From: Escherichia phage teqhal | DNA length: 64,000 nt | Direction: 5' to 3' (one strand) | Sequence record: MN895435.1 | Shown here: piece by piece, positions 1 through 64,000 of the stretch | How positions within the stretch are numbered: the stretch's first letter is position 1 | Layout of the letters: each line of letters opens with the position of its first letter | Program-made: the position numbers and the translations under genes | The notes under the pieces: model-generated | Told to the model about the DNA's origin: nothing | What the model saw: the letters and a program-made list of their open reading frames with translations, nothing else | Database searches by the model: none

Positions 1-1
1 T

Positions 2-226
2 GAAAATTATATTCCATTGTGGTTTATTGCATTATATCATTTTGCTTTCGCTAGTGAATATGATATAATGAGATGGTTTACTCGAGAAGAGCGTGAAGAC
101 TTAAAAGATCGTGGAATGTACATTGCGATTTATGAAGTGCCAGATGATCAAGTTATCATTGGTGGGCATCAAGTAATGTTTCGCAAATCGCATGCCGAAT
201 TAAAAGGCTTTATTACCTTAGATTAA
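2..226 (+). CDS. hypothetical protein, probable 3' part of a gene starting upstream of the window
   Basis: Frame open from position 2; first in-window start is TTG at 17; no RBS seen; synteny suggests dexA/motB region. Confidence 0.3.
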   Translation, partial: ENYIPLWFIALYHFAFASEYDIMRWFTREEREDLKDRGMYIAIYEVPDDQVIIGGHQVMFRKSHAELKGFITLD

Positions 227-235
227 AGGAAAATT

Positions 236-736
236 ATGATTAAAATTAATACTACGTATCAAATGAAAAAACCATCTGAAATTGATTTCCAGACAATGTC
301 GAATACGACTGATAGCAAGTTTTGGGAACTTCTTGGTACAACTGGCGGATATCCTTTTACTGTTATTAGTGTTAATAGCGGAATTCTCATTGGTACAGTG
401 TACATGGAAATTAGAAACTATTATGGAAGGGTATCATCATTCATCATCTATGAAGAAGATTTCAATTTATTGACAGAAATTGAAAAAGAAGAACAAGAAA
501 AATCCCATATTGATATGGATTTAGTTTCTATGTATGTAACACCAGTTGAAAAAATTGAAGACCCGACTGATTTGTTGTGTAAGGCAGTTTATATTCGTCG
601 TCCATTCGCGAATCCGATTGGCGGTTGGGTAACTGATCAGTGGATTGAAGATGGTGTTGAACTTCTGAACGTAGTTCATGCTGGAGAGTACTCTGTAGTT
701 CCTCGCAGCGCAGTGATTAATGTTCGTGTAAGCTAG
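236..736 (+). CDS. hypothetical early protein, 166 aa; paralog of the next ORF
   Basis: ATG with AAAGGA RBS; C-terminus (TDQWIEDGVELLNVV..G.Y.V.P.S) clearly related to C-terminus of 810..1301. Confidence 0.55.
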   Translation: MIKINTTYQMKKPSEIDFQTMSNTTDSKFWELLGTTGGYPFTVISVNSGILIGTVYMEIRNYYGRVSSFIIYEEDFNLLTEIEKEEQEKSHIDMDLVSMYVTPVEKIEDPTDLLCKAVYIRRPFANPIGGWVTDQWIEDGVELLNVVHAGEYSVVPRSAVINVRVS

Positions 737-809
737 TTTACAAACTCTTGGGACCAGAGTATAATGGTCCTGCGGAGTATAAAATCTTTTTAACAAGTGA
801 GAGATAATT

Positions 810-1301
810 ATGAATATTAATATCGGTGAAATTGCTCGTGTATCTGATAAATCCCGTTCTAAGGCAGCAGGAAAATTGGTTGAAGTTGTAAGCATTCAGC
901 TTAAACATGGCGTTAAAGATGAAGATTCTGAAGTAAAAGTGCGTATCATTCCTAAAGATGGAATGTCTAAACCTCAGTTTGGTTATGTTCGATGGAAATT
1001 TCTTGAGCCTGCGTTTTTGAAAGCTGTTCCCGCTAAAGGAATTGAAACGATTGATACTTCGCATGTAGGTGTAGACTTTAAGTGGAAACTCGGTCAAGCT
1101 ATCAAGTTCGTTGCTCCTTATGAGTTTGAATTTACTGAAGGTGAGGAAGGTGTTGTTAACCGTACTCGCGCTATGTGTGCATACATTACCGATCAATGGG
1201 TAGAAGACGGTGTTAAGTTGTACAACACGGTATTTTTAGGAACATACAAAGTCATTCCTGAAAGCTGGATTAAACACTATAGCAAAGCTCGTTATGCATA
1301 A
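810..1301 (+). CDS. hypothetical early protein, 163 aa; size and position consistent with T4 MotB (tentative)
   Basis: ORF with RBS; shares C-terminal motif with 236..736; synteny upstream of gene 39. Confidence 0.55.
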   Translation: MNINIGEIARVSDKSRSKAAGKLVEVVSIQLKHGVKDEDSEVKVRIIPKDGMSKPQFGYVRWKFLEPAFLKAVPAKGIETIDTSHVGVDFKWKLGQAIKFVAPYEFEFTEGEEGVVNRTRAMCAYITDQWVEDGVKLYNTVFLGTYKVIPESWIKHYSKARYA

Positions 1302-1398
1302 AGTTTAAAATTTTTTCATAAAACTATATACATCAGTAGTTGATTATGGTACTATATCAATATCAACTACTGATACAGAAAACAACTTGGAGAATAAA

Positions 1399-1668
1399 AT
1401 GGAAAACTTAATTATCATCGAGCAATCTTTCAACGATTATGGTATGGCTTATGGTTATCGTGCGATAATGGAAGATTCTCGTGGATGTGTTATCGATATT
1501 GCTGAATGTAAAGATTTACTGCAGCTTTTGAAGATTGTTCGCAAAAATTGGGATTGTGAAAACATTAAAGCTCGTGTTGTAACGGAAGAAGAAACTGTTT
1601 TTCATGATGTAAAATTTGCCAAAGATGCTGCTACTCTTCTGAAACGCATCGCTCCACTGTTCAATTAA
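1399..1668 (+). CDS. hypothetical protein, 89 aa
   Basis: ATG preceded by conserved GGAGAATAAA leader (track start 1387 is a TTG inside the RBS). Confidence 0.5.
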   Translation: MENLIIIEQSFNDYGMAYGYRAIMEDSRGCVIDIAECKDLLQLLKIVRKNWDCENIKARVVTEEETVFHDVKFAKDAATLLKRIAPLFN

Positions 1669-1681
1669 TGAGGAAATTGTA

Positions 1682-1897
1682 ATGAAACGTAAAATTGTTC
1701 AGAATTGCACTAATGACGAATTTGAAGATGTATTATTCGATCCAGATTTGGTAGTAGTTCAAAAGGAACACACCATCAAGTTTACTCACTTGACTTCGGT
1801 TTATGTGTATGAAAAGGTTGGTGATAAACAACCGATTTATGGTGTATTCCGTGAAATCACTGAAGACGGTACAACTTACTGGAAGGAAATTTATTAA
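1682..1897 (+). CDS. hypothetical protein, 71 aa (size and synteny compatible with T4 cef; tentative)
   Basis: ORF with GAGGAA RBS. Confidence 0.45.
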
Positions 1898-2316
1898 TGG
1901 CTATTAAATTTGAAGTTAATAAATGGTATCAATTTAAAAATAAACAAGCTCAAGAAGCTTTTATTAAAGACCATACTGAAAACGGAATTTATGCACGACG
2001 TTTAGGTATGGAACCTTTTAAAGTTATAGATATTGACTATCTTGGTCGTCCTACTAAAATTATGTCATCTACTGGAAGATTGGCATTATCCTCCGGTAAA
2101 GATATTTTGGATGAAGATTTTATTTGGCTTTCTACTAGCGAAGCTGAATTCTTTGATGAAGTGGAAAATCCATACCAGGCAGCTGAAGAGCAAGAGCAGG
2201 AAGAGAAAGAGCAAATAGAAGATTTCACAGAATTCCCAATCATGAAAGTTACTATTGAAAATAATGAACAGGCATGGTCCTTGTATCAGATGTTGAAAGC
2301 TCACTTTAAGGAATAA
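1897..2316 (+). CDS. hypothetical acidic protein, 139 aa (position compatible with T4 goF/comC-alpha; tentative)
   Basis: ORF start overlaps previous stop; glutamate-rich C-terminal region. Confidence 0.45.
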
Positions 2317-2318
2317 TT

Positions 2319-2495
2319 ATGCCAATGTATGATTATAAATGCCAATCCGAAGATTGCGGGCATGAATATGAAAAAATTAAAAAGATTTCTGAACGAGAAA
2401 ATGATGTTTGCCCTAAATGTCATCGTTTGTCTACTCGTCGGCCTTCTGCTCCTAAGCATGTGAATGGTGGTTTTTACGACTTACTTAAAGGGTAA
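2319..2495 (+). CDS. small zinc-ribbon protein, 58 aa
   Basis: Not in ORF track (under 60 aa); CxxxxC and CxxC cysteine pairs (CQSEDC ... CPKC); start overlaps upstream stop. Confidence 0.4.
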   Translation: MPMYDYKCQSEDCGHEYEKIKKISERENDVCPKCHRLSTRRPSAPKHVNGGFYDLLKG

Positions 2496-2497
2496 TT

Positions 2498-2869
2498 ATG
2501 TTTAAAATCGGTAAGAAATATTGCATTCGTGAAGGTGAAGAACAGAAATATCTACTTTCTGCTAGTAATAGGAATAGTTCTATTAATGCTGTAATATCTA
2601 CAAGCGAATTTATCGTTGAAGATATGAAAGGTAATAATGTCACAATGATTAGTACAGCATCTGGAAATGATGGAAAAATTCTTCACAGTTTTCAGAGTAA
2701 TGTTCTAATTTATGATGAAGAATTTGACCTATTCGAAGAAGTTACAGAAGATTTTGATTTTGAATGCACTATCACTATGAAATCTGGCGATCCTCTTTCT
2801 TTTACAGTTAAAGATGAAAGAAGCCGCTTGAGAGTTATTAGTCTTCTTCAAGCCATTAAATTTAAGTGA
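2498..2869 (+). CDS. hypothetical protein, 123 aa
   Basis: ORF with RBS, tightly packed with neighbours. Confidence 0.5.
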   Translation: MFKIGKKYCIREGEEQKYLLSASNRNSSINAVISTSEFIVEDMKGNNVTMISTASGNDGKILHSFQSNVLIYDEEFDLFEEVTEDFDFECTITMKSGDPLSFTVKDERSRLRVISLLQAIKFK

Positions 2870-2874
2870 AAATT

Positions 2875-3135
2875 ATGAAATATATTAATCGTTCTATCGC
2901 AGCATTAGTATTAGCAGTGTCTTTAGTAGGATGTACTGATGCTGATAATGCAACTAAAGTTTTGTCTTCAAGTGGTTTTACTAATATTGAAATCACTGGA
3001 TATAACTGGTTCGGTTGCTCTGAAAATGATTTCCAACATACTGGATTTCGTGCTATTGGACCTACCGGGCAGAAAGTAGAAGGAACAGTATGTTCTGGGC
3101 TGTTCTTTAAGGATTCAACTATTCGTTTTAAATAA
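2875..3135 (+). CDS. putative lipoprotein, 86 aa
   Basis: Signal peptide followed by lipobox LVGC (MKYINRSIAALVLAVSLVGCTD); followed by a hairpin. Confidence 0.5.
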   Translation: MKYINRSIAALVLAVSLVGCTDADNATKVLSSSGFTNIEITGYNWFGCSENDFQHTGFRAIGPTGQKVEGTVCSGLFFKDSTIRFK

Positions 3136-3136
3136 A

Positions 3137-3153
3137 AGGCCTTCGGGCCTTTA
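3137..3153 (+). terminator. UUCG-loop hairpin after the lipoprotein ORF (weak terminator or RNA stability element)
   Basis: aggcc-ttcg-ggcct stem-loop followed by TT. Confidence 0.35.
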
Positions 3154-3204
3154 GCTTTATGATTACCGGAGTATAATATTCCCGAAACCAAACGAGGATA
3201 AGTG

Positions 3205-5022
3205 ATGATTAAGAATGAAATTAAAATTCTGAGCGATATTGAACATATCAAAAAGCGTAGTGGCATGTACATTGGCTCTTCTGCTAATGAAATGCATGAG
3301 CGCTTTCTGTTTGGTAAATGGGAAAGTGTTCAGTATGTACCTGGTCTTGTTAAGCTTATTGATGAAATTATCGATAACTCAGTCGATGAAGGTATTCGTA
3401 CTAAGTTTAAATTCGCGAATAAAATTAATGTTACCATTAAAAATAATCAGGTAACAGTTGAAGATAACGGTCGCGGTATTCCACAAGCGATGGTTAAAAC
3501 ACCTACCGGTGAAGAAATTCCTGGTCCAGTTGCTGCTTGGACTATTCCAAAAGCGGGTGGTAACTTCGGTGATGATAAAGAACGCGTCACTGGCGGTATG
3601 AATGGTGTTGGTTCTAGTTTAACTAACATTTTTTCTGTGATGTTTGTCGGAGAAACTGGCGACGGTCAAAATAATATTGTAGTTCGTTGTTCAAACGGCA
3701 TGGAAAATAAATCATGGGAAGATATTCCTGGAAAATGGAAAGGAACCCGTGTTACTTTCATTCCTGATTTTATGTCATTTGAAACTAATGAGCTGTCCCA
3801 AGTTTATCTTGACATTACACTAGATCGTCTCCAGACACTTGCTGTTGTTTATCCTGATATTCAATTTACCTTTAATGGTAAAAAGGTTCAGGGCAATTTT
3901 AAGAAATATGCACGCCAATATGATGAGCATGCTATTGTTCAAGAACAAGAAAATTGTTCTATTGCGGTTGGTCGTTCACCGGATGGTTTTCGTCAATTAA
4001 CTTATGTGAATAACATCCACACTAAGAATGGTGGCCATCACATTGACTGTGTTATGGATGATATTTGTGAAGACCTTATTCCACAAATCAAACGTAAGTT
4101 CAAAATTGATGTAACTAAAGCACGTGTCAAAGAATGTTTGACTATCGTTATGTTTGTTCGTGATATGAAAAACATGCGATTTGATTCTCAAACTAAAGAG
4201 CGTTTGACTTCTCCATTTGGCGAAATTCGTAGTCATATTCAGCTTGATGCTAAAAAGATTTCACGCGCTATTTTAAACAATGAAGCGATTTTGATGCCAA
4301 TTATTGAAGCTGCGTTGGCTCGTAAATTGGCGGCAGAAAAAGCAGCAGAAACTAAAGCAGCTAAAAAGGCTTCTAAAGCTAAGGTTCATAAACATATCAA
4401 AGCGAATCTTTGTGGTAAAGATGCTGATACTACTCTTTTCTTGACTGAGGGTGATTCGGCTATCGGATATCTTATTGATGTTCGTGATAAAGAACTTCAT
4501 GGTGGTTATCCATTGCGTGGTAAAGTTCTCAACAGTTGGGGTATGTCATATGCTGATATGCTTAAAAACAAAGAACTGTTTGATATTTGCGCAATCACTG
4601 GATTAGTTCTCGGTGAAAAAGCTGAAAACTTGAATTATCATAATATTGCTATTATGACTGATGCTGACCATGATGGTCTAGGAAGCATTTATCCTTCTCT
4701 GCTCGGGTTTTTTAGTAATTGGCCAGAATTGTTTGAGCAAGGACGAATTCGCTTTGTCAAAACTCCTGTAATCATCGCTCAGGTCGGTAAAAAACAAGAA
4801 TGGTTTTATACAGTCGCTGAATATGAGAGTGCTAAAGATGCTCTACCTAAACATAGCATCCGTTATATTAAGGGACTTGGCTCTTTGGAAAAATCTGAAT
4901 ATCGTGAGATGATTCAAAATCCGGTATATGATGTTGTTAAACTTCCTGAGAACTGGAAAGAGCTTTTTGAAATGCTCATGGGAGATAATGCTGACCTTCG
5001 TAAAGAATGGATGAGCCAGTAG
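3205..5022 (+). CDS. 39: DNA topoisomerase II large (ATPase) subunit, single-chain 39+60 type
   Basis: 605 aa from ATG at 3205 (track start 3202 is GTG); N-terminus MIKNEIKILSDIEHIKKRSGMYIGS is GyrB/gp39-like; continuous ORF with no bypass element. Confidence 0.9.
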   Translation: MIKNEIKILSDIEHIKKRSGMYIGSSANEMHERFLFGKWESVQYVPGLVKLIDEIIDNSVDEGIRTKFKFANKINVTIKNNQVTVEDNGRGIPQAMVKTPTGEEIPGPVAAWTIPKAGGNFGDDKERVTGGMNGVGSSLTNIFSVMFVGETGDGQNNIVVRCSNGMENKSWEDIPGKWKGTRVTFIPDFMSFETNELSQVYLDITLDRLQTLAVVYPDIQFTFNGKKVQGNFKKYARQYDEHAIVQEQENCSIAVGRSPDGFRQLTYVNNIHTKNGGHHIDCVMDDICEDLIPQIKRKFKIDVTKARVKECLTIVMFVRDMKNMRFDSQTKERLTSPFGEIRSHIQLDAKKISRAILNNEAILMPIIEAALARKLAAEKAAETKAAKKASKAKVHKHIKANLCGKDADTTLFLTEGDSAIGYLIDVRDKELHGGYPLRGKVLNSWGMSYADMLKNKELFDICAITGLVLGEKAENLNYHNIAIMTDADHDGLGSIYPSLLGFFSNWPELFEQGRIRFVKTPVIIAQVGKKQEWFYTVAEYESAKDALPKHSIRYIKGLGSLEKSEYREMIQNPVYDVVKLPENWKELFEMLMGDNADLRKEWMSQ

Positions 5023-5076
5023 TTTACTTTACCACAAGGATGTGGTATAATTAATTGGGCAAATGAGGATATTGGA

Positions 5077-5280
5077 ATGAAATCATATAAAGTAAATTTA
5101 GAACTTTTTGATAAAGCAGTTCATCGAGAATATAGAATCATTCAACGCTTTTTCGATATGGGAGAAGCCGAAGAATTTAAAAACCGCTTTAAGGATATTA
5201 GAGATAAAATTCAATCCGACACCGCAACTAAAGATGAACTACTAGAAGTTGCTGAAGTTATTAAACGTAATATGAATTAA
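5077..5280 (+). CDS. hypothetical protein, 67 aa (rIIA.1 position)
   Basis: ORF between gene 39 and rIIA. Confidence 0.5.
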
Positions 5281-5290
5281 TGAGGAAATT

Positions 5291-7468
5291 ATGATTATCA
5301 CCACTGAAAAAGAAACAATTCTTGGTAATGGTTCTAAATCAAAAGCATTTAGCATCGCAGCAAATCCTAAAGTATTTAAAATTCTATCATCTGATTTGTA
5401 TACAAACAAGATTCGCGCAGTAGTCCGTGAATTGATTACTAACATGATTGATGCTCATGCACTTAATGGAAATCCTGAAAAATTTATCATTCAAGTTCCA
5501 GGACGATTAGATCCACGATTTGTTTGTCGAGATTTTGGTCCGGGTATGAGTGATTTTGATATTCAGGGTGATGATAATTCTCCTGGTTTGTATAATTCAT
5601 ACTTCAGTTCATCTAAGGCTGAATCTAACGATTTCATTGGCGGATTTGGGTTAGGTTCTAAATCTCCGTTTAGTTATACTGATACATTTAGTATTACTTC
5701 TTATCATAAAGGTGAAATTCGTGGTTATGTAGCTTACATGGATGGCGATGGTCCACAAATTAAACCTACATTCGTAAAAGAAATGGGTCCAGATGATAAA
5801 ACTGGTATTGAAATCGTAGTTCCAGTTGAAGAAAAAGACTTTAGAAACTTTGCTTATGAAGTTTCTTATATCATGCGACCATTCAAAGATTTGGCTATCA
5901 TTAATGGTCTTGACCGCGAAATTGATTATTTTCCGGATTTTGATGATTATTATGGCGTAAATCCAGAAAGATACTGGCCTGATCGCGGTGGATTATATGC
6001 TATCTATGGCGGTATTGTTTATCCTATCGATGGTGTTATTAGAGACCGTAACTGGCTAAGCATTCGCAATGAAGTGAATTACATTAAGTTTCCAATGGGT
6101 TCACTTGATATTGCTCCATCTCGCGAGGCTCTTTCACTGGATGATCGCACTCGTAAAAATATTATTGAACGAGTTAAAGAACTCAGTGAGAAAGCATTTA
6201 ATGAAGATGTAAAACGATTTAAAGAATCTACATCTCCTCGTCATACATATCGTGAATTGATGAAGATGGGGTATTCTGCTCGAGATTATATGATTAGTAA
6301 TTCAGTCAAATTCACGACTAAAAATCTGTCATATAAGAAAATGCAGAGCATGTTTGAACCTGACAGTAAGTTATGTAATGCAGGCGTGGTGTATGAAGTA
6401 AATCTTGACCCTCGACTGAAGCGTATTAAGCAAAGTCATGAAACTTCAGCCGTTGCATCAAGTTATCGTCTGTTTGGTATTAATACGACAAAAATTAATA
6501 TTGTTATTGATAATATTAAAAATCGTGTTAATATTGTCCGTGGATTAGCACGTGCATTAGATGATAGTGAATTTAATAACACCTTAAATATTCATCACAA
6601 TGAGCGTCTTCTGTTTATTAATCCGGAAGTAGAATCACAGATTGATTTGCTTCCTGACATTATGGCGATGTTTGAAAGTGATGAAGTTAACATTCATTAT
6701 TTGTCAGAAATTGAAGCTTTAGTTAAAAGCTATATTCCAAAGGTAGTTAAAAGTAAAGCTCCTCGTCCTAAAGCTGCTACAGCATTTAAATTTGAAATTA
6801 AAGATGGGCGATGGGAAAAAGAGGAACTATTTACACTTACGTCAGAAGCAGATGAAATTACTGGTTATGTAGCGTATATGCATCGTTCTGATATTTTCTC
6901 TATGGATGGTACTACATCGCTTTGTCATCCATCTATGAATATTTTGATTCGTATGGCTAATCTTATTGGCATTAATGAATTTTATGTTATTCGTCCGCTT
7001 TTGCAGAAAAAGGTAAAAGAGCTTGGTCAGTGCCAATGTATTTTTGAAGCTTTACGTGATTTATATGTAGATGCTTTTGATGATGTAGATTATGATAAGT
7101 ATGTAGGTTATTCAAGTTCAGCTCAACGATATATTGATAAAATTATCAAGCATCCTGAACTAGATTTTATGATGAAGTACTTCAGTACAGATGAAGTTTC
7201 TGAAGAATATACACGACTTGGTAATATGGTTAGTTCATTACGCGGTGTATATTTCAACGGTGGAAAAGATACCATCGGTCATGATATCTGGACAGTAACT
7301 AATCTCTTTGATGAATTATCACGTAATGCTTCAAAAAATAGTGATAAAATGGTTGCTGAGTTTACCAAGAAATTCCGTATTGTTTCCGACTTCATCGGTT
7401 ATCGCAACTCTTTAAGTGATGATGAAGTTTCCCAAATCGCTAAAACTATGAAGGCCCTTGCGGCCTAA
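5291..7468 (+). CDS. rIIA: rIIA membrane-associated protein (protects against Rex-type exclusion)
   Basis: 725 aa, the T4 rIIA length; N-terminal ATPase-like region; followed directly by a 312 aa ORF. Confidence 0.85.
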
Positions 7469-7479
7469 TAAGGAAAATT

Positions 7480-8418
7480 ATGTACAATATTAAATGCCTG
7501 ACCAAAAACGAACAATCTGAAATTGTTAAATTGTATTCAAGTGGTAATTACACCCAACAGGAATTGGCTGATTGGCAAGGTGTATCGGTTGACACAATCC
7601 GTCGTGTTTTGAAAAATGCTGAAGAAGCTAAACGCTCTAAAGTTACTATTAGCGGTGATATTACAGTTAAAGTTAATAGCGATGCAGTTATTGCTCCAGT
7701 TGCTAAATCTGACATTATTTGGAATGCATCTAAAAAATTCATTTCAATTACTGTTGACGGTGTAACTTATAACGCAACTCCTAATACTCATTCAAACTTC
7801 CAGGAAATTCTTAATCTGCTTGTAGCGGATAAGCTGGAAGAAGCTGCACAAAAAATTAATGTTCGCCGTGCTGTTGAAAAATATATTTCCGGCGATGTTC
7901 GAATTGAAGGTGGAAGCTTGTTCTATCAAAATATCGAATTGCGGTCTGGTTTGGTTGATCGTATTCTTGACTCGATGGAAAAAGGCGAAAACTTTGAATT
8001 TTATTTTCCGTTCTTGGAAAATCTGCTGGAAAACCCAAGCCAAAAAGCGGTATCTCGACTCTTTGATTTCTTGGTAGCAAACGATATTGAAATTACAGAA
8101 GATGGTTACTTCTATGCTTGGAAAGTAGTTCGCAGCAATTACTTTGACTGTCACTCAAACACCTTTGATAACAGTCCGGGTAAAGTAGTTAAAATGCCGC
8201 GTACTCGTGTGAATGACGATGATACACAAACTTGTTCTCGTGGTCTGCATGTGTGTTCTAAATCTTATATTCGTCACTTCGGTGGTTCAACCAGCCGAGT
8301 TGTAAAAGTTAAAGTACATCCACGCGATGTAGTATCAATTCCGATTGATTACAACGATGCTAAAATGCGTACCTGCCAATACGAAGTAGTTGAAGACGTT
8401 ACTGAACAATTTAAATAA
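7480..8418 (+). CDS. rIIB: rIIB protein
   Basis: 312 aa, the T4 rIIB length; immediately downstream of rIIA. Confidence 0.85.
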   Translation: MYNIKCLTKNEQSEIVKLYSSGNYTQQELADWQGVSVDTIRRVLKNAEEAKRSKVTISGDITVKVNSDAVIAPVAKSDIIWNASKKFISITVDGVTYNATPNTHSNFQEILNLLVADKLEEAAQKINVRRAVEKYISGDVRIEGGSLFYQNIELRSGLVDRILDSMEKGENFEFYFPFLENLLENPSQKAVSRLFDFLVANDIEITEDGYFYAWKVVRSNYFDCHSNTFDNSPGKVVKMPRTRVNDDDTQTCSRGLHVCSKSYIRHFGGSTSRVVKVKVHPRDVVSIPIDYNDAKMRTCQYEVVEDVTEQFK

Positions 8419-8432
8419 GGGCTTCGGCCCTT
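8419..8432 (+). other. UUCG tetraloop hairpin just after the rIIB stop
   Basis: gggc-ttcg-gccc. Confidence 0.4.
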
Positions 8433-8446
8433 AACTAAGGAAAATT

Positions 8447-8641
8447 ATGTTAGGTTATCAAGCACGAGTAAAAGAAGAATACGATCAATTAATGCTCAAA
8501 ATTAATGCACTGAGTAAATTTTTAGAAAGCACAAAGTTTCTAACGGTTAGTGCAGTTGAGCAAGAACTGCTACTTTCACAGTTCATCTCAATGAAATCTT
8601 ATGCTGAATGTTTAGAGAAAAGAATTGCACAATTCAAATAA
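8447..8641 (+). CDS. hypothetical protein, 64 aa
   Basis: ORF with AAGGAAA RBS. Confidence 0.45.
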   Translation: MLGYQARVKEEYDQLMLKINALSKFLESTKFLTVSAVEQELLLSQFISMKSYAECLEKRIAQFK

Positions 8642-8645
8642 ATAA

Positions 8646-8666
8646 GGGCTTCGGCCCTTTTGTTTT
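8646..8666 (+). terminator. rho-independent terminator
   Basis: gggc-ttcg-gccc hairpin followed by TTTTGTTTT. Confidence 0.6.
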
Positions 8667-8723
8667 AAGGGAAACTATGATTTTGTATGAATATCAGTGA
8701 TTCCGACGTAAAAGGAAAGTTTA

Positions 8724-9281
8724 ATGCAGAAAACGAATCCGGGTTTACAGAGACTATTTCAGATTCCGACATTTACCCTATCGAACAGTGACTTGACTAG
8801 TGAAATGAAGGTCAAAATTGCTGATACAGCAAGATACTCTTTAAAACAAAATCCAAATCAGGATAAGGCAGAAGTTATCGAAAGATGCCGTATCGCTGTG
8901 TACGCAGAGTTTTTTGTGGCAGATTGGCTAAGCGGATATGTCAATAAAGGCCAAGAAGATGTCGATGATCCGTACACATATGCATGGGATGTTTTAGCAC
9001 ATCCAAAATACTGTGGGCTCCGTGTAGAAGTTAAGACACATCAAACTGACTCGCGTTGGATTTCGGTAACAACGGGATGCAGCGGAGAGTATCCATATGG
9101 TTCTGGAATAAATCTAGGGCCCATTCTAAATCATCAAGTCGCGGACTGTATAATTATATTCAACACTAAAGAAATTCATCCAGGTGTCATCCAGTACACT
9201 CCGAAGTTCATTGGTGATAGAGAAGACCTTCGTAAGGTTGTAAGAAAAAGCAACTACAACGGCTGGTATCTTTCCATTTAA
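8724..9281 (+). CDS. denB: endonuclease IV (cytosine-DNA-specific ssDNA endonuclease)
   Basis: 185 aa, the T4 DenB length; adjacent to rIIB as in T4; AAGGAAAG RBS. Confidence 0.65.
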   Translation: MQKTNPGLQRLFQIPTFTLSNSDLTSEMKVKIADTARYSLKQNPNQDKAEVIERCRIAVYAEFFVADWLSGYVNKGQEDVDDPYTYAWDVLAHPKYCGLRVEVKTHQTDSRWISVTTGCSGEYPYGSGINLGPILNHQVADCIIIFNTKEIHPGVIQYTPKFIGDREDLRKVVRKSNYNGWYLSI

Positions 9282-9297
9282 AAATTTTCACAAAACG

Positions 9298-9328
9298 GTT
9301 TACATACCACAAGGACCGTGGTATTATA
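9298..9328 (+). promoter_or_regulatory. early (sigma70-type) promoter
   Basis: -35 GTTTACA, TG-extended -10 TGGTATTAT, A/T-rich upstream; followed by conserved leader ACTATCAACTACTGATAC. Confidence 0.5.
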
Positions 9329-9364
9329 CAACTATCAACTACTGATACGGATTTGGAGAATAAA

Positions 9365-9628
9365 ATGAAATTTAAATTTTATTACGCTAAACATAAAATA
9401 ACTGATGAGTTTGTGTCAGTTGAATATTCTAGCGATGATGAAGGTATGATTTATACTCGCTTGGGACTATCGCATTGGGAGTCTGATACGCCTTATTTTT
9501 CAACTCCCGAAGAAATTACACGCTTAGTTAATGGTCATATGAATGACCACTGGAATGTAATTCTTTCAGATAGTCTTAAAGCAGCTATTAATAGTAATGA
9601 AATGAAAATCGCTGAGATTGAGCTATGA
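9365..9628 (+). CDS. hypothetical protein, 87 aa
   Basis: ATG preceded by GGAGAATAAA leader. Confidence 0.5.
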   Translation: MKFKFYYAKHKITDEFVSVEYSSDDEGMIYTRLGLSHWESDTPYFSTPEEITRLVNGHMNDHWNVILSDSLKAAINSNEMKIAEIEL

Positions 9629-9711
9629 GTTCACTATGGTGGTGTTTTGTTTGGTTAATTAGTATTCCAGTAATTTGTTTAACATTTACTTTTGTAATGA
9701 GGTTATTATGA
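9625..9711 (+). CDS. tiny hydrophobic peptide, 28 aa
   Basis: ATGA overlap with upstream stop; sequence MSSLWWCFVWLISIPVICLTFTFVMRLL. Confidence 0.25.
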   Translation: MSSLWWCFVWLISIPVICLTFTFVMRLL

Positions 9712-9806
9712 AAATTTTGAATTCTGTACTTATTGCTTGTGCGTGGTGGGTTGCACAGGTTTCAGCGGTAGTAGTTGGTATTCACATTTATTACGAATAT
9801 TTTTAA
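9708..9806 (+). CDS. tiny hydrophobic peptide, 32 aa
   Basis: ATGA overlap with upstream stop; single predicted transmembrane helix. Confidence 0.25.
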   Translation: MKILNSVLIACAWWVAQVSAVVVGIHIYYEYF

Positions 9807-9871
9807 AAAAGTTGTTTACAGGACTGTTCTTCCGTGGTACTATTACCCTATCAACTACGGAGGAACAGAAA

Positions 9872-9985
9872 ATGAAAAAGATTGTTAAAGCTATATGGAA
9901 TGTAGTTATAATACTAATAGTTTTGAGTATATTCCCAATCGTTTTAATGATTGATATGTTAAACGCTTATTTTGGATTTATGTGA
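9872..9985 (+). CDS. small membrane peptide, 37 aa
   Basis: GGAGGAACAGAAAATG RBS; one transmembrane helix (track ORF 9737 extends upstream without an RBS). Confidence 0.35.
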   Translation: MKKIVKAIWNVVIILIVLSIFPIVLMIDMLNAYFGFM

Positions 9986-9992
9986 GGAAAAT

Positions 9993-10190
9993 ATGAAGCG
10001 TAAACGCAGTGCTTTTACATTTATTGAATGGTTTTTCGATAATATTTTTCCGGCTTTATTCATTTTCATGCTTATTTTTGCCTTGGGTTCAGTTGTAGTT
10101 GGAATCTATTTGATGACAGTAGTCGGAATTGATATTCATCAAAATGGTTTAAAATCTGTGGTTGAAACAATTTGGAATGGTGTAAAATAA
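9993..10190 (+). CDS. small membrane protein, 65 aa
   Basis: GAGGAAAATATG RBS; basic N-terminus then hydrophobic helices. Confidence 0.4.
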   Translation: MKRKRSAFTFIEWFFDNIFPALFIFMLIFALGSVVVGIYLMTVVGIDIHQNGLKSVVETIWNGVK

Positions 10191-10297
10191 TGAATTTACT
10201 AAACATTTGGTTTTATATTCTTATGTTTTACATTGGTGCAAATTTTCCATATTGGATGGGATGGTCAACAACTGCATTCGGATTTTATACTCCTTGA
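10190..10297 (+). CDS. tiny hydrophobic peptide, 35 aa
   Basis: Start overlaps previous stop (TAATG); aromatic-rich hydrophobic sequence. Confidence 0.25.
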   Translation: MNLLNIWFYILMFYIGANFPYWMGWSTTAFGFYTP

Positions 10298-10305
10298 GGT
10301 GAATT

Positions 10306-10521
10306 ATGAAAATTTTTAAAGATGTAAAAGTTGGTGAAATTTTTTGTTTAGATAATGGTGATCAGTTAATTCGCATTTCACCTCTTAAGAGCACTAGCGA
10401 AAAAATGACAGTTAATGCTACTTTAGCAAACAATAGTAATGAACGTTTCTGTATTGAAAATGATACTGAAACTTATACCGTAGAAGAGTTTTGGGAATTG
10501 AGCGTCGACTGCGACGATTAA
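10306..10521 (+). CDS. hypothetical protein, 71 aa
   Basis: ORF with GAGGTGAATTATG RBS. Confidence 0.5.
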   Translation: MKIFKDVKVGEIFCLDNGDQLIRISPLKSTSEKMTVNATLANNSNERFCIENDTETYTVEEFWELSVDCDD

Positions 10522-10581
10522 TTTAATGGCCGCGTGTATTCATGCGGCCTTGGAGTAGAAAATAATTTAGAGGAAATTAAT

Positions 10582-11040
10582 ATGAAATATATGACTGTTA
10601 CTGATCTAAATGATGCAGGCGCTACTGTTATTGGTACAATCAAGGGTGGTGAATGGTTTTTAGGAACTCCGCATAAAGATATTTTATCTAAACCTGGATT
10701 TTACTTTTTAGTAAGTAAATTAGATGGTCGTCCATTTAGTAATCCATGTGTGTCTGCACGATTTTATGTAGGTAATCAGCGTTCTAAGCAAGGATTCAGT
10801 GCAGTTCTAAGTCATATTCGTCAACGTCGGTCTCAGCTTGCACGTACTATTGCAAATAACAATATGGTATACACAGTATTTTATCTGCCTGCTTCTAAGA
10901 TGAAACCTCTGACGACAGGATTTGGTAAAGGTCAGTTAGCTTTGGCGTTTACCCGTAATCATCATTCCGAGTATCAAACACTTGAAGAAATGAACCGTAT
11001 GTTGGCTGATAACTTTAAATTCGTTTTGCAGGCATATTAA
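10582..11040 (+). CDS. ndd: nucleoid disruption protein
   Basis: 152 aa from ATG at 10582 with AGGAAA RBS (track start 10534 is GTG); sequence [26 protein letters not shown] matches recalled T4 Ndd; followed by stp and ac as in T4. Confidence 0.8.
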
Positions 11041-11120
11041 TGAGTAATTTCCACAACGAACACGTGATGCAGTTCTATCGTAATAATCTTAAAACTAAAG
11101 GCGTCTTCGGACGCCAGTGA
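11040..11120 (+). CDS. stp: Stp peptide (26 aa; modulates the host EcoprrI/PrrC anticodon-nuclease system)
   Basis: [26 protein letters not shown]; ATG overlaps the ndd stop (TAATG); not in ORF track because under 60 aa. Confidence 0.8.
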
Positions 11121-11127
11121 GGAAAAT

Positions 11128-11286
11128 ATGAATATTGCAAAATTATTAGGAGTTATTTCATTTATTTGTTGGATAGTAGCATGTGTTTTAACTATCTGTA
11201 TCGATGCTAGCAGTGTGTTTTCGCAAGCTTTAGCTCAGGGTATGTGTGCATATTTAACATTTGTGTTGTTATCTACTAATGATTAA
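11128..11286 (+). CDS. ac: acriflavine-resistance small membrane protein
   Basis: 52 aa hydrophobic, Cys-rich peptide (T4 Ac is about 51 aa) in the T4 position between stp and gene 52. Confidence 0.6.
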   Translation: MNIAKLLGVISFICWIVACVLTICIDASSVFSQALAQGMCAYLTFVLLSTND

Positions 11287-11419
11287 GAAAATCTTGGGCT
11301 ATTCATTAGCCCTTGCTACTTTATTAGTAGCACTATATTATGGAGTAATGTTCGGATTGATTCAAGTCGTGCTTTTCATTTCTGATGTTATTATGGCACT
11401 ACATTCACTAGTATGGTAA
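11279..11419 (+). CDS. small membrane peptide, 46 aa (52.1-like position)
   Basis: Overlaps ac stop; hydrophobic. Confidence 0.3.
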   Translation: MIKKILGYSLALATLLVALYYGVMFGLIQVVLFISDVIMALHSLVW

Positions 11420-11423
11420 ATTT

Positions 11424-12752
11424 ATGCAACTGAATAATCGCGATTTAAAAAGTATCATTGATAATGAAGCATTGGCTTATGCTATGTACACGGTTGAAAA
11501 TCGTGCTATTCCAAATATGATTGATGGATTTAAGCCAGTTCAACGATTTGTTATTGCTCGAGCTCTTGATTTGGCACGAGGAAATAAAGATAAGTTTCAC
11601 AAACTTGCTTCTATTGCAGGTGGTGTAGCGGACCTTGGATATCACCATGGTGAAAACTCTGCACAAGATGCAGGGGCTTTGATGGCTAATACTTGGAATA
11701 ATAACTTTCCTTTGTTAGATGGTCAAGGAAACTTCGGTTCTCGTACTGTCCAAAAGGCAGCAGCTAGTCGTTATATTTTTGCTCGTGTAAGTAAAAATTT
11801 CTATAACGTATATAAAGATACTGAATATGCTCCAGTACATCAAGATAAAGAACACATTCCGCCTGCTTTCTATTTGCCTATTATTCCTACTGTTCTTCTT
11901 AATGGTGTTTCCGGTATTGCAACTGGTTATGCAACTTACATTCTTCCTCATAGTGTTTCTTCTGTCAAGAAAGCTGTACTGCAAGCTCTTCAAGGAAAGA
12001 AAGTAACTAAACCGAAGGTAGAATTCCCAGAATTTCGTGGTGAAGTCGTTGAGATTGATGGGCAATATGAAATTCGTGGAACATACAAGTTTACTTCACG
12101 AACTCAAATGCATATCACTGAGATTCCGTATAAGTATGATCGTGAAACTTATGTGAGTAAAATCTTAGACCCACTTGAAGATAAAGGCTTCATTACGTGG
12201 GATGATGCTTGTGGTGAGCATGGCTTTGGCTTTAAAGTTAAATTCCGTAAAGAATATTCTTTGAGCGATAATGAAGAAGAACGCCATGCAAAAATTATGA
12301 AAGACTTCGGGTTGATTGAGCGTCGTTCCCAAAATATTACCGTTATTAATGAGAAAGGAAAGCTACAAGTTTACGATAACGTAGTTGATTTAATCAAAGA
12401 CTTCGTTGAAGTTCGTAAAACTTATGTCCAAAAACGAATTGATAACAAAATCAAAGAAACTGAATCAGCATTTCGTTTAGCCTTTGCCAAGGCGCATTTC
12501 ATTAAGAAAGTAATTTCAGGTGAAATTGTTGTACAGGGTAAAACTCGTAAAGAACTGACCGAAGAACTTTCTAAAATTGAGATGTATTCTTCTTATGTTG
12601 ATAAACTAGTTGGAATGAATATTTTTCATATGACTTCTGATGAAGCAAAGAAACTTGCTGAAGAAGCTAAAGCTAAAAAAGAAGAAAACGAATATTGGAA
12701 AACTACTGATGTAGTTACAGAATACACTAAAGATTTAGAGGAAATCAAATGA
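11424..12752 (+). CDS. 52: DNA topoisomerase II medium (GyrA-like) subunit
   Basis: 442 aa, the T4 gp52 length; N-terminal region AYAMYTVENRAIPNMIDGFKPVQRFVIARAL is the type II topoisomerase A-subunit motif. Confidence 0.9.
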   Translation: MQLNNRDLKSIIDNEALAYAMYTVENRAIPNMIDGFKPVQRFVIARALDLARGNKDKFHKLASIAGGVADLGYHHGENSAQDAGALMANTWNNNFPLLDGQGNFGSRTVQKAAASRYIFARVSKNFYNVYKDTEYAPVHQDKEHIPPAFYLPIIPTVLLNGVSGIATGYATYILPHSVSSVKKAVLQALQGKKVTKPKVEFPEFRGEVVEIDGQYEIRGTYKFTSRTQMHITEIPYKYDRETYVSKILDPLEDKGFITWDDACGEHGFGFKVKFRKEYSLSDNEEERHAKIMKDFGLIERRSQNITVINEKGKLQVYDNVVDLIKDFVEVRKTYVQKRIDNKIKETESAFRLAFAKAHFIKKVISGEIVVQGKTRKELTEELSKIEMYSSYVDKLVGMNIFHMTSDEAKKLAEEAKAKKEENEYWKTTDVVTEYTKDLEEIK

Positions 12753-12898
12753 GTCCATTCATTGGTATTACAAGCGCTGCATTAGTATCTGGCGGCATTT
12801 TACTAGCGGGGGTAGGTGTTGTTCCAGCCGTAGCAGGAGGTCTTCTTGCGTTCGGCATTCAACGTGTTATCATGACAGTTATCACAGTCATGCAGTAA
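12749..12898 (+). CDS. small membrane peptide, 49 aa
   Basis: ATGA overlap with the gene 52 stop; glycine/alanine-rich hydrophobic peptide. Confidence 0.35.
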   Translation: MSPFIGITSAALVSGGILLAGVGVVPAVAGGLLAFGIQRVIMTVITVMQ

Positions 12899-12903
12899 TT
12901 TTA

Positions 12904-12929
12904 GGGAGAGCCGAGGCTCTCCCTTTTTT
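12904..12929 (+). terminator. rho-independent terminator
   Basis: gggagagc-cgag-gctctccc hairpin followed by TTTTTT. Confidence 0.7.
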
Positions 12930-12955
12930 ATTTCAAAAATTTTTTCATAAAACGG

Positions 12956-12984
12956 TTTACAACCAAAGCATACTGTGGTACTAT
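12956..12984 (+). promoter_or_regulatory. early promoter upstream of motA
   Basis: -35 TTTACA, 17 bp spacer, TG-extended -10 TGGTACTAT; followed by conserved leader AACTATCAACTACTGATACAGAA. Confidence 0.55.
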
Positions 12985-13025
12985 ACAACTATCAACTACT
13001 GATACAGAATTACGGAGATTAGAAA

Positions 13026-13661
13026 ATGTCTAAAGTAACTTACATCATCAAAGCTTCTAACGATGTTCTGAATGAAAAAACTGCTGCGATTTTAATTACT
13101 ATTGCTAAGAAAGATTTCATTACAGCTGCAGAAGTTCGTGAGGTGCATCCAGATTTAGGTAACGCAGTAGTTAATAGTAATATTGGGGTATTGATTAAAA
13201 AAGGCCTGGTGGAGAAATCTGGTGATGGATTAATCATTACTGGTGAAGCTCAGGATATTATTTCAAATGCAGCAACTTTATATGCACAGGAAAATGCTCC
13301 GGAACTACTGAAAAAACGAGCAACTCGTAAAGCTCGCGAGATTACTTCCGATATGGAAGAAGATAAAGACCTCATGTTAAAACTTTTAGATGAAAATGGA
13401 TTTGTTCTTAAAAAGGTTGAAACTTATCGTAGTAATTATCTTGCCATTTTAGAAAAACGCACTCACGGAATTCGTAATTTTGAAATTAACAACAATGGAA
13501 ACATGCGAATTTTTGGATACAAAATGATGGAACATCATATTCAGAAATTTACTGACATCGGAATGTCATGTAAAATCGCTAAAAACGGTAATGTGTATCT
13601 TGACATTAAACGCTCGGTAGAAAACATTGAAGCAGTAATCACTGTAGCATCTGAACTGTGA
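13026..13661 (+). CDS. motA: MotA, activator of middle transcription
   Basis: 211 aa, the T4 MotA length; sequence and position between 52 and asiA as in T4. Confidence 0.85.
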   Translation: MSKVTYIIKASNDVLNEKTAAILITIAKKDFITAAEVREVHPDLGNAVVNSNIGVLIKKGLVEKSGDGLIITGEAQDIISNAATLYAQENAPELLKKRATRKAREITSDMEEDKDLMLKLLDENGFVLKKVETYRSNYLAILEKRTHGIRNFEINNNGNMRIFGYKMMEHHIQKFTDIGMSCKIAKNGNVYLDIKRSVENIEAVITVASEL

Positions 13662-13671
13662 GGAATAAATA

Positions 13672-14001
13672 ATGAACAAGTTAGAAATTGTTAATGAACT
13701 TCGTCGTTGTGCAGAACCTACCCAAGAGGGTTGGGACATCTGGTATCATGGAGCTTATCTTGGAACTATCGTAAAGATTAAGACTGGTAAATACATGATT
13801 ATTCGTGAAAGTAAAGATGCTCCAGTAGGTATTCGTAATAATTTTATGGCAGCGATAAGTTCATTTACGGATGCAGCTTACGAAATTTACCTTGCTGATT
13901 ATAAAGAATTCCAGGAATCTCAACCAGTTATTCGTTCAATTGGTGTTAACAAAGCTCAACAGAAAACTTTGTGGCAACGTATTAAAGGATGGTTTAAATG
14001 A
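13672..14001 (+). CDS. hypothetical protein, 109 aa
   Basis: ORF with GAGGAATAAATAATG RBS. Confidence 0.5.
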
Positions 14002-14459
14002 ACCCGTTTGTTAATCGTTTAAAAATGCTGAATGTTCCTTTATCTCGCGAGACTCCAGAAAGTCTTGTTCAAAAATTTAAAGCACACGGTTATAAATGCA
14101 CAGAAGAAGATATTCTGAAAGAAGTTCCTGAAATCTGTTGGCAGACTGCATATTGGGATGAAAACCAAAAGTATCAACGACGAATTGTATGTGCTGCTAA
14201 TCGGTTTAAATTAAAAGATGGACGAACTCTTATTATTCCAGGTGCTCGTCATTATTCTAAAGATATGGCAGAAGTTTTAGATGTAGTTAAACCCCAATTA
14301 GTTACTCAACAAGTTTGTGATGATGACCAAGGGTTTATTGACCAATATAGTAATTATTGGACACGTGAAGAAGCAATGATTATTGCAACTTACGCTGGAC
14401 AAGTACGTATTGAACGTGGTGGTAGTGAAAAAGAACTTTACTCTGAGGACCTTTACTAA
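13998..14459 (+). CDS. hypothetical protein, 153 aa
   Basis: ATGA overlap with upstream stop. Confidence 0.5.
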
Positions 14460-14755
14460 TGAATATTAAAAAGTTTCAAATTGATGGAATTATGAATCAA
14501 ATCCAGGCACTAGAATATGCCAATAAAATGATGTCAACTAATTGGGGAATTTATACCAATGAGCCGGGATTTAAGTTCTGTGATATGGAATTCACCAAAA
14601 AGCTCGTAGGAAAAGATTATGTATGTCCATTTAGTTCTATAATAAATGACATGCTAAAACCTGCTTTACGCGATCTTTATATTGCGATGAACGAAGAAAT
14701 GATAAAAGAATTAAAACGTCAACTGAAGGTGATTCAATTTGGCCAGGGAAATTAA
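14459..14755 (+). CDS. hypothetical protein, 98 aa
   Basis: TAATG overlap with upstream stop. Confidence 0.5.
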   Translation: MNIKKFQIDGIMNQIQALEYANKMMSTNWGIYTNEPGFKFCDMEFTKKLVGKDYVCPFSSIINDMLKPALRDLYIAMNEEMIKELKRQLKVIQFGQGN

Positions 14756-14957
14756 TTCAAAATCTGATTATTTTAATTCTCTCAATGATAAAGATAAAAA
14801 TCTAATACGGCATTTTATTGTTGAGATGGGATATACGGATACACACGATTTAAGAGAACATATATTTGAATGTGGTGTAGCTAAAAAGTTTTCATTCACA
14901 TGCAAATGTTTGAGAGAGGTAATTCAGCACTATGAACAATTTAGTCGCAAAACATAA
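14739..14957 (+). CDS. hypothetical protein, 72 aa
   Basis: ORF overlapping previous gene by 17 nt; start uncertain. Confidence 0.35.
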   Translation: MAREINSKSDYFNSLNDKDKNLIRHFIVEMGYTDTHDLREHIFECGVAKKFSFTCKCLREVIQHYEQFSRKT

Positions 14958-15040
14958 TTTTAATAAAGCTTCTGTTCATAAGGATAAGAAGAAAGCGTTT
15001 AAAGAATCTAATCGCAAACAGAAACATAAGGGGAAGGTCT

Positions 15041-15319
15041 ATGATTATTGATTCTCAATCCGTGGTTCAATACACAATCAAAATTGATATTCTAGAAAAG
15101 CTATATAAGTTTCTACCAAACCTATACCATTCAATTGTTAATGAATTAGTTGAAGAACTACATCTTGAGAATAATGATTTCTTGATTGGAACTTATAAAG
15201 ACCTCTCAAAAGCAGGATATTTCTACGTAATTCCAGCTCCAGGAAAAAGTATTGATGATGTATTAAAAACTATAATGATTTACGTCCATGATTATGAAAT
15301 TGAAGATTATTTCGAATGA
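15041..15319 (+). CDS. arn: Arn-like anti-restriction protein (McrBC inhibitor)
   Basis: 92 aa acidic protein, the T4 Arn length, immediately upstream of asiA as in T4. Confidence 0.6.
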   Translation: MIIDSQSVVQYTIKIDILEKLYKFLPNLYHSIVNELVEELHLENNDFLIGTYKDLSKAGYFYVIPAPGKSIDDVLKTIMIYVHDYEIEDYFE

Positions 15320-15480
15320 GTCATAATCTTGAAAAAGTAATCGAGCATAATGTAGCTCAGGAACGTAAGTCGTTCAAGGAATTCGTAGAAAAAATTTTTG
15401 AAGAAAATAACACAGACCAGTTTACAAATCAAGCGTCTGATGATATTATAACAAAGTCAACTAATTGAGTGGTATAGTTA

Positions 15481-15753
15481 ATGAATAAAAACATTGATAC
15501 AGTTCGTGAAATTATTACTGTTGCGTCTATTTTGATTAAATTTTCCAGAGAAGATATTGTTGAGAATCGTGCTAATTTTATTGCATTTCTGAATGAGATT
15601 GGAGTAACGCATGAAGGTAGAAAATTAAATCAGAATTCATTCCGTAAAATTGTTTCTGAATTAACTCAAGAAGATAAGAAAACCCTCATCGACGAATTCA
15701 ACGAGGGTTTTGAGGGTGTATATCGATATCTAGAGATGTATACGAACAAATAA
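15481..15753 (+). CDS. asiA: AsiA anti-sigma70 factor
   Basis: 90 aa; MNKNIDTVREIITVASILIKFSREDIVENRANFIAFLNEIGV matches recalled T4 AsiA. Confidence 0.9.
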   Translation: MNKNIDTVREIITVASILIKFSREDIVENRANFIAFLNEIGVTHEGRKLNQNSFRKIVSELTQEDKKTLIDEFNEGFEGVYRYLEMYTNK

Positions 15754-16410
15754 TTATTTAGCCCTTCCTAATATTCTGGCCGCCTGAGCGCATATTGATT
15801 CAAGGCGGTCATTACTTATATGATCATTTCTATACCAGTACATGGTTATCGTTCCAGCATAGATATTATCCAAATTAAAATATGGACAACTGTACATGTA
15901 GTTTATTTCGGGAGTAGGCTTTTTAGTTGGTAAAAAAGCAAATTTTGAGTCAGAATAATAATGACGTCCATTTAAATGAACTATATATTCATCCATAGTT
16001 TTATCAACAGGATATCCTCCAAGTGATTTTTCAGTTATTGTTGAAGGTAATCTTCCTTCGTATGCTATAATATCAACAAAATAGTTTAAGTTTTTAGGGC
16101 GGAAAGAATACACCGCACTAAAGTCTGCCTCAGATGATATATGAACTATCTGGAGTTGTTCCAGGGCGACAGATTCAAAGCGTGCATTTCTTTCCTTTTC
16201 AATAATTTCACTGTATGTTTCATACTTTGATTGCTTATAGTACTCAAAGAAACTATCTCCCCTATACCAAACAATCGCCATCATAAATAAAAGAATTACG
16301 ACAGCTACCCGGGAAGCAAGAACCTTCCCAGTAGCGTTATCTTTGAACAAGCGATCTAGAACACCAAATAGAATATCAGAGGGCGAAAATGATATTCTAG
16401 GTGCTGCCAT
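15754..16410 (-). CDS. t: holin T (lysis and lysis-inhibition)
   Basis: 218 aa, the T4 T length; N-terminal transmembrane segment and large periplasmic domain; directly downstream of gene 38. Confidence 0.85.
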   Translation of the reverse strand: MAAPRISFSPSDILFGVLDRLFKDNATGKVLASRVAVVILLFMMAIVWYRGDSFFEYYKQSKYETYSEIIEKERNARFESVALEQLQIVHISSEADFSAVYSFRPKNLNYFVDIIAYEGRLPSTITEKSLGGYPVDKTMDEYIVHLNGRHYYSDSKFAFLPTKKPTPEINYMYSCPYFNLDNIYAGTITMYWYRNDHISNDRLESICAQAARILGRAK

Positions 16411-16442
16411 AGACCCTCCTTTTAAGGATATTTATTCAAAAA

Positions 16443-17228
16443 TTATACTCTTGAACCATATATTGTACCAACCTTAGTCCAAGTTGGAGCATTACCAGTA
16501 ACAGCTTTACCGGCCGCGCCGCCGTTATATTCTGATCCTTGCCCACGAATATTACATTTACCACCTGCGGCACCAGCATCACCGCCATTCCCGCCATTAT
16601 AGATACCATTGACAGACCCTTTACCAGGTGCAGAAATAGTACCAGCAGTAGCGCCCTGTTCCATATTAGCAGACCCGCCAGCAGCACCAAATGGACGACC
16701 GCCGCCACCGCCAAAAGTCAATTTCATTTGTGAAAAAGGAGAATAATATCCGCCTCCACCGCCGCCACCGCCTCCTGCGATAACACCATTGTTGTTAATA
16801 CGCAATCTAGTTCCAATTCCATTATTTATTGCAGTTCCTCCTGCTCCACCGGCAGAGTTATTTCCGCCATTCCCGCCACGGCCCCAAACATGCACTCCTG
16901 AATTGATATTAAGTGTCACGTATGCATTAGTTAATGAGCTAGGAAAATCTAAGCATGGAACACCAGTAGATTGAGAAACAATATTTCCTGTAATAGTAAT
17001 AACAACAGGAGTACTGCCTTGGGCTTTTATCCAGTTTATTAATGTATCTTTATTATAAGAATTACTAGCACCAATGCTATAATATACTTCTTTAGATTGT
17101 CCGGCCATTGAGCTCATCCAACCGGGAACTGAAACACGGACTGCTCTCATTGCAGCATCCATCCAACGTTGTCCAGTTTCATTCACGGCAGATTCACCAA
17201 TCCAGCCAGGAACACCTACAATTGCCAT
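16443..17228 (-). CDS. 38: gp38 receptor-recognising tail-fibre adhesin, T2 type
   Basis: 261 aa; C-terminal half has several glycine-rich runs (GGGGGGGGGYY, FGGGGGRPFGAAGG, NGGNGGDAGAAGG) separated by variable segments; downstream of gene 37. Confidence 0.8.
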   Translation of the reverse strand: MAIVGVPGWIGESAVNETGQRWMDAAMRAVRVSVPGWMSSMAGQSKEVYYSIGASNSYNKDTLINWIKAQGSTPVVITITGNIVSQSTGVPCLDFPSSLTNAYVTLNINSGVHVWGRGGNGGNNSAGGAGGTAINNGIGTRLRINNNGVIAGGGGGGGGGYYSPFSQMKLTFGGGGGRPFGAAGGSANMEQGATAGTISAPGKGSVNGIYNGGNGGDAGAAGGKCNIRGQGSEYNGGAAGKAVTGNAPTWTKVGTIYGSRV

Positions 17229-17240
17229 TAAAAATCCTTA

Positions 17241-17256
17241 GAGGGCCGAAGCCCTC
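17241..17256 (-). other. intercistronic UUCG hairpin between genes 37 and 38
   Basis: gagggc-ttcg-gccctc on the - strand, just after the gene 37 stop and before the gene 38 RBS. Confidence 0.5.
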
Positions 17257-17258
17257 TT

Positions 17259-20200
17259 TTACATAAGTTTAGATTCAAGTTCTTTTACACGAGAAGAAAG
17301 CGTTTTCACAGCTTCAACCAGAAGAGCAATCTGGGCTTGAGAAGAAACAGTGAGTATTTTATTACCCTTGCTGTCTTCTGTTTCACGGACGGCTTCTGGT
17401 AAAACGTCTTGTAACGTTTGAGCTACAATACCCGCTTCAGTTTCAATTGCCTCTCCACCGATGTATTCAGCTTTATCATAAATGACACCATTGAGTTTTT
17501 CAACTTTATCAAGTGCATTTTCGATAGGTTTGAAATTAGATTTTAAGCGAATATCAGAACGAATATAAACGTTTGGAGCATTTATATTTTTATATGAGTA
17601 CAAATCACCGTTTTGGAAACGGAATACTTGTACGCTGTTCGCATATATGTCTAATAATCCATCGCCATTTTGCTTAATACCAGTATCGCTATCACCAAAT
17701 GCTATACTATTTCCACCAAGTGCGTTATTGATATTAATACCAAATGAATTCATTTGGTTAACACCAGCTACAGTAGCATTATTTACTACAAAGCGGTTAG
17801 CTCCACCTGGAGCTTTTTCAAAGTAAGCAATATAGTTAGTTTCATCGGCAATTTCAATACGGTTACCACGAGAAGCATCGCCAGCATGAAATATTCTCAT
17901 ATTTCTTGGGTTAGCACCAGACTTATCAAAGTTAATAGAACCATTATCTTTGACATTTATGCTATTATAGAATAAAGCAGCACTGCGAACAGCTATGCCG
18001 TTATTCATTAATACTTCACCGGTTGTTAAGTTAATTGCGAAAGGACGCTTACTATTCCAATCACCGTTAACAGTTGCTTCGCCATCGGTGGCATTTTTAT
18101 CTGTAAACAGAATATAAAAACTACTGCCATCATTTCGTAGCATTGTAGCAACAGAACCAGTTTTATCGCTGTTGCTTCTAATACGAATACCAGTTTGGTT
18201 ATTAATAGCTATTTCAGAATCGGCTTCATAACGCTTAACTTTGCCGCGATCAACCAAGTTATTAAGAACATTAGCAACTTGCCCATCAACTGCTGTATCT
18301 GGAAGAGCATCCACAGGTGATTGGGTAGATGAGTTAATACCAATAACGCTAACAGTAGCATTTTCGGTACATGACCATTCACAAGTTAATTGATTGCAAT
18401 ATGTTCCGGCATAAACATAAATGTCATATGTATCTCCAGAGACGTTATTAACTGCAATATTTTTAAATGCAGCTGCAATTGTTCTTGTGTATAATACAGC
18501 ATTTAAGTCAGCAGGTCTTTCATTACTAGTACGTAAAACAATTTCAGCAATATTGCATTGTGTGAATAATCCACTATTAAATCCAGAACCACCGGCTATT
18601 TTAAAGAAGACCGTAGAAGTGGATTGTGGCATTGTTACTGTTGCAAACTTATACCATCCAGCAGTTGCTCCATAAGTAATAAATCCAGAATTAACTTTAC
18701 GATTTAGCGTGGTGTTTAAGTTAGCAAAGTTTCCTGAACCGCTAGTAATATTACCATCAGTTCCTAGTTGGGCATTTCCGACTTTAAGAGGTTTACTGAT
18801 TGACACGAAATTATCGCTTATAACAAGACCGTGTCCATAAGATTGACTATAAAGCGATAAATCACTTCCAGCGCCACCAAGACCAACATACCACGATCTA
18901 GTTCCAGCTTTAGAACCCTGCAAATAATTAGCAGAAGAAGATGAAGGAGAATCTAGAGTAAGCGCTGCATTACGTTCATTAATAGTTACTGGACATATCA
19001 TTTTAATAGTTTTAAGACTATTACTTACTTGTAATAATCCTGTACCAGATCCAGAATCTCCTAAATGAACATCATGCGACATTTTAACTGTGCCGGTGTT
19101 CAGTTCTATTATCAATGGTCTAAGATTACTTATACCGCCAGATTCTCCAGCATCTTTAGGAGTCGGGATAATATAAAGATTTCTTTCTGAGCGACGGAAA
19201 ATAGCACCATATTCGGCATTCCAAATTCTTAATGCATCAGCAGTTCCGCCGATTTTAACTTGTCCAGTAATAGAAGAACCACCTTGGACAAACAAACCAT
19301 TAGACATGGTAACATTACCGACTAAAGTGCTTAATCCATTAACTTTAAAACTTCCGTCAGTAATAATACTTCCTCTAGCATTAACAGCTCCAGCAAACTG
19401 GGTTACAACAGGACCAGTAGTTTCTGAGCCGCTTGGGGCTACACGCTGGGAATAAAAATAATAACCTTGTCCGTCAGCTACTTCAAAAACTGTTTCACGA
19501 TTACGATCGCCAGATGCGTTAAATGAATTACCCCACGCTTTAACAGTTACATAGCTTTTATTCTGACCAGCACGAGTACCGCCTTCCCACAAAATTTGCT
19601 TAGTGCCATCAATTGTAGTAGTTGGAGCGAATGTTAGCCCAGCAGTAGAATTATTAGCTGCTAAATATATGCCGTTATATATTGAAAGCTGCTTAACAGA
19701 TGTAATACCGCCATCAGCATAAAACATTACATTATTAGAGCCAGTTACCAATTTCAAAATACCTGGGTTAACTTCCATGCCTTCTTGAGTATTAATATTA
19801 GTTTTTCCTTTACCACGGAAATAGTGGTTCATTTTACCGCCAGAGTTATATCCAATGTGGGTTTGACCATCTCCAGCAGAGTTTTCATCAGCCTGTGTTT
19901 GAACCGATAAAAAAGCAGCGTTCGTTCCAGGCATAATCCATGTTCCGCCTTGGTCTTCTGAACGTCCAAATAATGCTTTACGAGTACTACGGAAACTGTC
20001 AGGAGTAATAGACGCGATAGAAAGACCATTAGCAACTAAATCATATACACCAGATCTTTTATATGATACACCAGTTGCGGCATCTCCAATGACTATATAG
20101 CATTCACCCATTGCTCCAGTGGAGCCGTAATTATTAATGTTTTCATCTGTTGTAATTGTACCAATTGCGAGTGAGCGTCGCAACACTAAAGACCCATCAT

Positions 20201-21041
20201 TGCGAAGGCCCATTTGTTTATTAACGGCTGTATTACCGGTCCACCAAGACAGTTCATCACTTTTTCCGGTTTGTGCAGAAGCTAATTCATGATAAATCGT
20301 ACCACCAGATTTTGCACGGAATTTACGAAGGTAATTAATTCCGTTTGTTTCACCAGTTCCAGGATAAACATATTGAACTAATGACTGCGAATCGTATTGT
20401 CCAAACGCTTTCGTATCAAATGAAATATTTTTAGTTACAACAGATGGACCAATCAAAGAACCTGTTCTTGTTTCAATATTACTCTGAGCGACTAAATACC
20501 CACCAGATACTAATAAATTACCAGAATCAACTTGAAAATTACCTGAGCGCGCAAATGTCCAATATTTAGATTGACCAGTTTCATCAATATAATGAATCTT
20601 CAACGAACCTTCAGAAACTAAAGTACCTAATGAAAAAGTTCCATCTTTAAAGCGCTGTTTAATTATAGGATTATATTCAGATGTGGAAGTAGCTGAGCTT
20701 AAATCTACAAAAATTGGAGCCTTTGCAGTGTGTTGACCGGACCAAGCCCCACTTCCAGTAGTACGATAATTAAACTCAATATATCCACCACTTGCTATAA
20801 TCTGCGGGCCAATTAAATTAAATTTTCCAGTCTGTGTATAATCACCAGTTTGAGTGATATTACCACTGATATTACCGCCAGCGGTAATGCTTAAGTCAAT
20901 GATATTTCCTGAATCGTCTTTAGTAAAAATTGTTCTATCTTTTAAGTTTATAGCCAATTCACCTTCGGCTAATACTGAAGCAGCAGGACGTTGACCTGCA
21001 GTTTTGCTTCTTTTAAATTGTATTTGTTTTAAAGTAGCCAT
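17259..21041 (-). CDS. 37: long tail fibre distal subunit gp37 with C-terminal chaperone-like domain
   Basis: 1260 aa; C-terminal about 120 aa (SDIRLKSNFKPIENALDKVEKLNGVIYD...) resembles the self-cleaving intramolecular chaperone domain; synteny 34-35-36-37-38-t. Confidence 0.9.
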   Translation of the reverse strand: MATLKQIQFKRSKTAGQRPAASVLAEGELAINLKDRTIFTKDDSGNIIDLSITAGGNISGNITQTGDYTQTGKFNLIGPQIIASGGYIEFNYRTTGSGAWSGQHTAKAPIFVDLSSATSTSEYNPIIKQRFKDGTFSLGTLVSEGSLKIHYIDETGQSKYWTFARSGNFQVDSGNLLVSGGYLVAQSNIETRTGSLIGPSVVTKNISFDTKAFGQYDSQSLVQYVYPGTGETNGINYLRKFRAKSGGTIYHELASAQTGKSDELSWWTGNTAVNKQMGLRNDGSLVLRRSLAIGTITTDENINNYGSTGAMGECYIVIGDAATGVSYKRSGVYDLVANGLSIASITPDSFRSTRKALFGRSEDQGGTWIMPGTNAAFLSVQTQADENSAGDGQTHIGYNSGGKMNHYFRGKGKTNINTQEGMEVNPGILKLVTGSNNVMFYADGGITSVKQLSIYNGIYLAANNSTAGLTFAPTTTIDGTKQILWEGGTRAGQNKSYVTVKAWGNSFNASGDRNRETVFEVADGQGYYFYSQRVAPSGSETTGPVVTQFAGAVNARGSIITDGSFKVNGLSTLVGNVTMSNGLFVQGGSSITGQVKIGGTADALRIWNAEYGAIFRRSERNLYIIPTPKDAGESGGISNLRPLIIELNTGTVKMSHDVHLGDSGSGTGLLQVSNSLKTIKMICPVTINERNAALTLDSPSSSSANYLQGSKAGTRSWYVGLGGAGSDLSLYSQSYGHGLVISDNFVSISKPLKVGNAQLGTDGNITSGSGNFANLNTTLNRKVNSGFITYGATAGWYKFATVTMPQSTSTVFFKIAGGSGFNSGLFTQCNIAEIVLRTSNERPADLNAVLYTRTIAAAFKNIAVNNVSGDTYDIYVYAGTYCNQLTCEWSCTENATVSVIGINSSTQSPVDALPDTAVDGQVANVLNNLVDRGKVKRYEADSEIAINNQTGIRIRSNSDKTGSVATMLRNDGSSFYILFTDKNATDGEATVNGDWNSKRPFAINLTTGEVLMNNGIAVRSAALFYNSINVKDNGSINFDKSGANPRNMRIFHAGDASRGNRIEIADETNYIAYFEKAPGGANRFVVNNATVAGVNQMNSFGININNALGGNSIAFGDSDTGIKQNGDGLLDIYANSVQVFRFQNGDLYSYKNINAPNVYIRSDIRLKSNFKPIENALDKVEKLNGVIYDKAEYIGGEAIETEAGIVAQTLQDVLPEAVRETEDSKGNKILTVSSQAQIALLVEAVKTLSSRVKELESKLM

Positions 21042-21049
21042 AAGTCCTC

Positions 21050-21715
21050 TTAATAATAGCCGAAATCTTGAACAGAATCCTTAATTACGATTTGATCAAA
21101 TCGCGGAACGTGAGAAGGTTGAGACGCAGGATTCTGTGAGAAAAAGTTTGGCGCGGTTAAATTACCTATCATAGTGTCGCCAGAACGCAACACTCTAGAG
21201 TTCGCATTTGCTGTAACAGTATTTATTGCTCCATCAACATAGTCCTTTCTAGTAAGGTCATTCGCTGCTATAGGAGCAGCTGCATCACTTCTTACTTGAC
21301 CTGCCGCAGACACAACACCTTTTGTGCTAATATCACCATTACGTGCATTAATTACAACAGTTCGGGCTGCTGAACCCTGCGATGATTTAAAACCAATACC
21401 ATTCCACGAAACAATATCAATATTTGCTACAGCAAAAGTAGCATTATCACCGTTACCTGGATAAATACCGCATGGGTTTGTGTTGTTTACAGCATACGGG
21501 ACTTGGACGCCGCCGTTAAATGTTACCTTTGATGCATAAGTACCACCATTAGCTTTAGAAACGAAATCGTTATCTGCAGCTTGTGGTTTGTTATATTCTG
21601 AATATATTTTAAATGATTTATAGAGTACATCGTCACCGGCCGGATTCAATGGAAAATTTCCTTGATGCCAAATGACAGAGCCTCCAGCTGTTGAACCTAC
21701 TTTTAAATCAGCCAT
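21050..21715 (-). CDS. 36: long tail fibre distal connector gp36
   Basis: 221 aa, the T4 gp36 length; synteny. Confidence 0.85.
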   Translation of the reverse strand: MADLKVGSTAGGSVIWHQGNFPLNPAGDDVLYKSFKIYSEYNKPQAADNDFVSKANGGTYASKVTFNGGVQVPYAVNNTNPCGIYPGNGDNATFAVANIDIVSWNGIGFKSSQGSAARTVVINARNGDISTKGVVSAAGQVRSDAAAPIAANDLTRKDYVDGAINTVTANANSRVLRSGDTMIGNLTAPNFFSQNPASQPSHVPRFDQIVIKDSVQDFGYY

Positions 21716-21738
21716 TGTATGCCCCTTTATTTTAATAG

Positions 21739-21746
21739 TATTTATA
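21739..21746 (-). promoter_or_regulatory. late promoter (TATAAATA) for gene 36
   Basis: + strand TATTTATA is TATAAATA on the - strand, about 25 bp upstream of the gene 36 start. Confidence 0.6.
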
Positions 21747-21749
21747 AAG

Positions 21750-21772
21750 AAAAAGGGAACCCGAAGGCTCCC
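21750..21772 (-). terminator. hairpin plus T-run after gene 35
   Basis: - strand gggagcc-ttcg-ggttccc followed by TTTTT. Confidence 0.5.
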
Positions 21773-21777
21773 TCAAT

Positions 21778-22893
21778 TTATACTTCTCTAAATTCTTGCC
21801 CAAACACTTTACCAGTTTTAGACGATGCTTGTGTAGGAAGTACCATTATATCCGGAGGTGAAGCAGATTCACAGATATAATTAACACGAATGCCGTTGAC
21901 GCCAAATTCAGCGGGTTTTGAAATTCCGCCATTTCTTGATACTTCAGAAAAGCTTAAATTTCGCATACCGCCTTGTCCCGCTTGAGCAGTTCTTTGTGCA
22001 TATATCGTAAATCCAACTGCATTTTCTGGAACAACTACATAATCTTCCTTTAATTCCCAAGACCCAGCTTGTCCAGTAAACTCAGCTTGTGTCGAGGAAA
22101 TATATCCGTTAGATGCATTATAAAAACGGATAGATATATTTGTTGTTCCAAGAGCAAGTAAATCGGCATCAGCATATAACTGGGCTTTAAGATAAAGAAC
22201 GTCACCAGGAATTAAATTATAATCAGAGAGTTTACTTATAGCAGCTGAAGTTGGTAGACGCGCAATTTCGTTATTAGTTCCACCAACCGCTGACATGAAT
22301 TGCTCAACACTTTCATACGTTCTTCTTGGAAACCCGGTAGCTCCGACATCTTCTAAACTGTCAAATACAACATCTAAAATAGTTTGATAATCATCTGTGC
22401 TTTTTCTATTACTTAATTTAACATGCTCTAATGCGATAGCTCTTTTAGAAGAAGTGTAAAAAGCAGCATATGATACATCAAATCTCGACAATATAGAGTC
22501 AGATGGAAAAGCAGACGTTCCGGCGGTTCTTAACCAAGATACTACTTCAGGAGGAAAATTAACCTTTCCGTTAGTTAATATAGCAACAATTCGATTATTC
22601 GTCAAAGAATTCATGAAATTAACAAAAGCAGCTGATGTAGTATCATTTGAAGTCGAAAAAGCATATGACTTACTATCAACTAATGCTCCTGTAGAAGGGT
22701 CAAAAACTCTTAAATGAAGGCCTGCGCTAAATGTTTGACTTCCGACAGGATTATCCTGAAATTTAACGTATGGTCCTGCTGTAGAAAGCGGGCAAGAACC
22801 CGCTATGCTTATTTTATATCTTACTGAATTGCTTTCCGATAAAAATGGCGTTTGGACATATCCTTGTCCAAACTCTGCCATAAATTTTTCCAT
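21778..22893 (-). CDS. 35: long tail fibre hinge protein gp35
   Basis: 371 aa (T4 gp35 is 372 aa); synteny. Confidence 0.85.
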   Translation of the reverse strand: MEKFMAEFGQGYVQTPFLSESNSVRYKISIAGSCPLSTAGPYVKFQDNPVGSQTFSAGLHLRVFDPSTGALVDSKSYAFSTSNDTTSAAFVNFMNSLTNNRIVAILTNGKVNFPPEVVSWLRTAGTSAFPSDSILSRFDVSYAAFYTSSKRAIALEHVKLSNRKSTDDYQTILDVVFDSLEDVGATGFPRRTYESVEQFMSAVGGTNNEIARLPTSAAISKLSDYNLIPGDVLYLKAQLYADADLLALGTTNISIRFYNASNGYISSTQAEFTGQAGSWELKEDYVVVPENAVGFTIYAQRTAQAGQGGMRNLSFSEVSRNGGISKPAEFGVNGIRVNYICESASPPDIMVLPTQASSKTGKVFGQEFREV

Positions 22894-22901
22894 AATACCT
22901 C

Positions 22902-25900
22902 TTATTCAACCCATTCAAATTTAACAGTTTTATTCACTGGGTCAGGAATAATGCGAACATTACCAATTCGTAAGAAATCACGAATAGTAAGATTCCCCAT
23001 TGTAGCATTATCAGATGGTAAAGCACCGATATCAGACGGCTGAGGAGGGTTACCTCCGTCAAATACCTGAACAAAACTTGACCAAGAGTTTTTGGTTTTC
23101 TGCCATGTACGTGTCCAGCGAGTGGTACGCGCTTCTGGTGTCGTTGGATAAGTAATCCAATCTTGGTAAAGCGAATCAAGTGTGTTACCAAACTGTGTCA
23201 GTGTACCAGGAGATTTAACTTCTTCGCCACGTTCTAAGTATGGAAGTCCAGTCACTTCATTAGTTTTTTCAACCATTTTAAAATAACCTGGGAACTGGTT
23301 ATAAGTGGCTGAATCGTTAATATCGATTGACCAGAATCCTACCGTATCAGATGTTGGCGCACGGGTATATAAATCAGATGTTTTAGTACCCTGAGAACGA
23401 ATTCTCGAGTTAACAGTTAAACCGCCTGAATTTATAGTAGCACCTTTGGCAATGATTAAGCTTTCACCAATTGTGACTTGACCGGATTGATTATTAATTG
23501 ATAATGGACGTAATCCATTAAATCCACCGGTCTGATCACCAGATGCAGTAAGCATAAAATATGTGCTGCCGCCATCATTCCTGATAAAGAATCCATAATC
23601 ACCGTTTATTGCTCTGAAAGCATTTGCAGACTTGCTAATGAATTCACCATTGGCTGTAACTGAACTACCAAATGTTGCTACGCCATTCGCATTCAATGAA
23701 CCGGAAGCGTTAACATTTATTGGCATCACAGTACCATTAATGCTAAACGTAATATTACCAGCTTTATTACGTTGAGAATAAAAGTGATTAGATGTTTCAT
23801 CACCAACTTCAAATACAGTAGAACGCGTTGTATCTGATCCGCCACTAAACTGATTTCCCCAAACTCTGATAGTCATCGTCTGTGCTGGGTTAGTTCCAGT
23901 TTGAGGTCCTTTCTCAAAAATCAGACGAGTTGCTGTTCCAGTATTAGAAATAGTTAATGTACTATTTGCCGAAACTGAACCACCAAACGTAGCAGTACTA
24001 GATGATACAAGAGGGGCACTCAGATTCGTTTGTTGGGTTAAGGTTAGTGAACCATTAACCGTCTGTGCAATATCCCTACGAATGAACTGAGATGAATCTA
24101 GACCATCCAATAAATTACTATCTGCAGCTTTTGCTTTTAACGGTAAATAATTTGCTAATACACGGTTTAATTCATATGGTGATATTGCATAGCTATTTTT
24201 CTCATACAGTTCTAAATCTTGGGTAGAACCGACTGTATCATTACCAACGAACGTAATTGAACCAGATGAAGTTTTAACAAAACCTCTTACCGCAGTAGTA
24301 GCTGCCCAGGTAGGTTCACTCTGCACAATCCATTTTAAATTTTTTGGAGATACAGCAGTATTTGCTGATGCTCCAGTCACAGTTTCAGACTGAGTTGCAA
24401 CTTTAATAACACCTTCCTGTGATTCGGTAGATTTAGTACTTAAAAGCTTTTTAGGAGTTATTAAAACATTATCTAATGTTCCTGTAGCAGCTTCAACTTG
24501 TGTAGCTACACGAAGTGTACCACGTTGCGTCTCATTTGCTTCAAGAATATTAAGGGTATAATGGTCCCAGAGAGTTCCTGATTCAACTAATCCAGATAGA
24601 GCAACAACAGAAGTACGATCAGTACTATTAAATCTGGTTTTAATTTTTAATGGTGTAGAGATACGAGTATCGTCGACGCCTGCGTCGAATTCAACTTGTG
24701 TAGCAATTTCAGCTATACCACTTAAACTTTCAGTTGCTCTACGGTCATTTAAAGTTTTAGGAGTGACTGCACGAGTATAATCAGTTCCTGTATTAACTTC
24801 ACTTTGCGTAGCAATTTCAATTAAACCAATTCTTCCATCAGTTGATGTCTTTTTATGTAACGTTTCTGGCGTTACAACAGCATTTGCCCATCCTTCTTGA
24901 CTCTGTCCAGCAATTACTTCACTTTCAACTGCTAAAATTACTGCACCTTGTTGCGTTGGAGTAGCTTTATACTGATCCAAAGCTTTAGGTGAAACAACTA
25001 AATTATTAGTGTTTTTATTATAAACGTTTGTACCATTTAATTCACGACTAGAAGCTGGAGTAGCGCCTGCGGTAGATACAAAAGTTACAATACCAGATAA
25101 TGATTCAGAACCTTGACGAGCTTGAAGCTTTTTAGGAGTGATGATTGTAGTATCATCGGTTCCTGCATTAGTTTCTTGCTGCGTAGCAATTTCAGCAACA
25201 CCTCTGCGAGTTTCTGTAGCAGTTCTTTCATTCAGCTTTTTAGGAGTAATGATAAGGTCATCTGCAAAAGAGAATGTGGTGTTCTGATTCACTTGAGCAG
25301 TAGTTGCTATTCTTGCAATACCTCTGCGAGTTTCTGTAGCAGTACGGTTAGCTAATGTTTCTGGAGTAATTGCTAATTCTTTTTGTGGAGAATTTTCTAA
25401 ATCGACATTAGCTTGAGCTTGTGTAGCTAAAGCAATTACGCCTAATCTTGCTCTAGTAGAATCATTCAAAGAGTCTACTCTTTCTACGGTTGGAACGTTT
25501 TGTTGTACAACCCAGTATTTTCCATCAGAATCTTCTATATAAGCAAGTTGTAAAACTGGAACATAATTAGTTTCACCGTTAAAAACTAATTCTTGAACAG
25601 TTACCCATTCAGCTTCAGGCGGATATTCTGAACGTTTTGGGAATTGCAGCAATTGAACTGAAGAAGCAATTTTATCTTCACCGGCAGCTTTGATTTTAAC
25701 TGTTTGTCCTTTTCTCATGTAATTCATGGAAATTTTAACAGTATCACCAACAGAAATATTAGTTGGAAGCTGAAGCTCAATTGTTTGAGTTGTTCCGTTA
25801 TTCGCACCAAATACCATAACTTCTTCGTTTGGACGAATATTAGAATTAGTCGTTATAATGCGTAAACGTGCTTTACTATCCCCGTCAAACAATCTCCACA

Positions 25901-26771
25901 ATTTCTCATTATCATCAAACATCAAGAAACCGTCAATCGATGTACGGCCTTCAATGGAATGAGTTCCAACTTCTTGTACTGAAGTCGTTTCATCGTATGT
26001 AGTAACAATTGTATGATAAAGTGGATTCAGTTTATCTAAATCAACGAAATTAATAATATCGCCATGATTAGCAAATCTTGGAAGTTTAACATTAATTGGT
26101 GCAGCAGAAGTAAATCTACGTACGATAAAATCATTTGATTGCGCTTGATAAGTATTCGCTGGTGTTACAACTACAGCTTCTCTACTATAATCAGCAACAT
26201 ACATTTGCCACAGACGATTACTAAAAATTAAAACTAGCTGTGACTTTGGATGAGTCATTAGTACTGAACGTACTTGTTGACCTCTGAAGTTTACAATACT
26301 TTGCACCGGAGCTACAATTAAAACTTGGTTAACTCCAGGTTTTCCTCCAATATCTTGGAGAACGATAGTATCACCATCAATTGGGGTAGATGGTAAAGTA
26401 AATGTAATATCATTACCAGCTGCGGTGTTAACCGAAATAGCTTCACCAGATTTTAATTGATATGAACCAGATGAAACCGTAATCCAGTTAGCATCGGTAC
26501 GTAATGCTCTCCAGCGTCCGCTATTAAAAGCTCCTGCCGGTTTTGGAATATCATTTATAGCAGCCCAAAAGCGGTTATCATAAATGATTACAAAATCTTT
26601 TAAATATCCACGAGTTGGATCGTATTGTTGAACTGTGTTTTCTTGAATTAAGTAATCAACGTTAACACCGTCAGTTCCTACGGTACGATCAGCTAAAGCT
26701 ACGTTGATTATTTTATCACCACCTGCGTCCAGACCGTCTTCTGCTCTGAACTTTCTTTTAATCTCGGCCAT
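22902..26771 (-). CDS. 34: long tail fibre proximal subunit gp34
   Basis: 1289 aa, the T4 gp34 length; internal repeated peptide units; synteny. Confidence 0.9.
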   Translation of the reverse strand: MAEIKRKFRAEDGLDAGGDKIINVALADRTVGTDGVNVDYLIQENTVQQYDPTRGYLKDFVIIYDNRFWAAINDIPKPAGAFNSGRWRALRTDANWITVSSGSYQLKSGEAISVNTAAGNDITFTLPSTPIDGDTIVLQDIGGKPGVNQVLIVAPVQSIVNFRGQQVRSVLMTHPKSQLVLIFSNRLWQMYVADYSREAVVVTPANTYQAQSNDFIVRRFTSAAPINVKLPRFANHGDIINFVDLDKLNPLYHTIVTTYDETTSVQEVGTHSIEGRTSIDGFLMFDDNEKLWRLFDGDSKARLRIITTNSNIRPNEEVMVFGANNGTTQTIELQLPTNISVGDTVKISMNYMRKGQTVKIKAAGEDKIASSVQLLQFPKRSEYPPEAEWVTVQELVFNGETNYVPVLQLAYIEDSDGKYWVVQQNVPTVERVDSLNDSTRARLGVIALATQAQANVDLENSPQKELAITPETLANRTATETRRGIARIATTAQVNQNTTFSFADDLIITPKKLNERTATETRRGVAEIATQQETNAGTDDTTIITPKKLQARQGSESLSGIVTFVSTAGATPASSRELNGTNVYNKNTNNLVVSPKALDQYKATPTQQGAVILAVESEVIAGQSQEGWANAVVTPETLHKKTSTDGRIGLIEIATQSEVNTGTDYTRAVTPKTLNDRRATESLSGIAEIATQVEFDAGVDDTRISTPLKIKTRFNSTDRTSVVALSGLVESGTLWDHYTLNILEANETQRGTLRVATQVEAATGTLDNVLITPKKLLSTKSTESQEGVIKVATQSETVTGASANTAVSPKNLKWIVQSEPTWAATTAVRGFVKTSSGSITFVGNDTVGSTQDLELYEKNSYAISPYELNRVLANYLPLKAKAADSNLLDGLDSSQFIRRDIAQTVNGSLTLTQQTNLSAPLVSSSTATFGGSVSANSTLTISNTGTATRLIFEKGPQTGTNPAQTMTIRVWGNQFSGGSDTTRSTVFEVGDETSNHFYSQRNKAGNITFSINGTVMPINVNASGSLNANGVATFGSSVTANGEFISKSANAFRAINGDYGFFIRNDGGSTYFMLTASGDQTGGFNGLRPLSINNQSGQVTIGESLIIAKGATINSGGLTVNSRIRSQGTKTSDLYTRAPTSDTVGFWSIDINDSATYNQFPGYFKMVEKTNEVTGLPYLERGEEVKSPGTLTQFGNTLDSLYQDWITYPTTPEARTTRWTRTWQKTKNSWSSFVQVFDGGNPPQPSDIGALPSDNATMGNLTIRDFLRIGNVRIIPDPVNKTVKFEWVE
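25201..25343 (-). repeat. in-frame tandem repeat within gene 34
   Basis: Exact 23 bp direct repeat cctctgcgagtttctgtagcagt at 25201 and 25321 (120 bp period), matching repeated peptide units of the TETRRG(I/V)A.IAT type. Confidence 0.6.
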
Positions 26772-26805
26772 TCTCCCGGGCTCCTATTGTGTTTTCAATA
26801 ATAAG

Positions 26806-26813
26806 TATTTATA
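26806..26813 (-). promoter_or_regulatory. late promoter (TATAAATA) for gene 34
   Basis: TATAAATA on the - strand about 35 bp upstream of the gene 34 start codon. Confidence 0.65.
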
Positions 26814-26875
26814 CTTGTTTACTTTAAGATTTGGATGGTATATAATAGAAATCTCACTAATTGAACGAGGTTCAT

Positions 26876-27793
26876 ATGGATTTAGAAATGATGCTGGATG
26901 AAGATTACAAAGAAGGAATTTGCTTTATTGACTTTAGTCAAATTGCGCTTTCAACTGCTTTAGTAAACTTCCCAGATAAAGAAAAAATTAATTTATCAAT
27001 GGTTCGTCATTTGATATTGAACTCAATTAAGTTTAATGTCAAAAAAGCAAAAACGCTTGGATACACTAAAATTGTACTGTGTATTGATAACGCGAAATCT
27101 GGATACTGGCGTCGTGATTTCGCTTATTATTATAAGAAAAACCGTGGAAAAGCACGAGAAGAATCGACTTGGGACTGGGAAGGTTATTTTGAATCCAGTC
27201 ATAAAGTTATAGATGAATTGAAAGCTTATATGCCATACATTGTTATGGATATTGATAAGTATGAAGCAGATGACCACATTGCTGTTCTTGTTAAAAAGTT
27301 CTCTTTAGAAGGACACAAGATTTTAATCATTTCATCGGATGGTGACTTTACACAGCTTCATAAATACCCAAATGTTAAGCAATGGTCACCGATGCATAAG
27401 AAATGGGTTAAAATTAAAAGCGGTTCTGCTGAAATTGACTGTATGACTAAAATCCTTAAAGGCGACAAAAAGGACAACGTTGCTTCAGTTAAAGTACGAT
27501 CTGACTTTTGGTTTACCAGAGTTGAAGGTGAACGAACTCCTTCAATGAAAACTTCAATCGTTGAAGCTATTGCTAATGACCGTGAGCAAGCTAAGGTGCT
27601 TCTTACAGAATCTGAATATAATCGTTATAAAGAAAATTTAGTTCTAATTGATTTTGATTATATTCCTGATAATATTGCTTCAAACATTGTGAATTACTAT
27701 AATTCATATAAATTACCACCGCGTGGCAAAATTTATTCATATTTTGTAAAAGCGGGTCTTTCTAAATTAACTAATAGCATTAATGAATTTTGA
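26876..27793 (+). CDS. rnh: RNase H (5'-3' exonuclease / flap endonuclease)
   Basis: 305 aa from the MDLEMML start; FEN-family acidic motifs; T4 position between 34 and dsbA. Confidence 0.85.
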   Translation: MDLEMMLDEDYKEGICFIDFSQIALSTALVNFPDKEKINLSMVRHLILNSIKFNVKKAKTLGYTKIVLCIDNAKSGYWRRDFAYYYKKNRGKAREESTWDWEGYFESSHKVIDELKAYMPYIVMDIDKYEADDHIAVLVKKFSLEGHKILIISSDGDFTQLHKYPNVKQWSPMHKKWVKIKSGSAEIDCMTKILKGDKKDNVASVKVRSDFWFTRVEGERTPSMKTSIVEAIANDREQAKVLLTESEYNRYKENLVLIDFDYIPDNIASNIVNYYNSYKLPPRGKIYSYFVKAGLSKLTNSINEF

Positions 27794-27801
27794 GGTGAAT
27801 A

Positions 27802-28071
27802 ATGGCTAAAAAAGAAATGGTTGAATTTGATGAAGCTATCCATGGCGAAGACTTGGCTAAATTTATTAAAGAAGCATCTGATCATAAACTGAAAATTTCC
27901 GGTTATAATGAATTGATTAAAGATATTCGAATTCGTGCCAAAGATGAACTTGGTGTTGATGGCAAGATGTTTAATCGTCTTTTGGCTCTATATCATAAAG
28001 ATAACCGTGATGTGTTTGAAGCTGAAACCGAAGAGGTAGTTGAACTTTATGACACAGTTTTCTCTAAATGA
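27802..28071 (+). CDS. dsbA: double-stranded DNA-binding protein DsbA
   Basis: 89 aa, the T4 DsbA length; position between rnh and 33. Confidence 0.75.
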   Translation: MAKKEMVEFDEAIHGEDLAKFIKEASDHKLKISGYNELIKDIRIRAKDELGVDGKMFNRLLALYHKDNRDVFEAETEEVVELYDTVFSK

Positions 28072-28387
28072 TATTCGCCCGGTCGATGAGACCGGTCTTT
28101 CAGAAAAAGAACTTTCAATCAAGAAAGAAAAGGATGAAATAGCAAAGCTTCTTGATCGTCAAGAAAATGGATTTATTATTGAAAAAATGGTAGAAGAGTT
28201 TGGAATGAGTTATCTTGAAGCTACGACAGCATTCTTAGAAGAAAACTCTATTCCTGAAACTCAATTTGCTAAATTTATTCCTTCGGGTATAATTGAAAAA
28301 ATTCAGTCAGAAGCTATTGACGAAAATCTTTTACGTCCTTCTGTTGTTCGTTGTGAAAAAACTAATACATTAGATTTTCTGCTATGA
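28049..28387 (+). CDS. 33: late transcription co-activator gp33
   Basis: 112 aa from ATG at 28049, the T4 gp33 length; overlaps dsbA 3' end. Confidence 0.75.
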   Translation: MTQFSLNDIRPVDETGLSEKELSIKKEKDEIAKLLDRQENGFIIEKMVEEFGMSYLEATTAFLEENSIPETQFAKFIPSGIIEKIQSEAIDENLLRPSVVRCEKTNTLDFLL

Positions 28388-29037
28388 TTAAACTCCGCAT
28401 GCCTGCTGGTGGTGAAAGATACATTGATGGTAAATCAGTTTATAAATTATACTTAATGATAAAACAACATATGAATGGAAAGTATGATGTTATTAAGTAT
28501 AATTGGTGCATGCGGGTGTCTGATGCCGCTTATCAAAAACGAAGAGATAAGTATTTTTTCCAAAAGCTATCAGAAAAGTATAAATTAAAAGAATTGACTT
28601 TAATTTTTATTAGCAATCTTGTAGCTAACCAAGATGCTTGGATTGGTGATATCTCTGACGCTGATGCATTAGTATTTTATCGTGAATATATCGGTCGCTT
28701 AAAGCAAGTTAAATTTAAATTTGAAGAAGATATTAGGAATATCTATTATTTTAGTAAAAAAGTTGAAGTTTCTGCTTTTAAAGAAATCTTTGAGTATAAT
28801 CCAAAAGTTCAATCAAGTTATATTTTTAAACTACTTCAATCGAATATAATTTCGTTTGAGACGTTTATCTTGCTTGATTCATTTTTAAATATAATTGATA
28901 AACATGATGAACAGACTGATAATTTAGTCTGGAATAATTATTCTATAAAGTTAAAGGCTTATAGAAAAATTTTAAATATTGATTCACAGAAAGCTAAAAG
29001 TGTTTTTATTGAAACTGTGAAATCTTGCAAATATTAA
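28384..29037 (+). CDS. 59: helicase loader gp59
   Basis: 217 aa, the T4 gp59 length; directly upstream of gene 32. Confidence 0.8.
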   Translation: MIKLRMPAGGERYIDGKSVYKLYLMIKQHMNGKYDVIKYNWCMRVSDAAYQKRRDKYFFQKLSEKYKLKELTLIFISNLVANQDAWIGDISDADALVFYREYIGRLKQVKFKFEEDIRNIYYFSKKVEVSAFKEIFEYNPKVQSSYIFKLLQSNIISFETFILLDSFLNIIDKHDEQTDNLVWNNYSIKLKAYRKILNIDSQKAKSVFIETVKSCKY

Positions 29038-29062
29038 TTGCTTATTATAAATAGATTATAAT
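29036..29062 (+). promoter_or_regulatory. putative MotA-dependent middle promoter, overlapping a late-promoter motif, for gene 32
   Basis: MotA-box-like TTGCTTAT about 12 bp upstream of TATAAT; TATAAATA at 29046..29053. Confidence 0.45.
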
Positions 29063-29070
29063 TATCTCAC

Positions 29071-29136
29071 TGACCAGCTATGAGGTCATACATCGTCATA
29101 GCACCAACTGTTAATTAAATTAAAAAGGAAATAAAA
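29071..29136 (+). promoter_or_regulatory. gene 32 autoregulatory translational operator (pseudoknot plus A/U-rich region)
   Basis: tgacc-agctatga-ggtca-tacatcg-tcatagc gives two interleaved stems (tgacc/ggtca and gctatga/tcatagc), followed by A/U-rich sequence up to the gene 32 ATG. Confidence 0.75.
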
Positions 29137-30045
29137 ATGTTTAAACGTAAATCTACTGCTGAACTCGCTGCACAAATGGCTAAACTGGCTGGAAATAAAG
29201 GTGGTTTTTCTTCTGAAGATAAAGGCGAGTGGAAACTGAAACTCGATAATGCGGGTAACGGTCAAGCAGTAATTCGTTTTCTTCCGTCTAAAAATGATGA
29301 ACAAGCACCATTCGCAATTCTTGTAAATCACGGTTTCAAGAAAAATGGTAAATGGTATATTGAAAACTGTTCATCTACCCACGGTGATTACGATTCTTGC
29401 CCAGTATGTCAGTACATCAGTAAAAATGATTTGTACAACACTGACAATAAAGAGTACAGTCTTGTTAAACGTAAAACTTCTTATTGGGCTAATATTCTTG
29501 TTGTAAAAGACCCAGCTGCTCCAGAAAATGAAGGTAAAGTATTTAAATATCGTTTCGGTAAGAAAATCTGGGATAAAATCAACGCGATGATTGCGGTTGA
29601 TGTTGAAATGGGTGAAACTCCGGTTGATGTAACTTGTCCGTGGGAAGGTGCTAACTTTGTACTGAAAGTTAAACAGGTTTCTGGATTTAGTAATTACGAT
29701 GAATCTAAATTCCTGAATCAATCTGCGATTCCAAACATTGACGATGAATCTTTCCAGAAAGAACTGTTCGAACAAATGGTTGACCTTTCTGAAATGACTT
29801 CTAAAGATAAATTCAAATCGTTTGAAGAACTGAGCACTAAATTCGGTCAAGTTATGGGAACTGCTGTGATGGGCGGTGCTGCTGCAACTGCTGCTAAGAA
29901 AGCTGATAAAGTTGCTGATGATTTGGATGCATTCAATGTTGATGACTTCAATACAAAAACTGAAGATGATTTTATGAGCTCAAGCTCTGGCAGTTCATCT
30001 AGTGCTGATGACACGGACCTGGATGACCTTTTGAATGACCTTTAA
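29137..30045 (+). CDS. 32: single-stranded DNA-binding protein gp32
   Basis: 302 aa; zinc-binding Cys/His cluster ([15 protein letters not shown]); acidic Ser/Asp-rich C-terminal tail. Confidence 0.9.
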
Positions 30046-30067
30046 TAGATTATATTACTAATTAATT

Positions 30068-30092
30068 GGGGACCTCTAGGGTCCCTTTTTTT
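30068..30092 (+). terminator. rho-independent terminator after gene 32
   Basis: ggggacc-tcta-gggtccc hairpin followed by TTTTTTT. Confidence 0.7.
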
Positions 30093-30118
30093 ATTTCAAA
30101 AATTTTTTCACAAAATGG

Positions 30119-30147
30119 TTTACATCCTTGTCCTTCCATGGTACTAT
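30119..30147 (+). promoter_or_regulatory. early promoter
   Basis: -35 TTTACA, 17 bp spacer, TG-extended -10 TGGTACTAT, A/T-rich UP-like sequence. Confidence 0.55.
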
Positions 30148-30190
30148 ACAACTATCGGCAATACTGCTGATGATTAAAGAGGAAAATAAT

Positions 30191-30421
30191 ATGGCTAAAG
30201 TTGATATTGACATCGTTGATTTTGAATATATCGAAGAAATTATTCGTAATCGTTATCCTGAACTTAGTATCACAAGTATTCACGATGATCCCAATTATTG
30301 CAATTTTTCTATTGTCATTGAAGGTCCTCTTGAAGACCTCACCCGCTTTATGGCTAATGAATATTGTGATGGCATGGATTCTGAAGACGCAGAATTTTAC
30401 ATGGGACTGATTGAACAATAA
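30191..30421 (+). CDS. hypothetical acidic protein, 76 aa (frd.3-like position)
   Basis: AAGAGGAAAATAATATG RBS (track start 30128 lies inside the promoter). Confidence 0.45.
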
Positions 30422-30465
30422 TTATCAAGGGGCTATCAAGCCCCTATTAAAATGAGGAAACCGTA

Positions 30466-30846
30466 ATGTATACCGGTAAAAAGTATGAACTTGTTCCAAG
30501 ACTTATTGATACATTTATTAATTATAGCCCACGTTCTAATTCATCAATCGTTAAAGCTATTCGAGATAATGGCGGATGGTTTGAAGTTAAAGAAGTTTCC
30601 GTCGCTAATGGATATAAAGCAGTAAAACACATTGAATGCGCAAATGGAAAGCATTTTTACCTCAAAGATAGACTTTTAGAAATTTGCGAAGATGAATTTC
30701 ATTGTTTTCGTGAGTATAAAGAACCGACTTCTGAAGAAGATGAAGTCAAAGACAAGGTTTCTGGCGTAACAAAAATTCACTGCATTGTAGATGAAAACAA
30801 TGTAGATGAAATCATTGAACTTTTGCGAAAAACTTTTAAGGCCTAA
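30466..30846 (+). CDS. hypothetical protein, 126 aa
   Basis: GAGGAAACCGTAATG RBS. Confidence 0.5.
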   Translation: MYTGKKYELVPRLIDTFINYSPRSNSSIVKAIRDNGGWFEVKEVSVANGYKAVKHIECANGKHFYLKDRLLEICEDEFHCFREYKEPTSEEDEVKDKVSGVTKIHCIVDENNVDEIIELLRKTFKA

Positions 30847-30847
30847 T

Positions 30848-31069
30848 ATGACTAAAGATGATTTCCTGGATGCGGTAGAAAAAGCTAGTGAGAAATTTGA
30901 AGTGATGGGTGTACGGGTCCATAAAGACAGAAATTACGGGCTCGATATTCAAACGTATTCGTTATGGCTTGTGGGTGAACACAGTCTTGTAACCAGTTTA
31001 GTTATGGTGTCGATACCTATCCTCTATTGGTCAAGTTCAGAAGTATGGAAAAGGCTACTAAAGAAATGA
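30848..31069 (+). CDS. hypothetical protein, 73 aa
   Basis: ATG immediately after upstream stop; start uncertain. Confidence 0.4.
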   Translation: MTKDDFLDAVEKASEKFEVMGVRVHKDRNYGLDIQTYSLWLVGEHSLVTSLVMVSIPILYWSSSEVWKRLLKK

Positions 31070-31164
31070 TTAAGCTTGGTAAGTGGCTCGATAAAATTCA
31101 AAAATAATTGTTTACAACGGGCTATGGTAATGATACTATAGCCTTATCAACTAAGGAGAATAAA

Positions 31165-31407
31165 ATGAGATTACAACGTCAGAGCATCAAAGATTCGGAA
31201 GTTAGAGGTAAATGGTATTTTAATATCATCGGTAAAGATTCTGAACTTGTTGAAAAAGCTGAACACCTTTTACGTGGCATGGGATGGGAAGATGAATGTG
31301 ATGGGTGTCCGCTTTATGAAGACGGTGAAAGCGCAGGATTTTGGATTTACCATTCTGACGTCGAGCAGTTTAAAGCCGATTGGAAAATTGTGAAAAAGTC
31401 TGTTTAA
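31165..31407 (+). CDS. hypothetical protein, 80 aa
   Basis: AAGGAGAATAAAATG conserved leader; promoter-like GTTTACA...TGATACTAT upstream. Confidence 0.45.
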   Translation: MRLQRQSIKDSEVRGKWYFNIIGKDSELVEKAEHLLRGMGWEDECDGCPLYEDGESAGFWIYHSDVEQFKADWKIVKKSV

Positions 31408-31417
31408 GGAAAATAAT

Positions 31418-32244
<827 letters not shown>

Positions 32245-32263
32245 AATAACGCGTGGCGGAAAT

Positions 32264-32611
32264 ATGAATTTTAATTATTACCCTATTCTATTAGAAAAAG
32301 ATGAGAAACAGCCAAAGTGGCAGGGTCCTCAGTTTATTAAAGGCGTTTATCAATTAGTAGTTCCTAAAGACAAGATTTATAGTAGTTGTTTCACTGAATC
32401 CGCTTGCAGTATTTTCGGTAATAGTTCTCCGTATTGGAATTTTGACATAAAGCTGGATAGAAATATTGATATTTGGTTGAAAGCTATGGATATTGGTAAT
32501 ATCACGTTTGATGAGAATAATTATCATATTATTGGTCGTTTTTCCAAACGCGGTAAAGAATTATATTTCACACCTGAAATTGAGAGAAAATTTGATGCTA
32601 AACCGTATTGA
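32264..32611 (+). CDS. hypothetical protein, 115 aa, between frd and td
   Basis: ORF with weak RBS. Confidence 0.45.
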   Translation: MNFNYYPILLEKDEKQPKWQGPQFIKGVYQLVVPKDKIYSSCFTESACSIFGNSSPYWNFDIKLDRNIDIWLKAMDIGNITFDENNYHIIGRFSKRGKELYFTPEIERKFDAKPY

Positions 32612-32656
32612 TTATTTAGCTTCATAAAATGTATTATAATTTATATAAGGTACTAA

Positions 32657-33517
32657 ATGAAACAATACCAAGATTTAATTAAAGACATTTTTGAAAATGG
32701 CTATGAAACCGATGACCGAACGGGCACAGGAACAATTGCTCTGTTCGGTACTAAATTGCGTTGGGATTTAACCAAAGGTTTTCCTGCAGTAACAACTAAG
32801 AAGCTCGCCTGGAATGCATGCATTGCTGAGCTAATATGGTTTTTATCAGGAAGCACAAATGTTAATGATTTACGATTAATTCAACACGATTCGTTAATCC
32901 AAGGCAAAACAGTTTGGGATGAAAATTACGAAAATCAGGCAAAAGATTTAGGATACCATAGCGGTGAACTTGGTCCAATTTATGGAAAACAGTGGCGTGA
33001 TTTTGGCGGTGTAGACCAAATTATAGAAGTTGTTGATCGTATTAAAAAACTGCCAAATGATAGGCGTCAAATTGTTTCTGCGTGGAATCCAGCTGAACTT
33101 AAATATATGGCATTACCTCCTTGTCATATGTTCTATCAGTTTAATGTGCGTAATGGCTATTTAGATTTGCAGTGGTATCAACGTTCGGTAGATGTTTTCC
33201 TCGGTCTTCCATTTAATATTGCATCATATGCTACGTTAGTTCATATTGTAGCTAAGATGTGTAATCTTATTCCGGGAGATTTGATATTTTCTGGTGGTAA
33301 TACTCATATCTATATGAATCACGTAGAACAATGTAAAGAAATTTTGCGTCGTGAACCTATGGATTTATGCGAATTACAATTAAAATTTCCAGATGAATTT
33401 GATGAATGGGACACAGAATCGCAGGTATTTTGGTTGAGTCAATTTGCAAAGCCTCATAATTTTGTTCTTAACAACTATGTATCTCATCTGCCAATTAAAG
33501 GAAAAATGGCGGTATAA
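32657..33517 (+). CDS. td: thymidylate synthase, uninterrupted
   Basis: 286 aa continuous ORF; thymidylate synthase active-site region MALPPCHMFYQFNV. Confidence 0.9.
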   Translation: MKQYQDLIKDIFENGYETDDRTGTGTIALFGTKLRWDLTKGFPAVTTKKLAWNACIAELIWFLSGSTNVNDLRLIQHDSLIQGKTVWDENYENQAKDLGYHSGELGPIYGKQWRDFGGVDQIIEVVDRIKKLPNDRRQIVSAWNPAELKYMALPPCHMFYQFNVRNGYLDLQWYQRSVDVFLGLPFNIASYATLVHIVAKMCNLIPGDLIFSGGNTHIYMNHVEQCKEILRREPMDLCELQLKFPDEFDEWDTESQVFWLSQFAKPHNFVLNNYVSHLPIKGKMAV

Positions 33518-33540
33518 TTTTAATTTAATTGAGAGGATAT

Positions 33541-33804
33541 ATGATTTTACGATTTAAAGATACTTCTGGTGTCGTTCTTTTTACACTTCCTAATCCAAGC
33601 GAGTTAGAAGTTCCAGGACCAGAACAGCCTATTACCATTTATGGTAAAAAATACTATACTCATAAAATGACTCGTGAGTATTTTGACAATAAAATTTCCA
33701 CAGTTAAAACTTCTTCTGACTGTTACTACGATATTACTGTTTTAACGGAAAAACAATATGAAGAATTATTACCAACCGGGCCGTCTATGCCGGGTAGTGA
33801 ATAA
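33541..33804 (+). CDS. hypothetical protein, 87 aa
   Basis: GAGAGGATATATG RBS (track start 33529 is TTG). Confidence 0.45.
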
Positions 33805-34084
33805 ATACAAATCCGACTTTGATGTTAATATTCACCGCGGTACATTTTGGGGAAATTACGTCGGTAAAGATGCTGGCAGCCGGGAGGCTGCCATTGAATT
33901 ATTCAAAAAAGATTTTATACGTCGAATTAAATCCGGAGAAATAACTAAAGCACATTTAGAGCCTTTACGTGGAATGAGGCTAGGATGCACATGTAAACCA
34001 AAGCCGTGTCATGGTGATATAATAGCTCATATAGTTAACCGATTGTTTAAAGACGATTTTCAAGTTGAGGACTTATGCAATTAA
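33758..34084 (+). CDS. hypothetical protein, 108 aa
   Basis: ORF overlapping upstream gene by 47 nt; start uncertain. Confidence 0.4.
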
Positions 34085-36339
34085 TTAATGTTATCAAAAG
34101 TAGTGGTGTTTCTCAGAGCTTTGACCCACAAAAAATTATTAAAGTTTTATCTTGGGCAGCTGAAGGAACATCGGTAGATCCTTATGAATTATATGAAAAT
34201 ATTAAATCTTATCTCCGTGATGGAATGACAACTGATGATATTCAGACTATTGTCATTAAGGCCGCTGCGAATTCTATTTCGGTTGAAGAGCCTGATTATC
34301 AATATGTAGCTGCACGTTGTCTAATGTTCGCTCTTCGTAAGCATGTTTATGGGCAGTATGAACCACGTTCATTTATTGACCATATTTCTTACTGTGTAAA
34401 TGAAGGTAAATACGACCCTGAATTATTGTCAAAATATTCAGCAGAAGAAATTACATTTTTAGAATCAAAAATTAAGCACGAGCGGGATATGGAATTTACT
34501 TATTCCGGGGCGATGCAATTAAAAGAAAAATATCTAGTTAAAGATAAAACCACTGGTCAAATTTATGAAACTCCACAGTTTGCATTTATGACTATTGGAA
34601 TGGCATTGCATCAAGATGAACCTGTTGATAGATTAAAACACGTTATCCGTTTTTATGAAGCAGTATCTACTCGACAGATTTCATTGCCAACTCCTATTAT
34701 GGCTGGTTGCCGTACTCCGACTCGACAGTTTAGTTCATGTGTTGTTATTGAGGCAGGTGATTCATTAAAGTCTATCAATAAGGCTTCCGCTTCAATTGTT
34801 GAATATATCTCTAAACGCGCTGGAATTGGTATTAACGTTGGTATGATTCGTGCTGAAGGTTCTAAGATTGGCATGGGTGAAGTACGCCATACCGGTGTTA
34901 TTCCTTTTTGGAAACATTTTCAGACTGCTGTTAAATCATGCTCACAGGGTGGAATTCGTGGCGGCGCTGCTACTGCTTATTATCCTATTTGGCATTTGGA
35001 AGTTGAAAATCTTCTCGTTTTGAAAAATAACAAAGGTGTAGAAGAAAACCGCATTCGTCATATGGATTATGGTGTTCAACTGAATGATCTAATGATGGAA
35101 CGTTTTGGAAAGAACGATTACATTACTTTGTTCAGTCCACATGAAATGGGTGGAGAGCTTTATTATTCTTATTTTAAAGACCAAGACCGTTTCCGTGAAT
35201 TATACGAAGCAGCAGAAAAAGACCCTAATATTCGTAAAAAGCGCATTAAAGCCCGTGAACTATTTGAATTGCTCATGACTGAACGCTCAGGAACAGCAAG
35301 GATTTATGTGCAGTTCATTGATAATACGAATAACTATACTCCGTTTATTCGTGAAAAGGCACCTATTCGTCAGAGTAACTTGTGCTGTGAAATTGCTATT
35401 CCAACAAATGATGTGAATAGCCCTGATGCTGAAATTGGATTGTGCACGTTATCTGCATTTGTGTTGGATAACTTCGATTGGCAAGACCAAGATAAAATTA
35501 ATGAATTAGCAGAAGTTCAAGTTCGTGCTCTTGATAATCTTTTGGATTACCAAGGATATCCAGTTCCTGAAGCAGAAAAAGCTAAAAAGCGTCGAAACCT
35601 TGGTGTAGGTGTTACTAACTATGCAGCTTGGCTGGCAAGTAACTTTGCTTCTTATGAAGATGCTAACGATTTAACACATGAACTATTTGAGAGATTACAG
35701 TATGGACTCATTAAAGCATCCATTAAGCTCGCCAAAGAAAAAGGACCTTGTGAATATTATTCAGACACTCGTTGGTCTCGAGGCGAATTACCTATCGACT
35801 GGTACAATAAAAAGATTGACCAAATCGCAGCTCCAAAATACGTTTGTGACTGGTCGTCGCTGCGGGAAGACCTTAAGCTCTTTGGCATCCGTAATAGCAC
35901 ATTATCAGCACTTATGCCATGTGAGTCATCTTCCCAAGTTTCTAACAGTACAAACGGTATCGAGCCTCCACGTGGACCAGTCTCTGTTAAAGAATCAAAA
36001 GAGGGCTCCTTTAATCAAGTCGTGCCCAATATTGAGCATAACATAGACCTCTATGATTATACATGGAAATTAGCTAAGAAAGGTAATAAACCTTATCTTA
36101 CGCAGGTAGCTATTATGCTGAAATGGGTATGTCAATCAGCTTCAGCGAATACATATTATGACCCACAGATTTTTCCAAAAGGAAAGGTTCCAATGTCAAT
36201 AATGATTGATGACCTTTTGTATTTTTGGTATTTTGGCGGAAAAAATTTCTATTATCATAATACCCGTGATGGTTCTGGTACTGATGATTATGAAATAGAA
36301 ACTCCAAAAGCTGAAGATTGTTCATCCTGTAAATTATGA
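34075..36339 (+). CDS. nrdA: ribonucleoside-diphosphate reductase large subunit
   Basis: 754 aa, the T4 NrdA length; class I RNR large-subunit sequence. Confidence 0.9.
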   Translation: MQLINVIKSSGVSQSFDPQKIIKVLSWAAEGTSVDPYELYENIKSYLRDGMTTDDIQTIVIKAAANSISVEEPDYQYVAARCLMFALRKHVYGQYEPRSFIDHISYCVNEGKYDPELLSKYSAEEITFLESKIKHERDMEFTYSGAMQLKEKYLVKDKTTGQIYETPQFAFMTIGMALHQDEPVDRLKHVIRFYEAVSTRQISLPTPIMAGCRTPTRQFSSCVVIEAGDSLKSINKASASIVEYISKRAGIGINVGMIRAEGSKIGMGEVRHTGVIPFWKHFQTAVKSCSQGGIRGGAATAYYPIWHLEVENLLVLKNNKGVEENRIRHMDYGVQLNDLMMERFGKNDYITLFSPHEMGGELYYSYFKDQDRFRELYEAAEKDPNIRKKRIKARELFELLMTERSGTARIYVQFIDNTNNYTPFIREKAPIRQSNLCCEIAIPTNDVNSPDAEIGLCTLSAFVLDNFDWQDQDKINELAEVQVRALDNLLDYQGYPVPEAEKAKKRRNLGVGVTNYAAWLASNFASYEDANDLTHELFERLQYGLIKASIKLAKEKGPCEYYSDTRWSRGELPIDWYNKKIDQIAAPKYVCDWSSLREDLKLFGIRNSTLSALMPCESSSQVSNSTNGIEPPRGPVSVKESKEGSFNQVVPNIEHNIDLYDYTWKLAKKGNKPYLTQVAIMLKWVCQSASANTYYDPQIFPKGKVPMSIMIDDLLYFWYFGGKNFYYHNTRDGSGTDDYEIETPKAEDCSSCKL

Positions 36340-36390
36340 TATAATTTGACTCACGGACGAGTCACCAACTATTAACTAAGCGGAAAATTT

Positions 36391-37569
36391 ATGAGCACAG
36401 TTTTTAATACAAATCCAGTTGATGTTTTAAAAGAACCTATGTTTTTTGGTTCAGGTCTTGGTATTGCGCGTTATGATATTCAACGCCATAAAGTTTTTGA
36501 AGATTTAACCGAAAAGCAATTATCATTTTTCTGGCGTCCTGAAGAAGTAAACTTAATGATGGATGCTGCACAGTTTAATAAGATTCCTCAGTATCAGCAA
36601 AATATTTTTACTAATAATCTGAAGTATCAATCACTTTTGGATAGCATTCAGGGTCGTGCGCCGTCTGCTGTACTTATGTCATTAATTTCAGACCCAAGCC
36701 TTGATACATGGGTTGCTACGTGGACTTTTAGTGAAACTATTCACTCTCGTTCATATACACATATCATGCGAAATCTTTATACTGATCCATCGAAGGTATT
36801 TGATGAGATTGTATTAGATGAAGCTATTATGAAACGTGCTGAATCCATTGGACGTTATTATGATGATGTTCTGACTAAAACTCGTTATTGGGAAAACGCT
36901 AAAGCTGATATCGAATACCAAAAAGAAATTAATGCAGACGAAGATGTTATTGAAGATGCTATTGAGCATGAGACATATTGGAAGCGTGAGCTAATGAAAT
37001 CTCTTTACCTCTGTTTGCATGTAATCAACGCATTGGAAGCTATTCGTTTTTATGTATCTTTCGCATGTACCTTTAACTTCCATAAGAACATGGAAATTAT
37101 GGAAGGCAATGCAAAGATTATGAAGTTCATTGCACGTGATGAGCAGCTTCATCTTAAAGGTACACAATATATTATTCGTCAACTTCAATCTGGTACTGAT
37201 GGCGATGAATGGGTTAAAATTGCTCAAGAGTGTGAACAAGAAGCAGTTGATATTTTCATGGAAGTTAACCGCCAAGAAAAAGATTGGGCAGTTCATTTAT
37301 TTAAAGATGGCGATGTTCCTGGATTAAATACAAATAGCATGTGGAGCTTTATTGATTACTTAACTGTATCTCGTATGAAACAGTGTGGTCTTCCATGCCC
37401 AATTACCGATGCTCCGGTTAAACATCCATATCCTTGGATTCGTGAATATCTTAATTCTGATAATGTTCAATCCGCGCCACAAGAAGTAGAACTGTCATCT
37501 TATCTTGTTGCACAGATTGATAATGATGTTGATGATAAAGTTATGATGAGTTTTAAAAAATACTTTTAA
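36391..37569 (+). CDS. nrdB: ribonucleoside-diphosphate reductase small subunit, uninterrupted
   Basis: 392 aa continuous ORF; R2-like di-iron ligand spacing. Confidence 0.9.
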   Translation: MSTVFNTNPVDVLKEPMFFGSGLGIARYDIQRHKVFEDLTEKQLSFFWRPEEVNLMMDAAQFNKIPQYQQNIFTNNLKYQSLLDSIQGRAPSAVLMSLISDPSLDTWVATWTFSETIHSRSYTHIMRNLYTDPSKVFDEIVLDEAIMKRAESIGRYYDDVLTKTRYWENAKADIEYQKEINADEDVIEDAIEHETYWKRELMKSLYLCLHVINALEAIRFYVSFACTFNFHKNMEIMEGNAKIMKFIARDEQLHLKGTQYIIRQLQSGTDGDEWVKIAQECEQEAVDIFMEVNRQEKDWAVHLFKDGDVPGLNTNSMWSFIDYLTVSRMKQCGLPCPITDAPVKHPYPWIREYLNSDNVQSAPQEVELSSYLVAQIDNDVDDKVMMSFKKYF

Positions 37570-37574
37570 GGAGT

Positions 37575-37590
37575 GGGCCGCAAGGCCCAT
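37575..37590 (+). promoter_or_regulatory. hairpin between the Shine-Dalgarno sequence and start codon of denA
   Basis: AAGGAG at 37568..37573, then gggcc-gcaa-ggccc hairpin, then ATG at 37597; linear SD-ATG spacing about 24 nt. Confidence 0.45.
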
Positions 37591-37596
37591 TTTATT

Positions 37597-39184
<1,588 letters not shown>

Positions 39185-39187
39185 GCT

Positions 39188-39242
39188 GTTTACAAGTCCC
39201 TCATGTTGTGTTACAGTAGTCTTACTGACATAACATGAGGAC
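39188..39242 (+). promoter_or_regulatory. promoter-plus-hairpin cassette, copy 1, upstream of alc
   Basis: GTTTACA -35 then imperfect hairpin cctcatgtt...aacatgagg enclosing a -10-like TACAGTAGT; right arm contains the GAGGA Shine-Dalgarno; near-identical copy at 55009..55062. Confidence 0.5.
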
Positions 39243-39248
39243 TTTATG

Positions 39249-39752
39249 ATGGATTTACAGCTTATTACTACTGAAATGGTCGTTGAAGCATACGGTGATA
39301 CTACAGATGGGATTTCTGTATTCAAAGGAAATCGTCGAGTTGGATATATCACCGATCTTAAGAAAGATTTAGCTAAGCAAGTCAAGCGGAAAACGACCAT
39401 TAAAGAATATCGAAATCGTCGTCTTGAGCAAGCCCGTGATATGCTTCCTGATGCGGTTGGGGAGATGAAAGTCTTTTTAGAAAATCAACTCGCTAAGTAT
39501 GATTGTGAAGTGTTCATTAATCAGACTCAACCTAATGTTCATATTAACAACTGTAAATGCTATATCATCGTTAATCCTTTGACGGGAAAACATCGTCTTG
39601 GAATTAGTAATCCAAATCGTAGTGCATCGGATATGGCAGAAGATGTTGAGGCATGCTTTAAAATTTCTAAATCTCCAGCTGAACATCATATTTTAATTAA
39701 CGGTCTTTCTCAAGACGATATTATAGAGGTTATTAAAACTTTATGCAATTAA
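39249..39752 (+). CDS. alc: Alc (blocks elongation of host transcription on cytosine DNA)
   Basis: 167 aa from second Met, the T4 Alc length; position between rnlA and pseT cluster. Confidence 0.65.
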   Translation: MDLQLITTEMVVEAYGDTTDGISVFKGNRRVGYITDLKKDLAKQVKRKTTIKEYRNRRLEQARDMLPDAVGEMKVFLENQLAKYDCEVFINQTQPNVHINNCKCYIIVNPLTGKHRLGISNPNRSASDMAEDVEACFKISKSPAEHHILINGLSQDDIIEVIKTLCN

Positions 39753-40096
39753 GTAATACGACAGCAGGCTTGTTATTAATTGTAATTGCATTGGGCGGAA
39801 CTTCTTTAATTTTAAAAAATAAAATTGAAAGATTAGAAACGTCTGTTGTAGAAATTACAAAAACGGCCAATGAAAACGCTTTAGCATTAGATAATTTGCG
39901 AATTCAGTATAATTATATTGATGCGATGAATAATAAAAATCGTGAGGCAATTGCTGCTATTGAGCGTGAAAATGAAAAACTGCGCAAAGACGCAAAGAAG
40001 GCGGATGTGGTGGCTCATAAGCCAGGATTGGTTGAAAAACAAATCAACAACTCCTTCAACAAGTTCGCAGAAGACATCCAGGACCTTTCTAAATGA
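39743..40096 (+). CDS. membrane-anchored coiled-coil protein, 117 aa
   Basis: N-terminal transmembrane helix then charged helical region. Confidence 0.5.
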   Translation: MQLSNTTAGLLLIVIALGGTSLILKNKIERLETSVVEITKTANENALALDNLRIQYNYIDAMNNKNREAIAAIERENEKLRKDAKKADVVAHKPGLVEKQINNSFNKFAEDIQDLSK

Positions 40097-40392
40097 TTAG
40101 ACTATCAGCAGTAATATTATCTATTGGTCTTCTAGTTGGTTGTTCGACAAAGCCTCTAGAAGTAAAGAAAGAAACAGTTCATCCTAATTGGCCTGTGCAA
40201 ATAAAGTCATATGACGAAGCTAAACTATCTTGGCAAGTTAAAGTTATCGATGGTAAAGCTTGGGTCGGTATGCCATTTGAAGATTCTCAGGAATTTCGTA
40301 TTTGGCTTAATGATGTAAAACGATATGTACATGATCAGAAAACTATGATATGTTATTATCGCCAAGAGTTAAAAGAGGATAAATGCAAATGA
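40093..40392 (+). CDS. putative lipoprotein, 99 aa
   Basis: Signal peptide plus lipobox LVGC (MIRLSAVILSIGLLVGCSTK). Confidence 0.5.
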   Translation: MIRLSAVILSIGLLVGCSTKPLEVKKETVHPNWPVQIKSYDEAKLSWQVKVIDGKAWVGMPFEDSQEFRIWLNDVKRYVHDQKTMICYYRQELKEDKCK

Positions 40393-40613
40393 TTTCATGG
40401 CATCAATTTGAACATCTCAAAGGATTGATTTATGAATCCGAGATGGCTGCAATGATTTATGGACGCCAGATTCAACGATTAGAATCTTTACCTCCAACTA
40501 ATGATGTTTTATTAGCTCAATCACGTGCTAATCTTAAAAATGAATACCAAAATAAGTGGGGTAAAGCATCTAAAGACCTGCATGATTATATTCAATCATT
40601 GGTTGAGAAATAA
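40383..40613 (+). CDS. hypothetical protein, 76 aa
   Basis: ORF overlapping upstream stop. Confidence 0.45.
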   Translation: MQMISWHQFEHLKGLIYESEMAAMIYGRQIQRLESLPPTNDVLLAQSRANLKNEYQNKWGKASKDLHDYIQSLVEK

Positions 40614-40616
40614 TAA

Positions 40617-41841
<1,225 letters not shown>

Positions 41842-41842
<1 letters not shown>

Positions 41843-42039
41843 TGGCGTGGCATCATGAAACTTGGGCTATTATTATTGTAAATAGTGGTTTAGTCGGTAC
41901 TAGTAATGGGCAATTTTGTGTATTCACTAGTGAAATCAGAGCTTGGGAGGAATGTCTTAAATTGAGAGAAAAGAATCCTGATGTTGAACTAACAGTAAAG
42001 AAAACTAAACTGCCTTTACCATGGAAAACTTATGAATAA
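41842..42039 (+). CDS. hypothetical protein, 65 aa
   Basis: ATG overlapping the pseT stop. Confidence 0.4.
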
Positions 42040-42232
42040 CATAGAAAAGATTTATCGTCTTTGTGATAAAATTGAAAAAGAAAAGAAATATCTATTTTGT
42101 TTATGGCCTATTGTTGACGGAAGAGTAGGCTTAGATGTTCTTGATTATGAAACAGAAGACAAAGTAGATGGTTCAACTTTTGATAACGCTTTGGATGTTA
42201 TTGATTGGCTTGAAGAAAATTATGTGAGGTAA
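42032..42232 (+). CDS. hypothetical protein, 66 aa
   Basis: ORF in cd-upstream cluster. Confidence 0.45.
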   Translation: MNNIEKIYRLCDKIEKEKKYLFCLWPIVDGRVGLDVLDYETEDKVDGSTFDNALDVIDWLEENYVR

Positions 42233-42234
42233 AT

Positions 42235-42510
42235 ATGTTTCCGACTTATTCTAAAATCGTAGAAGTAGTGTTTAGTCAAATTATCGCTAATAATATGTTT
42301 GAAAAGCTTGATAACGCAGCCGAACTTCGAATCCATGCTCAAGTGACTCATGTATTAAACACTTTGCTTCCAGACCAGGTGGATTCTGTTGCCATTACGC
42401 TGTATCCAGGTTCCGCGCATATCATTGTCGTATTCGGTCTTGATGCTGAGTTAGTTATCAAAGGCGACATTCGCTTTGAATCTCAAACTGCGGAATTCAA
42501 AGCGATTTAA
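42235..42510 (+). CDS. hypothetical protein, 91 aa
   Basis: ORF with RBS. Confidence 0.5.
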   Translation: MFPTYSKIVEVVFSQIIANNMFEKLDNAAELRIHAQVTHVLNTLLPDQVDSVAITLYPGSAHIIVVFGLDAELVIKGDIRFESQTAEFKAI

Positions 42511-42572
42511 TAGTTTACTTTACAGTAGAGTTGTGATATTATGGCTCTACCAAACAAATGAGGAAATTGAAA

Positions 42573-43100
42573 ATGAGCGAATGGTTTGAAGAAGATAAGG
42601 TTTATCGCTTTAAAGCTGGATATAAAGATATTTTTAATGAAACTTGCGGGGCTAATAAACGAATTGCTCAGTTTATTGGGGAAAATTCATTTAAAGTAAA
42701 AATTGATCCCGCGAAAAATGTTATTAGCATTAAACGTGAAATTGACGATTACTGGTATAAAGCTGTTGATGTAATGGGTGAATGCTATAAAGATAGCCCA
42801 TTATTTTCAATTACTTATATGTCAGAATATTATTTTTTCGAAGAAGTTCAAAAAGATGATTCTGTCAGTAAATTTGAAATTAAAACTGATAAAGAAATTA
42901 AATGGAAAGTAGTAGGTATTACTGGTTGTATGTTTTATATCTATGCTCAAACTGATACGAAGGAAGAAGCTAAAAAGAAAGCTCTAGAATATCTTGAAGA
43001 GTATGAAGAAGGCCCGGTAATGATTACTCAAGATGCTGAATTAGTTTCTGTCAAATTAGTTAAAAACGTTGAAAGTAAGGAGCTGGGATCAACATGCTAA
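42573..43100 (+). CDS. hypothetical protein, 175 aa
   Basis: GAGGAAATTGAAAATG RBS. Confidence 0.5.
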   Translation: MSEWFEEDKVYRFKAGYKDIFNETCGANKRIAQFIGENSFKVKIDPAKNVISIKREIDDYWYKAVDVMGECYKDSPLFSITYMSEYYFFEEVQKDDSVSKFEIKTDKEIKWKVVGITGCMFYIYAQTDTKEEAKKKALEYLEEYEEGPVMITQDAELVSVKLVKNVESKELGSTC

Positions 43101-43330
43101 GTGAAAAACCGATTACTGTTAAAGAATTCCAAGAAAAAGTTAAGCTATTTGCACAGGAATTGGTAAATAAGGTTTCTGAACGATTTCCTGAAACATCGGT
43201 TCGTGTTATTACCGAAACTCCTCGTTCAGTATTAGTAATTGTGAATCCAGGTGATGGTGATCAAATAACACATCTTAAATTGGATTTTGATGGATTAGTT
43301 GAAGCACAAAGGGTGTATGGCGTACTATGA
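43094..43330 (+). CDS. hypothetical protein, 78 aa
   Basis: ORF overlapping neighbours. Confidence 0.45.
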   Translation: MLSEKPITVKEFQEKVKLFAQELVNKVSERFPETSVRVITETPRSVLVIVNPGDGDQITHLKLDFDGLVEAQRVYGVL

Positions 43331-43665
43331 TGAATTTAACTGATATAATTGATAATTGTCTTGAAAATGATACTGGCGATCATAGAGCGCTTGACTCTGA
43401 AACAGCACAGTTCATTAGAATAACTTTAATGAATGACACTCTAGTAAATAGTATTCATCCTTCTGTATATGATGCTATTATTGTGACGAAGTATCCAGTT
43501 GAGCTTCACAAAAAGATGGTTGGCGCAATTTTTATTGATAAGAAAAACCGCTTTAAAGACGGACAGAATATAATTAGTTCTGTTATTAAAAGTATAACTA
43601 AACTTCGCCATGAAATTTATCGTGTTGAAACTGCTAAATCTGCTTATCTGGTGATTATGAAATGA
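43327..43665 (+). CDS. hypothetical protein, 112 aa
   Basis: ORF overlapping neighbours. Confidence 0.5.
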   Translation: MMNLTDIIDNCLENDTGDHRALDSETAQFIRITLMNDTLVNSIHPSVYDAIIVTKYPVELHKKMVGAIFIDKKNRFKDGQNIISSVIKSITKLRHEIYRVETAKSAYLVIMK

Positions 43666-44243
43666 AAGCGAGTACAGTACTTCAAATTGCATATTTAGTA
43701 TCACAAGAATCAAAATGTTGCTCCTGGAAGGTAGGAGCAGTAATTGAAAAGAATGGACGTATTATTTCTACTGGGTATAATGGTTCACCCGCAGGAGGTG
43801 TGAACTGTTGTGATTATGCCGCTGAGCAAGGTTGGTTGCTGAATAAACCTAAACATACTATCATCCAAGGCCATAAGCCTGAATGCGTATCATTTGGTTC
43901 AACTGATCGCTTTGTCTTGGCGAAAGAACATCGTAGTGCTCACTCGGAATGGTCATCTAAAAATGAAATTCATGCTGAACTAAATGCAATTTTGTTTGCT
44001 GCACGAAATGGTTCTTCTATTGAAGGTGCTACTATGTATGTAACACTTTCTCCATGTCCGGATTGCGCAAAAGCGATAGCTCAATCTGGTATTAAAAAGC
44101 TGGTTTATTGCGAAACATACGATAAAAATAAACCTGGCTGGGATGATATTCTGCGAAATGCAGGTATTGAAGTGTTTAATGTTCCTAAGAAAAACTTGAA
44201 TAAGTTAAACTGGGAAAATATCAACGAATTCTGTGGTGAATAA
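43662..44243 (+). CDS. cd: dCMP deaminase
   Basis: 193 aa, the T4 Cd length; zinc-binding deaminase motifs HAE and PCxxC. Confidence 0.85.
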   Translation: MKASTVLQIAYLVSQESKCCSWKVGAVIEKNGRIISTGYNGSPAGGVNCCDYAAEQGWLLNKPKHTIIQGHKPECVSFGSTDRFVLAKEHRSAHSEWSSKNEIHAELNAILFAARNGSSIEGATMYVTLSPCPDCAKAIAQSGIKKLVYCETYDKNKPGWDDILRNAGIEVFNVPKKNLNKLNWENINEFCGE

Positions 44244-44479
44244 TGAAATTTCGTTTGGTAAAGCTCACAGCAATTAGTTCTTATTCTAACGAGAACATCT
44301 CATTTGCTGTAGAGTATAAGAAATATTTTTTCTCTAAATGGAAACAGTATTATAAAACTGATTGGACTAGTATTGATAGACCATATAGTTGGAAATCTGA
44401 TTTAGAAAAATGCCAAAAATTACTTTCCACCCTTAAAGAACGTGGAACAACTCATATTAAAACTGTGATAGGTAAATAA
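44243..44479 (+). CDS. hypothetical protein, 78 aa
   Basis: TAATG overlap with cd. Confidence 0.45.
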   Translation: MKFRLVKLTAISSYSNENISFAVEYKKYFFSKWKQYYKTDWTSIDRPYSWKSDLEKCQKLLSTLKERGTTHIKTVIGK

Positions 44480-44788
44480 ATGAAACTGACAACTGAGCAG
44501 AAAGTAGCAATTCGCGAAATTTTGAAAACTAAATTGTCCATGGGTGTTTCAAACGTAGTTTTTGAAAAGTCTGATGGTACTATTCGTACTATGAAAGGTA
44601 CTCGTGATGCAGACTTTATGCCAACCATGCAAACTGGTAAATTGACTGAATCTACTCGGAAAGAATCTACTGACATGATTCCAGTATTTGATGTTGAACT
44701 TGGTGCATGGCGAGGTTTTTCTATTGACAAATTGATTTCCGTTAATGGTATGAAAGTTGAGCATTTACTCCAATTTATTGGTAAATAA
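44480..44788 (+). CDS. hypothetical protein, 102 aa
   Basis: ORF with RBS. Confidence 0.5.
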   Translation: MKLTTEQKVAIREILKTKLSMGVSNVVFEKSDGTIRTMKGTRDADFMPTMQTGKLTESTRKESTDMIPVFDVELGAWRGFSIDKLISVNGMKVEHLLQFIGK

Positions 44789-44844
44789 ATGCTTTAAGAA
44801 TTATTTGTTATTATTAATTCATCTGTTAACAAAAAGGAAAAACA

Positions 44845-45180
44845 ATGTCTGAAGTACAACAGCTACCAATTCGTGCTGTCGGTGAATATGTTATTTTAGT
44901 TTCTGAACCTGCACAAGCCGGTGATGAAGAAGTTACAGAATCAGGACTTATTATCGGTAAACGTGTCCAAGGTGAAGTTCCTGAACTGTGTGTAATTCAC
45001 TCTGTCGGTCCTGATGTTCCTGAAGGTTTTTGTGAAGTTGGTGATTTGACTTCTCTTCCAGTTGGTCAAATTCGAAACGTTCCGCATCCTTTTGTAGCTC
45101 TGGGTCTTAAGCAGCCAAAAGAAATTAAACAAAAATTCGTTACCTGTCATTATAAAGCTATTCCGTGTCTTTATAAGTGA
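44845..45180 (+). CDS. 31: co-chaperonin gp31 (GroES analogue for capsid folding)
   Basis: 111 aa, the T4 gp31 length; sequence consistent with recalled gp31. Confidence 0.85.
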
Positions 45181-45188
45181 TATAAATA
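45181..45188 (+). promoter_or_regulatory. late-promoter motif TATAAATA upstream of rIII
   Basis: TATAAATA immediately after the gene 31 stop, about 140 bp upstream of rIII. Confidence 0.4.
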
Positions 45189-45327
45189 ATAATATGAATT
45201 GGGTGTCGGAATAATAAGTTAACCGAACAATTCTATGTGGTAGTCTACAACTGAGAGATCTGTCGAAAGAAGATGAAATTCAGAAGAACGTGACTACCGA
45301 GTTTTAATCTCTAACGAGAATTTTTAA

Positions 45328-45576
45328 ATGATTAAACAATTACAACACGCTCTTGAACTGCAACGAAACGCATGGAATAATGGTCACGAAAACTATGGCG
45401 CATCTATTGATGTTGAAGCCGAAGCTCTTGAAATCCTGCGTTATTTCAAACATCTGAATCCTGCTCAAACTGCATTAGCTGCTGAGCTTCAGGAAAAAGA
45501 TGAACTTAAATATGCTAAGCCTTTGGCTTCTGCTGCACGAAAAGCAGTTCGTCACTTTGTGGTAACACTGAAGTAA
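45328..45576 (+). CDS. rIII: rIII lysis-inhibition accessory protein
   Basis: 82 aa, the T4 RIII length; T4 position between 31 and the 30.x cluster. Confidence 0.8.
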   Translation: MIKQLQHALELQRNAWNNGHENYGASIDVEAEALEILRYFKHLNPAQTALAAELQEKDELKYAKPLASAARKAVRHFVVTLK

Positions 45577-45821
45577 TTTATTGGAGATTCACTGCCTTAG
45601 TGTGAGCTAAAATCGAGGAGCCATCGAACTGTCTGATTAATGATTTGCGAATCATTATAGTTTTAAGACCCCGGCAGTTTTATGGTGTACCTCTTGAATG
45701 TGAATGATGACGGGTTTATGGTTATCCTGGTCGTTAAATATTCAAAAACCTATGTTCCCCTTGAGGGCTTGCGCAGGCAATGCCAATAAGTCCTGCATTT
45801 TCATTTAAAAGAGAATTTATA

Positions 45822-45998
45822 ATGGCAAAACAAGCTAAAGCAAAGAAAGCAGTTGAAAAGAAAGTTGGTGATTCTAAACGCGCTGGTTACAAGCGTGGGT
45901 CGAACTCTCGTATCAATCAAACTGTTGAGAAGATCATGCGCCGAGCACGTGCGGTTCTTCGAGATGATGCTTCTCGTTTTGGTAAGCAGAAAGCATAA
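45822..45998 (+). CDS. small lysine/arginine-rich protein, 58 aa
   Basis: Basic sequence (MAKQAKAKKAVEKKVGDSKRAGYKRGSNSR); terminator immediately downstream. Confidence 0.45.
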   Translation: MAKQAKAKKAVEKKVGDSKRAGYKRGSNSRINQTVEKIMRRARAVLRDDASRFGKQKA

Positions 45999-46002
45999 GT
46001 TG

Positions 46003-46027
46003 AGGACTCCTTCGGGAGTCCTTTTTT
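46003..46027 (+). terminator. rho-independent terminator
   Basis: aggactcc-ttcg-ggagtcct hairpin followed by TTTTT. Confidence 0.7.
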
Positions 46028-46052
46028 ATTTTCCAAAGATTGCACAAAGTTG

Positions 46053-46081
46053 TTTACAGTATGGTTCCTTTGTGATAGTAT
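46053..46081 (+). promoter_or_regulatory. early promoter
   Basis: -35 TTTACA, 17 bp spacer, TG-extended -10 TGATAGTAT; followed by AAGGAGAATAAAATG leader. Confidence 0.5.
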
Positions 46082-46108
46082 TATCTTACACAAACAAAGG
46101 AGAATAAA

Positions 46109-46441
46109 ATGAAAACGATTAATCTGAACGCTACAGTTAAAACTAAATGCTTCAACGGTAAATATGATGAAACTATGTGGTTCTTAATGGCAGTTGAAGG
46201 TGATATTATTGAAGTAGAAACAACAGAAGGTATGGGAACAGATTTCACCTTTACAATTCAAGTTCATAATTTCTTTACTGGTTGGATTTATGAATTGAAT
46301 ACAGTAATCGTTGGAAAAATTGAACAAAATGAATTAGGCGAATGGCATTATGTTACAGCTCGCCAACGTGCCGAACGCTTAATTGAGAAGATGAAAAAAG
46401 TTGGTAAACTTGACATGCAGCATTGGAAAGTAGTAAAATAA
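46109..46441 (+). CDS. hypothetical protein, 110 aa
   Basis: ORF with conserved leader. Confidence 0.5.
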   Translation: MKTINLNATVKTKCFNGKYDETMWFLMAVEGDIIEVETTEGMGTDFTFTIQVHNFFTGWIYELNTVIVGKIEQNELGEWHYVTARQRAERLIEKMKKVGKLDMQHWKVVK

Positions 46442-46509
46442 TTGTTTACTTTGGTACAGGATATGATATTATATACCTGTACCGCAATTAAACATCTCGG
46501 AGAATAAAA

Positions 46510-46875
46510 ATGAACTACATCAACTTTGAACGTAAATATGTTTCTAATGGTATTGCAGGTTCTATTGATACTATTTGCCTTTGGAAACATCAAAATGGAT
46601 CAGTATGCGAAATTGAACAGTATATGACTCCTAACTACGTTTATATGCGATTTGAAAACGGTATCACGGTTTCAATCACGATGGAAGGTTCCAACTTTAA
46701 AATCGCTCTGGATGATGATTTCCGTCAACGCGATTTAGGGACTCATCCTTGCTGGAATGGTGTTAATCGTAAACTCTTAGTTAAAACTTGGATTCGTCAT
46801 ATTCTGAGTAACAAAGCCAAACCTGAGCATCTTGAAGCAATCTTTGATGTAGTTCTTAATGAATTTGATATTTAA
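46510..46875 (+). CDS. hypothetical protein, 121 aa
   Basis: ORF with GGAGAATAAAAATG leader; promoter-like sequence with stem-loop upstream. Confidence 0.5.
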   Translation: MNYINFERKYVSNGIAGSIDTICLWKHQNGSVCEIEQYMTPNYVYMRFENGITVSITMEGSNFKIALDDDFRQRDLGTHPCWNGVNRKLLVKTWIRHILSNKAKPEHLEAIFDVVLNEFDI

Positions 46876-46916
46876 AATAAAATGAGGGGCTTTGGCCCCT
46901 TACTGAGGAAAATGTT

Positions 46917-47204
46917 ATGTTTATGACTACTTATTTTGATACCCGTAAAAACTTCTGCGAAGTAGTTTTCTCAAAGTCGCCTAAAGACCTTCCTGCACAT
47001 TTGCAACCTACTAGCGAATCGATTAAAAACTACGTTGATGTGGTTTGTCCTTTAGAGTTTCGTACTGTAAATGGGCATGATACTTTAGCTATCACTAAAC
47101 TCAATCGCGAAATTGACATTGACCCTTCAATTGCGCGTGAAATTAACATTTCTGATATTGGCGGCGGTAATGTTAAATCGCACGGTTTTCAGATGAGGTT
47201 CTAA
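46917..47204 (+). CDS. hypothetical protein, 95 aa
   Basis: ORF with GAGGAAAATG RBS. Confidence 0.45.
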   Translation: MFMTTYFDTRKNFCEVVFSKSPKDLPAHLQPTSESIKNYVDVVCPLEFRTVNGHDTLAITKLNREIDIDPSIAREINISDIGGGNVKSHGFQMRF

Positions 47205-47401
47205 TGAAATTCTTTTTAGGTCAAACTGTTGAATTAAAGGGAGTTGGTATACCTGGATTAATTTCTAAGGTTCTACCTCCATTTAAATGGAGTGGTATTC
47301 AAATAAAAGAGGCTTATATTGTTTCCTGGGTAGATGGAAATGAAGACCTTCGTATGGGTGATGAATTATCTCCTATTTACGGATTAAAGGAACTAGTATG
47401 A
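47204..47401 (+). CDS. hypothetical protein, 65 aa
   Basis: TAATG overlap. Confidence 0.45.
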   Translation: MKFFLGQTVELKGVGIPGLISKVLPPFKWSGIQIKEAYIVSWVDGNEDLRMGDELSPIYGLKELV

Positions 47402-47604
47402 ATATAATTAATAAGATTTTTGGAATTCAGTACATTAAGGTCACATATAAAGTAACAGATAAAAATCCATATACTGATGAACATGAAGAACCACAAGTTG
47501 AGTCTATTATATTAGAAAAGGACCCTAACTGGCCAGTTGAATTTCGTCTTCCTTGCTATGGTCATTGGGCTGATGTTGAAATTATAAGTATTGAAAATGT
47601 CTGA
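47398..47604 (+). CDS. hypothetical protein, 68 aa
   Basis: ATGA overlap. Confidence 0.45.
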   Translation: MNIINKIFGIQYIKVTYKVTDKNPYTDEHEEPQVESIILEKDPNWPVEFRLPCYGHWADVEIISIENV

Positions 47605-48055
47605 GTTAGAGATTAGAAGCAATTTTAGGTGGCCATCATGTGCATTAAGTAATTTCGCCCATTGGCCTTTCGTTATGGATGGTATTCAATTTGGAGGTCT
47701 CGAAGGATTCCTTCAAGGGTGTAAGGTGAAAAATGTTGAACAACAACGTCGTATATTTGGGTTATCCGGTCTTGCCGCCCAACAAGCTGGAAGGTCTTAT
47801 GCAAGAGCTCAGGACCGTGGGACCCTCTTCTGGCTTGGAGTTCCGTTTTCAAGATACTCCCCAGCGTGGAAAGAATTATACACAAATGCATATTTTGAAG
47901 CAGCGATCCAAAACAGGGGCTTTCGTGATGCATTACAAGCCTCGAAAGGAAAAGTTTTGAAGCACAGCATGGCTAGTGGTCTAACAAAAGATGATACAAT
48001 ACTAACCGAAGCTGAATTTATTGATGTGTTAAACCTATTAAGAGACTCTCTATGA
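47591..48055 (+). CDS. NADAR/YbiA-like (DUF1768) protein, candidate ADP-ribose-processing or N-glycosidase enzyme
   Basis: 154 aa; motif LSNFAHWPFVMDGIQF then EGFLQGCKV resembles the E. coli YbiA/NADAR core as recalled; ORF is visibly more GC-rich than its surroundings. Confidence 0.5.
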   Translation: MKMSELEIRSNFRWPSCALSNFAHWPFVMDGIQFGGLEGFLQGCKVKNVEQQRRIFGLSGLAAQQAGRSYARAQDRGTLFWLGVPFSRYSPAWKELYTNAYFEAAIQNRGFRDALQASKGKVLKHSMASGLTKDDTILTEAEFIDVLNLLRDSL

Positions 48056-48888
48056 AGCCTACTATTTTAACTGATATTGATGGAGTATGTTTAAGCTGGC
48101 AATCAGGACTTCCTTATTTTGCCCAGAAATATAATCTTCCGTTGGAACATATTTTAAAAATGATCCAAGATGAGAAATTTATTTCTCCAGGTAAACTTTT
48201 TAATTGTGATGAAGAACTTGGCGTCAAGTTAATTGAAAAATACAATCGTTCAGATTTTATTCGTTACTTGTCTCCATATAAAGATGCCCTGTGTGTAATT
48301 AACAAATTAAAAGAAGATTATAATTTTGTAGCTGTTACAGCATTGGGTGATTCTATTGACGCTCTGCTGAATCGTCAATTTAATTTGAATGCTCTTTTTC
48401 CTGGTGCCTTCTCAGAAGTATTGATGTGTGGTCATGATTCTTCAAAAGAAGAGTTGTTTAAAAAGGCAAAAGAGAAATATAACGTAATTTGTTATATTGA
48501 CGATCTCGCTCACCACTGCGATCATGCGAGTGAAATATTACGTGTTCCTGTGTATTGGATGGCTCGAGGGGAACGTGACAGTATTCCAAAAACCGCTCAG
48601 CGAGTTTATACATGGAACGATGTAGAGAATAAGCTTTTTTCACCAAAGGAAAATAAAGAAAGTTTTGATAGTGAAAAAGCTATAAAAGATGTAATTGAAA
48701 AGATGATTAAAAATGATTCTTTTCGTTGGAACACTACCTGGAGAACTCCTGGATTTAATCCTTATAATCCATATCATCCATATCAGACACATCCGTTTCA
48801 GACATGGAACTATATTAAACCTGGTGGCATAGAGTATTTGTATAATAGACCTACTAGTGGTGATAATATTTTCCAAGGAGCATTCTAA
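48052..48888 (+). CDS. HAD-superfamily-like hydrolase with Pro/Tyr/Asn-rich C-terminal tail
   Basis: 278 aa; N-terminal DIDGV (HAD motif I-like) and later DD pair; C-terminus PGFNPYNPYHPYQTHPFQTWNY. Confidence 0.45.
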   Translation: MKPTILTDIDGVCLSWQSGLPYFAQKYNLPLEHILKMIQDEKFISPGKLFNCDEELGVKLIEKYNRSDFIRYLSPYKDALCVINKLKEDYNFVAVTALGDSIDALLNRQFNLNALFPGAFSEVLMCGHDSSKEELFKKAKEKYNVICYIDDLAHHCDHASEILRVPVYWMARGERDSIPKTAQRVYTWNDVENKLFSPKENKESFDSEKAIKDVIEKMIKNDSFRWNTTWRTPGFNPYNPYHPYQTHPFQTWNYIKPGGIEYLYNRPTSGDNIFQGAF

Positions 48889-49157
48889 TGTTTGTTGTTC
48901 ACACTATTTATGAAAATGAAGGTAATACTACACGTGATTACGGTCACGTAAATCAATTTTTTAGATGCAATCCAGAATTCCGAGCTCAAAAAGACGAACG
49001 AATTTTTAAAAAATGTGTAGAGCAAGGTTTCATTTACGTCAAACACTGGATGCAAGGAAATAAAGTTAGAACCACGTACCACAGGTCTTTGACTGAGCTT
49101 AATGATGAATTGATTTATAATAGAGCTGTAAACCAAACTCTAAAGGATGAACAATGA
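48888..49157 (+). CDS. hypothetical protein, 89 aa
   Basis: TAATG overlap; immediately upstream of gene 30. Confidence 0.45.
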   Translation: MFVVHTIYENEGNTTRDYGHVNQFFRCNPEFRAQKDERIFKKCVEQGFIYVKHWMQGNKVRTTYHRSLTELNDELIYNRAVNQTLKDEQ

Positions 49158-50617
49158 TTCTTAAAATTCTGAACGAAATAGCATCTATTGGTTCAACTAA
49201 GCAGAAGCAAGCAATTCTTGAAAAGAATAAAGATAATGAATTGCTTAAACGAGTATATCGTCTGACTTATTCTCGTGGGTTGCAGTATTATATCAAGAAA
49301 TGGCCTAAATCTGGTATTGCTACCCAGAGTTTTGGAATGTTGACTCTTACCGATATGCTTGACTTCATTGAATTCACGTTAGCTACTCGGAAATTGACCG
49401 GAAATGCGGCAATTGAGGAATTAACTGGATATATTGCTGACGGTAAAAAAGATGATGTTGAAGTTTTGCGTCGGGTGATGATGCGAGACCTTGAATGCGG
49501 TGCTTCAGTATCTATTGCAAACAAAGTTTGGCCAGGTTTAATTCCTGAACAACCTCAAATGCTTGCAAGTTCTTATGATGAAAAAGGCATTAATAAGAAT
49601 ATCAAATTTCCAGCTTTTGCCCAGTTAAAAGCTGATGGAGCTCGGTGTTTTGCTGAAGTTAGAGGTGATGAATTAGATGATGTTCGTCTTTTATCACGAG
49701 CTGGTAATGAATATCTAGGATTAGACCTTCTCAAAGAAGAGTTAATCAAAATGACCGCTGAAGCCCGCCAGATTCATCCAGAAGGTGTGTTAATTGATGG
49801 CGAATTGGTATACCATGAGCAAGTTAAAAAGGAGCCAGAAGGCCTAGATTTTCTTTTTGATGCTTATCCTGAAATTAGTAAAGCTAAAGAATTCGCCGAA
49901 GTAGCTGAATCACGTACTGCATCTAATGGCATCGCCAATAAATCTTTAAAGGGAACCATTTCTGAAAAAGAAGCACAATGCATGAAGTTTCAGGTCTGGG
50001 ATTATGTCCCGTTGGTAGAAGTATACGGTCTTCCAGCATTTCGCTTGAAATATGATGTACGTTTTTCTAAATTAGAACAAATGACATCAGGCTATGATAA
50101 AGTAATTTTAATTGAAAACCAGGTAGTAAATAACCTAGATGAAGCTAAGGTAATTTATAAAAAGTATATTGACCAAGGTCTTGAAGGTATTATTCTCAAA
50201 AATATCGATGGATTATGGGAAAATGCTCGTTCGAAAAATCTCTATAAATTTAAAGAAGTAATTGATGTTGATTTAAAAATTGTAGGAATTTATCCTCACC
50301 GTAAAGACCCTACTAAAGCAGGTGGATTTATTCTTGAGTCAGAGTGTGGAAAAATTAAGGTAAATGCTGGTTCAGGCTTAAAAGATAAAGCCGGCGTAAA
50401 ATCACATGAACTTGACCGTACTCGCATTATGGAAAACCAAAATTATTATATTGGAAAAATTCTAGAGTGCGAATGCAACGGTTGGTTAAAATCTGATGGC
50501 CGCACTGATTACGTTAAATTATTTCTTCCAATTGCGATTCGTTTGCGTGAAGATAAAACTAAAGCTAATACATTCGAAGATGTATTTGGTGATTTTCATG
50601 AGGTAACTGGTTTATGA
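49154..50617 (+). CDS. 30: ATP-dependent DNA ligase
   Basis: 487 aa, the T4 ligase length; adenylation motif KADGAR. Confidence 0.9.
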   Translation: MILKILNEIASIGSTKQKQAILEKNKDNELLKRVYRLTYSRGLQYYIKKWPKSGIATQSFGMLTLTDMLDFIEFTLATRKLTGNAAIEELTGYIADGKKDDVEVLRRVMMRDLECGASVSIANKVWPGLIPEQPQMLASSYDEKGINKNIKFPAFAQLKADGARCFAEVRGDELDDVRLLSRAGNEYLGLDLLKEELIKMTAEARQIHPEGVLIDGELVYHEQVKKEPEGLDFLFDAYPEISKAKEFAEVAESRTASNGIANKSLKGTISEKEAQCMKFQVWDYVPLVEVYGLPAFRLKYDVRFSKLEQMTSGYDKVILIENQVVNNLDEAKVIYKKYIDQGLEGIILKNIDGLWENARSKNLYKFKEVIDVDLKIVGIYPHRKDPTKAGGFILESECGKIKVNAGSGLKDKAGVKSHELDRTRIMENQNYYIGKILECECNGWLKSDGRTDYVKLFLPIAIRLREDKTKANTFEDVFGDFHEVTGL

Positions 50618-50802
50618 AAGCTTACTTAGAAACAGTTGTCGTAGCTCAAAAAGAAGGTGGAGATGTTTCTACTTCTGTATCACAAGTCGTTCTCGAATTT
50701 GTAGATGCATATGCTTATAATAAATTTACAGAAACATTTGATGCCTATGAAAAAGGTCCAAAGTTTGAAATATACCGTACTCTCTTACCACTAGATTATT
50801 AA
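50614..50802 (+). CDS. hypothetical protein, 62 aa
   Basis: ATGA overlap with ligase stop; followed by hairpin. Confidence 0.45.
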   Translation: MKAYLETVVVAQKEGGDVSTSVSQVVLEFVDAYAYNKFTETFDAYEKGPKFEIYRTLLPLDY

Positions 50803-50818
50803 AGGCCTTCGGGCCTTT
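50801..50818 (+). other. UUCG tetraloop hairpin (weak terminator or stability element)
   Basis: aaaggcc-ttcg-ggccttt. Confidence 0.4.
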
Positions 50819-50854
50819 AATTTTATAAATAGAATAAACACTAGAGAGGATATG

Positions 50855-52948
50855 ATGGAACTCATTACAGAATTATTTGACGAAGATACTACTCTTCCGA
50901 TTACAAACTTAAATCCAAAGAAGAAAATACCACAAATTTTTTCAGTTCACGTTGATGATGCAATTGAACAACCAGGCTTTCGTTTATGTACCTATACATC
51001 TGGAGGTGATACTAATCGCGATTTAAAGATGGGCGATAAAATGATGCATATTGTTCCTTTTACATTAACTGCTAAAGGTTCAATTGCTAAATTGAAAGGT
51101 CTTGGTCCAAGCCCAATTAATTATATCAATTCAGTTTTTACTGTTGCAATGCAAACAATGCGTCAGTATAAAATTGATGCCTGTATGCTCCGTATTCTTA
51201 AGTCTAAAACTGCTGGTCAAGCTCGACAAATTCAAGTTATTGCTGATAGACTTATCCGTAGTCGTTCAGGTGGAAGATACGTCCTTCTTAAGGAACTCTG
51301 GGATTATGATAAAAAGTATGCATATATTCTTATACATCGCAAAAATGTATCACTAGAAGACATTCCAGGAGTTCCGGAAATTAGTACCGAGCTCTTTACT
51401 AAGGTTGAATCGAAGGTCGGTGATGTTTATATCAATAAAGATACTGGAGCTCAAGTAACTAAAAATGAGGCAATTGCAGCATCTATTGCACAAGAAAATG
51501 ATAAACGTTCTGACCAAGCTGTAATCGTTAAAGTTAAAATTTCCCGTAGAGCAATTGCACAAAGTCAGTCATTGGAATCTTCTAGATTTGAAAGTGAATT
51601 ATTCCAGAAGTATGAATCTACCGCAGCTAATTTCAATAAACCTGCTACTGCTCCTTTAATTCCCGAAGCAGAAGAAATGAAGCTTGGAATTAATTCATTA
51701 GCTTCTAAAACTAAGGCAGCAAAAATTATTGCCGAAGGAACTGCGAATGAACTTCACTATGACTATAAATTCTTTTCAAAAAGTGAGGTTAATGAAGTTT
51801 CCGAAAAAATTAAAGATGTAATTCTTAATGCGATCAAAAATGAACCAACTACTTCAATAAAATGTTTAGAGAAATACGCAGCAGCTGTCAATCAATTCTT
51901 TGAAAAATATAAAGATAATTGGCTTGATAAACATAATAAAACTCGTAAAGGGCAGCCAGATGAAGTCTGGGAAGAAATAACTAAAAATTCCTGGAACGCA
52001 GCAAAAACTAAATTCCTCAAACGAATGATTTATAGTTTTTCTGGAATTGGTGCAGGCCCAATGATTGATATTACTATTGCCCGCGATGGTTCTAAATATA
52101 CTCCATCACAAAAGCGTGGCATTAGAGAATATTGCGGTTCAGGATATACTGACATCAATAATCTTCTTTTAGGTCGTTACAATCCAGAACGATATGATGT
52201 AATGAGTGAAAAAGAAATTGAATCTGCTATAAATAATTTAGATTCAGCTTTTGAAAATGGTGACCGTATACCAGAAGGCATTACAGTTTATCGTGCTCAA
52301 AGCATGACTGCTCCTATATACGAAGCACTAGTTAAAAATAAAGTGTTCTATTTCAGAAATTTTGTATCTACTTCTTTAACTCCTATCATTTTTGGACGTT
52401 TTGGAATTACACATGCTGGTATTGGTCTTTTAGAACCAGAAGCTCGTAACGAATTAACGGTTGATAAAAATGAAGAAGGAATAACTATTAATCCAAACGA
52501 AATAAGAGCGTATAAAGAAAATCCTGAATACGTTAAAGTTCAAATAGGATGGGCAATTGATGGAGCTCATAAAGTTAATGTTGTATATCCAGGAAGTCTC
52601 GGAATAGCAACAGAAGCTGAAGTTATTCTACCGCGCGGATTGATGGTTAAAGTTAATAAAATAACTGATGCTTCTAATAATGACGGAACCACGTCTAATA
52701 ATACAAAACTCATTCAAGCTGAAGTTATGACCACAGAAGAACTCACCGAATCGGTAATCTATGACGGAGACCATTTAATGGAAACCGGCGAAGTAGTTGC
52801 AATGACAGGTGATATTGAAATAGAAGACAGAGTTGACTTTGCATCATTTGTTTCATCAAATGTTAAACAGAAAGTAGAATCATCTCTTGGAATTATTGCG
52901 TCTTGCATAGATATTACAAACATGCCTTACAAGTTCGTTCAAGGATAA
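50855..52948 (+). CDS. Alt-family ADP-ribosyltransferase, paralog 1
   Basis: 697 aa; candidate R-S-E motifs (VYRAQ, FVSTSL, EAEVILPRG); N-terminal MELITELFDE leader; N- and C-termini near-identical to the downstream paralog. Confidence 0.8.
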   Translation: MELITELFDEDTTLPITNLNPKKKIPQIFSVHVDDAIEQPGFRLCTYTSGGDTNRDLKMGDKMMHIVPFTLTAKGSIAKLKGLGPSPINYINSVFTVAMQTMRQYKIDACMLRILKSKTAGQARQIQVIADRLIRSRSGGRYVLLKELWDYDKKYAYILIHRKNVSLEDIPGVPEISTELFTKVESKVGDVYINKDTGAQVTKNEAIAASIAQENDKRSDQAVIVKVKISRRAIAQSQSLESSRFESELFQKYESTAANFNKPATAPLIPEAEEMKLGINSLASKTKAAKIIAEGTANELHYDYKFFSKSEVNEVSEKIKDVILNAIKNEPTTSIKCLEKYAAAVNQFFEKYKDNWLDKHNKTRKGQPDEVWEEITKNSWNAAKTKFLKRMIYSFSGIGAGPMIDITIARDGSKYTPSQKRGIREYCGSGYTDINNLLLGRYNPERYDVMSEKEIESAINNLDSAFENGDRIPEGITVYRAQSMTAPIYEALVKNKVFYFRNFVSTSLTPIIFGRFGITHAGIGLLEPEARNELTVDKNEEGITINPNEIRAYKENPEYVKVQIGWAIDGAHKVNVVYPGSLGIATEAEVILPRGLMVKVNKITDASNNDGTTSNNTKLIQAEVMTTEELTESVIYDGDHLMETGEVVAMTGDIEIEDRVDFASFVSSNVKQKVESSLGIIASCIDITNMPYKFVQG

Positions 52949-52951
52949 ATC

Positions 52952-55009
52952 ATGGAACTTATTACAGAATTATTTGACGGCGCTTCGGCGCCGGTTGTTA
53001 ACTTAAATCCTAAGCATAAAATACCACAAATTTTTGCTATTCAAGCCGGCGAAGAAAGTGTGCTTCCTGGATTTAGATTTTGTACATACACCTCTGGCGG
53101 TGATACAAATAAAAACGTTAAGCCAGGCGATAAAATGATGCATATCGTAATGATAGGCGTCAACGAGAAATTATCGCTGGTTAAGCTTAGAAACTTGGGT
53201 GGAAATCCAATTGGCGTCATTAATGCGGTTTTTGATACTGCTCTTCAAACAATGAAGCAGTATAAAATCGACGCATGCTTATTCCGCGTACTAAAAAGTA
53301 AAACAAATGGCGCAGCTCGTCAAATGCAAGTTATTGCTGACCGTTTAGTACGTACTAAAGGAGCAGGTCGATATGTTCTTTTAAAGGAAATCTGGGATTA
53401 TGATAAAAAGTACGCATATATTATGGTTTACCGTAAAAATGCCAAATTAGAAGACATTCCAGGTGTACCTCCTATTTCAACTGAGTTATTCACAAAAGTT
53501 GAATCAAAGGTTGGTGATGTTTATGTAGACGTTAAAACAGGTAATGCTGTTCCTAAAGCTGTTGCTGTTGCTGCTTCTATTGCTTTAGAAAATGATAAGC
53601 GCACGGATCAAGCTGTTATTCAGAAAACTAAAATTAGTCGTCGATTAGCAGCGCAAGCTCAATATTCTACTGTTGATGCTTCACTTCAGGGTGATAGCTT
53701 CGCTGCTAAGAAATATCAAGAGTTTGAATCTAAAGTTCCGGTATATAAAGCAGAAGGACCAATGAACTCTGGCGTTATTCAGATTGGTTCAAACTTTAGC
53801 AAAGGAGCTATCGGTGGTATGAGAAGTGCTTCTCGTTTTAAATCTAGCGATTATGAACTAGAAAGTTTCCGAAATCATATTGCATTAGCCCATGCACGTT
53901 TACGTGATCCATCTATCAAGTTGCAGAGCGATATAACATATCAAGGTTCTCAAGAATATTTAAAGAATAAAGAATTCTTTGATTATAAAACTGATAAAAT
54001 TTTAAGCGATCTTGCTGATATTAATATTTCTAATAGCTTTGATGTTATTAAGAAAATTATCAATGATTTGGTTAAAGGTTCTAAAGCTACGCCAGATGAA
54101 AAGACAGCTATTATTCAATTTGTCATGAATGGCATTTATAAATTGATTAATGAATCTGCTGCTCAGGCATATGAATACGCAAGCACTGAAGTAACTCCAA
54201 AAGGACTGACTCAGGCTGAGTCTGATGTAATTGAAGATTATTGTGCAGATTCATATGTTGAAATGAACTCGTTCCTTTTGGGTAAACCAGATTCTACCCG
54301 TGAAGAATATATGGAACGAGCTATTAAGCACATTGAGACGTTGGATTCTGCATTCGCTAAAGGTTCAGTTCTTCCTCCAGGAACTACGCTTTATCGTGGA
54401 CAAGAAGTTACCTTTAAAACTTTGCGTCATAACATTGAAAACAAAATGTTCTATTTCAAGAACTTCGTATCGACATCGCTTAAACCAAATATCTTCGGTG
54501 AGCATGGTAAAAACTATATGGCTCTAGATGATTCCGGTGCAGTATTTTCTGGCGAAGGAGAAGGTTCTGTTGATGCAGAAGATTTAATGCATATGGGTAG
54601 TCATTCTGCATATGCTAATGAAGATGCTGAAACTAGCGTAGGTATGGTAATTAAAGGGGCTGAGCGAATCAAAGTTATCGTTCCAGGTCATTTATCAGGA
54701 TTTCCATCAGAAGCTGAAGTTATTCTACCACGTGGAATTTTGTTAAAGATTAATAAAGTAAGCACGTACATGATGAAAGAAACTGCTTATAACAAGTATC
54801 TAATCGAAGGCACAATCGTTCCTCCTTCTGACCAATTAGAAGAATCAGTATATGATGGCGACCATTTAATGGAAACTGGTGAAGTTCGTCCAATGGCTGG
54901 ATTTAATCAATTCCTTGTAGAAGAATCAAAAGAAGAGGAAAACGAAGTTTCTCAAATCTTGGCTTCTTTGGTTAACATCAACGGAATGTCTAAAAAGTTC
55001 AAAATGTAG
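52952..55009 (+). CDS. alt: Alt-family ADP-ribosyltransferase, paralog 2 (685 aa, closest in size to T4 Alt)
   Basis: 685 aa; candidate R-S-E motifs (LYRGQ, FVSTSL, EAEVILPRG); shared MELITELFDG leader; which paralog is the T4 alt orthologue is uncertain. Confidence 0.7.
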   Translation: MELITELFDGASAPVVNLNPKHKIPQIFAIQAGEESVLPGFRFCTYTSGGDTNKNVKPGDKMMHIVMIGVNEKLSLVKLRNLGGNPIGVINAVFDTALQTMKQYKIDACLFRVLKSKTNGAARQMQVIADRLVRTKGAGRYVLLKEIWDYDKKYAYIMVYRKNAKLEDIPGVPPISTELFTKVESKVGDVYVDVKTGNAVPKAVAVAASIALENDKRTDQAVIQKTKISRRLAAQAQYSTVDASLQGDSFAAKKYQEFESKVPVYKAEGPMNSGVIQIGSNFSKGAIGGMRSASRFKSSDYELESFRNHIALAHARLRDPSIKLQSDITYQGSQEYLKNKEFFDYKTDKILSDLADINISNSFDVIKKIINDLVKGSKATPDEKTAIIQFVMNGIYKLINESAAQAYEYASTEVTPKGLTQAESDVIEDYCADSYVEMNSFLLGKPDSTREEYMERAIKHIETLDSAFAKGSVLPPGTTLYRGQEVTFKTLRHNIENKMFYFKNFVSTSLKPNIFGEHGKNYMALDDSGAVFSGEGEGSVDAEDLMHMGSHSAYANEDAETSVGMVIKGAERIKVIVPGHLSGFPSEAEVILPRGILLKINKVSTYMMKETAYNKYLIEGTIVPPSDQLEESVYDGDHLMETGEVRPMAGFNQFLVEESKEEENEVSQILASLVNINGMSKKFKM

Positions 55010-55062
55010 TTTACAAGTTCCTTATGTTGTGTTATAGTAGTCTTACTGACATAACATGAGGA
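55009..55062 (+). promoter_or_regulatory. promoter-plus-hairpin cassette, copy 2
   Basis: Near-identical to 39188..39242: GTTTACA then hairpin ccttatgtt...aacatgagg with the SD in the right arm. Confidence 0.5.
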
Positions 55063-55069
55063 ACACAAA

Positions 55070-55360
55070 ATGAAATCTTCTTTGCGCTTTTTAGGTCAAG
55101 AACTTGTAGTTGAAGGCGTTATTCCTGCTGATAACGCTTTTAATGAAGCAGTTTACGATGAATTTATTAAAATTTTTGGAACAGATAAAAAGTTCGGAAT
55201 TTTTCCTTCTGAAAATTTTTCAAAGTCAGAACAGACTGAAAGTATTTTTCAGGGTGTAGTAACAGGTAAATTTGAGTCAGAAGCTCCGGTAAAAATTGAA
55301 GTTTATATTGAAGACAGTTTAGTTGCTTCAGTTGCTGCTTTCATTTCATTCCGTAAATAA
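55070..55360 (+). CDS. hypothetical protein, 96 aa
   Basis: ORF downstream of the cassette; followed by a hairpin shared with convergent gene 54. Confidence 0.5.
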   Translation: MKSSLRFLGQELVVEGVIPADNAFNEAVYDEFIKIFGTDKKFGIFPSENFSKSEQTESIFQGVVTGKFESEAPVKIEVYIEDSLVASVAAFISFRK

Positions 55361-55365
55361 AAATA

Positions 55366-55385
55366 TGGGGACCGAAAGGTCCCCA
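55366..55385. terminator. hairpin between convergent genes (55070 ORF on +, gene 54 on -)
   Basis: tggggacc-gaaa-ggtcccca GNRA-loop hairpin in the 28 bp gap between convergent stop codons. Confidence 0.55.
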
Positions 55386-55388
55386 TTG

Positions 55389-56354
55389 TTATATTGCTCC
55401 TAATATTTTACTTTGCGAATTGACAATTCCTGTCATAGTATTAATGTTTGAAATGCTTCCTGCAGTTCCACCTAATCTACTGAGTCGTGAAAGAGAATTA
55501 GATAGTCCAGTAACACCTCCACTATTTCCGAGAACGCTTTGAATACCATTTATAGCAGCAGATTCAAGCCATTCAAGCGCAGCTTGCCTATCAACTGCTC
55601 CAGCCTGCATGACTCTATACGCAAAAGTAACATCAAATGTAGTTATTTGGTTATCTCCATCATATGATAATTCAGGAGCGCTCACTGACATTGGAATGCA
55701 TCCGGTGAACATTACCGCAGTATGAGGTAATCCATTGCGAGAATGAAGATTAACCTGAATATCTGCCTCGACATCTTGTGGCAAAGCACGCAGTCCAGTT
55801 ACTGGGTCTTGAACAGCGTTAACCCAGTCTTGCATTGCACGATAGTTACAAGCTTCTGAATCCATTCTAAATGAAATAACCAAAGGGTCTAATTCTCTCC
55901 CAGTTATACGAATATTAGGAGAGTTGTAGTTCCAGTCAGTTTCATAGGATAATCTATTCTCTGGCATTTTTACAGAGTATATCATCAATCCAGATGAGTT
56001 ATATGCCATGTTAAAGAAGTCAATTAAATATGTACCAACTGTAAATGAGCCTAATAAACTTTGAACTGTACGTTGACTCATGGCACCAATAAGATATTTA
56101 CTAACCCCTGATTTTCTTATCAGTTTTTGTGTGCCAGCTGTAATTAGCGTGGTAATTCCCTGATTAATATCACCTTGAGTTAATCCTAGCCAATCTGAAT
56201 TTAGGCCCAAGTTATTATAAGAAAAGTTGCTAATTGAACTTATCAACGAAGAGCTTTTAGTTGATGGAGTTGTTGCAAAAACGCAGCTAAACATATTATT
56301 ACGTTGGAAATCTGCGTTTATTGCTTGATTATTAAATTCCTCTAAAGAATACAT
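55389..56354 (-). CDS. 54: baseplate tail-tube initiator gp54
   Basis: 321 aa (T4 gp54 is 320 aa); synteny 29-48-54. Confidence 0.85.
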   Translation of the reverse strand: MYSLEEFNNQAINADFQRNNMFSCVFATTPSTKSSSLISSISNFSYNNLGLNSDWLGLTQGDINQGITTLITAGTQKLIRKSGVSKYLIGAMSQRTVQSLLGSFTVGTYLIDFFNMAYNSSGLMIYSVKMPENRLSYETDWNYNSPNIRITGRELDPLVISFRMDSEACNYRAMQDWVNAVQDPVTGLRALPQDVEADIQVNLHSRNGLPHTAVMFTGCIPMSVSAPELSYDGDNQITTFDVTFAYRVMQAGAVDRQAALEWLESAAINGIQSVLGNSGGVTGLSNSLSRLSRLGGTAGSISNINTMTGIVNSQSKILGAI

Positions 56355-57448
56355 TAAAAAGTCCCCGCATATAAAGAAGCACGGTTTAACGTGATAATTT
56401 CTCTCATAGTAATCTCGAGAGTAAATGTACTAGGGAGGTTTGGAGCAATAGCTAATCCGTTAAAGTTACCATTAGGTGTTTTGTCAAATCTGATACTCTG
56501 GATTTGACATGGGCCAAATATTTCCGTTTTTCCATCAAACTTAGATGTTGCACCAAAGTTTTTCACCATCCAAATTGTCGGGTTTGAAACTACTAGAACG
56601 TTAGTTAAACTCGATGTCATTTTCTCAAATAGTGTTTTATTTTTAGCTGCGTCTTCCGGAGATAAAGGTTCAATTAACGTAGAACGATACCAATCATCTA
56701 AATACCCCTTTATTTCAGCAGCATATTGAGATTTACCCGTTTCACCGTAAGAAAAATAGTTAAAATATTGATAGATATTAATAATAGCCATTAAATCTTC
56801 TGTTGAACGTGGAGTCAAATCCCATGTAAACACTTTAGTTCTATTTTCAGCACCACCATACATACTTCTGGCTGTCGTATAAATCTGTTCATTATTATCA
56901 GCCATTATACCTTGTGTTATACTTTCCAGTGCCCCAAATACTGCGGTTGAAGCAATATTACTTAGCACTCCAGTAGCAGTACCTCCGCCTCTACTGATAA
57001 GGCTTTCTTGAACATCATTAAATCTATGTGATGATGTATCAACATCAGATTTAGATCTCGGTAAAAGAATGTTTGCGATAGGAGCTTTACTTATTGTTCC
57101 TGAATTATTATTTGATATTAATCCATTTGATAGTTTTGACACTGTACTACTAATAGTGTTTCTGGCTGTACGTAAAATACTCGAAGATGAAGAAGAGTAG
57201 TTAGATCTCATCGATCTAAGACTTCCAGAATCCCTAGATGACATATTGTATGCAGTAAATAATAATCCATTCTTATACAGATCTGTTACCTGGAAGTCCC
57301 CTGTAGTGTCATTACCACTAGCACGCCCAGTTGGAAACTGGGCTGTGTATGTTTTAGTTCCTACTTCTGATTTAGTACTCTGTCCGGCTGAAATTTTCTC
57401 ACCGGACTTTTTAATTAAATCAGCAGTTATTTCTTTAACAATTGCCAT
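56354..57448 (-). CDS. 48: baseplate tail-tube cap gp48
   Basis: 364 aa, the T4 gp48 length; synteny. Confidence 0.85.
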   Translation of the reverse strand: MAIVKEITADLIKKSGEKISAGQSTKSEVGTKTYTAQFPTGRASGNDTTGDFQVTDLYKNGLLFTAYNMSSRDSGSLRSMRSNYSSSSSSILRTARNTISSTVSKLSNGLISNNNSGTISKAPIANILLPRSKSDVDTSSHRFNDVQESLISRGGGTATGVLSNIASTAVFGALESITQGIMADNNEQIYTTARSMYGGAENRTKVFTWDLTPRSTEDLMAIINIYQYFNYFSYGETGKSQYAAEIKGYLDDWYRSTLIEPLSPEDAAKNKTLFEKMTSSLTNVLVVSNPTIWMVKNFGATSKFDGKTEIFGPCQIQSIRFDKTPNGNFNGLAIAPNLPSTFTLEITMREIITLNRASLYAGTF

Positions 57449-57456
57449 ATTATTCC

Positions 57457-59229
57457 TTAATTAACTCCAGTCGCATCAAATACACCAGGAGCAGTCGTGC
57501 TCGTTACGGGTGTCATATTATGAACGACAGTATTTTTCTTAATAACATTATTAGTATTATTGATCGAAGGAGATGCTTGTTGAACAGGAGCTTGCTGTGC
57601 TTTATTCTTTTCTATTACCTGGACTTGTTTTGCTTCTGGTGATTTAGCAGAAGTTTCAGGTTTGGCATTAGGCTGATTTTTCTTGAGCTCTTGATAAGTA
57701 GCATCAATTTTAGAAAATCTAGCAGCAAGTTCTTTTTTAACTGCCGGTGAATTATTTAAATCCGGGTCATCCATTCGTTTTTTAAGGTCTTCATAGGCAG
57801 CTTCAACTGATTTAACCGTTGAGTCTTTACTCATATCAGCTGAATCAGCATATTTTTCAAAACGAATCATCGCGGCACGTGCTTCATTAGCCTTCATTAA
57901 AGCATTTTTTCTTTCTTCAGGTGAAAGCTGCTTTAATTTTTCTTCTTCTGCTGCACGTTCTTCGTCGGTAGTTAGTGCTTCTTTATTATCAACCCCACGA
58001 ATCCAATTAGATGCACGAGTTTTCCAATTAGCAATTTTATCTAATCCTTTTGCTATCGGACCAAGGTCTCCATTCATTCGTTTATCTTGATAATTTGCAA
58101 CTTTTTCTTGGTCTTCTTTATTGAGAGATGCTCCAGTAGAATTTTGGAAATTTTCCAATGCTCTTCCTTCTACTTCATCAGCGGTATCCTTCATACCAGG
58201 AATGACTCGAAGAATTGCAGCAGATAATTTAGCCATACCTAATTGAATAAGCTCTCCTAAATTAAAAAGAACACTTCCGAGTCCTTCTACGATAGCTGCT
58301 GTCAATCCACCCCAATCTCCCGCTTCCCAAAGTTGTTTAATTTTATCAATAGAATCAAAGATGCTCTGTAATAAAGGACCCCAAGTTCCGGTTTCGCTAG
58401 AGAATTTAGTAAAGTCAGTATTAAATAAATCCCAGGCTTTTGAAAATTTATCTGACCAATATTTAAAGTGAACCATCAGCAGATCTATTCCAACAACAAC
58501 AGCCAATATCATTGCAGTCATTTTAGCGGCTTCAATAGCAGCACTGATGGTGTACTTAAATAACATGCTTGATATTTTATCACTAATTGAAATGGATTTC
58601 TTAAATCCAAAATCAACAGTCTTTGTTAATTTATCTAAAGCTTGAGATAATTTTAAGTTAAATGCTTCTTTTTTCTGTTTTTCTTCTGGCGATTCTTGTT
58701 TGGGTTCAACTGGTTGAGGGGTAGGGAAAAAATCAGCGTCAGGATCATTATTAACTGCTTCGGGAGCCGGTAATAAAGGACCCACAGATTCAGCGGTATC
58801 ATCCTCAACGACTTTAACAGGAATAGCGCTTTCAACCGTGGCTAAACTAGTTCCAGTCTGTTGAATTCCAGCTGTCTGAATTTTTTGCTCTAGTAAACTT
58901 GTTAATTTATCTAATTTGCTTCCGAGCGATTCGCCGATTTCTTTATTAATATTATTGCCAATTTCGACAGTTTCAGCAATTAACTCAGAACCAGCAGTAG
59001 TATCACTCACTGCGCTTTCTACATTGTCAATTGCTCCAATTATTTCATTCGATTTTTCTTCGACAGTTTGAGCAATTAATTCAGAAGCAGCTTGAGCATC
59101 ATCCAATTTCGTAGATATATCGTTAAGTCCAGATAAAGTATTAGAAGCGGATTTAGCCGCTTCCTGTGTTGGTTTATTATCTGAAATAACTTTTCTACGC
59201 ATCGTTTGCATTTCTTGTGGCTTTTTCAT
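57457..59229 (-). CDS. 29: tail length tape-measure / baseplate hub protein gp29
   Basis: 590 aa, the T4 gp29 length; low-complexity helical regions. Confidence 0.85.
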   Translation of the reverse strand: MKKPQEMQTMRRKVISDNKPTQEAAKSASNTLSGLNDISTKLDDAQAASELIAQTVEEKSNEIIGAIDNVESAVSDTTAGSELIAETVEIGNNINKEIGESLGSKLDKLTSLLEQKIQTAGIQQTGTSLATVESAIPVKVVEDDTAESVGPLLPAPEAVNNDPDADFFPTPQPVEPKQESPEEKQKKEAFNLKLSQALDKLTKTVDFGFKKSISISDKISSMLFKYTISAAIEAAKMTAMILAVVVGIDLLMVHFKYWSDKFSKAWDLFNTDFTKFSSETGTWGPLLQSIFDSIDKIKQLWEAGDWGGLTAAIVEGLGSVLFNLGELIQLGMAKLSAAILRVIPGMKDTADEVEGRALENFQNSTGASLNKEDQEKVANYQDKRMNGDLGPIAKGLDKIANWKTRASNWIRGVDNKEALTTDEERAAEEEKLKQLSPEERKNALMKANEARAAMIRFEKYADSADMSKDSTVKSVEAAYEDLKKRMDDPDLNNSPAVKKELAARFSKIDATYQELKKNQPNAKPETSAKSPEAKQVQVIEKNKAQQAPVQQASPSINNTNNVIKKNTVVHNMTPVTSTTAPGVFDATGVN

Positions 59230-59759
59230 TCAAATAATCCAATAATATTGCCAATTCCAGTTATTGGACCATTAGGGCCAGGAATTGCTAAAGTTGTAAA
59301 AATATCATTTGCCCATTTTAAAACGAATGCTGGCATCTCAAGAAAATTAATTTCTTTAACTTCATCATTGACCTTAAGCAAGCATTTAGACAACATATCG
59401 CTCACCGTTAAAAATTGTTCAAATTTTCCAGGAGGTCTAAAATAAAATGTATTTCCTTGGTATTGAAATTCTAATCTTTGGCACACATAAACATCATTAA
59501 TGTCATAAGTATAGCCATCTATTTCTTTACGAGATTTAATCTTTCCATTAAATTCCAATAAATGAATAGAAACGAAATCAACTTCTGCCGGTGATAAATT
59601 CGGACAAATAGAATCAATAAGAAGTTTTAAATTTTCATCAGGACCTTTAACATCTTTTAAAATGTTATAATGCTTAAGACCCATTTTAGGAATAGAAACT
59701 TCTTTATTGCTTATTGGAAGAACTACTTTCTTCAGTGGTAGTATCAGATTTAAATTCAT
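59226..59759 (-). CDS. 28: baseplate hub distal subunit gp28
   Basis: 177 aa, the T4 gp28 length; synteny. Confidence 0.8.
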
Positions 59760-60879
59760 TTTTAACCTTAACTGGGTCTATTGTTTCCAGTTTCGTTGCA
59801 TTAGTGAACATATATAGATGAGTTACTGAATTATTATTGGATAATTCATGGATAACTTCATCAACGTAAAATTCTGTTTTAAATTGGTTTTTACTATCAT
59901 TAAAAATAATTTTAACGCCAGGAGTCAAGTTAAAATTACCGACAGTAGAACATTTAGCATAGCCGTCATATTGTGCCATAGTTTGAAGACGAATAGCTTC
60001 TTCATATCCATTCCTATAAGTCATTTCAGAATAAGCACCTGACCTTGACACTACAATAGAGTTTTCACCCTTTCCTGTAGTAATCATTGGTAATGAAGAA
60101 TCTAAAAATGAATGCGCATAGATAGTAGCGTTTTTCATTGGATCACGTTTGTGAGGATTCGATTTAGTCAACCAAACGAAATCATATGCTAATGGATATT
60201 TTAATTCTTGGACAAATTGACCTATTAAAGATGGCTCACCGACAATCATTGGATATGGTTCTTGATTTATCATCATATCATAGTCCATCATGTTAACTCC
60301 CATGATGTCTTGCCATACAAATACAAATTTGTCGCTTCCTACAGCTAGAGCAACTTCTCTTACATATGACAAATAGTTTTCAAATGTGCTAGTCCATGGA
60401 ATATCAGGAACATAAGCATTTATAGCATTTATTGCTGGAGTTAATAATGTACGGTCTTGATAAATGACACCAAGCATTTCTTTTATAGATTCACCTGCAT
60501 CAGGGAAAAATGGTCTACCAAATTTAAGATTTTCTATAGAATGAATAGTTCCCAATTCAATAGCAATGATGTTATCACCTTTTGAATCTACTGACACGGA
60601 AAAATGCTTACATCCATAAATTCGTGTTTTAACATTATTAATATCATTTGCATTAGCTACAGAAATCTGAATTATTTCATTTCCATCCATTTTTGTATGG
60701 ATGTTTTTAGAATCATAAAATTGCAGCATTCCTTCATTTCGGCCATAAAGAGAATCCCGCATAGTTAATGTAGTAATAGTAGCAGCTAATTCAACAAATC
60801 TATTATTACTCCAAGCGTCGTAGCTATCAAATAATTTAACGCTGAGATTTGGATATCCGGGGCGTTGCAACATACTCAT
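59704..60879 (-). CDS. 27: baseplate hub subunit gp27
   Basis: 391 aa, the T4 gp27 length; synteny. Confidence 0.85.
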
Positions 60880-61628
60880 TATTGTTTATCCTTCTCAATC
60901 AGTTTTAATACGAATCCGCGCTCAGCAGGAATCATTTTCATTATTGAATTTAAGCTATAATTACTTTTTACGAGTGTGTGATTAATTTGATAAAAAGTAA
61001 ATATCTCATCTGGGTTAACTAATAGCTTAAACACGTCTACTATATCAGTGTATTTTTTAATGTACTTATTACAGCATGACATATGTAGAGTTAAATTAAT
61101 AGGATTCATTGCATCGAGAATTTTTTCTAATGTTTCTATCTCGATAGCATCAACAAGTTCTATTTGACTTGATTCACTAATTTCCTTCCAATCATACCAA
61201 ATTTCATCTACTTGGACGGAATGAATATTTTCAGTAATCATCTTTGCTTTATTTTCATAAAACTCAGAAGGAAACTTTAATTTAATTTTAACATTAGCTA
61301 CATCAAAAACAGGTTCCTTTAATTCTTTTTGATATATTTCAAATGGAACTGTCTTTTCTTTTTTACATTTTGGACATACAAATGTGACCGGTACTTTAGT
61401 TTTACCTATTGACCCTACAAATACCTGCAAAAATATAAATGGTTGCCAAGTCTTCGGATAGTCTCCAAAATAATCATCAATTAAATCAGTAATTATTTCT
61501 TTTTGTTCTTGTGGTGACCGATGCTCTATATCGTTTCGAACTAACAAAAAATCTCGATAATCTTCTACCGTAAATGGTTTAAAACGATGAACACCATCTG
61601 GTAATTTACAACGAATAATGTTTGCCAT
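60879..61628 (-). CDS. 51: baseplate hub assembly protein gp51
   Basis: 249 aa, the T4 gp51 length; Cys pairs (CPKC ... CC). Confidence 0.8.
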
Positions 61629-61645
61629 AGATGCTCCTTTTATTC

Positions 61646-61653
61646 TATTTATA
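61646..61653 (-). promoter_or_regulatory. late promoter for gene 51
   Basis: + strand TATTTATA is TATAAATA on the - strand, 18 bp upstream of the gene 51 start. Confidence 0.6.
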
Positions 61654-61657
61654 AATA
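61650..61657 (+). promoter_or_regulatory. late promoter for gene 26
   Basis: TATAAATA 21 bp upstream of the gene 26 ATG; overlaps the divergent gene 51 late promoter within TATTTATAAATA. Confidence 0.6.
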
Positions 61658-61678
61658 TGATAAATAAAGGAGCTAAAT

Positions 61679-62305
61679 ATGTATGAATACAAATTTGACG
61701 TGAGAGTTGGTTCTAAAATAATCAACTGTCGCGCATTTACTCTTAAAGAATATCTAGAACTTATTACTGCTAAAAAGAACGGTTCAGTAGAAGAGATCGT
61801 TAAAAAGCTAATTAAAGACTGTACAAATGCAAAAGATTTAAACCGCCAAGAATCAGAACTATTGTTGATTCATTTATGGGCGCATTCTCTTGGAGAAGTT
61901 AATCATGAAAACTCCTGGAAGTGCACCTGCGGAACTGAAATACCAACCCATATAAATCTATTACATACACAAATAGATGCACCAGAAGACCTCTGGTATA
62001 CACTGGGTGACATTAAAATTAAATTCCGATACCCTAAAATTTTTGATGATAAAAATATAGCCCACATGATAGTATCATGTATAGAAACGATTCACGCTAA
62101 CGGGGAAAGCATTCCAGTTGAAGACTTAAATGAAAAAGAGTTGGAAGATTTATATTCTATCATCACAGAGTCAGATATTGTAGCTATAAAAGATATGCTT
62201 TTAAAGCCTACTGTTTATTTGGCTGTTCCAATTAAGTGTCCAGAGTGTGGAAAAACTCACGCTCATGTAATAAGAGGGCTCAAAGAATTCTTTGAGCTAT
62301 TGTAA
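61679..62305 (+). CDS. 26: baseplate hub subunit gp26
   Basis: 208 aa, the T4 gp26 length; Cys motifs CTCGTE ... CPECGK. Confidence 0.8.
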
Positions 62306-62703
62306 TGGCAAATATTAATAAGCTTTATTCTGACATTGACCCAGAAATGAAAATGGATTGGGACAAAGATGTTTCAAGATCTCTTGGATTAAGGTCAATT
62401 AAAAATAGCCTTTTAGGAATTATTACAACCAGGAAAGGGTCAAGGCCATTTGACCCAGAATTTGGATGCGATTTATCTGATCAGCTTTTTGAGAATATGA
62501 CTCCTCTTACTGCTGATACTGTTGAGCGTAACATTGAAAGCGCAGTAAGAAACTACGAGCCACGTATTGATAAATTAGCAGTTAATGTAATACCGGTTTA
62601 TGATGATTATACTCTAATAGTAGAAATACGCTTTTCAGTCATCGATAACCCTGATGATATTGAGCAGATAAAACTGCAACTGGCTTCTAGTAACAGAGTA
62701 TAA
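62305..62703 (+). CDS. 25: baseplate wedge protein gp25
   Basis: 132 aa, the T4 gp25 length; TAATG overlap with gene 26. Confidence 0.85.
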   Translation: MANINKLYSDIDPEMKMDWDKDVSRSLGLRSIKNSLLGIITTRKGSRPFDPEFGCDLSDQLFENMTPLTADTVERNIESAVRNYEPRIDKLAVNVIPVYDDYTLIVEIRFSVIDNPDDIEQIKLQLASSNRV

Positions 62704-62729
62704 TGCTTCACGTATAAACGTGGTATAAT
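62703..62729 (+). promoter_or_regulatory. putative MotA-dependent middle promoter for uvsY
   Basis: MotA-box-like ATGCTTCA about 13 bp upstream of TG-extended TATAAT. Confidence 0.5.
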
Positions 62730-62769
62730 GAATCTAAGTCCATCCAATAACAATTGAATAGAGAACAAT

Positions 62770-63183
62770 ATGAGATTAGAAGATCTTCAAGAAGAATTGA
62801 AGAAAGATGTGTTTATAGATTCGACTAAATTACAGTATGAAGCAGCTAATAATGTGATGTTATATAGTAAATGGCTCAATAAGCATTCAAGTATTAAAAA
62901 GGAAATGCTTAGAATTGAAGCACAGAAAAAAGTTGCTCTTAAAGCTAAATTAGACTACTACTCGGGACGAGGAGATGGTGATGAATTTAGTATGGACCGT
63001 TATGAGAAATCAGAAATGAAGACAGTTCTATCAGCTGATAAGGATGTTTTAAAAGTTGATACTTCATTACAATATTGGGGAATTTTATTGGATTTCTGTA
63101 GCGGAGCTCTTGATGCTATTAAATCACGCGGATTTGCTATTAAGCATATTCAAGACATGCGAGCATTTGAGGCTGGAAAATAA
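62770..63183 (+). CDS. uvsY: UvsY recombination mediator
   Basis: 137 aa, the T4 UvsY length; position after gene 25. Confidence 0.85.
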   Translation: MRLEDLQEELKKDVFIDSTKLQYEAANNVMLYSKWLNKHSSIKKEMLRIEAQKKVALKAKLDYYSGRGDGDEFSMDRYEKSEMKTVLSADKDVLKVDTSLQYWGILLDFCSGALDAIKSRGFAIKHIQDMRAFEAGK

Positions 63184-63407
63184 TGAAATATAGCATTGAT
63201 GATGCTTTTAATTATGAAGAAGAATTCGAAACGGAAATTCAATTCTTAATGAAAAAGTATAATCTCAAGCGTCAGGATATTCGTATCCTGGCCGACCACC
63301 CATGCGGTGAAGATGTACTTTATGTTAAAGGAAAATTTGCTGGATATCTTGATGAATATTTTTATTCTAAAGATATGGGTATTGATATGCATATGAGAGT
63401 TATATAA
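63183..63407 (+). CDS. hypothetical protein, 74 aa (uvsY.-1 position)
   Basis: TAATG overlap with uvsY. Confidence 0.5.
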   Translation: MKYSIDDAFNYEEEFETEIQFLMKKYNLKRQDIRILADHPCGEDVLYVKGKFAGYLDEYFYSKDMGIDMHMRVI

Positions 63408-63435
63408 ATAGATATATAATTTAGAGGAGACAATC

Positions 63436-63603
63436 ATGTCAGATAAGATTTGTGTTGTCTGTAAAACTCCAATCGATTCTGCATTGGTTGTTGAAACAGA
63501 CAAAGGTCCTGTACATCCTGGGCCTTGTTATAATTACATTAAAGAACTACCAGTTTCAGAAAGTTCGGAAGAACAATTAAATGAAACACAACTTTTGCTA
63601 TAG
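63436..63603 (+). CDS. small Cys-containing protein, 55 aa (uvsY.-2 position)
   Basis: GAGGAGACAATCATG RBS; CVVC ... C cysteines; not in ORF track. Confidence 0.4.
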   Translation: MSDKICVVCKTPIDSALVVETDKGPVHPGPCYNYIKELPVSESSEEQLNETQLLL

Positions 63604-63657
63604 TGTGACCTTTAGTCTATAGTTTTGGCCCTTCCTTTTGGTTGGGCCTTTTTTAAT

Positions 63658-63888
63658 TTAAAAGCTTTCTTCTACTTCATCGTCTGAATCTTCTAATTCA
63701 GCTCTTTTTCCTGCCAAAGCATCTCTCACAGAGATGTCATCAGTATCTTTTAATTCAGTTTCTTTAACTCTTTTCTTATAATAAGCTTCAAGTTCTTCTA
63801 GACCTTCTATCGTTTGACAAGAGGCAATTTTACCCATAAATTCATCAATAGAAGCTTCATAAAGAAATTGTTTAAATTCTAGTAACAT
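63658..63888 (-). CDS. uvsW.1: UvsW.1 small acidic protein
   Basis: 76 aa from second Met (MLLEFKQFLYEASIDEFMG...), the T4 UvsW.1 length; acidic C-terminus. Confidence 0.7.
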   Translation of the reverse strand: MLLEFKQFLYEASIDEFMGKIASCQTIEGLEELEAYYKKRVKETELKDTDDISVRDALAGKRAELEDSDDEVEESF

Positions 63889-63913
63889 CTTTTTCTCCAA
63901 AGGGCCGAAGCCC

Positions 63914-64000
63914 TTATAAATTAACTGTTTTCATTACGTAATTAAATTTTTCATCTGCGTAGCGCTGAATACGATCAATGCCGTGTTTTAAAAGATAGTT
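63914..64000 (-). CDS. 3' end of a gene running off the window (probably uvsW helicase, by synteny)
   Basis: - strand frame open from the window end to a stop at 63914..63916; encodes ...NYLLKHGIDRIQRYADEKFNYVMKTVNL. Confidence 0.4.
   Translation of the reverse strand, partial: NYLLKHGIDRIQRYADEKFNYVMKTVNL

What the first reader, a model, noticed from the sequence alone, without database searches (positions are those of the whole stretch)
236..1301. Tandem paralogous early genes upstream of the gene 39 cluster
The 166 aa and 163 aa ORFs share a clearly related C-terminal region (TDQW[IV]EDGV.L.N.V..G.Y.V.P.S) and diverged N-termini. This points to a local duplication followed by divergence; the second copy is at the position expected for MotB.
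Basis: seen in the sequence. Interest (0 to 1): 0.4.

Follow-up and report, generated by a model that had tools for sequence, protein, structure and literature searches.

The report
motB.1 and motB share a domain
These are the known neighbouring early genes motB.1 and motB of a T4-like phage, which share one small C-terminal domain but have unrelated N-terminal domains; this relationship was published in 2021, so the finding is correct but ordinary.

Summary

The window is a Tequatrovirus closest to phage AR1. The downstream ORF is MotB (Pfam PF17613, E 1e-96). The upstream ORF is MotB.1, 100% identical to AR1 MotB.1.

Only the C-terminal domain is shared. It is predicted as a five-stranded SH3-like barrel, and the predicted strands line up between the two proteins. 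The N-termini are not diverged copies. MotB.1 has a GoF/Frd.2-type barrel (hhalign 92%, E 6e-7). MotB has a different, basic barrel, KOW-like at fold level, with no similarity to the GoF family.

A Klebsiella phage (Potts1) has one gene in the same slot, with a MotB-type N-terminus and a MotB.1-type C-terminus. This fits a tandem duplication followed by replacement of the N-terminal domain.

The shared domain and the duplication idea are published (Son et al. 2021, PMC7827196). The GoF-like N-terminus is published too (Kim et al. 2025, PMC12152347). Verdict: already known, low interest.

One side observation: the T4 reference motB.1 (119 aa) carries an extra G that truncates the shared domain. 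Eleven other T4 records, plus RB55 and RB59, lack it.

The parts
1..226 (+). 3' end of motB.2, cut by the window start. It is unrelated to MotB and MotB.1.
   Evidence: AR1 annotation and ORF. BLASTP against MotB found nothing better than E 2. It belongs to phrog_1106.
236..736 (+). motB.1, 166 aa, acidic (pI 4.6), predicted as two domains.
   Evidence: 100% identical to AR1 MotB.1. phrog_2333 E 1.8e-83. AlphaFold2 mean pLDDT 78.7 with a disordered linker at residues 96-106. Charge figures.
236..481 (+). MotB.1 N-terminal domain (residues 1-82): a GoF/Frd.2-type small beta-barrel, called 'LSm-like' in the literature.
   Evidence: hhalign against the GoF/ORF123/Frd.2 family gives 92%, E 6.3e-7 over 78 columns. 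phrog_622 E 2.2e-4. The GoF N-terminal profile hits the 180-aa MotB.1 variants at E about 1e-7. Published in PMC12152347.
491..556 (+). 22-residue linker insertion (EQEKSHIDMDLVSMYVTPVEKI) that is absent from the 143/144-aa T4-type MotB.1. It carries a D.D[IVL]..[SC].Y motif that sits at other positions in other variants.
   Evidence: Alignment A1. Motif scan found 85 occurrences at varied positions. The region is low-confidence or disordered in the model. Homology to the MotB linker was not supported.
572..721 (+). Shared MotB-type C-terminal domain in MotB.1 (residues 113-162): five predicted strands with SH3-like topology.
   Evidence: hhalign. Pfam motB positions 114-153 match residues 121-160, E 5.2e-8, 33.4 bits against a cut-off of 25. 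Strands E117-120, 128-138, 141-148, 151-156 and 160-162.
737..765 (+). Promoter-like site between the two genes: TTTACA, 17-nt spacer, TATAAT (11 of 12 matches). It would give motB its own early promoter. It is identical in T4 and AR1.
   Evidence: Consensus scan. Conserved in alignment A3. Function is inferred, not shown.
810..1301 (+). motB, 163 aa, basic (pI 9.0), predicted as two domains.
   Evidence: PF17613 E 1.1e-96 over the full length. phrog_1671 E 3.7e-76. AlphaFold2 mean pLDDT 81.0 with a disordered linker at residues 70-83.
810..1013 (+). MotB N-terminal domain (residues 1-68): basic (pI 9.6), KOW-like at fold level.
1086..1277 (+). Shared C-terminal domain in MotB (residues 93-156), with a 13-residue insertion that lengthens the first beta-hairpin.
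   Evidence: hhalign. Strands E97-110, 115-132, 135-142, 145-150 and 154-157 line up with those of MotB.1 under the hhalign mapping.
1897..2316 (+). goF, whose N-terminal domain is homologous to that of MotB.1. It is the likely family of origin of the MotB.1 N-terminus.
   Evidence: phrog_622 E 1.2e-39. AR1 and T4 annotation. hhalign of A1 against A5.
2498..2869 (+). 123-aa additional GoF-family paralogue. No gene of this kind is annotated in the T4 reference.
   Evidence: phrog_622 E 8.4e-29 and phrog_2333 E 4e-4. BLASTP against the MotB.1 N-terminus E 0.005. MotB.1 N-terminal profile E 0.0036 across the window. T4 annotation.

Best explanation
The two ORFs are motB.1 (236-736) and motB (810-1301) of an AR1-like Tequatrovirus, lying in the early-gene run motB.2, motB.1, motB, cef, goF, 39.2, 39.

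Shown here: they share one homologous module, a C-terminal five-stranded SH3-like beta-barrel of about 50 residues in MotB.1 and 64 in MotB. The conserved core, TDQWxEDGVxLxNxV, forms the hairpin between the second and third strands. Their N-terminal domains belong to different families. MotB has a basic barrel that is KOW-like at fold level. MotB.1 has an acidic GoF/Frd.2-type barrel.

Inferred history: an ancestral single motB-like gene (MotB-type N-terminus plus this C-terminal domain), as still found alone in the same slot of Klebsiella phage Potts1, was duplicated in tandem. The upstream copy then exchanged its N-terminal domain for a GoF-type domain, a family with several copies nearby. 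The downstream copy gained a hairpin insertion. The event is old: DNA identity in the core is 56% overall and 41% at third codon positions.

Function, taken from the literature: MotB is an early, non-specific DNA-binding protein that co-purifies with H-NS and StpA, alters H-NS footprints and raises burst size about two-fold.

Function, inferred: the shared domain is slightly acidic and far more conserved than the MotB.1 N-terminus. It is therefore more likely a common partner-binding or oligomerisation module than the main DNA-binding surface, with MotB's basic N-terminus supplying DNA binding. MotB.1 would couple the same module to a GoF-type, possibly RNA-related, domain. Its own role is unknown, and the gene is dispensable in the laboratory.

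The confidence given is for the gene identities and the domain-level paralogy, which I put near 0.97. The duplication-then-swap order of events is about 0.6, and the proposed role of the shared domain about 0.3.
Confidence: 0.85

Rival explanations
1. One reading: the whole gene was duplicated in tandem, and the N-terminal halves then diverged beyond recognition while the C-termini stayed conserved.
For: The genes are adjacent, on the same strand and of similar length (166 and 163 aa), each with two domains and a linker. Both N-terminal domains are predicted small beta-barrels, so a very deep common origin cannot be excluded.
Against: The MotB.1 N-terminus is significantly similar to a different family, GoF/ORF123/Frd.2. 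The MotB N-terminus is not. MotB-type N-termini remain recognisable even in distant Marfavirus proteins (E about 1e-8), so loss of all signal within one genus by drift is unlikely.
Confidence: 0.12
2. Domain shuffling without a tandem duplication of the whole gene: the C-terminal barrel is a mobile module that recombination fused independently to different N-terminal domains (MotB-type, GoF-type, doubled GoF-type).
For: The family shows many architectures: one or two GoF-type N-terminal domains, extra N-terminal extensions, a MotB-type N-terminus with a MotB.1-type C-terminus, and a linker motif that changes position. A 29-aa stand-alone core peptide in RB69 is reported in PMC7827196.
Against: The two genes are directly adjacent, and the single-copy hybrid sits in the same slot. 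A local duplication is the simplest source of the second C-terminal domain. The two models differ mainly in the order of events.
Confidence: 0.25
3. The similarity is chance, low-complexity composition or convergence.
For: None beyond the short length (29 residues) of the BLASTP match.
Confidence: 0.01

Closest known systems
T4 MotB ('modifier of transcription'; Pfam PF17613; phrog_1671)
   Same: ORF 810-1301 is an orthologue. It matches the Pfam model over its full length (E 1.1e-96), sits in the same position upstream of cef, and has the same upstream promoter-like sequence as T4.
   Different: Only ordinary sequence divergence: 86% identity to the cluster seen in the most contigs (P0126).
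T4 MotB.1 (phrog_2333; UniProt P39415, 'uncharacterized 13.8 kDa protein')
   Same: ORF 236-736 is the orthologue: 100% identical to AR1 MotB.1 and 82% to T4 over the aligned part. It has the same GoF-type N-terminus and MotB-type C-terminus.
   Different: The window form is 166 aa, with a 22-residue linker insertion that the 143/144-aa T4-type lacks. The T4 reference entry is 119 aa because of an extra G found only in that sequence.
GoF / Frd.2 'LSm-like fold' family of Tevenvirinae (Kim et al. 2025, PMC12152347)
   Same: The MotB.1 N-terminal domain is homologous to it. Three further members lie in this window: goF at 1897-2316, a 123-aa ORF at 2498-2869 and frd.2 at 30466-30846.
   Different: GoF, ORF123 and Frd.2 have a different C-terminal part ending in a helix-like ...LL.A.FK motif. 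MotB.1 carries the MotB-type barrel instead.
Marfavirus (Klebsiella phage Potts1) single 'MotB-like' protein POTTS_128
   Same: It occupies the same slot upstream of cef, has a MotB-type N-terminus and carries the shared C-terminal domain.
   Different: Its C-terminal domain is of the MotB.1 type, without the MotB hairpin insertion, and it is the only copy in the 8 kb examined. Neither window gene has this combination.

Membership tests
MotB (Pfam PF17613) | Full-length match to the family model above the gathering score | tested here: met
   ORF 810-1301 scores 321.6 bits against a cut-off of 25, covering profile positions 1-162 of 162. ORF 236-736 matches only profile positions 114-153, at 33.4 bits. 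That is above the cut-off, but it covers the C-terminal domain only.
MotB (Pfam PF17613) | MotB-type basic N-terminal domain | tested here: met
   Met for ORF 810-1301: the MotB N-terminal profile gives E 1.8e-35, and the domain has pI 9.6. Not met for ORF 236-736, which gets no hit from that profile. ORF 236-736 is therefore a protein containing the MotB C-terminal domain, not a MotB orthologue.
MotB (functional definition) | Non-specific DNA binding, co-purification with H-NS/StpA, toxicity on over-expression | not testable with these tools
   Known only for T4 MotB (PMC6070864, PMC7827196). Transferred to ORF 810-1301 by orthology.
MotB.1 (phrog_2333) | Full-length family match and position immediately upstream of motB | tested here: met
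   phrog_2333 E 1.8e-83 over residues 1-165. 100% identical to AR1 motB.1. Gene order is motB.2, motB.1, motB.
GoF/Frd.2 LSm-like N-terminal family | Sequence homology of the N-terminal domain to GoF and Frd.2 | tested here: met
   hhalign 92%, E 6.3e-7 over 78 columns. phrog_622 E 2.2e-4. Direct BLASTP of MotB.1 against GoF finds nothing, so the link is visible only with profiles.
GoF/Frd.2 LSm-like N-terminal family | Bent five-stranded antiparallel beta-sheet | tested here: met
   The AlphaFold2 model has strands E7-10, 41-48, 54-60, 66-72 and 79-82, plus an inserted helix at 23-36, with pLDDT 82-88. This is a prediction only.
KOW domain (MotB N-terminus, as proposed in PMC7827196) | Match to the KOW sequence motif or Pfam KOW | tested here: inconclusive
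OB-fold / cold-shock DNA-binding domain (shared C-terminal domain, as proposed in PMC7827196) | Five-stranded Greek-key barrel with a helix between the third and fourth strands, and structural neighbours that are OB-fold proteins | tested here: not met

The most novel reading that the evidence does not exclude
The shared C-terminal barrel may be a common interaction module through which MotB and MotB.1 form hetero-oligomers or compete for the same host target, for example H-NS/StpA-DNA complexes. MotB.1 would then modulate MotB's anti-silencing activity or redirect the module to RNA through its GoF-type domain. This could have been missed experimentally if work on T4 MotB.1 used the 119-aa product of the frameshifted reference annotation, which lacks most of the shared domain. 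Whether it did was not established here.
Probability: 0.12. Interest if true: 0.4.

Novelty: already known. Interest (0 to 1): 0.1.

Why it matters
It matters little as a discovery. The shared MotB/MotB.1 C-terminal domain, the duplication hypothesis and the GoF-like N-terminus of MotB.1 are all in print. What this check adds is modest. It gives a formal statement that MotB.1 is a chimera of two families encoded in the same gene cluster. It identifies a plausible single-copy form in the same slot in Marfavirus. It gives a fold-level indication that the shared domain is SH3-like rather than an OB-fold. It also gives a practical warning that the T4 reference motB.1 is frameshift-truncated relative to every other T4 record examined. 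That last point could affect how experiments on '13.8 kDa MotB.1' are read.

Tried and rejected
1. MotB.2 as a third paralogue. BLASTP against MotB found nothing better than E 2 and it belongs to a separate PHROG. Rejected.

2. A third copy of the shared domain elsewhere in the 64 kb, including short ORFs like the RB69 29-aa peptide. Six-frame profile searches found none.

3. Homology between the MotB.1 linker insertion (IDMDLVSMYVTPV) and the MotB linker (IETIDTSHVGV). The long phrog_1671 envelope, residues 79-162, suggested it. hhalign with only the insertion-bearing MotB.1 variants still aligned just the core, 36 columns. Not supported.

4. Direct pairwise similarity of MotB.1 to GoF. None was found. 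The link needs profiles.

5. A solved structure for either family. Nothing turned up in PDB sequence searches.

6. A known RNA family in bases 1-3300. None at E <= 0.1.

7. A recent duplication or gene conversion. Rejected, because core DNA identity is 56% and third-position identity 41%.

8. A scan of IMG/VR for the frameshifted T4 allele. It found 0 matches, against 8 for the intact allele.

Full report
**What the window is.** The first 3.3 kb match 612 phage records. The best match is Escherichia phage AR1 (Tequatrovirus) at 96.9% identity over the full length, and 320 records cover at least 80% of the query. In AR1 the gene order is dda, dexA, motB.2, motB.1, motB, a 90-aa ORF, cef, goF, 39.2, two small ORFs, then gene 39. 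T4 has the same core order. The + strand of the window is the direction of T4 early transcription.

**Checking the observation.**
- ORF 236-736 (166 aa) and ORF 810-1301 (163 aa) exist as described, and the quoted motif reads exactly in both.
- BLASTP gives 16/29 identities with E 1e-9.
- The Smith-Waterman score of 98 compares with 29.4 ± 4.8 (maximum 52) in 2000 shuffles.
- With family alignments (A1: 21 MotB.1-type sequences; A2: 23 MotB-type), hhalign aligns MotB.1 113-162 with MotB 93-156. The probability is 98.5% and E 3.3e-15, and MotB has a 13-residue insertion.
- Profiles of each C-terminal domain, searched against a six-frame translation of the whole window, find only the partner gene (E 6e-12 and 2e-12). 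There is no third copy.

**What the two genes are.**
- ORF 810-1301 is MotB: PF17613 at E 1.1e-96 over the full model and phrog_1671 at E 3.7e-76.
- ORF 236-736 is MotB.1: 100% identical to AR1 MotB.1 and phrog_2333 at E 1.8e-83. It matches Pfam motB only over profile positions 114-153 (33.4 bits against a cut-off of 25).
- The partial ORF at 1-226 is the end of motB.2, which is unrelated.
- A promoter-like site lies between the genes at 737-765: TTTACA, 17-nt spacer, TATAAT, 11 of 12 matches. It is identical in T4 and AR1. motB.1 follows motB.2 after 9 nt. The promoter's function is inferred, not shown.

**Anatomy.**
- AlphaFold2 with the family alignments predicts two domains joined by a disordered linker in both proteins. 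MotB.1 has mean pLDDT 78.7 with the linker at 96-106. MotB has 81.0 with the linker at 70-83.
- Under the hhalign mapping the C-terminal strands coincide. MotB.1 E117-120, 128-138, 141-148, 151-156 and 160-162 correspond to MotB E97-110, 115-132, 135-142, 145-150 and 154-157.
- The MotB insertion lengthens the first hairpin.
- Both models have tight two-residue turns between the second, third and fourth strands, and a short helical turn before the fifth. This is SH3-like topology.

**The N-termini are different domains, not diverged copies.**
- The MotB.1-family N-terminus aligns with a GoF/ORF123/Frd.2 family alignment (A5) at 92% probability, E 6.3e-7, over 78 columns.
- It hits phrog_622, the family of GoF, at E 2.2e-4.
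- An independent GoF N-terminal profile hits the 180-aa MotB.1 variants at about 1e-7.
- MotB shows no relation to the GoF family (0.4%).
- The MotB N-terminal profile finds nothing else in the window.
- MotB is basic (pI 9.0 overall, N-terminus 9.6). MotB.1 is acidic (pI 4.6). The shared domain is slightly acidic in both.

**Evolutionary reading (inferred).**
- The MotB.1 family is modular. It includes forms with one or two GoF-type N-terminal domains, extra N-terminal extensions and a short D.D..S.Y motif whose position varies.
- A group of 144-147-aa proteins from Klebsiella phages combines a MotB-type N-terminus (E 4e-9 to 4e-7) with a MotB.1-type C-terminus (scores 115-120 against 41-49 on the MotB-type profile).
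- In phage Potts1 (Marfavirus) this is the only such gene in the 8 kb examined. It lies between a dexA-sized gene and cef.
- The simplest history is tandem duplication of such a gene, then replacement of the upstream copy's N-terminus by a GoF-type domain and a hairpin insertion in the downstream copy.
- The divergence is old: 56% nucleotide identity in the core and 41% at third codon positions.
- Independent fusion of a mobile C-terminal module is a close rival. It differs mainly in the order of events.

**Function.**
- From the literature, T4 MotB is an early, non-specific DNA-binding protein. It is toxic when over-expressed, co-purifies with H-NS and StpA, changes H-NS footprints and raises burst size about two-fold (PMC6070864, PMC7827196).
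- Deleting motB.1 gives no laboratory phenotype, and MotB.1 did not stabilise a reporter RNA (PMC12152347).
- My inference from charge and conservation is that the shared barrel is a partner-binding or oligomerisation module and that MotB's basic N-terminus binds DNA. This was not tested.

**Comparison with what is known.**
- Son et al. 2021 state that MotB and MotB.1 share a conserved C-terminal domain with different N-termini. They say MotB.1 is encoded immediately upstream of motB and that one gene may have arisen by duplication of the other.
- Kim et al. 2025 describe the MotB.1 N-terminus as homologous to those of GoF and Frd.2.
- The finding is therefore already known.

**Side observations.**
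- The T4 reference (AF158101.6 / NC_000866.4) has an extra G inside the TDQWIE codons of motB.1. This truncates the annotated protein to 119 aa.
- Eleven other T4 records, plus RB55 and RB59, lack that base. MT984581 annotates a 143-aa MotB.1.
- Neither of the two papers mentions this.
- The window also holds Frd.2 at 30466-30846, an extra 123-aa GoF-family paralogue at 2498-2869 that is not annotated in the T4 reference, and a stable hairpin downstream of motB.

Noticed in passing
L002 (T4 NC_000866.4) about 4306, minus strand; corresponds to window about 646-650: The T4 reference sequence (AF158101.6 / NC_000866.4) has an extra G (GGATTGGAAGATGG against GGATTGAAGATGG) inside the conserved TDQWIE codons of motB.1. 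The annotated protein therefore ends ...TDQWIGRWR at 119 aa (13.8 kDa) and loses most of the MotB-like domain. Eleven other T4 records, plus RB55 and RB59, lack the base, and MT984581 annotates 143 aa. The two MotB.1 papers read here do not mention it.
   Followed up: partly
window 2498-2869 (+): This 123-aa ORF is a full-length GoF-family paralogue (phrog_622 E 8.4e-29) with weak direct similarity to the MotB.1 N-terminus (BLASTP E 0.005). No corresponding gene is annotated in the T4 reference, and AR1 calls it 'no match'.
   Followed up: partly
window 30466-30846 (+): This 126-aa ORF is Frd.2 (Pfam PF03197 E 5.9e-33), the third published member of the GoF/MotB.1 N-terminal family. A MotB.1+ORF123 N-terminal profile picked it up at E 0.016.
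   Followed up: yes
window 491-556 (+) and proteins P0027-P0120: A short motif, D.D[IVL]..[SC].Y..P, lies in the window MotB.1 linker insertion. In other MotB.1 variants it sits at other positions: at the N-terminus of the 180-aa forms and between domains in the 247-251-aa forms. It falls in low-confidence regions of the model. It might be a short linear interaction motif.
   Followed up: partly
L011 (Klebsiella phage Potts1) 3827-4261 and 4545-5264: Potts1 has a single MotB-like gene (MotB-type N-terminus plus MotB.1-type C-terminus) upstream of cef. The next gene, of 239 aa, contains two GoF-type N-terminal repeats.
   Followed up: partly
window 1332-1374 (+): A 20-nt-arm inverted repeat lies just downstream of motB. 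It folds as RNA at -23.6 kcal/mol (z -5.3 against shuffles). No U-run follows, so it is not a canonical intrinsic terminator. No Rfam family matches.
   Followed up: partly
window 3202-5022 (+): Gene 39 (topoisomerase II large subunit) is a single 606-aa ORF. It is not split into genes 39 and 60 as in T4, and no mobA or gene 60 was seen in the AR1 annotation of this stretch.
   Followed up: no
window 2866-3135 (+): This 89-aa ORF (39.1 in AR1) starts with a signal-peptide-like stretch ending LVGC, a possible lipobox. It overlaps the stop codon of the preceding ORF. It belongs to phrog_902, of unknown function.
   Followed up: no

Follow-up and report, generated by a model that had tools for sequence, protein, structure and literature searches.

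Whether the large subunit of the type II DNA topoisomerase is encoded as a single chain, or is divided between gene 39 and gene 60 with a translational bypass as in T4, is the question raised by the topoisomerase locus of Escherichia phage teqhal (sequence record MN895435.1), which was studied here in a window of 64,000 nt, the whole stretch of DNA that was analysed. Among the type IIA topoisomerases known so far, only that of T4 has three subunits, those of T2 and T6 having two, gp39 and gp52 (PMC11461880, Nat Commun 2024). The analysis leads to the answer, which we regard as almost certain, that the interval 3205–5022 is an uninterrupted, 'parental' gene 39 of the T2/T6 Tequatrovirus type, encoding the GyrB-like half of a type IIA topoisomerase in full, and that the cassette found in T4 was never acquired or was not kept. 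The window itself is typical of Tequatrovirus (T-even) genomes and runs opposite to the T4 reference numbering, its first 25 kb being 97.5% identical to phage FriedrichMiescher. The locus matches 535 phage records; Escherichia phage FriedrichZschokke is at the top with 99.1% identity over 2.2 kb, and AR1, RB3 and others come next at ~98%. The features discussed below are collected in Table 1.

In the six-frame ORF list the open frame extends from 3202 to 5022, and the product counted from ATG 3205 begins MIKNEIKILSDIEHIKKRSGMYIG. No in-frame stop and no ambiguous base occur within 3205–5022, and both the reading frame and the codon-level conservation are intact. The GTG at 3202, one codon before this ATG, is probably not the start of gene 39; the ATG is preferred because the T4, T2 and T6 proteins all start with MIKNEIK, which is also the N-terminus obtained here. 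The stop codon occupies 5020–5022, and a spacer of 54 nt then separates gene 39 from rIIA.1, which is followed by rIIA. The sequence-only reading had described one continuous ORF of 605 residues at 3205–5022 that leads straight into the rIIA.1/rIIA region, and this description holds in both respects.

Table 1. Features of the gene 39 locus and of related genes, in window coordinates.
Feature	Position	Strand	Evidence
Shine–Dalgarno GAGGA, 6 nt 5' of ATG 3205	3194..3198	+	Sequence reading
Gene 39, unsplit, topoisomerase II large subunit, 605 aa (GHKL ATPase + transducer + Toprim/Toprim-C)	3205..5022	+	ORF list, Pfam, PHROG 543, T2/T6 identity
ATPase region, aa 1–385	3205..4359	+	Motifs; match to T6 ATPase-domain crystal construct 9IMJ over aa 1–380
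Codon of Glu415, Toprim metal-binding glutamate (TEGDSA)	4447..4449	+	Motif position; E415/D486/D488 named for T6 in PMC11461880
64-nt segment encoding ENLNYHNIAIMTDADHDGLGS; intact MobA target region, in place of which T4 has the 1117-nt MobA/bypass cassette	4623..4686	+	blastn breakpoints; identical to T2
Toprim DxDxD motif GAT GCT GAC CAT GAT GGT (D486 A D488 H D490 G491), the bypass-homologous site	4660..4677	+	Codon table
Candidate promoter-like site TTTACT-17-TATAAT with TG, in the gene 39/rIIA.1 spacer	5023..5051	+	Consensus match only
rIIA.1, 67 aa	5077..5280	+	Pfam PF24210 T4_RIIA1, E 1.4e-33
rIIA, 725 aa	5291..7468	+	ORF list; rIIA annotation in matching relatives; collinear with T4 rIIA
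rIIB	7480–8418		ORF list/Pfam
Gene 52, topoisomerase II medium (GyrA-like) subunit, 442 aa, catalytic Arg116-Tyr117	11424..12752	+	Pfam DNA_topoisoIV E 1e-76; NCBIfam GyrA/ParC-type matches; RY position

Focusing on the relation to the divided T4 subunit, the product was aligned with the T4 proteins of NC_000866, namely gp39 of 516 residues and gp60 of 160 residues, the latter joined over the annotated 50-nt bypass. By blastp, residues 1–473 match residues 1–473 of T4 gp39 with 98.5% identity and residues 472–605 match residues 27–160 of gp60 with 95.5% identity, both without gaps, so that the single ORF spans both T4 proteins. The topoisomerase-derived parts of the two T4 proteins are thus collinear with the present protein at 95–99% identity, and the neighbours on either side, 39.1 upstream and rIIA.1/rIIA downstream, are shared as well. 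At the nucleotide level, blastn aligns window 2873–4622 with T4 5661–3911 (96.3%) and window 4687–5380 with T4 2793–2100 (98.4%), and the breakpoints accordingly fall at 4622/4623 and 4686/4687 in the window and at 3911 and 2793 in T4. Between them T4 carries an insert that holds a 43-residue tail of gp39, a mobA pseudogene, 60.1, an N-terminal extension of gp60, homR and the 50-nt gap. The gp39 tail, the mobA pseudogene and 60.1 are all absent from the present phage, as are the N-terminal extension of ~30 residues carried by T4 gp60 and homR itself, a 46-nt segment of the insert which is 76% identical to window 4631–4676. The division also affects the metal site of the Toprim domain: T4 is split after residue 473, between E415 and the DxD motif, and therefore E415 lies on gp39 and DxD on gp60, whereas the present phage has the whole triad on one chain.

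The junction itself shows how the two arrangements differ. The T4 sequence reads ...GAT GGA at the take-off site, continues with UAG CCUUCGGGCUAUC...AUUAUU GGA up to the landing codon and resumes with UUA GGU UCU AUU, the take-off GGA-UAG hairpin and the gap to the landing GGA both being lacking in the present phage. Here the corresponding sequence is GAT GGT CTA GGA AGC ATT, encoding Asp490 to Ile495 (Asp-Gly-Leu-Gly-Ser-Ile) without stop, hairpin or gap, and the GGT at 4675–4677 is the counterpart of the T4 take-off GGA. A regular-expression search for GGA followed by a stop, 40–50 nt and a second GGA gave no match in any frame of the gene 39 ORF, the T4 take-off stem-loop sequence gave none in the 64 kb with up to three mismatches allowed, and the RNA around the bypass-homologous site folds no better than its shuffles (z = 0.10). 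The T4-type combination of a take-off GGA, a stop within a stem-loop, a gap of ~50 nt and a landing GGA is therefore not found in the ORF, and neither mobA nor a mobA pseudogene lies between the two halves of the subunit. With gp60, its first 30 residues, gp60.1, MobA and the C-terminal tail of gp39 as queries, tblastn and blastn returned only the gene 39 ORF within the 64 kb; in the same 64 kb, T4 mobA, 60.1 and the entire 1117-nt insert have no significant match except for the 46-nt homR counterpart (76%). What is present at this site is the intact 64-nt segment into which MobA inserts, free of remnants of the C-terminal or N-terminal extensions. That there is neither a gene 60 split nor a bypass element, as had been read from the letters alone, is consequently borne out by GGT CTA GGA AGC at the junction and by the null results of the pattern and stem-loop searches.

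The comparison with T2 and T6 places the gene more precisely. T2 (AP018813, BBF63163.1) has a 605-residue ORF at the same position, and its gp39 is identical to the present protein at 604 of the 605 residues, the one difference being L70 in T2 where the present phage has F70. The two genes differ at 72 of 1818 nt (96.0% identity; ~4% synonymous nucleotide divergence), and the MobA target segment of T2 is identical to 4623–4686. T6 gp39, identical at 603 of the 605 residues, is the top match of the PDB search (8YLU_C, 8YO1, 8YOD, 9IMJ), and the runner-up is an artificial T4 gp39–gp60 fusion (8YO3), which aligns as two blocks. T2 and T6 further share with the present phage the length of 605 residues, the gene order 39.1, 39, rIIA.1, rIIA, the residues E415/D486/D488, the ATPase motifs and the gp52 partner.

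The product contains the domains expected for the complete GyrB-like half. The ATPase and transducer motifs are found at residues 54 (N-box, EIIDNSVDE), 87 (DNGRGIP), 130 (GGMNGVG) and 329 (the QTK loop, QTKERL). The GHKL ATP-binding fold is recognized by Pfam HATPase_c (E 2e-9, 38.3 bits against a cut-off of 26.4), and the transducer by DNA_gyraseB (PF00204, residues 250–384, 51.1 bits against a cut-off of 27) together with the QTK loop. TOPRIM_C scores 32.2 bits against a cut-off of 29. The Pfam Toprim model reaches 19.8 bits, slightly below its gathering cut-off of 23.1; E415 and D486/D488/D490 (DADHDG) are all on the one chain, and the region is covered by the full-length alignment to T6 gp39, the Toprim structure of which has been solved. 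The product also matches PHROG 543, 'DNA topoisomerase II large subunit', with an E-value of 2.4e-295. The NCBIfam GyrB/ParE equivalogs (TIGR01059, TIGR01055/8) were scored at 217–233 bits and their cut-offs of 723–900 were not reached, which is to be expected of a phage subfamily that has diverged. Judged from its sequence, the gene 39 product is a homologue of cellular GyrB/ParE and not an orthologue of either, its family being that of the phage topoisomerase II large subunits. The partner is likewise encoded in the window, as a GyrA-like gp52 with its catalytic tyrosine.

A minor difference was observed just before the QTK loop, at residues 326–328 (4180–4188), where the present phage, T2 and T6 have R-FDS-QTK and T4 gp39 has R-LIR-QTK. 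At the DNA level two indels that compensate each other, −1 and +1, account for the LIR of T4 (ATTTGATTCTC against ATTGATTCGTC). The variant is an oddity specific to T4, and the T4 construct in the PDB has it too.

With respect to the direction of change, the cellular enzymes are informative. Human TOP2A/B (E ~1e-59), yeast Top2 and Streptococcus pneumoniae ParE each give one uninterrupted alignment over residues ~6–605, running through the point at which T4 is split, and the one-chain arrangement is therefore general among type IIA enzymes. Cellular GyrB/ParE and the N-terminal half of eukaryotic topoisomerase II have the same domain order of GHKL ATPase, transducer and Toprim, whereas the identity of GyrB/ParE to the present gp39 is low (233 bits against a 740-bit equivalog cut-off) and the insertion of the Escherichia coli GyrB type is absent from it. 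In the literature, the unsplit gene is the 'parental' target that was invaded by a MobA/bypass mobile element (bioRxiv 10.1101/2022.08.31.505936; PMC11461880). Manning & Atkins describe that the MobA insertion deletes 64 nt of the parental gene, at nt ~1399–1419, that the 3' end of the element lies 9 nt past G491 in clade 1 (the T4 clade) and that the element-borne homR is 67–81% identical to the parental sequence (bioRxiv 10.1101/2022.08.31.505936); the same preprint places the MobA nick in the middle of homR, ~20 nt 5' of the point of bypass insertion. The breakpoints between the window and T4 agree with this published anatomy of the element, the homR comparison made here giving 76% over 46 nt. 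Taken together, the single-stretch alignments and the literature on the parental target support the view that the unsplit gene is the ancestral state and the T4 split the derived one.

The frequency of the two states was estimated with a junction-only query (window 4573–4736), which replaced a wider count of 495 'contiguous' records that possibly included T4-type ones, pieces up to 1.6 kb apart having been joined. With this query, 451 phage records are uninterrupted at 94–100% identity and 41 are partial and of the T4 type; the T4 insert itself is present in 43 of 50,697 records. About 92% of the close relatives thus share the uninterrupted state, which is the normal one, and the T4 split with its ribosome 'hop' is the exception. 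The sequence-only reading had called the locus T2-like, ancestral and a mark that sets the phage apart from T4. Its first point agrees with the identities of 604/605 to T2 gp39 and 603/605 to T6 gp39, and its second with the TOP2A/B, Top2 and ParE alignments and the published parental target. The third is true with respect to T4 itself; however, the uninterrupted state is that of the majority (451 records against ~41–43) and is therefore no marker that separates this phage from most Tequatrovirus genomes.

Several alternative explanations of the single ORF have to be weighed against a parental gene. The ORF might cover gp39 alone, with a separate gene 60 elsewhere, which we regard as having a negligible chance of being correct: its residues 472–605 run gap-free along gp60 27–160 at 95.5%, tblastn with gp60 finds only the gene 39 locus within the 64 kb, and T2 and T6, which differ by one or two residues, are documented two-subunit enzymes (PMC11461880). 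The gp60 alignment and the tblastn search rule this scenario out for the 64-kb window, and a further gene 60-like fragment outside it would be unnecessary because the gene 39 ORF covers all of the topoisomerase part of gp60. Similarly, it is hardly conceivable that an error of assembly or consensus has produced the continuous ORF and masks an insertion in the real phage population, since the same uninterrupted junction occurs in 451 independent phage records at 94–100% identity, no base is ambiguous, and reading frame and codon-level conservation are intact.

The remaining alternatives concern the history of the locus. The MobA/bypass cassette may once have been present and later have been lost by excision or recombination, so that a single ORF was restored; such 'hit and run' cases have been described for some Aeromonas phages, which belong to another clade (bioRxiv 10.1101/2022.08.31.505936). 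T-even phages recombine freely, the flanks of the present gene are as near to T4 (96.3% and 98.4% nt) as to T2 (96.0% nt), and homologous replacement of the cassette by a naive allele would leave no scar. The Aeromonas cases, however, keep insertions of the C-terminal (CTE) or N-terminal extension (NTE) (bioRxiv 10.1101/2022.08.31.505936), whereas no remnant of either is found in the ORF or in the window, the protein has exactly the parental length of 605 residues, and the 64-nt segment is identical to that of naive T2, its identity to the element-borne homR being only 76%. A scar of this kind was rejected on the absence of CTE/NTE remnants and the identity of the segment to T2, and we consider such a history highly improbable. 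It is also very unlikely, in our estimation, that the gene is a secondary 'healed' allele, from which the cassette was lost cleanly through recombination with a naive relative. Alternatively, the phage would simply be a naive MobA-sensitive recipient, to be converted to the T4 state in mixed infection; with either of these histories the known picture of the system would be unchanged.

The parental reading suggests the following working of the locus. Gene 39 supplies the GHKL ATPase, the transducer with its QTK loop and the Toprim domain with E415...D486xD488 on a single chain, and, by analogy with the T6 and T2 proteins, gp39 and gp52 should form a (gp39)2(gp52)2 heterotetramer, in which the ATP-driven passage of one duplex through a gp52-Tyr117-linked double-strand break in another would relax and decatenate phage DNA during replication. 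The T-even topoisomerase relaxes DNA and does not supercoil it. T6 gp39 and gp52 have been purified together as a heterotetramer, which was imaged by cryo-EM and found to relax DNA with ATP; its metal site is E415/D486/D488, and the T4 'Toprim insertion' of ~70 residues lies outside the domain and influences activity little (PMC11461880). The T4 arrangement of 39, mobA, 60.1 and 60 with the 50-nt bypass arose when a MobA homing-endonuclease cassette invaded this same site, and the present phage never acquired the cassette, or did not keep it, and has the 64-nt target in the form identical to T2. This target may be sensitive to MobA, to judge by what has been published on T6 and T2, whose proteins are almost identical to the present one. 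As the target is identical to that of T2, the phage is predicted to be a recipient of MobA-driven homing in co-infection.

The genetic account of the MobA/gene 39 system was reportedly given by Bonocora et al. in 2011. The unsplit gene 39 is thus already known genetically, comparatively and structurally (PMC11461880; bioRxiv 10.1101/2022.08.31.505936). For the present phage, the correct annotation is that of a full-length topoisomerase II large subunit (gp39, T2/T6 type) without a recoding event, and the phage is placed among the large Tequatrovirus majority without the MobA cassette.

The genes td (286 aa, 32657–33517) and nrdB (392 aa, 36391–37569) are uninterrupted, and nrdA (34075–36339) is separated from nrdB by 51 nt; over the 64 kb, Rfam gave no group I intron and no other family, and ARAGORN gave no tRNA. 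In T4, td presumably has an intron with I-TevI and nrdB one with I-TevIII, and mobE lies between nrdA and nrdB. The missing td and nrdB introns and the missing mobE would fit the missing mobA.

Some observations were made on the neighbouring genes. Upstream of gene 39, the 39.1 homologue (PHROG 902; 2866–3135, plus strand; T4 counterpart 5390–5680) is an intact ORF of 89 residues, or 86 from the ATG, with a lipoprotein-like signal peptide that ends in a lipobox (...AVSLVGC/TDAD). In the T4 reference LINS replaces LVGC and there is in addition a 1-nt insertion (GATTAATGC against GATAATGC); because this insertion shifts the signal-peptide part out of frame, the annotated T4 39.1 of 65 residues looks, from the sequence comparison, like an N-terminally truncated remnant. 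Between 39.1 and the 39.2 homologue (2319–2495, an FmdB-like zinc ribbon) lies an ORF of 123 residues (2498–2869, plus strand) that belongs to PHROG 622, for which no function is assigned there, and that has weak N-terminal similarity to a goF PHROG; in T4 no gene is annotated there, whereas T2 and FriedrichZschokke have one. In the FriedrichZschokke record (MZ501067, 5192–7369) rIIA is annotated as two CDS, a 'hypothetical' one of 312 nt and an 'rIIA' one of 1731 nt, which suggests a frameshift or interruption in that record, as against the intact 725-residue rIIA of the window.

Farther away, on the minus strand, gp38 (16443–17228) is an adhesin of 261 residues (Pfam GP38 and Gp38_N), and gp37 (17259–21041) has 1260 residues with a C-terminal 'chaperone of endosialidase' (Peptidase_S74) domain. 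A tail-fibre tip with a gp38 adhesin is what we take to be the type of T2 and T6, T4 presumably having a shorter, chaperone-type gp38 and a gp37 of 1026 residues.

Follow-up and report, generated by a model that had tools for sequence, protein, structure and literature searches.

Five small genes between denB and ndd of Escherichia phage teqhal, identified as orthologues of T4 ndd.2 to ndd.6

Introduction

More than 100 small early genes of phage T4 still lack a function, and no class escapes proteomics and gene callers more often than tiny membrane peptides. Several T4 products, namely Imm, Sp, Ac, 52.1 and MotA.1, are small, early and non-essential, and are predicted or known to reside in the host envelope. 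Among bacterial proteins, AcrZ, MgrB and MgtS, as well as Hok, TisB and Ibs, have 20-65 residues and a single helix, and bind larger membrane proteins or perturb the membrane.

The closest described genes are the T4 set ndd.2 to ndd.6. RNA-seq of T4 puts them in the early class (PMC9697503 Table S2), and time-resolved T4 proteomics saw the ndd.1 protein early and recorded no peptide of ndd.2-ndd.6 (Class_P = NA) (PMC9697503). All five were scored 'Not Fit' by CRISPRi-ART (PMC11879866). HIDEN-SEQ classes T4 ndd.2 to ndd.6 as non-essential and flags the ndd.3 orthologue of Bas37 as 'reduced fitness' (bioRxiv 10.1101/2025.11.20.689424). The saDelta9 deletion, which takes out the whole region, is viable with a yield of ~50% (PMC6071114).

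Results

The window analysed here, a stretch of 64,000 nucleotides from Escherichia phage teqhal (MN895435.1), belongs to Tequatrovirus, with 98.5% identity to vB_Eco_NR1 and a DNA identity to T4 of 96.7% across the aligned part. A preliminary description of this DNA had drawn attention to five tiny ORFs (28-65 aa) between denB and ndd, and they are present exactly where it placed them: five plus-strand ORFs of 28, 32, 37, 65 and 35 codons lie at positions 9625-10297, between denB and ndd. The features of the locus are as follows:

9299..9327, plus strand: T4-type early promoter 1, TTTACA-17-TATTAT with a TG-extended -10; precedes orf87, ndd.6 and ndd.5
9365..9628, plus strand: orf87, soluble 87-aa protein (PHROG 2390); heads the coupled trio
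9625-9711, plus strand: ndd.6 orthologue, 28-aa single-helix peptide MSSLWWCFVWLISIPVICLTFTFVMRLL (PHROG 8851, E=1.6e-17)
9708-9806, plus strand: ndd.5 orthologue, 32-aa single-helix peptide MKILNSVLIACAWWVAQVSAVVVGIHIYYEYF (PHROG 5011, E=3.6e-26)
9815..9843, plus strand: T4-type early promoter 2, TTTACA-17-TACTAT, TG-extended; precedes ndd.4, ndd.3, ndd.2 and ndd.1
9872-9985, plus strand: ndd.4 orthologue, 37 aa (PHROG 3098, E=1.3e-20); the peptide quoted in the preliminary description
9993-10190, plus strand: ndd.3 (ndd.3 plus ndd.2a of reference T4), 65-aa DUF7248 protein (Pfam DUF7248; PHROG 2401, E=3.5e-29)
10140..10187, plus strand: conserved DUF7248 tail motif QNGLKSVVETIWNGVK from the alignment of 23 homologues, probably periplasmic
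10190-10297, plus strand: ndd.2 orthologue, 35-aa uncharged peptide, 34% aromatic (PHROG 4135, E=3.1e-23)
10306..10521, plus strand: ndd.1, soluble 71-aa protein, the last small gene before ndd; context only, outside the five

The five ORFs match the T4 annotation gene by gene (ndd.6, ndd.5, ndd.4, ndd.3 together with ndd.2a, and ndd.2). T4 (AF158101; T4T, HM137666) and the window agree in gene order, overlaps and upstream early-promoter sequences, and their peptides are near-identical; the genes also occupy the same place, on the early strand with denB and ndd on either side, and 19 other Tequatrovirus loci have the same layout. PHROG profiles matched five of five peptides, all with full-length coverage, and NCBIfam and PDB sequence searches with the ndd.x peptides returned no match. 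Judged by layout and profile matches, the ORFs are orthologues of T4 ndd.6, ndd.5, ndd.4, ndd.3/ndd.2a and ndd.2, genes that are already known. The ORFs do not lack annotation: T4 lists them by name, and both PHROGs and Pfam hold families for them. In the literature search, 'ndd.2a' was absent from main texts, and ndd.4 was named alongside phage in a single paper. An RNA element in place of genes was also considered, and was dropped since Rfam returned no match at E<=1 for positions 9000-11200.

The window contains 11 matches to the PeSL/T4 early promoter consensus TTTACW-N17-TAYWAT (PMC4122927), every one on the plus strand, versus 0.24 expected. One promoter-like site lies in the 65-nt gap that separates ORFs 2 and 3. 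The genes are predicted to form two early transcription units, with promoter 1 serving orf87, ndd.6 and ndd.5, and promoter 2 serving ndd.4, ndd.3, ndd.2 and ndd.1; this arrangement is strongly supported. Within the first unit, the three genes are chained through ATGA overlaps. Its leading gene orf87 (87 codons), which the preliminary description did not mention, sits upstream of ORF 1, and its stop overlaps the ndd.6 start. It is intact in the window and missing from reference T4, which keeps an 8-codon remnant. Its pN/pS is 0.43 in Tequatrovirus, where the alleles are mosaic, and 0.05 in Mosigvirus.

Peptides were regarded as transmembrane-like when their best 19-residue Kyte-Doolittle window reached the usual threshold of 1.6. 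Of 296 ORFs of 25-70 codons that start with ATG, counted over the six frames of the whole window, 70 reach this value. Since a transmembrane-like profile arises by chance in 24% of the small ORFs of this AT-rich window, hydrophobicity proves nothing by itself, and we rejected it as a sign of function. The five ORFs themselves do exceed chance, because they fill a gap that has no other genes, are preceded by ribosome-binding or coupling signals, and are kept by purifying selection. Every start has a Shine-Dalgarno site or coupling: ndd.5 has GAGG 6 nt upstream and an ATGA overlap with the ndd.6 stop, ndd.4 has GGAGGA 8 nt upstream, and the ndd.2 start overlaps the ndd.3 stop as TAATG.

The preliminary description had treated these as small genes of a phage early region, and had listed conservation and dN/dS across T4-like genomes among its checks; frames that are not conserved in related phages, which it named as refuting evidence, are not what is seen. 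The ORFs are intact in ~500 Tequatrovirus genomes, and each is intact in 18-20 of the 20 that were sampled (ndd.6 in 19, ndd.5 and ndd.4 in all 20). By tblastn, ndd.6 was found in 493 phage records, ndd.2 in 500 and ndd.4 in 595, with 100 of the last at <60% identity. The ndd.5 peptide gave no tblastn match, presumably owing to the low-complexity filter, as its DNA is present in ~500 records. In the Tequatrovirus sample, pN/pS is 0.11 for ndd.6, 0.14 for ndd.5, 0.09 for ndd.3 and 0.13 for ndd.2, on a par with ndd.1 (0.07), and the variable sites of ndd.3 are distributed 4/4/23 over the three codon positions. Nearly all alternative frames give values of ~1 or more, the exception being one ndd.6 frame (0.65). 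The ratio for ndd.4 (1.07) is uninformative within the genus, as it rests on just 7 variable sites. Compared with Dhakavirus, ndd.4 has 21 of 36 residues unchanged and its nucleotide differences fall 11/5/20 on the three codon positions, and over the comparisons with Dhakavirus and Gaprivervirus 21-22 of 36-37 residues are kept, with change biased to third positions.

Conservation extends beyond the genus, with the ndd.6, ndd.4 and ndd.3 families also present in other Tevenvirinae genera, where the peptide sequence is kept while synonymous sites change. Mosigvirus possesses a 28-aa ndd.6 homologue with the same ATGA coupling, and this gene and the ORF that follows it are intact (pN/pS 0.15 and 0.22). 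It is strongly supported that the five ORFs are real protein-coding genes under purifying selection. Translation is inferred rather than shown, because proteomics missed the ndd.2-ndd.6 peptides, as is to be expected of tiny, very hydrophobic products with few tryptic sites.

The best Kyte-Doolittle windows of ndd.6, ndd.5, ndd.4 and ndd.3 (2.33, 2.17, 2.94 and 2.71) are clearly transmembrane-like. The ndd.2 window scores 1.29, under the usual threshold, and this score, together with the absence of any charged residue and the aromatic content of 34%, makes its helix borderline. The single transmembrane helix that had been predicted for each peptide can thus be retained for four of them and is marginal for ndd.2. 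On these profiles, the products are most likely single-pass inner-membrane micro-proteins, predicted to be made within the first minutes of infection. Their Lys/Arg-rich N-termini indicate that ndd.4 and ndd.3 should adopt an N-in/C-out orientation, a predicted topology that would expose the short aromatic tail of ndd.4 and a 16-20 residue invariant helix of ndd.3 to the periplasm.

T4 GenBank entries label ndd.2, ndd.5 and ndd.6 as lipoprotein or outer-membrane protein. These labels look like legacy predictions. With only 28-35 residues, none of the three could form a beta-barrel, and ndd.2 and ndd.6 contain no lipobox. Residues 8-11 of ndd.5 (L-I-A-C) fit the lipobox pattern; only 10 residues precede the cysteine and the remainder is again hydrophobic, and a signal segment as short as this makes the lipoprotein assignment doubtful.

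The ATG that starts ndd.4 in reference T4, 5 codons upstream, reads ACG in the window, and ndd.4 must therefore start 5 codons after the reference T4 annotation; T4T annotates the same 37-codon form. The peptide consists of a Lys-rich N-terminus, one transmembrane helix and an aromatic C-tail. Its immediate downstream neighbour is DUF7248 in Tequatrovirus, Gaprivervirus and Jiaodavirus, as well as in an unclassified T4-like contig of 175 kb, and from this recurrent adjacency ndd.4 and DUF7248 are taken to be a gene pair conserved across genera.

The DUF7248 member of this pair, ndd.3, scored 68.1 bits against the Pfam profile, above the gathering cut-off of 27. It has a basic N-terminus, an amphipathic helix, a transmembrane helix and a conserved C-terminal tail, and the AlphaFold2 model (pLDDT 80.6) consists of a short amphipathic helix (residues 3-17) followed by one long helix (residues 19-64). 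Only the original T4 sequence entries show the split into ndd.3 and ndd.2a, and re-sequenced T4 stocks carry a single 65-codon gene; by this comparison, ndd.3 and ndd.2a are one gene and the split is a legacy annotation error. The PHROG 2401 label 'periplasmic protein' stems from an old localisation prediction made on the truncated T4 ndd.2a. As a member of DUF7248/PHROG 2401, ndd.3 shares the architecture of the family, a short N-terminus, one transmembrane helix and a tail of the form G-L-K-x-V-V-E-x-I-W-x-G. In the 23 aligned homologues G52, K54, W61 and G63 are invariant and L53 is almost so, and the transmembrane segments are not conserved.

A homologue search with the 65-aa protein gave 8 clusters only, and DUF7248 homologues were therefore collected from an exhaustive profile search of 1.84 billion proteins. 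The sole matches outside the small-protein family were tape-measure proteins, two of four with PhageMin_Tail. Single units of the tandem repeats in these siphophage proteins, such as WNGVKTVVETVWNG, NGIKNVIETIWNG and GMKSVVETIWQG, are close to the ndd.3 tail NGLKSVVETIWNG, and these repeats, too, follow hydrophobic membrane-like segments. The tape-measure proteins have 5-13 units, whereas ndd.3 has one unit in 65 aa and no tandem array. The likeness covers a single amphipathic unit of 13-16 residues and may be convergent.

Discussion

Our analysis reveals no new element; the genes are known and ordinary. That ndd.2-ndd.6 are individually dispensable on laboratory hosts is strongly supported, and the knock-down and transposon screens showed no phenotype on the hosts and defence systems tested. 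Not every phage keeps the full set intact: G45* truncates ndd.3 in T2, an in-frame deletion removes 72 nt of ndd.2 in TB004, ndd.4, ndd.3 and ndd.2 are absent from Mosigvirus, and ndd.3 is absent from Dhakavirus, so that whatever function the genes have must be conditional. The host-takeover and superinfection-exclusion roles suggested in the preliminary description are guesses.

We consider it reasonably probable that the best explanation of the locus is a set of orthologues of T4 ndd.2-ndd.6 that encode early inner-membrane micro-proteins acting as accessory envelope modulators, with ndd.4 and ndd.3 as a pair. Through their transmembrane helix and tail, the peptides would bind membrane proteins, whether of host origin or belonging to a competing element, and would alter inner-membrane events during takeover, serving neither as enzymes nor as structural parts. 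The ndd.4 and ndd.3 products would act together, and the functional determinant of ndd.3 would be its tethered tail motif, not its transmembrane sequence. The ndd.x peptides are phage-encoded and early and have no homology to AcrZ, MgrB, MgtS, Hok, TisB or Ibs; by analogy, these bacterial proteins may guide ideas on how the peptides work, with no family assignment implied. Nor is there detectable sequence similarity to T4 Imm, Sp, Ac, 52.1 or MotA.1, of which the last three have their genes a short way downstream in this window and equal the ndd.x peptides in hydrophobicity, and no exclusion or acridine phenotype is assigned to the ndd.x genes. A holin or antiholin role was rejected: no window peptide matched a holin family, one distant DUF7248 homologue gave a sub-threshold BlyA match (17.4 vs 27 bits), and the genes are early and far from the lysis genes.

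Among the other explanations, it seems unlikely that the peptides neutralise membrane-associated systems for abortive infection or exclusion carried by particular hosts or prophages. The neighbouring rIIA and rIIB counter RexAB, and the five genes sit in a hyperplastic accessory region adjoining rIIB and stp, two genes with links to host-defence interplay. The genes are patchy across genera, non-essential on K-12, and placed in a locus susceptible to cassette exchange mediated by PeSL (PMC4122927). They have no homology to known anti-defence proteins, however, and the HIDEN-SEQ conditional screens, so far as the available text goes, single out no ndd.x gene, and the per-condition rows examined show no effect (q = 1.0). 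It is rather more doubtful that the T4-specific stimulation of phosphatidylglycerol (PG) and phospholipid synthesis after infection is due to at least one of the peptides, which could act on a host lipid-synthesis enzyme or provoke an envelope response through bulk insertion. The stimulation is abolished by saDelta9 (52.1, ac, stp, ndd, ndd.1-ndd.6, denB) and its PG-specific part is likewise lost in the partly overlapping rIIDeltaDD2 deletion (PMC6071114); the responsible gene was never mapped, several products of the region being predicted membrane proteins according to the authors (PMC6071114 section 8), and the five peptides are predicted early inner-membrane residents. Against this, ac and 52.1, which also encode small membrane proteins, and denB are among the 12 or more genes of the interval, no particular ndd.x gene has been tied to the phenotype, and the peptides show no similarity to lipid-metabolism proteins. 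Host toxicity is distinctly improbable, although size, hydrophobicity and early timing agree with peptides that contribute to early host shut-off in the manner of type I toxins, the short hydrophobic peptides of bacteria that perturb the inner membrane or depolarise it. Cloning many of the small immediate-early genes of T4 proved lethal to the host (PMC6071114). The ndd.x peptides lack similarity to toxin families, and specific recognition, more than generic membrane damage, is suggested by the extramembrane motif conserved in ndd.3 and by the conservation of both termini of ndd.4.

The tape-measure resemblance raises the idea that the ndd.3 tail, with ndd.4, mimics a tape-measure repeat and, without involving Imm or Sp, would stop a superinfecting phage at its channel-forming step. 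Tape-measure proteins are, as noted, the only profile matches beyond the small-protein family, and SNIPE offers an example of a membrane protein that engages tape-measure proteins at the inner membrane (PMC13190303). This decoy idea was downgraded because the repeat occurs overwhelmingly in phages of Gram-positive hosts (Mycobacterium, Lactococcus, Staphylococcus, Streptococcus), not in coliphages competing with T4, and because the T4 tape measure gp29 lacks the motif. Moreover, no Pfam family named as a TMP repeat matched the 65-aa protein at E<=1, and Pfam, NCBIfam and PHROG scans at the same threshold found no exclusion-protein family. With a likeness limited to one short and perhaps convergent unit, we regard such interference with genome entry as highly improbable. 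A reading in which the peptides have no function is more improbable still, and already disfavoured: the ORFs would be AT-rich chance ORFs, or translated spacers or uORFs that set ndd.1 and ndd expression by coupling. It draws on the chance background of hydrophobic ORFs, on the chaining through overlapping stops and starts, on the missing proteomic peptides, and on individual dispensability. It is opposed by third-position-biased variation with pN/pS of ~0.1 in the annotated frames and not in the alternatives, by amino acids conserved across genera despite high DNA divergence, by the ORF length and coupling retained in Mosigvirus, and by profile families that span many phages.

For the preferred reading of the peptides as accessory envelope modulators, DUF7248 with its partner ndd.4 stands out, as its sharply conserved extramembrane motif provides an experimental handle. 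All five ORFs are firmed up as selected peptides, and the ndd.3/ndd.2a annotation error is cleared. There is a slim chance that an ndd.4/ndd.3 inner-membrane module with a tape-measure-like tail interferes with the genome-entry machinery of other phages, or with a host factor or defence that recognises the motif, or else that the peptides are the unmapped PG-stimulation factor. If true, the module would exclude phages or counter defences on a principle other than that of Imm and Sp, and finding a role in exclusion, counter-defence or lipid remodelling would close a gap of long standing in the T4 'D region'.

Organization and identity of the cluster

Five tiny open reading frames lie between denB and ndd, all on the plus strand, and a reading of the window from 9000 to 11500 showed the positions and the peptide quoted in the preliminary description to be correct. 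The features of the locus are as follows.

8724-9281, + strand: denB, the gene upstream of the cluster
9299-9327, + strand: sigma-70-type promoter match with a TG-extended -10
9365-9628, + strand: orf87, 87 codons
9625-9711, + strand: ORF1 (ndd.6), 28 aa
9708-9806, + strand: ORF2 (ndd.5), 32 aa
9815-9843, + strand: sigma-70-type promoter match with a TG-extended -10
9872-9985, + strand: ORF3 (ndd.4), 37 aa
9993-10190, + strand: ORF4 (ndd.3), 65 aa
10190-10297, + strand: ORF5 (ndd.2), 35 aa
10306-10521, + strand: ndd.1
10582-11040, + strand: ndd, followed by stp, ac, 52.1 and gene 52

ORF1 overlaps both orf87 and ORF2 as ATGA, ORF4 and ORF5 meet as TAATG, and GAGG or GGAGGA stands 5-8 nt before the start codons of ORFs 2, 3 and 4. 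Both promoter matches fit TTTACW-N17-TAYWAT, the early-promoter (PeSL) consensus for the T4/PST pair (Comeau et al., PMC4122927). This pattern has 11 exact matches in the window, all on the plus strand (at 737, 5023, 9299, 9815, 12956, 15421, 26290, 26818, 30119, 31111 and 42514), against 0.24 expected by chance. The same paper, the sole match among the main texts searched for ndd.4 together with phage, gives ndd.4/.5 as an example of T4/PST cassette exchange.

The stretch matches 504 phage records, nearly all Tequatrovirus; its identity to Escherichia phage vB_Eco_NR1 is 98.5%, and T4 is 96.7% identical over the aligned part. For this interval T4 is annotated with ndd.6 (28 aa), ndd.5 (32), ndd.4 (42), ndd.3 (26), ndd.2a (40), ndd.2 (36) and ndd.1. 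A PHROG family was found full-length for each of the five window peptides (E 1e-17 to 1e-29), and Pfam DUF7248 was assigned to the 65-aa protein (68.1 bits; cut-off 27), while NCBIfam, Rfam and PDB sequence searches of the cluster added nothing. Given the T4 annotation and these family matches, the five ORFs are a rediscovery of annotated, function-unassigned genes, already covered by published genome-wide screens. The additions made here are modest: selection statistics, the ndd.4-DUF7248 pairing, a tail motif, and a correction of ndd.3/ndd.2a that is already implicit in the T4T record.

Hydrophobicity of the peptides

A single transmembrane (TM) helix had been predicted for each peptide. This holds for four of the five, whose best Kyte-Doolittle scores are 2.2-2.9, and is borderline for ndd.2, which scores 1.29, has no charged residues and is 34% aromatic. 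With a 19-residue Kyte-Doolittle window of ≥1.6 as the threshold, 70 of the 296 ATG-ORFs of 25-70 codons in the six frames of the whole window (24%) are TM-like, and many of these fall out of frame inside real genes. Calls of hydrophobic small ORFs from raw sequence thus carry a high false-positive rate in this genome; the hydrophobicity of the cluster is not beyond chance, and conservation is the real test.

Further small hydrophobic genes lie just downstream, namely ac (52 aa, 11128-11286), 52.1 (46 aa, 11279-11419) and motA.1 (49 aa, 12749-12898), giving eight predicted small membrane peptides over the 3.3 kb from ndd.6 to motA.1. Residues 8-11 of ndd.5, L-I-A-C, fit the lipobox pattern (window 9708-9740), and the cysteine, Cys11, does not vary among the sampled genomes. 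Lipoprotein processing seems unlikely, since the segment before Cys11 has only 10 residues; the lipobox-like L-I-A-C may lie behind the legacy label 'outer membrane protein'.

Conservation and selection

The window was aligned with 19 other Tequatrovirus loci of 88-98% identity, giving 20 in all.

Frame conservation and within-Tequatrovirus variation (variable sites by codon position 1/2/3)
ndd.6: intact in 19/20 (exception, a 2-nt insertion near the end); sites 2/1/5; pN/pS 0.11
ndd.5: intact in 20/20; sites 1/2/8; pN/pS 0.14
ndd.4: intact in 20/20; 7 variable sites, ratio 1.07, too few to judge selection
ndd.3: intact in 18/20 (exceptions, the reference T4 frameshift and T2 G45*); sites 4/4/23; pN/pS 0.09
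ndd.2: intact in 19/20 (exception, an in-frame 72-nt deletion in TB004); sites 5/3/12; pN/pS 0.13

For comparison, ndd.1 has a pN/pS of 0.07 within Tequatrovirus, and in alternative frames the ratio is about 1 or higher nearly everywhere, the exception being 0.65 in one ndd.6 frame. For ndd.4 the informative comparisons are across genera: 21/36 residues are kept in Dhakavirus C6 and 22/37 in Gaprivervirus SP18, with nucleotide differences by codon position of 11/5/20 and 14/4/21, respectively, and the codons differ at roughly one in two of the identical residues. A tblastn search with ndd.4 returned 595 records, 100 of them at <60% identity; ndd.6, ndd.3 and ndd.2 returned 493, 494 and 500. 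Mosigvirus retains the ATGA overlaps between orf87, a 28-aa ndd.6 homologue with 14/28 identical residues, and another hydrophobic ORF, of 36 aa; all three are intact in five genomes, and the latter two have pN/pS values of 0.15 and 0.22.

From the intact frames, the pN/pS values and the cross-genus conservation of the peptides, we conclude that all five ORFs are selected as peptides. The genes ndd.3, ndd.2 and ndd.5 have the strongest evidence; that for ndd.4, from the cross-genus comparison, is good, and that for ndd.6 is thinner. Loss of the frames in related phages had been named as grounds for refutation; they are kept in 18-20 of the 20 Tequatrovirus loci and, for ndd.6, ndd.4 and ndd.3, in other genera.

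Differences from the T4 reference and cassette turnover

T4 AF158101 lacks one base just 3' of the ATG of the 65-codon ORF (window 9993-10190; 1957-2153 in the T4 reference locus, L001), which splits it into 'ndd.3' and 'ndd.2a'. A 131-nt query over the split site matched exactly only X75802, AF158101 and NC_000866; all other records contain one extra base, so that 132 nt are aligned, and the gene is intact in about 490 relatives. The extra base is also present in the re-sequenced T4 stocks OZ209023, OZ209057, T4T HM137666 and KJ477684/5. A single 198-nt CDS is annotated in OZ209023 and T4T, the latter naming it ndd.3 and having no ndd.2a, and the 82-nt ndd.3 of the T4 annotation used in HIDEN-SEQ (bioRxiv 10.1101/2025.11.20.689424) is consistent with the same base. 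T4 ndd.3 is a singleton in PHROGs, as expected of a frameshift product. Because it is limited to three records and the re-sequenced stocks are intact, the split most likely reflects an error in the original T4 sequence, or a mutation private to it, and not biology. The start codon of reference T4's ndd.4 is ACG in the window; the conserved form, also annotated in T4T, has 37 codons with GGAGGA upstream.

As a swappable cassette, orf87 is carried by this phage and by most relatives, with two or three divergent alleles among them. It is missing from T4, where an 8-codon remnant, MKIAEIEL, still overlaps ndd.6 as ATGA (L001 1560-1590), and in T2 and RB27 (L021/L022) an unrelated 68-codon gene takes its place. 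The DUF7248 gene of T2 (MH751506) has the premature stop G45*, and phage ELT1 (P0004) has the same 44-aa truncated product; laboratory or isolated phages thus show at least two independent disruptions of the gene. Natural in-frame chimeras ending in the DUF7248 tail occur in Shigella phage Sf25 (P0007) and T4 variant MZ375356 (P0008), one with the N-terminus of ndd.4 and one with that of ndd.5. The junction of the ndd.5 chimera is the shared VVVG (SAVVVGI in ndd.5, GSVVVGI in ndd.3), which suggests that the chimeras may be deletions by microhomology between TM-coding segments. One Gaprivervirus-like genome (L029, from IMG/VR) carries a 62-codon Cys/His-containing ORF between ndd.4 and the DUF7248 gene (2736-2924), a further sign of cassette turnover within the cluster.

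The tail of the ndd.3 protein

For the 65-aa protein, a five-sequence profile was searched against 1.84 billion representative proteins (E≤1e-3) and gave 27 matches, 23 small (25-76 aa) and four large (820-976 aa). The full-length small matches have a short, often basic N-terminus, then one TM helix of unconserved sequence, then a tail with the pattern [I/V]-x-x-x-G-L-K-S-[VI]-[VI]-E-x-[IV]-W-x-G, in which G52, K54, W61 and G63 never vary and L53 hardly varies. With a variable anchor and an invariant tail, the working part is likely to be the tail, and the KRKR N-terminus of ndd.3 and the positive-inside rule would place the tail in the periplasm. For ndd.3, AlphaFold2 predicts helices at 3-17 and 19-64 with a kink near Pro20 (mean pLDDT 80.6).

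An ndd.4-type gene directly precedes the DUF7248 gene in Tequatrovirus, Gaprivervirus SP18, Jiaodavirus UTI-K1 and a 175-kb T4-like contig, and in a second Gaprivervirus-like genome one ORF separates the two. DUF7248 is missing from Dhakavirus, which does have ndd.4, and both are missing from Mosigvirus.

In all four large matches the hit comes from the tail positions of the profile, which recur 5-10 times, with units such as WNGVKTVVETVWNG, NGIKNVIETIWNG, WNGLKSIVDTIWGG and GMKSVVETIWQG against the window tail NGLKSVVETIWNG (10140-10187). Two contain a PhageMin_Tail domain and are thus tape-measure proteins, and a degenerate tail-motif scan of IMG/VR also matched tail proteins of 1400-1500 aa. 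The repeat is tandem, W-containing and mostly found in phages of Gram-positive hosts (proteins P0012, P0016, P0020, P0025; loci L032, L034, L036, L038). The resemblance is striking, but we would give it little weight: the great majority of relatives of these tape-measure proteins belong to phages of hosts such as Mycobacterium, Lactococcus, Staphylococcus and Streptococcus, the motif is absent from T4 gp29 (57460-59229, - strand) and from the rest of the window besides ndd.3, and the DUF7248 tail is a single short amphipathic unit, whereas tape-measure proteins carry tandem arrays.

Expression, fitness and possible function

Transcripts of ndd.2, 2a, 3, 4, 5 and 6 belong to the early class; their proteins were undetected, and Ndd and Ndd.1 were detected early (Wolfram-Schauerte et al., PMC9697503 Table S2). 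CRISPRi-ART scored all six genes 'Not Fit' (PMC11879866). In the HIDEN-SEQ preprint, insertions hit almost every TA site in each of these T4 genes, which were called non-essential; in Bas37 (KarlGJung, L012), laid out as the window, so were the orthologues except bas37_0104, that of ndd.3, with 'reduced fitness' and 11/14 sites hit (bioRxiv 10.1101/2025.11.20.689424). In the main-text passages drawn on here, none of these genes is singled out in the conditional screens, and the per-condition rows consulted contain no effect for them.

The observation of five tiny ORFs stands. Its interpretation is borne out in part: selection marks them as genuine coding genes, but they are not new or unannotated, as T4 lists all of them. 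The selection pattern (pN/pS, frames) lies in the annotated frames, which disfavours a reading of them as chance ORFs or as spacers that serve only for coupling. Stimulation of lipid synthesis by the peptides has a low probability. With the saDelta9 deletion, which spans 52.1 through denB including ndd.1-ndd.6 and about halves the burst, phospholipid and phosphatidylglycerol (PG) synthesis is no longer stimulated after infection, and rIIDeltaDD2, which partly overlaps it, loses the PG-specific stimulation; the responsible gene is unmapped (Kutter et al., PMC6071114). Each of the other specific roles for the peptides, whether in counter-defence, in excluding other phages or as generic membrane toxins, likewise has a low probability.

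It is well supported that the five ORFs are conserved coding genes arranged in two early units, that T4 transcribes them early and that each can be dispensed with individually. Each peptide would be a micro-protein spanning the inner membrane once; ndd.4 and ndd.3 would act together, N-in and C-out, with ndd.3 acting through its tethered tail. By analogy with bacterial small membrane proteins, our best guess is that the peptides may serve as accessory modulators, binding membrane proteins of the host (or of a competitor) at an early stage of infection.

Follow-up and report, generated by a model that had tools for sequence, protein, structure and literature searches.

Orthologues of T4 stp, rnlA and pseT, the phage-side genes of the PrrC story, in a genome segment of Escherichia phage teqhal

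The DNA analyzed here (the window; 64,000 nt of sequence record MN895435.1, Escherichia phage teqhal) is a segment of a Tequatrovirus, i.e., a T4-like coliphage, and is collinear with T4. The phage very probably holds orthologues of stp, rnlA and pseT that act as in the T4 prr pathway, the activities being transferred from near-identity to the T4 proteins. The three make up the full set of phage genes in the prr story: their products match those of T4 in sequence, their frames are intact, the catalytic residues are retained, and the gene order is T4-like. The first-pass annotation had called the three a complete tRNA cut-and-repair countermeasure set, with all genes intact. Presence and integrity of the three phage-side genes stood (rnlA and pseT have no internal stops and are 369/374 and 288/301 identical to T4), but the name did not: Stp triggers the cut and Pnkp and Rnl1 alone are the countermeasure, the cutting is done by host PrrC, which is not encoded in the window, and the three genes lie 27–30 kb apart and form no module. 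Table 1 lists the features discussed below, together with the phages whose Stp-like peptides were compared.

Table 1. Features of the window around stp, rnlA and pseT, and Stp-like peptides in other phages (for the latter, coordinates refer to the extracted locus)
Feature or phage	Description	Coordinates	Strand	Basis or context
ndd	Nucleoid disruption protein, 152 aa	10582..11040	+	Pfam PF06591 Phage_T4_Ndd, E=4.9e-94
stp	26-aa type Ic restriction inhibitor / PrrC activator (putative function, by T4 identity)	11040..11120	+	T4 identity; PF08133; phrog_6763
Hairpin	GGCGUC-UUCG-GACGCC, C(UUCG)G tetraloop	11100..11115	+	stp codons 21-25 (GVFGR); minimum-free-energy and centroid folds
rnlA	Gene 63, RNA ligase 1 (Rnl1); predicted broken-tRNA sealing, and tail-fibre attachment catalyst	38060..39184	+	T4 Rnl1 alignment; Pfam; PDB
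106-aa ORF	Unknown function	40617-40937	+	phrog_2364; between pseT.1 and pseT
pseT	Pnkp, 5'-kinase / 3'-phosphatase; predicted end healing	40937..41842	+	T4 Pnkp alignment; Pfam; PDB
K1ind2	Kagunavirus; Stp-like peptide	1501-1578		ORF unannotated
Rtp	Drexlerviridae; Stp-like peptide	495-1575 (stp and its neighbourhood)		
P818	Drexlerviridae; Stp-like peptide MSSHHNEHVMQLYRHNLKSLGRLGK	1501-1578		ORF unannotated
T2	Tequatrovirus; Stp-like peptide variant			
VR7	Gaprivervirus; Stp-like peptide variant			

The identification of stp is carried by its identity to the T4 gene. The frame opens with an ATG at 11040-11042, closes with a TGA at 11118-11120 after 26 codons, and has one base in common with the ndd stop codon (TAA, 11038-11040; TAATG; the sequence of 11030-11050 is AGGCATATTAATGAGTAATTT). 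The first-pass annotation was exact in the coordinates and the 26-aa length, and right that the start overlaps the ndd stop, the shared base being 11040. The alignment to T4 Stp that it had proposed as a check gave 26 of 26 identical amino acids (NP_049878). At the nucleotide level, 79 of 81 positions are identical to T4 (NC_000866 165505-165585), and both differences are synonymous (His5 CAC vs CAT, Asn15 AAT vs AAC; nothing else). The peptide matches the whole of the Pfam family PF08133 (Nuclease_act, ‘Anticodon nuclease activator family’; E=2e-21, 75.3 bits with a cutoff of 25, profile positions 1-26 of 26) as well as PHROG 6763 (‘activator of host PrrC lysyl-tRNA endonuclease’; E=4e-21). 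Its neighbours are ndd and ac, gene 52 follows downstream, and the T-even order ndd-stp-ac-52.1-52 is kept.

A tblastn search gave Stp-like matches in 817 phage records, with identity of 99% or more in 422 of these, and the homologues extend beyond the T-even phages. The conserved N-terminal core of 18 residues is present in the window peptide. Over these first 18 codons, window stp and its K1ind2 counterpart differ at nine, of which nine are synonymous and none is non-synonymous, which argues for strong selection on the Stp peptide. This synonymous-only core coincides with the published functional part of T4 Stp: the activity resides in the N-terminal 18 residues, suppressor mutations are concentrated at residues 4-14, and loss of the eight C-terminal codons reduces activity only moderately (PMC3014915). 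In Rtp, stp lies two genes downstream of a gene for a 179-aa ‘polynucleotide kinase’.

The Shine-Dalgarno sequence of stp is weak (GCAGG, 6-10 nt upstream). Taken together with the overlap with the ndd stop, this makes translational coupling to ndd the probable route of expression, and stp is likely translated by coupling to ndd termination; ndd itself is context for this coupling and is outside the tRNA pathway. The remark in the first-pass annotation that stp is easy to miss is borne out by deposited records. RefSeq record NC_054922.1, which is 100% identical to the window over 10500-11500, has no CDS for stp and labels window positions 11100-11115 a ‘putative transcriptional terminator’, and an Stp-type annotation is found in 6 of 60 records among the Stp-like matches listed (817 in total). 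In the BASEL phage TadeuszReichstein, the same ORF is annotated as ‘type IC restriction inhibitor Stp’. The practical value of the finding is thus in annotation, as many T4-like genomes on deposit lack an stp annotation, a RefSeq record identical at the locus among them.

The rnlA gene encodes a protein of 374 aa, without internal stops, that is 99% identical to T4 Rnl1 and 100% identical to the Rnl1 of phage PE37. The five substitutions relative to T4 (R141Q, E148K, V181I, T200V and I217V) include none at a catalytic position, and there are no differences after residue 217, so residues 218-374 are identical to T4. Both domains are recognized by Pfam (PF09511, E=3e-25; PF20819 T4_Rnl1_C, E=1.7e-39, residues 253-374), and the match to PDB 2c5u has E=1.7e-253. 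All essential residues, a list that reportedly comes from mutagenesis in the Shuman laboratory, are present (R54, K75, F77, K99 in the KEDG of motif I, G102, K119, E159, E227, G228, K240 and K242); work from the same laboratory is said to show that the C-terminal domain of T4 Rnl1 confers tRNA specificity. We infer that the window Rnl1 would perform ATP-dependent sealing of 3'-OH and 5'-phosphate tRNA ends. A good Shine-Dalgarno sequence (AAGAGG) is found about 8 nt upstream of the ATG. A GTG at 38024 (386 aa) was considered as an alternative start and rejected, 38060 being preferred by the T4 alignment and this Shine-Dalgarno sequence.

The pseT product (301 aa, no internal stops) is 96% identical to T4 Pnkp, and its match to PDB 1ltq has E=1.2e-201. 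Pfam finds both the kinase (PF13671, E=1.9e-22) and the phosphatase (PF25109 HAD_PNKP, E=3.1e-59). The N-terminal P-loop kinase residues K15, S16, D35, R38 and R126 are present, and the C-terminal DxDxT acylphosphatase has D165 as nucleophile and D167 as acid-base, plus S211, K258 and D278; R176, R213 and D254 are also retained. Roles have been described for K15, D35, R126, D165, D167, S211, K258 and D278 (PMC3592404). By its likeness to T4 Pnkp, the window protein is predicted to heal RNA ends bearing 2',3'-cyclic phosphate and 5'-OH. There are two consecutive in-frame ATGs at 40934-40939 (ATGATG); the T4 annotation corresponds to the second (301 aa) and the ORF call to the first (302 aa, MMKK...), and we prefer 40937 over 40934 as the putative start, by T4 alignment only. 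The ORF upstream of pseT ends in a stop codon that overlaps the pseT ATG (TGATG). This 106-aa ORF has no Pfam match; it is found in many other Tequatrovirus genomes and is unannotated in at least one RefSeq record (Kha5h).

The gene order of the window (rIIA/rIIB ... ndd-stp-ac-52 ... tail fibres ... td-nrdA-nrdB-denA-rnlA-alc-pseT ... 30) is that of the T4 map on the opposite strand. Unrelated genes fill the 27 kb from stp to rnlA and the 30 kb from stp to pseT, and between rnlA and pseT are alc, two spanin genes, pseT.1 and the one extra ORF. For the kilobase 10500-11500, 550 T4-like records matched in total, among them Escherichia phages vB_EcoM_KAW1E185 and vB_Eco_NR1 with 100% identity. 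At its two ends (first and last 25 kb) the window is collinear with Tequatrovirus genomes at 95-97.5% identity per 25-kb stretch, and no whole-window match was found among the deposited records searched (the best 25-kb matches have 97.5%). A fully identical ndd-52 kilobase beside 97.5% for the best 25-kb matches is ordinary T-even mosaicism.

ARAGORN and Rfam (at the gathering threshold), run over the whole window, found neither a tRNA-Lys decoy of the phage nor any known structured RNA, and Rfam detected no group I introns anywhere in it. The ORFs of td (32657-33517, 286 aa) and nrdB (36391-37569, 392 aa) are both uninterrupted. With no Rfam intron match, this means that the td intron and the nrdB intron (with the I-TevIII gene) are absent here; T4 td carries its intron, and the td of this phage is without it. 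The large subunit of topoisomerase II is a single ORF of 606 aa (3202-5022, + strand). In T4 this subunit is encoded by two genes, 39 and 60, the latter translated with a bypass, and the gene 60 bypass cassette seems to be absent from the window, as judged by ORF length and match annotations only. Two adjacent long ORFs of 698 and 685 aa (50852-52948 and 52952-55009, + strand) occupy the position where, in related phages (phiD1 and the slur phages), a tandem pair of Alt-like RNA polymerase ADP-ribosyltransferases is annotated.

The circuit of Stp, PrrC, Pnkp and Rnl1 has counted among the classics of T4 genetics since the 1980s-90s, and its occurrence in the window is already known T4 biology, so three genes near-identical to their T4 prototypes carry little weight as a discovery. 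The T4 mechanism has been described (PMC3014915, PMC3400036, PMC12707154), and by transfer from T4 we propose the following course. Stp would be made early in infection, probably by re-initiation on TAATG of ribosomes terminating at ndd, and would act on the type Ic restriction enzyme of the host (EcoprrI, and EcoR124I too) to block DNA restriction; T4 Stp relieves restriction by these two enzymes and not by EcoKI and EcoBI (PMC3014915). In the rare hosts with prrC in a type Ic locus, this inhibition would unmask the latent PrrC. PrrC is the host tRNA-Lys anticodon nuclease, the prr locus comprises the EcoprrI type Ic restriction-modification system and PrrC, and Stp is thought to target the Hsd complex that holds PrrC latent (PMC3014915). 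That T4 Stp inhibits EcoprrI and thereby activates PrrC is published (PMC3014915; PMC12707154), and the statement in the first-pass annotation that Stp interacts with the EcoprrI/PrrC system agrees with this T4 literature. With its Asp165/Asp167 phosphatase domain Pnkp would then take off the cyclic phosphate, with its P-loop kinase domain it would phosphorylate the 5'-OH, and Rnl1 would reseal the anticodon loop through a Lys99-AMP intermediate, so that translation and infection may go on; for T4, healing of the cut tRNA ends by Pnkp and sealing by Rnl1 are documented (PMC3014915, PMC3592404, PMC3400036). Stp would thus serve anti-restriction and be exploited by the host as an alarm, with Pnkp and Rnl1 as the true countermeasure.

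Strains with prr are described as ‘some E. coli hospital strains’ (PMC3014915), and since prr+ hosts are rare, the pathway is expected to be idle in most infections. Also in the window are alc and denA, whose products act on DNA that contains cytosine, and their presence implies T4-type modified DNA. DNA modified in this way largely escapes type I restriction. This counts against a clear gain from anti-restriction by Stp. A 2025 review calls the mode of EcoprrI inhibition by Stp ‘unknown’ (PMC12707154), and a PDB search with Stp returned no matching chain even at E<=10; cataloguing natural variants of the peptide is therefore mildly useful.

One could read stp, rnlA and pseT as a single dedicated, co-selected countermeasure module in which Stp itself aids resistance to tRNA cleavage, as the three genes are intact in one genome and are reported to be delayed-early in T4 (PMC3014915). 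We find this very unlikely: stp was defined by mutations that suppress the lethality of pseT and rnlA mutants on prr+ hosts (PMC3014915), and because loss of stp rescues such mutants, Stp provokes the cut and does not counter it. The distances between the genes (27 and 30 kb) speak against a module as well, and so do the Stp homologues in siphoviruses of ~42-49 kb (K1ind2, Rtp and P818). No Rnl1 from such small phages is found among the matches listed (1871 records), and the ‘polynucleotide kinase’ of Rtp aligns only to the phosphatase half of Pnkp (29% identity, residues 163-297). With Stp in small siphoviruses and none of these among the listed Rnl1 matches, Stp appears to travel independently of the repair pair, which supports the view that it may be selected for anti-restriction independently of Pnkp and Rnl1. 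At the level of the locus itself, the 26-codon ORF might be no gene at all, with the hairpin as the functional element of 11040-11120 (a terminator or an RNA-stability element). NC_054922.1, with its terminator label and no CDS, agrees with this, the hairpin is stable, with a perfect stem that persists from the minimum-free-energy to the centroid fold, and chance short ORFs are abundant: the 2.5-kb stretch around stp has 33 ORFs of at least 20 aa, so a 26-codon ORF alone is no proof of a gene. The peptide, however, is identical to the T4 Stp that was characterized genetically and biochemically (PMC3014915), and the nine synonymous and zero non-synonymous codon changes against the K1ind2 core are those of a coding sequence under selection. 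K1ind2 and Rtp keep the GVFG residues without the hairpin, so the conservation is at the protein level. As a + strand terminator the hairpin was rejected, since no T-run follows it and the GAGG ribosome-binding site of ac begins 4 nt downstream; the terminator-like match at this position is on the - strand, where the region has no gene. In addition, the 126-nt region as a whole folds no better than shuffled sequence (z = -1.06). That the locus holds a hairpin and no gene is therefore extremely improbable.

Compatible with the preferred explanation, in which the three genes act as in the T4 prr pathway, is the idea that the phage retains Pnkp and Rnl1 chiefly for functions other than defence against PrrC (RNA repair after other host ribotoxins, 5'-phosphorylation of RegB-cut mRNA feeding RNase E/G decay, and attachment of tail fibres by gp63), the prr contest being an occasional use. 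We regard this as possible, if doubtful. In the T4 annotation and in PHROG 562, Rnl1 goes under the name ‘RNA ligase and tail fiber protein attachment catalyst’, homologues of it turn up in 1871 phage records, whose hosts are many and extend well past E. coli, and prr+ hosts are rare (PMC3014915). Against it, the residues of Rnl1 that are unchanged from T4 (218-374) take in the whole C-terminal domain (PF20819), and the T4 literature gives pseT and rnlA mutants a single clear phenotype, their restriction on prr+ hosts (PMC3014915).

Two modest possibilities are put forward jointly and tentatively: that Stp is a horizontally mobile, generic anti-type-Ic peptide, and that the end codons of stp double as the hairpin. 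Three coliphage groups that are unrelated to each other (Straboviridae, Kagunavirus K1ind2, and Drexlerviridae Rtp and P818) share a nearly unchanged 18-residue core. If Stp is indeed mobile, small Stp phages without Rnl1 are predicted to be naturally excluded by prrC+ hosts. The hairpin is identical in T4, VR7 keeps the stem with a UUUG loop, and it is absent in T2, K1ind2 and Rtp in a comparison of these sequences. A role of the hairpin, in which it might stabilize the upstream mRNA or tune ac translation, would account for GVFGR codons that are nucleotide-identical in T4 and this phage and for the stem kept in VR7.

Set beside the T4 system, the window shows both differences and common features. 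At the pseT locus, pseT.1 directly abuts pseT in T4 and the 106-aa ORF is absent, whereas in this phage the ORF lies between them; the T4 annotation has an nrdB intron with the I-TevIII gene, which this phage lacks. Relative to T4 Pnkp (PDB 1ltq) there are 13 substitutions, which form a cluster around residues 193-218, in the phosphatase domain; the length of 301 aa, the kinase P-loop and the DxDxT phosphatase residues are retained. T4 Rnl1 (gp63; PDB 2c5u and 5tt6) is matched in its 374 aa, both domains and the essential residues, and rnlA has denA upstream and alc downstream, the placement that it has in T4. For stp, both phages share its place between ndd and ac, an embedded CUUCGG hairpin and the overlap with ndd at TAATG. 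The T4 partner of these three genes is the E. coli prr locus, which is a host locus and not expected in a phage window.

Follow-up and report, generated by a model that had tools for sequence, protein, structure and literature searches.

The junction of genes 37 and 38 in Escherichia phage teqhal (record MN895435.1; the whole 64,000-nt stretch analyzed is referred to here as the window) harbors a hairpin that is real, conserved, and more than a product of chance. It is a textbook intercistronic UUCG hairpin of the T-even phages, of a kind that is already known. The odds are about even that it serves as a sense-strand element of the late 36-37-38 RNA, where it would provide a stable 3' end or boundary for the 36-37 part and modulate the expression of gene 38. 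The features of the junction are as follows.

17240..17257, - strand: intercistronic stem-loop, with 5' arm AGAGGGC (17257-17251), loop UUCG (17250-17247), and 3' arm GCCCUCU (17246-17240)
CDS 21041-17259, - strand: gene 37, distal long tail-fiber subunit, with its UAA stop at 17259..17261
17235..17239, - strand: Shine-Dalgarno (SD) sequence AAGGA of gene 38, directly adjoining the 3' arm, with the AUG 6 nt downstream
16443..17228, - strand: gene 38, T2-type adhesin tip of 261 aa, with its start codon at 17228-17226
17257..17260, + strand: TTTT run, in which T17257 pairs with A17240, T17258 is the spacer, and T17259-17260 lie opposite the AA of the gene 37 UAA
21739..21746, - strand: late promoter motif TATAAATA, the sole perfect match upstream of genes 36-37-38

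The - strand RNA reads AUG UAA A AGAGGGC UUCG GCCCUCU AAGGA UUUUUA AUG across the junction, with 1 nt separating the gene 37 stop from the stem. The initial annotation had recognized GAGGGC-CGAA-GCCCTC at 17241-17256 on the + strand, followed by TTTT at 17257-17260, and had placed the hairpin, on the - strand, past the gene 37 stop and ahead of the gene 38 ribosome-binding site. Both the string and the placement agree with the sequence, inspection of which gives a full stem of 7 bp without mismatch (17240-17257), because A17240 pairs with T17257. The hairpin is predicted to fold with a free energy of -13.4 kcal/mol on the - strand, where the UUCG loop is closed by a C-G pair, and -12.0 kcal/mol on the + strand, where the loop is CGAA; the - strand fold has a z-score of -1.9 against shuffles of its 51-nt context. 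Perfect hairpins of at least 7 bp with at least 5 G-C pairs are enriched in the window (8 distinct ones versus 0.71 +/- 1.12 in dinucleotide-preserving shuffles). No match at E <= 1 to a covariance model of Rfam 15 was detected in 15000-23000 on either strand. The tight packing of stop codon, hairpin, and SD may be accounted for by genome compaction alone.

Conservation was assessed across 56 related loci. Wherever a true spacer separates genes 37 and 38 in these loci, the junction carries a G+C-rich hairpin. The stems of different lineages are unrelated in sequence (GGGC/GCCC, GGCC/GGCC, GGGGC/GCCCC, GGUGAGGG/CCCUCACC, and GGAGAGGC/GCCUCUCC). Since the stems fell out of register when triloop and tetraloop variants were aligned together with MAFFT, pairs were counted in a fixed 20-nt frame for the nine tetraloop variants. 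Within these nine, 93.7% of cells are paired and four of the seven pairs show changes on both sides, giving a covariation score of 0.46, compared with 0.205 in shuffles (0 of 500 reach 0.46) and also above all slid registers. The hairpin is absent where the 37/38 stop and start codons overlap (L014, L030, L036, L040, L056/L058, and L063), indicating that it is dispensable in principle.

The 37/38 hairpin also belongs to a class that recurs in the window. All ten G+C-rich UUCG hairpins there carry UUCG on the gene-sense strand; those at 8644, 46003, and 21774 are followed by a U-tract (terminators), and those at 8416, 11100, 63915, and 17240 by a Shine-Dalgarno sequence. One sequence, AAGGGCTTCGGCCCTT, occurs three times in the window, forming near-identical hairpins. 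At the 37/38 junction, the C-G-closed UUCG likewise lies on the - strand, that of both genes. Extra-stable C(UUCG)G tetraloop hairpins were reportedly described by Tuerk and colleagues in 1988 from intercistronic regions of T4, and the 37/38 hairpin resembles that T4 class in its loop, its short G+C-rich stem, its intercistronic site, and its location on the transcribed strand, with no difference in kind. Together, the compensatory stem changes and the sense-only orientation of UUCG indicate selection on the late mRNA.

The closest counterpart is that of phage K3 (X04747), which is identical in sequence from the last gene 37 codons through the hairpin, AAGGA, and the gene 38 ATG, with the same genes in the same position. 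This record annotates the element as 'stem-loop structure; pot. transcription terminator' with inverted repeats A/A' and marks AAGG as 'alternative pot. rRNA binding site (gene 38)'. The T4 gene 38 hairpin is homologous as well (T4 reads TAAGGAGAGGGGCTTCGGCCCTTCTAAATATG, the window TAAAAGAGGGCTTCGGCCCTCTAAGGATTTTTAATG): it occupies the same site right past the gene 37 stop, shares the C(UUCG)G loop, and differs only slightly in its stem (GAGGGGC/GCCCUUC rather than AGAGGGC/GCCCUCU). T4 gp38 is a chaperone unrelated to the T2-type adhesin of the window, yet nearly the same hairpin is kept despite the different gene 38 and gp37 C-terminus. Among the relatives, the hairpin lies between 9 nt inside gene 37 and 18 nt past its stop, and its distance to the gene 38 start ranges from 5 to ~40 nt. 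This closeness to the gene 37 stop, together with the retention in T4, indicates that the hairpin goes with the end of gene 37.

T4 gene 38 has been described as a 'split' SD/AUG site bridged by the hairpin (Nivinskas et al. 1999, as cited in PMC3014915). There, the stem separates an upstream SD, GGAG, from an AUG that follows the stem by 5 nt, and the 22-nt spacing is cut to ~5. In the window, however, only UAAA precedes the stem and the SD AAGGA lies 3' of it, so the bridging role is inapplicable and a T4-style split Shine-Dalgarno was rejected. A gene 60-type bypass from the last gene 37 AUG to the gene 38 AUG was likewise rejected: the arrangement AUG-UAA-hairpin-AAGGA-AUG is present in the window, but the take-off codon lies outside the hairpin and varies, the last gene 37 codon in relatives and T4 being AAU, AAA, UUC, UUA, or GCA.

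The transcript bearing the hairpin most likely starts at the 21739..21746 promoter, and T4 has the same promoter layout upstream of 36-37-38. The interval from the hairpin to the gene 38 AUG contains no TATAAATA-like late-promoter motif, and the closest perfect match is that at 21746-21739. On this message, the predicted extra-stable C(UUCG)G stem-loop, anchored right behind the gene 37 stop, would fold once transcribed or once the terminating ribosome leaves. It could then act as a boundary that blocks 3'-to-5' exonucleases, perhaps with a little 3'-end formation, such that the 36-37 RNA segment would outlive the gene 38 segment. At the same time, it may hold the neighboring ribosome-binding site of gene 38 open and in a defined context, and the net effect would be to set gp38 output relative to gp37. 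A virion with T2-type fibers requires roughly one gp38 for each gp37 trimer.

Intercistronic stabilizer hairpins give differential operon expression in the malE-malF REP, Rhodobacter puf, and E. coli pap systems. The arrangement in the window is like theirs in that a stable stem-loop lies between co-transcribed genes and more of the upstream product is needed; the 37/38 hairpin, though, falls far short of REP elements in length and adjoins the next ribosome-binding site. The decay-barrier step proposed here is modeled on these bacterial operons and would operate by analogy with them. The literature searched yielded no mapped transcript 3' ends, half-lives, or protein ratios for the window phage or its close relatives. 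For translation, opening the gene 38 initiation region is predicted to cost 1.95 kcal/mol when the hairpin is present, 2.67 kcal/mol when it is deleted, and 3.88 kcal/mol when its 5' arm is mutated; the computed effect on accessibility is thus small (0.7-1.9 kcal/mol). The suggestion in the initial annotation that the hairpin may affect the gp37:gp38 ratio is plausible and consistent with the account of T4 gene 38 in PMC3014915, which treats genes 38 and 25 of T4 jointly and states that destabilizing the intervening structure lowers translation initiation efficiency.

That account also bears on an alternative, namely that the hairpin purely organizes gene 38 translation initiation in a T4-like manner, presenting or insulating the ribosome-binding site or uncoupling it from ribosomes terminating on gene 37, with no role in RNA stability. 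The T4 homologue, which sits between SD and AUG, is reported as an initiation enhancer in PMC3014915. The distance from stem to SD is 0-2 nt in many T2-like lineages, hairpins occur at every junction with its own SD and at none of the overlapping junctions, and the initiation region has a lower predicted opening energy when the hairpin is present; the K3 depositors, moreover, considered AGAGG, in the 5' arm, a candidate ribosome-binding site. However, in the window the SD follows the stem and has a normal 6-nt spacing to the AUG, making bridging unneeded, and in distant relatives the hairpin is 27-40 nt from the start codon yet near the gene 37 stop. Given also the small size of the computed effect, a purely initiation-related role is considered unlikely.

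Another possibility is that the hairpin is a partial intrinsic terminator (attenuator) on the - strand, stopping some late polymerases past gene 37. It is labeled as a potential terminator in K3 X04747 and as 'putative transcriptional terminator' in NC_054917 (G50). In addition, a lax consensus scan lists the - strand hairpin, with a T5 run beginning 6 nt past the stem, and one relative (L009/L046) has a true U-tract past the hairpin with d = +30 (d-scores combine d'Aubenton-Carafa coefficients with ViennaRNA energies; they are approximate and valid for comparisons within this analysis only). In the window, by contrast, AAGGA directly follows the stem and precedes the U5 run, the tail scores 1.74 (24th percentile), d is -18.7, and only one of 21 distinct junction variants reaches d > 0 in the sense direction. 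Moreover, with no promoter between the hairpin and its AUG, gene 38 must be read by transcripts that cross the hairpin, which argues against an efficient sense terminator; that candidate was rejected on the AAGGA tail and this dependence on read-through. The depositors' reading of the K3 element as a possible sense terminator is accordingly not supported by the scoring here as far as an efficient one is concerned, and partial attenuation is improbable as well.

The initial annotation had further proposed that the hairpin terminates + strand early transcripts from the asiA side that run antisense into the late tail-fiber genes. The genes asiA and t converge at 15753/15754 with a 0-nt spacer and no hairpin, such that early transcripts must run antisense into t, 38, and 37, and the 37/38 hairpin is the first strong G+C-rich hairpin on their path. 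On the + strand its intrinsic-terminator discriminant is weakly positive, with a tail score of 3.70 (96th percentile of all window positions) and d = +12, or +19.6 with the 6-bp stem; the tail reads UUUACAUA past the 7-bp stem and UUUUACAU past the 6-bp stem and fails the consensus scan rule (5 T's in 8). Stray + strand transcripts may physically end at this site. T17258 is the sole unconstrained T of the four, and the run is explained by the UAA complement and one A-U pair of the stem, which argues against an antisense stop as the function under selection. Tails 1 nt past any gene stop in the window score 2.89 +/- 0.69, and 16% of them reach 3.70.

The relatives give a similar picture. Antisense d > 0 occurs in 11 of the 21 distinct 37/38 hairpins, against the single sense case, but this is no more than the neighboring constraints would give, roughly equaling the ~40-55% expected of any hairpin 0-1 nt past a stop (an estimate assuming a normal spread around the stop-codon control). 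No antisense U-tract is found in T4, whose 37/38 hairpin has an antisense d of -37.6, or in distant relatives with a long spacer between hairpin and start; some lineages lack any hairpin, and the orientation of the UUCG loop is sense-specific. The literature searched yielded no usable strand-specific 3'-end or antisense transcript map for T4 or the T-even phages. On the + strand, the resemblance to a terminator is mostly a by-product of the stop codon of gene 37.

Two further comparisons weigh against an antisense terminator. The 1.5 kb of antisense RNA between asiA and the hairpin is untranslated, C-rich, and G-poor, with a C/G ratio of at least 1.5 in 45% of 78-nt windows compared with 1% in sense early RNA; judging from this composition, it should be a good Rho substrate, and Rho should act before the hairpin is reached (for general background on Rho, see the Hinton 2010 review, PMC2988021). 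A convergent-junction terminator of the window, at 55365-55386, is likewise a G+C-rich inverted repeat foldable on both strands, but it has a 9-bp rather than a 7-bp stem and is flanked on either side by a T-rich tail (d = +21 and +23). A bidirectional convergent-junction terminator was rejected for the 37/38 hairpin, as the two genes are co-directional and the U-rich tail is on one strand only. Selection for antisense termination is accordingly very unlikely.

A broader scenario, with a similarly slim chance of being correct, is that the junction of stop, C(UUCG)G hairpin, and SD constitutes a two-faced T-even module. Such a module would be a stabilizer or insulator in the sense direction, its A-rich 5' flank would make it a weak terminator on the complement, and hairpins of this kind might serve as fail-safe stops limiting anti-late and anti-early read-through RNA from promoter-less, terminator-less convergent junctions such as asiA/t. 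The antisense d values of stop-hairpin-SD junctions in the window are +12 at 17240, +14.6 at 11100, and +2.6 at 8416. Finally, a functionless hairpin, either hitch-hiking as a common T-even cassette or left as a short homology patch at a recombination boundary of the host-range module, would fit both the recurrence of near-identical copies (AAGGGCTTCGGCCCTT) in the window and the occurrence of the hairpin, in T4 and the window, as an island of similarity between non-homologous flanks, but it is extremely doubtful in view of the compensatory changes and the unrelated stems swapped in at the same position, which argue for selection on pairing.

The hairpin is already known: its annotation in K3 dates back decades, and work on the T4 counterpart has treated it as the split ribosome-binding site of gene 38. 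T4-type and T2-type phages differ in gene 38 and in where its SD lies, yet both retain the hairpin where gene 37 ends, which suggests that the T4 split site is a secondary co-option of an element of the gene 37 3' end. If the hairpin does limit early antisense transcripts, this would be a small addition to the old 'anti-late RNA' problem.

On the + strand, GAGGGC-CGAA-GCCCTC at 17241-17256 is followed by TTTT at 17257-17260, which confirms the hairpin and T-run described in the initial annotation; the placement on the - strand, after the gene 37 stop and ahead of the gene 38 ribosome-binding site, likewise holds. The complete perfect stem comprises 7 bp (17240-17257), and only one T of the run is free, one being part of a stem A-U pair and two the complement of the UAA stop. 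The late-strand RNA reads AUG UAA A AGAGGGC UUCG GCCCUCU AAGGA UUUUUA AUG, so the stem begins 1 nt past the gene 37 stop and ends flush with the gene 38 Shine-Dalgarno (SD) sequence. The predicted folding energy is -13.4 kcal/mol for the - strand form and -12.0 kcal/mol for the + strand form. The window contains 8 distinct perfect hairpins with stems of 7 bp or longer and 5 or more G-C pairs, far more than the 0.71 +/- 1.12 obtained in dinucleotide shuffles, and the 37/38 hairpin matches no Rfam family. The gene layout, on which the window ORF list and the annotation of MZ501066.1 (Escherichia phage FriedrichMiescher, Bas39, Tequatrovirus; reverse complement, 100% identical over 2.3 kb around the hairpin) agree, is as follows:

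15481-15753, + strand: asiA, last of the early + strand genes at this end
16410-15754, - strand: t, late gene, holin
17228-16443, - strand: gene 38, T2-type adhesin
21041-17259, - strand: gene 37
beyond gene 37, - strand: genes 36, 35 and 34, late genes

In MZ501066.1, the gene 34 product (bas39_0084; window 22902-26771, -) carries the note 'long tail fiber proximal subunit Gp37', which seems to be a naming error for Gp34. The sequence at 16429-16436 (-), upstream of t, is AATAAATA; in T4 its counterpart is the perfect late promoter TATAAATA.

The hairpin is an already known element, represented by the phage K3 annotation, the T4 gene 38 hairpin and the T4 class of UUCG hairpins. The K3 record X04747, whose sequence between the end of gene 37 and the gene 38 ATG is identical to that of the window, labels the 18 nt "stem-loop structure; pot. 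transcription terminator" and names inverted repeats A and A'. It annotates two possible gene 38 ribosome-binding sites, the 5' arm and, as an alternative, the AAGG that follows the stem. The RefSeq record of phage G50 (NC_054917) annotates it as a putative terminator, and T4 carries nearly the same hairpin at its 37/38 junction (TAAGGAGAGGGGCTTCGGCCCTTCTAAATATG).

Junctions between the gene 37 stop and the gene 38 start were read in 33 IMG/VR and 23 metagenome loci, fetched from an alignment of gp38 relatives, and every one with a real intergenic spacer has a G+C-rich hairpin just 3' of the gene 37 stop. Stems vary by lineage (AGAGGGC/GCCCUCU, AGGGCC/GGCCCU, AAGGGGC/GCCCCUU, AAGGGUC/GACCCUU, GCCCC/GGGGC, GGUGAGGG/CCCUCACC, CAGUGAGGGG/CCCCUCACUG and GGAGAGGC/GCCUCUCC), and most of the loops read UUCG in the sense RNA. 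Across nine tetraloop variants, pairing holds in 93.7% of cells, four of the seven pairs change on both sides, and the covariation score (0.46) is higher than in any of 500 shuffles or any slid register. Loci L014, L030, L036, L040, L056/L058 and L063, which carry T2-type gp38, lack a hairpin, their stop and start codons overlapping or nearly adjoining (e.g. TAATG); two junction designs thus exist, namely tight coupling, or a hairpin with its own SD. The hairpin is never far from the gene 37 stop, lying between 9 nt inside the gene and 18 nt past its end, with 5 to about 40 nt separating it from the gene 38 start, and it is kept in T4 despite a different gene 38 and gp37 C-terminus. It is therefore a feature of the gene 37 end and not of a particular gene 38. 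In the metagenomic locus L057, the gene 37 UAA stop lies within the hairpin loop (AGGGGC-UUAAUU-GCCCCU), so that the 5' arm is coding sequence.

About ten G+C-rich hairpins with UUCG loops occur in the window, all with UUCG on the same strand as the local genes, a 1-in-1024 outcome (one direction) under equal odds:

3135, 8416, 8644, 11100, 46003, 50798 and 52978, + strand: UUCG hairpins
63915, 17257 and 21774, - strand: UUCG hairpins

The RNA motif C(UUCG)G is extra-stable and strand-specific, unlike its complement C(CGAA)G; together with the uniform orientation, this suggests that selection acts on the sense transcript. These hairpins divide by what follows 3', some having a terminator-like U-tract and others (8416, 11100, 63915 and the 37/38 hairpin) an SD. 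At the gene 35/36 junction, the hairpin GAGGGAGCC-UUCG-GGUUCCCUU (21774-21753, -), which includes a G-U pair, is followed by the T-run UUUCUUUA (terminator score d = +30) and immediately by the late promoter TATAAATA (21746-21739, -), a terminator-promoter pair nearly identical to that of T4. An identical 16-mer hairpin, AAGGGCTTCGGCCCTT, occurs three times (8417-8432, +; 8644-8659, +; 63915-63900, -), each sense to local genes, and could represent a recurring cassette or convergence; the 37/38 hairpin has one base pair more.

The initial annotation proposed that the hairpin stops early + strand transcripts running antisense into the tail-fibre block. The asiA (15753, +) and t (15754, -) stops converge with no intergenic bases and no hairpin at their junction, so early and late transcripts must enter each other's genes; T4 has the same arrangement. 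Terminator likeness was scored after d'Aubenton-Carafa, combining a decaying T-tail score with hairpin energy per nucleotide (approximate coefficients, ViennaRNA energies; d > 0 is terminator-like). The + orientation does look more terminator-like, with d = +12 (tail 3.70, 96th percentile of all window positions) for the 7-bp stem and +19.6 (tail 4.22) for a 6-bp stem, versus -18.7 (tail 1.74) in the sense direction, and a role as antisense stop is possible but not favoured. A hypothetical hairpin placed 1 nt after each of the 95 gene stops in the window gives an antisense tail of 2.89 +/- 0.69, with 16% reaching 3.70. Among 21 distinct junction hairpins, d exceeds 0 in 11 antisense and 1 sense, the former in line with the 40-55% estimated from the stop-codon control values, and the T4 hairpin scores -37.6 antisense. 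The + strand RNA from the asiA stop to the hairpin (15754-17239) is untranslated and C-rich (C 24%, G 17%), largely because it is complementary to glycine-rich gene 38, and C/G is at least 1.5 in 45% of its 78-nt windows versus 1% in sense early mRNA. Opposite the glycine-rich part of gene 38 (16440-16870, +), C/G reaches 2-2.8 over about 400 nt, and a transcript across this very C-rich, G-poor stretch would be an unusually good Rho-loading substrate. By established Rho biology, untranslated + strand RNA of this composition would be expected to end before 17240. At another early/late junction, where an alt-like gene (ending at 55360, +) converges with gene 54 (ending at 55389, -), a 9-bp G+C-rich hairpin at 55365-55386 (ATGGGGACC-GAAA-GGTCCCCAT) has a T-rich tail on each strand (d = +21 and +23) and looks like a genuine bidirectional terminator; the 37/38 hairpin, in contrast, is of another kind and does not lie at a convergent early/late junction. 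Partial termination of stray + strand transcripts at the 37/38 hairpin is physically possible, and any such antisense termination is probably incidental.

On the sense strand, the interval from the hairpin to the gene 38 AUG contains no late-promoter motif, so translation of gene 38, which is required for adsorption in T2-type phages, must rely on transcripts that run through the hairpin; the sole perfect upstream motif precedes gene 36. Given this need and the AAGGA tail, the hairpin cannot be an efficient terminator in the sense direction. The layout at 17226-17264 (-), with AUG as last gene 37 sense codon, UAA, the UUCG hairpin, SD-like AAGGA and the gene 38 AUG 33 nt downstream, superficially resembles the T4 gene 60 bypass, probably by coincidence, since the last gene 37 codon varies in relatives and T4 (AAU, AAA, UUC, UUA, GCA).

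In T4 gene 38 mRNA, a structure between SD and AUG shortens their 22-nt spacing to 5 nt, and destabilising mutations, taking genes 38 and 25 together, lower translation initiation (review PMC3014915). This split arrangement is absent here, where no SD-like sequence lies 5' of the stem and AAGGA, on its 3' side, has a normal 6-nt spacing to the AUG. In folding calculations, the opening energy of the gene 38 initiation region is 1.95 kcal/mol for the intact hairpin, 2.67 when the hairpin is deleted and 3.88 when its 5' arm is mutated, which suggests that the hairpin slightly insulates this region. The effect on the gp37:gp38 ratio raised in the initial annotation stands as a possibility. The hairpin is best read as a stable element that marks the 3' boundary of the 36-37 portion of the late message. 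On the model of intercistronic stabiliser hairpins, it would block exonucleases, perhaps with slight 3'-end formation, and would also fix the RNA structure around the gene 38 ribosome-binding site. As an outcome, gp38 would be made in a smaller amount than gp37, T2-type fibres carrying one gp38 per gp37 trimer.
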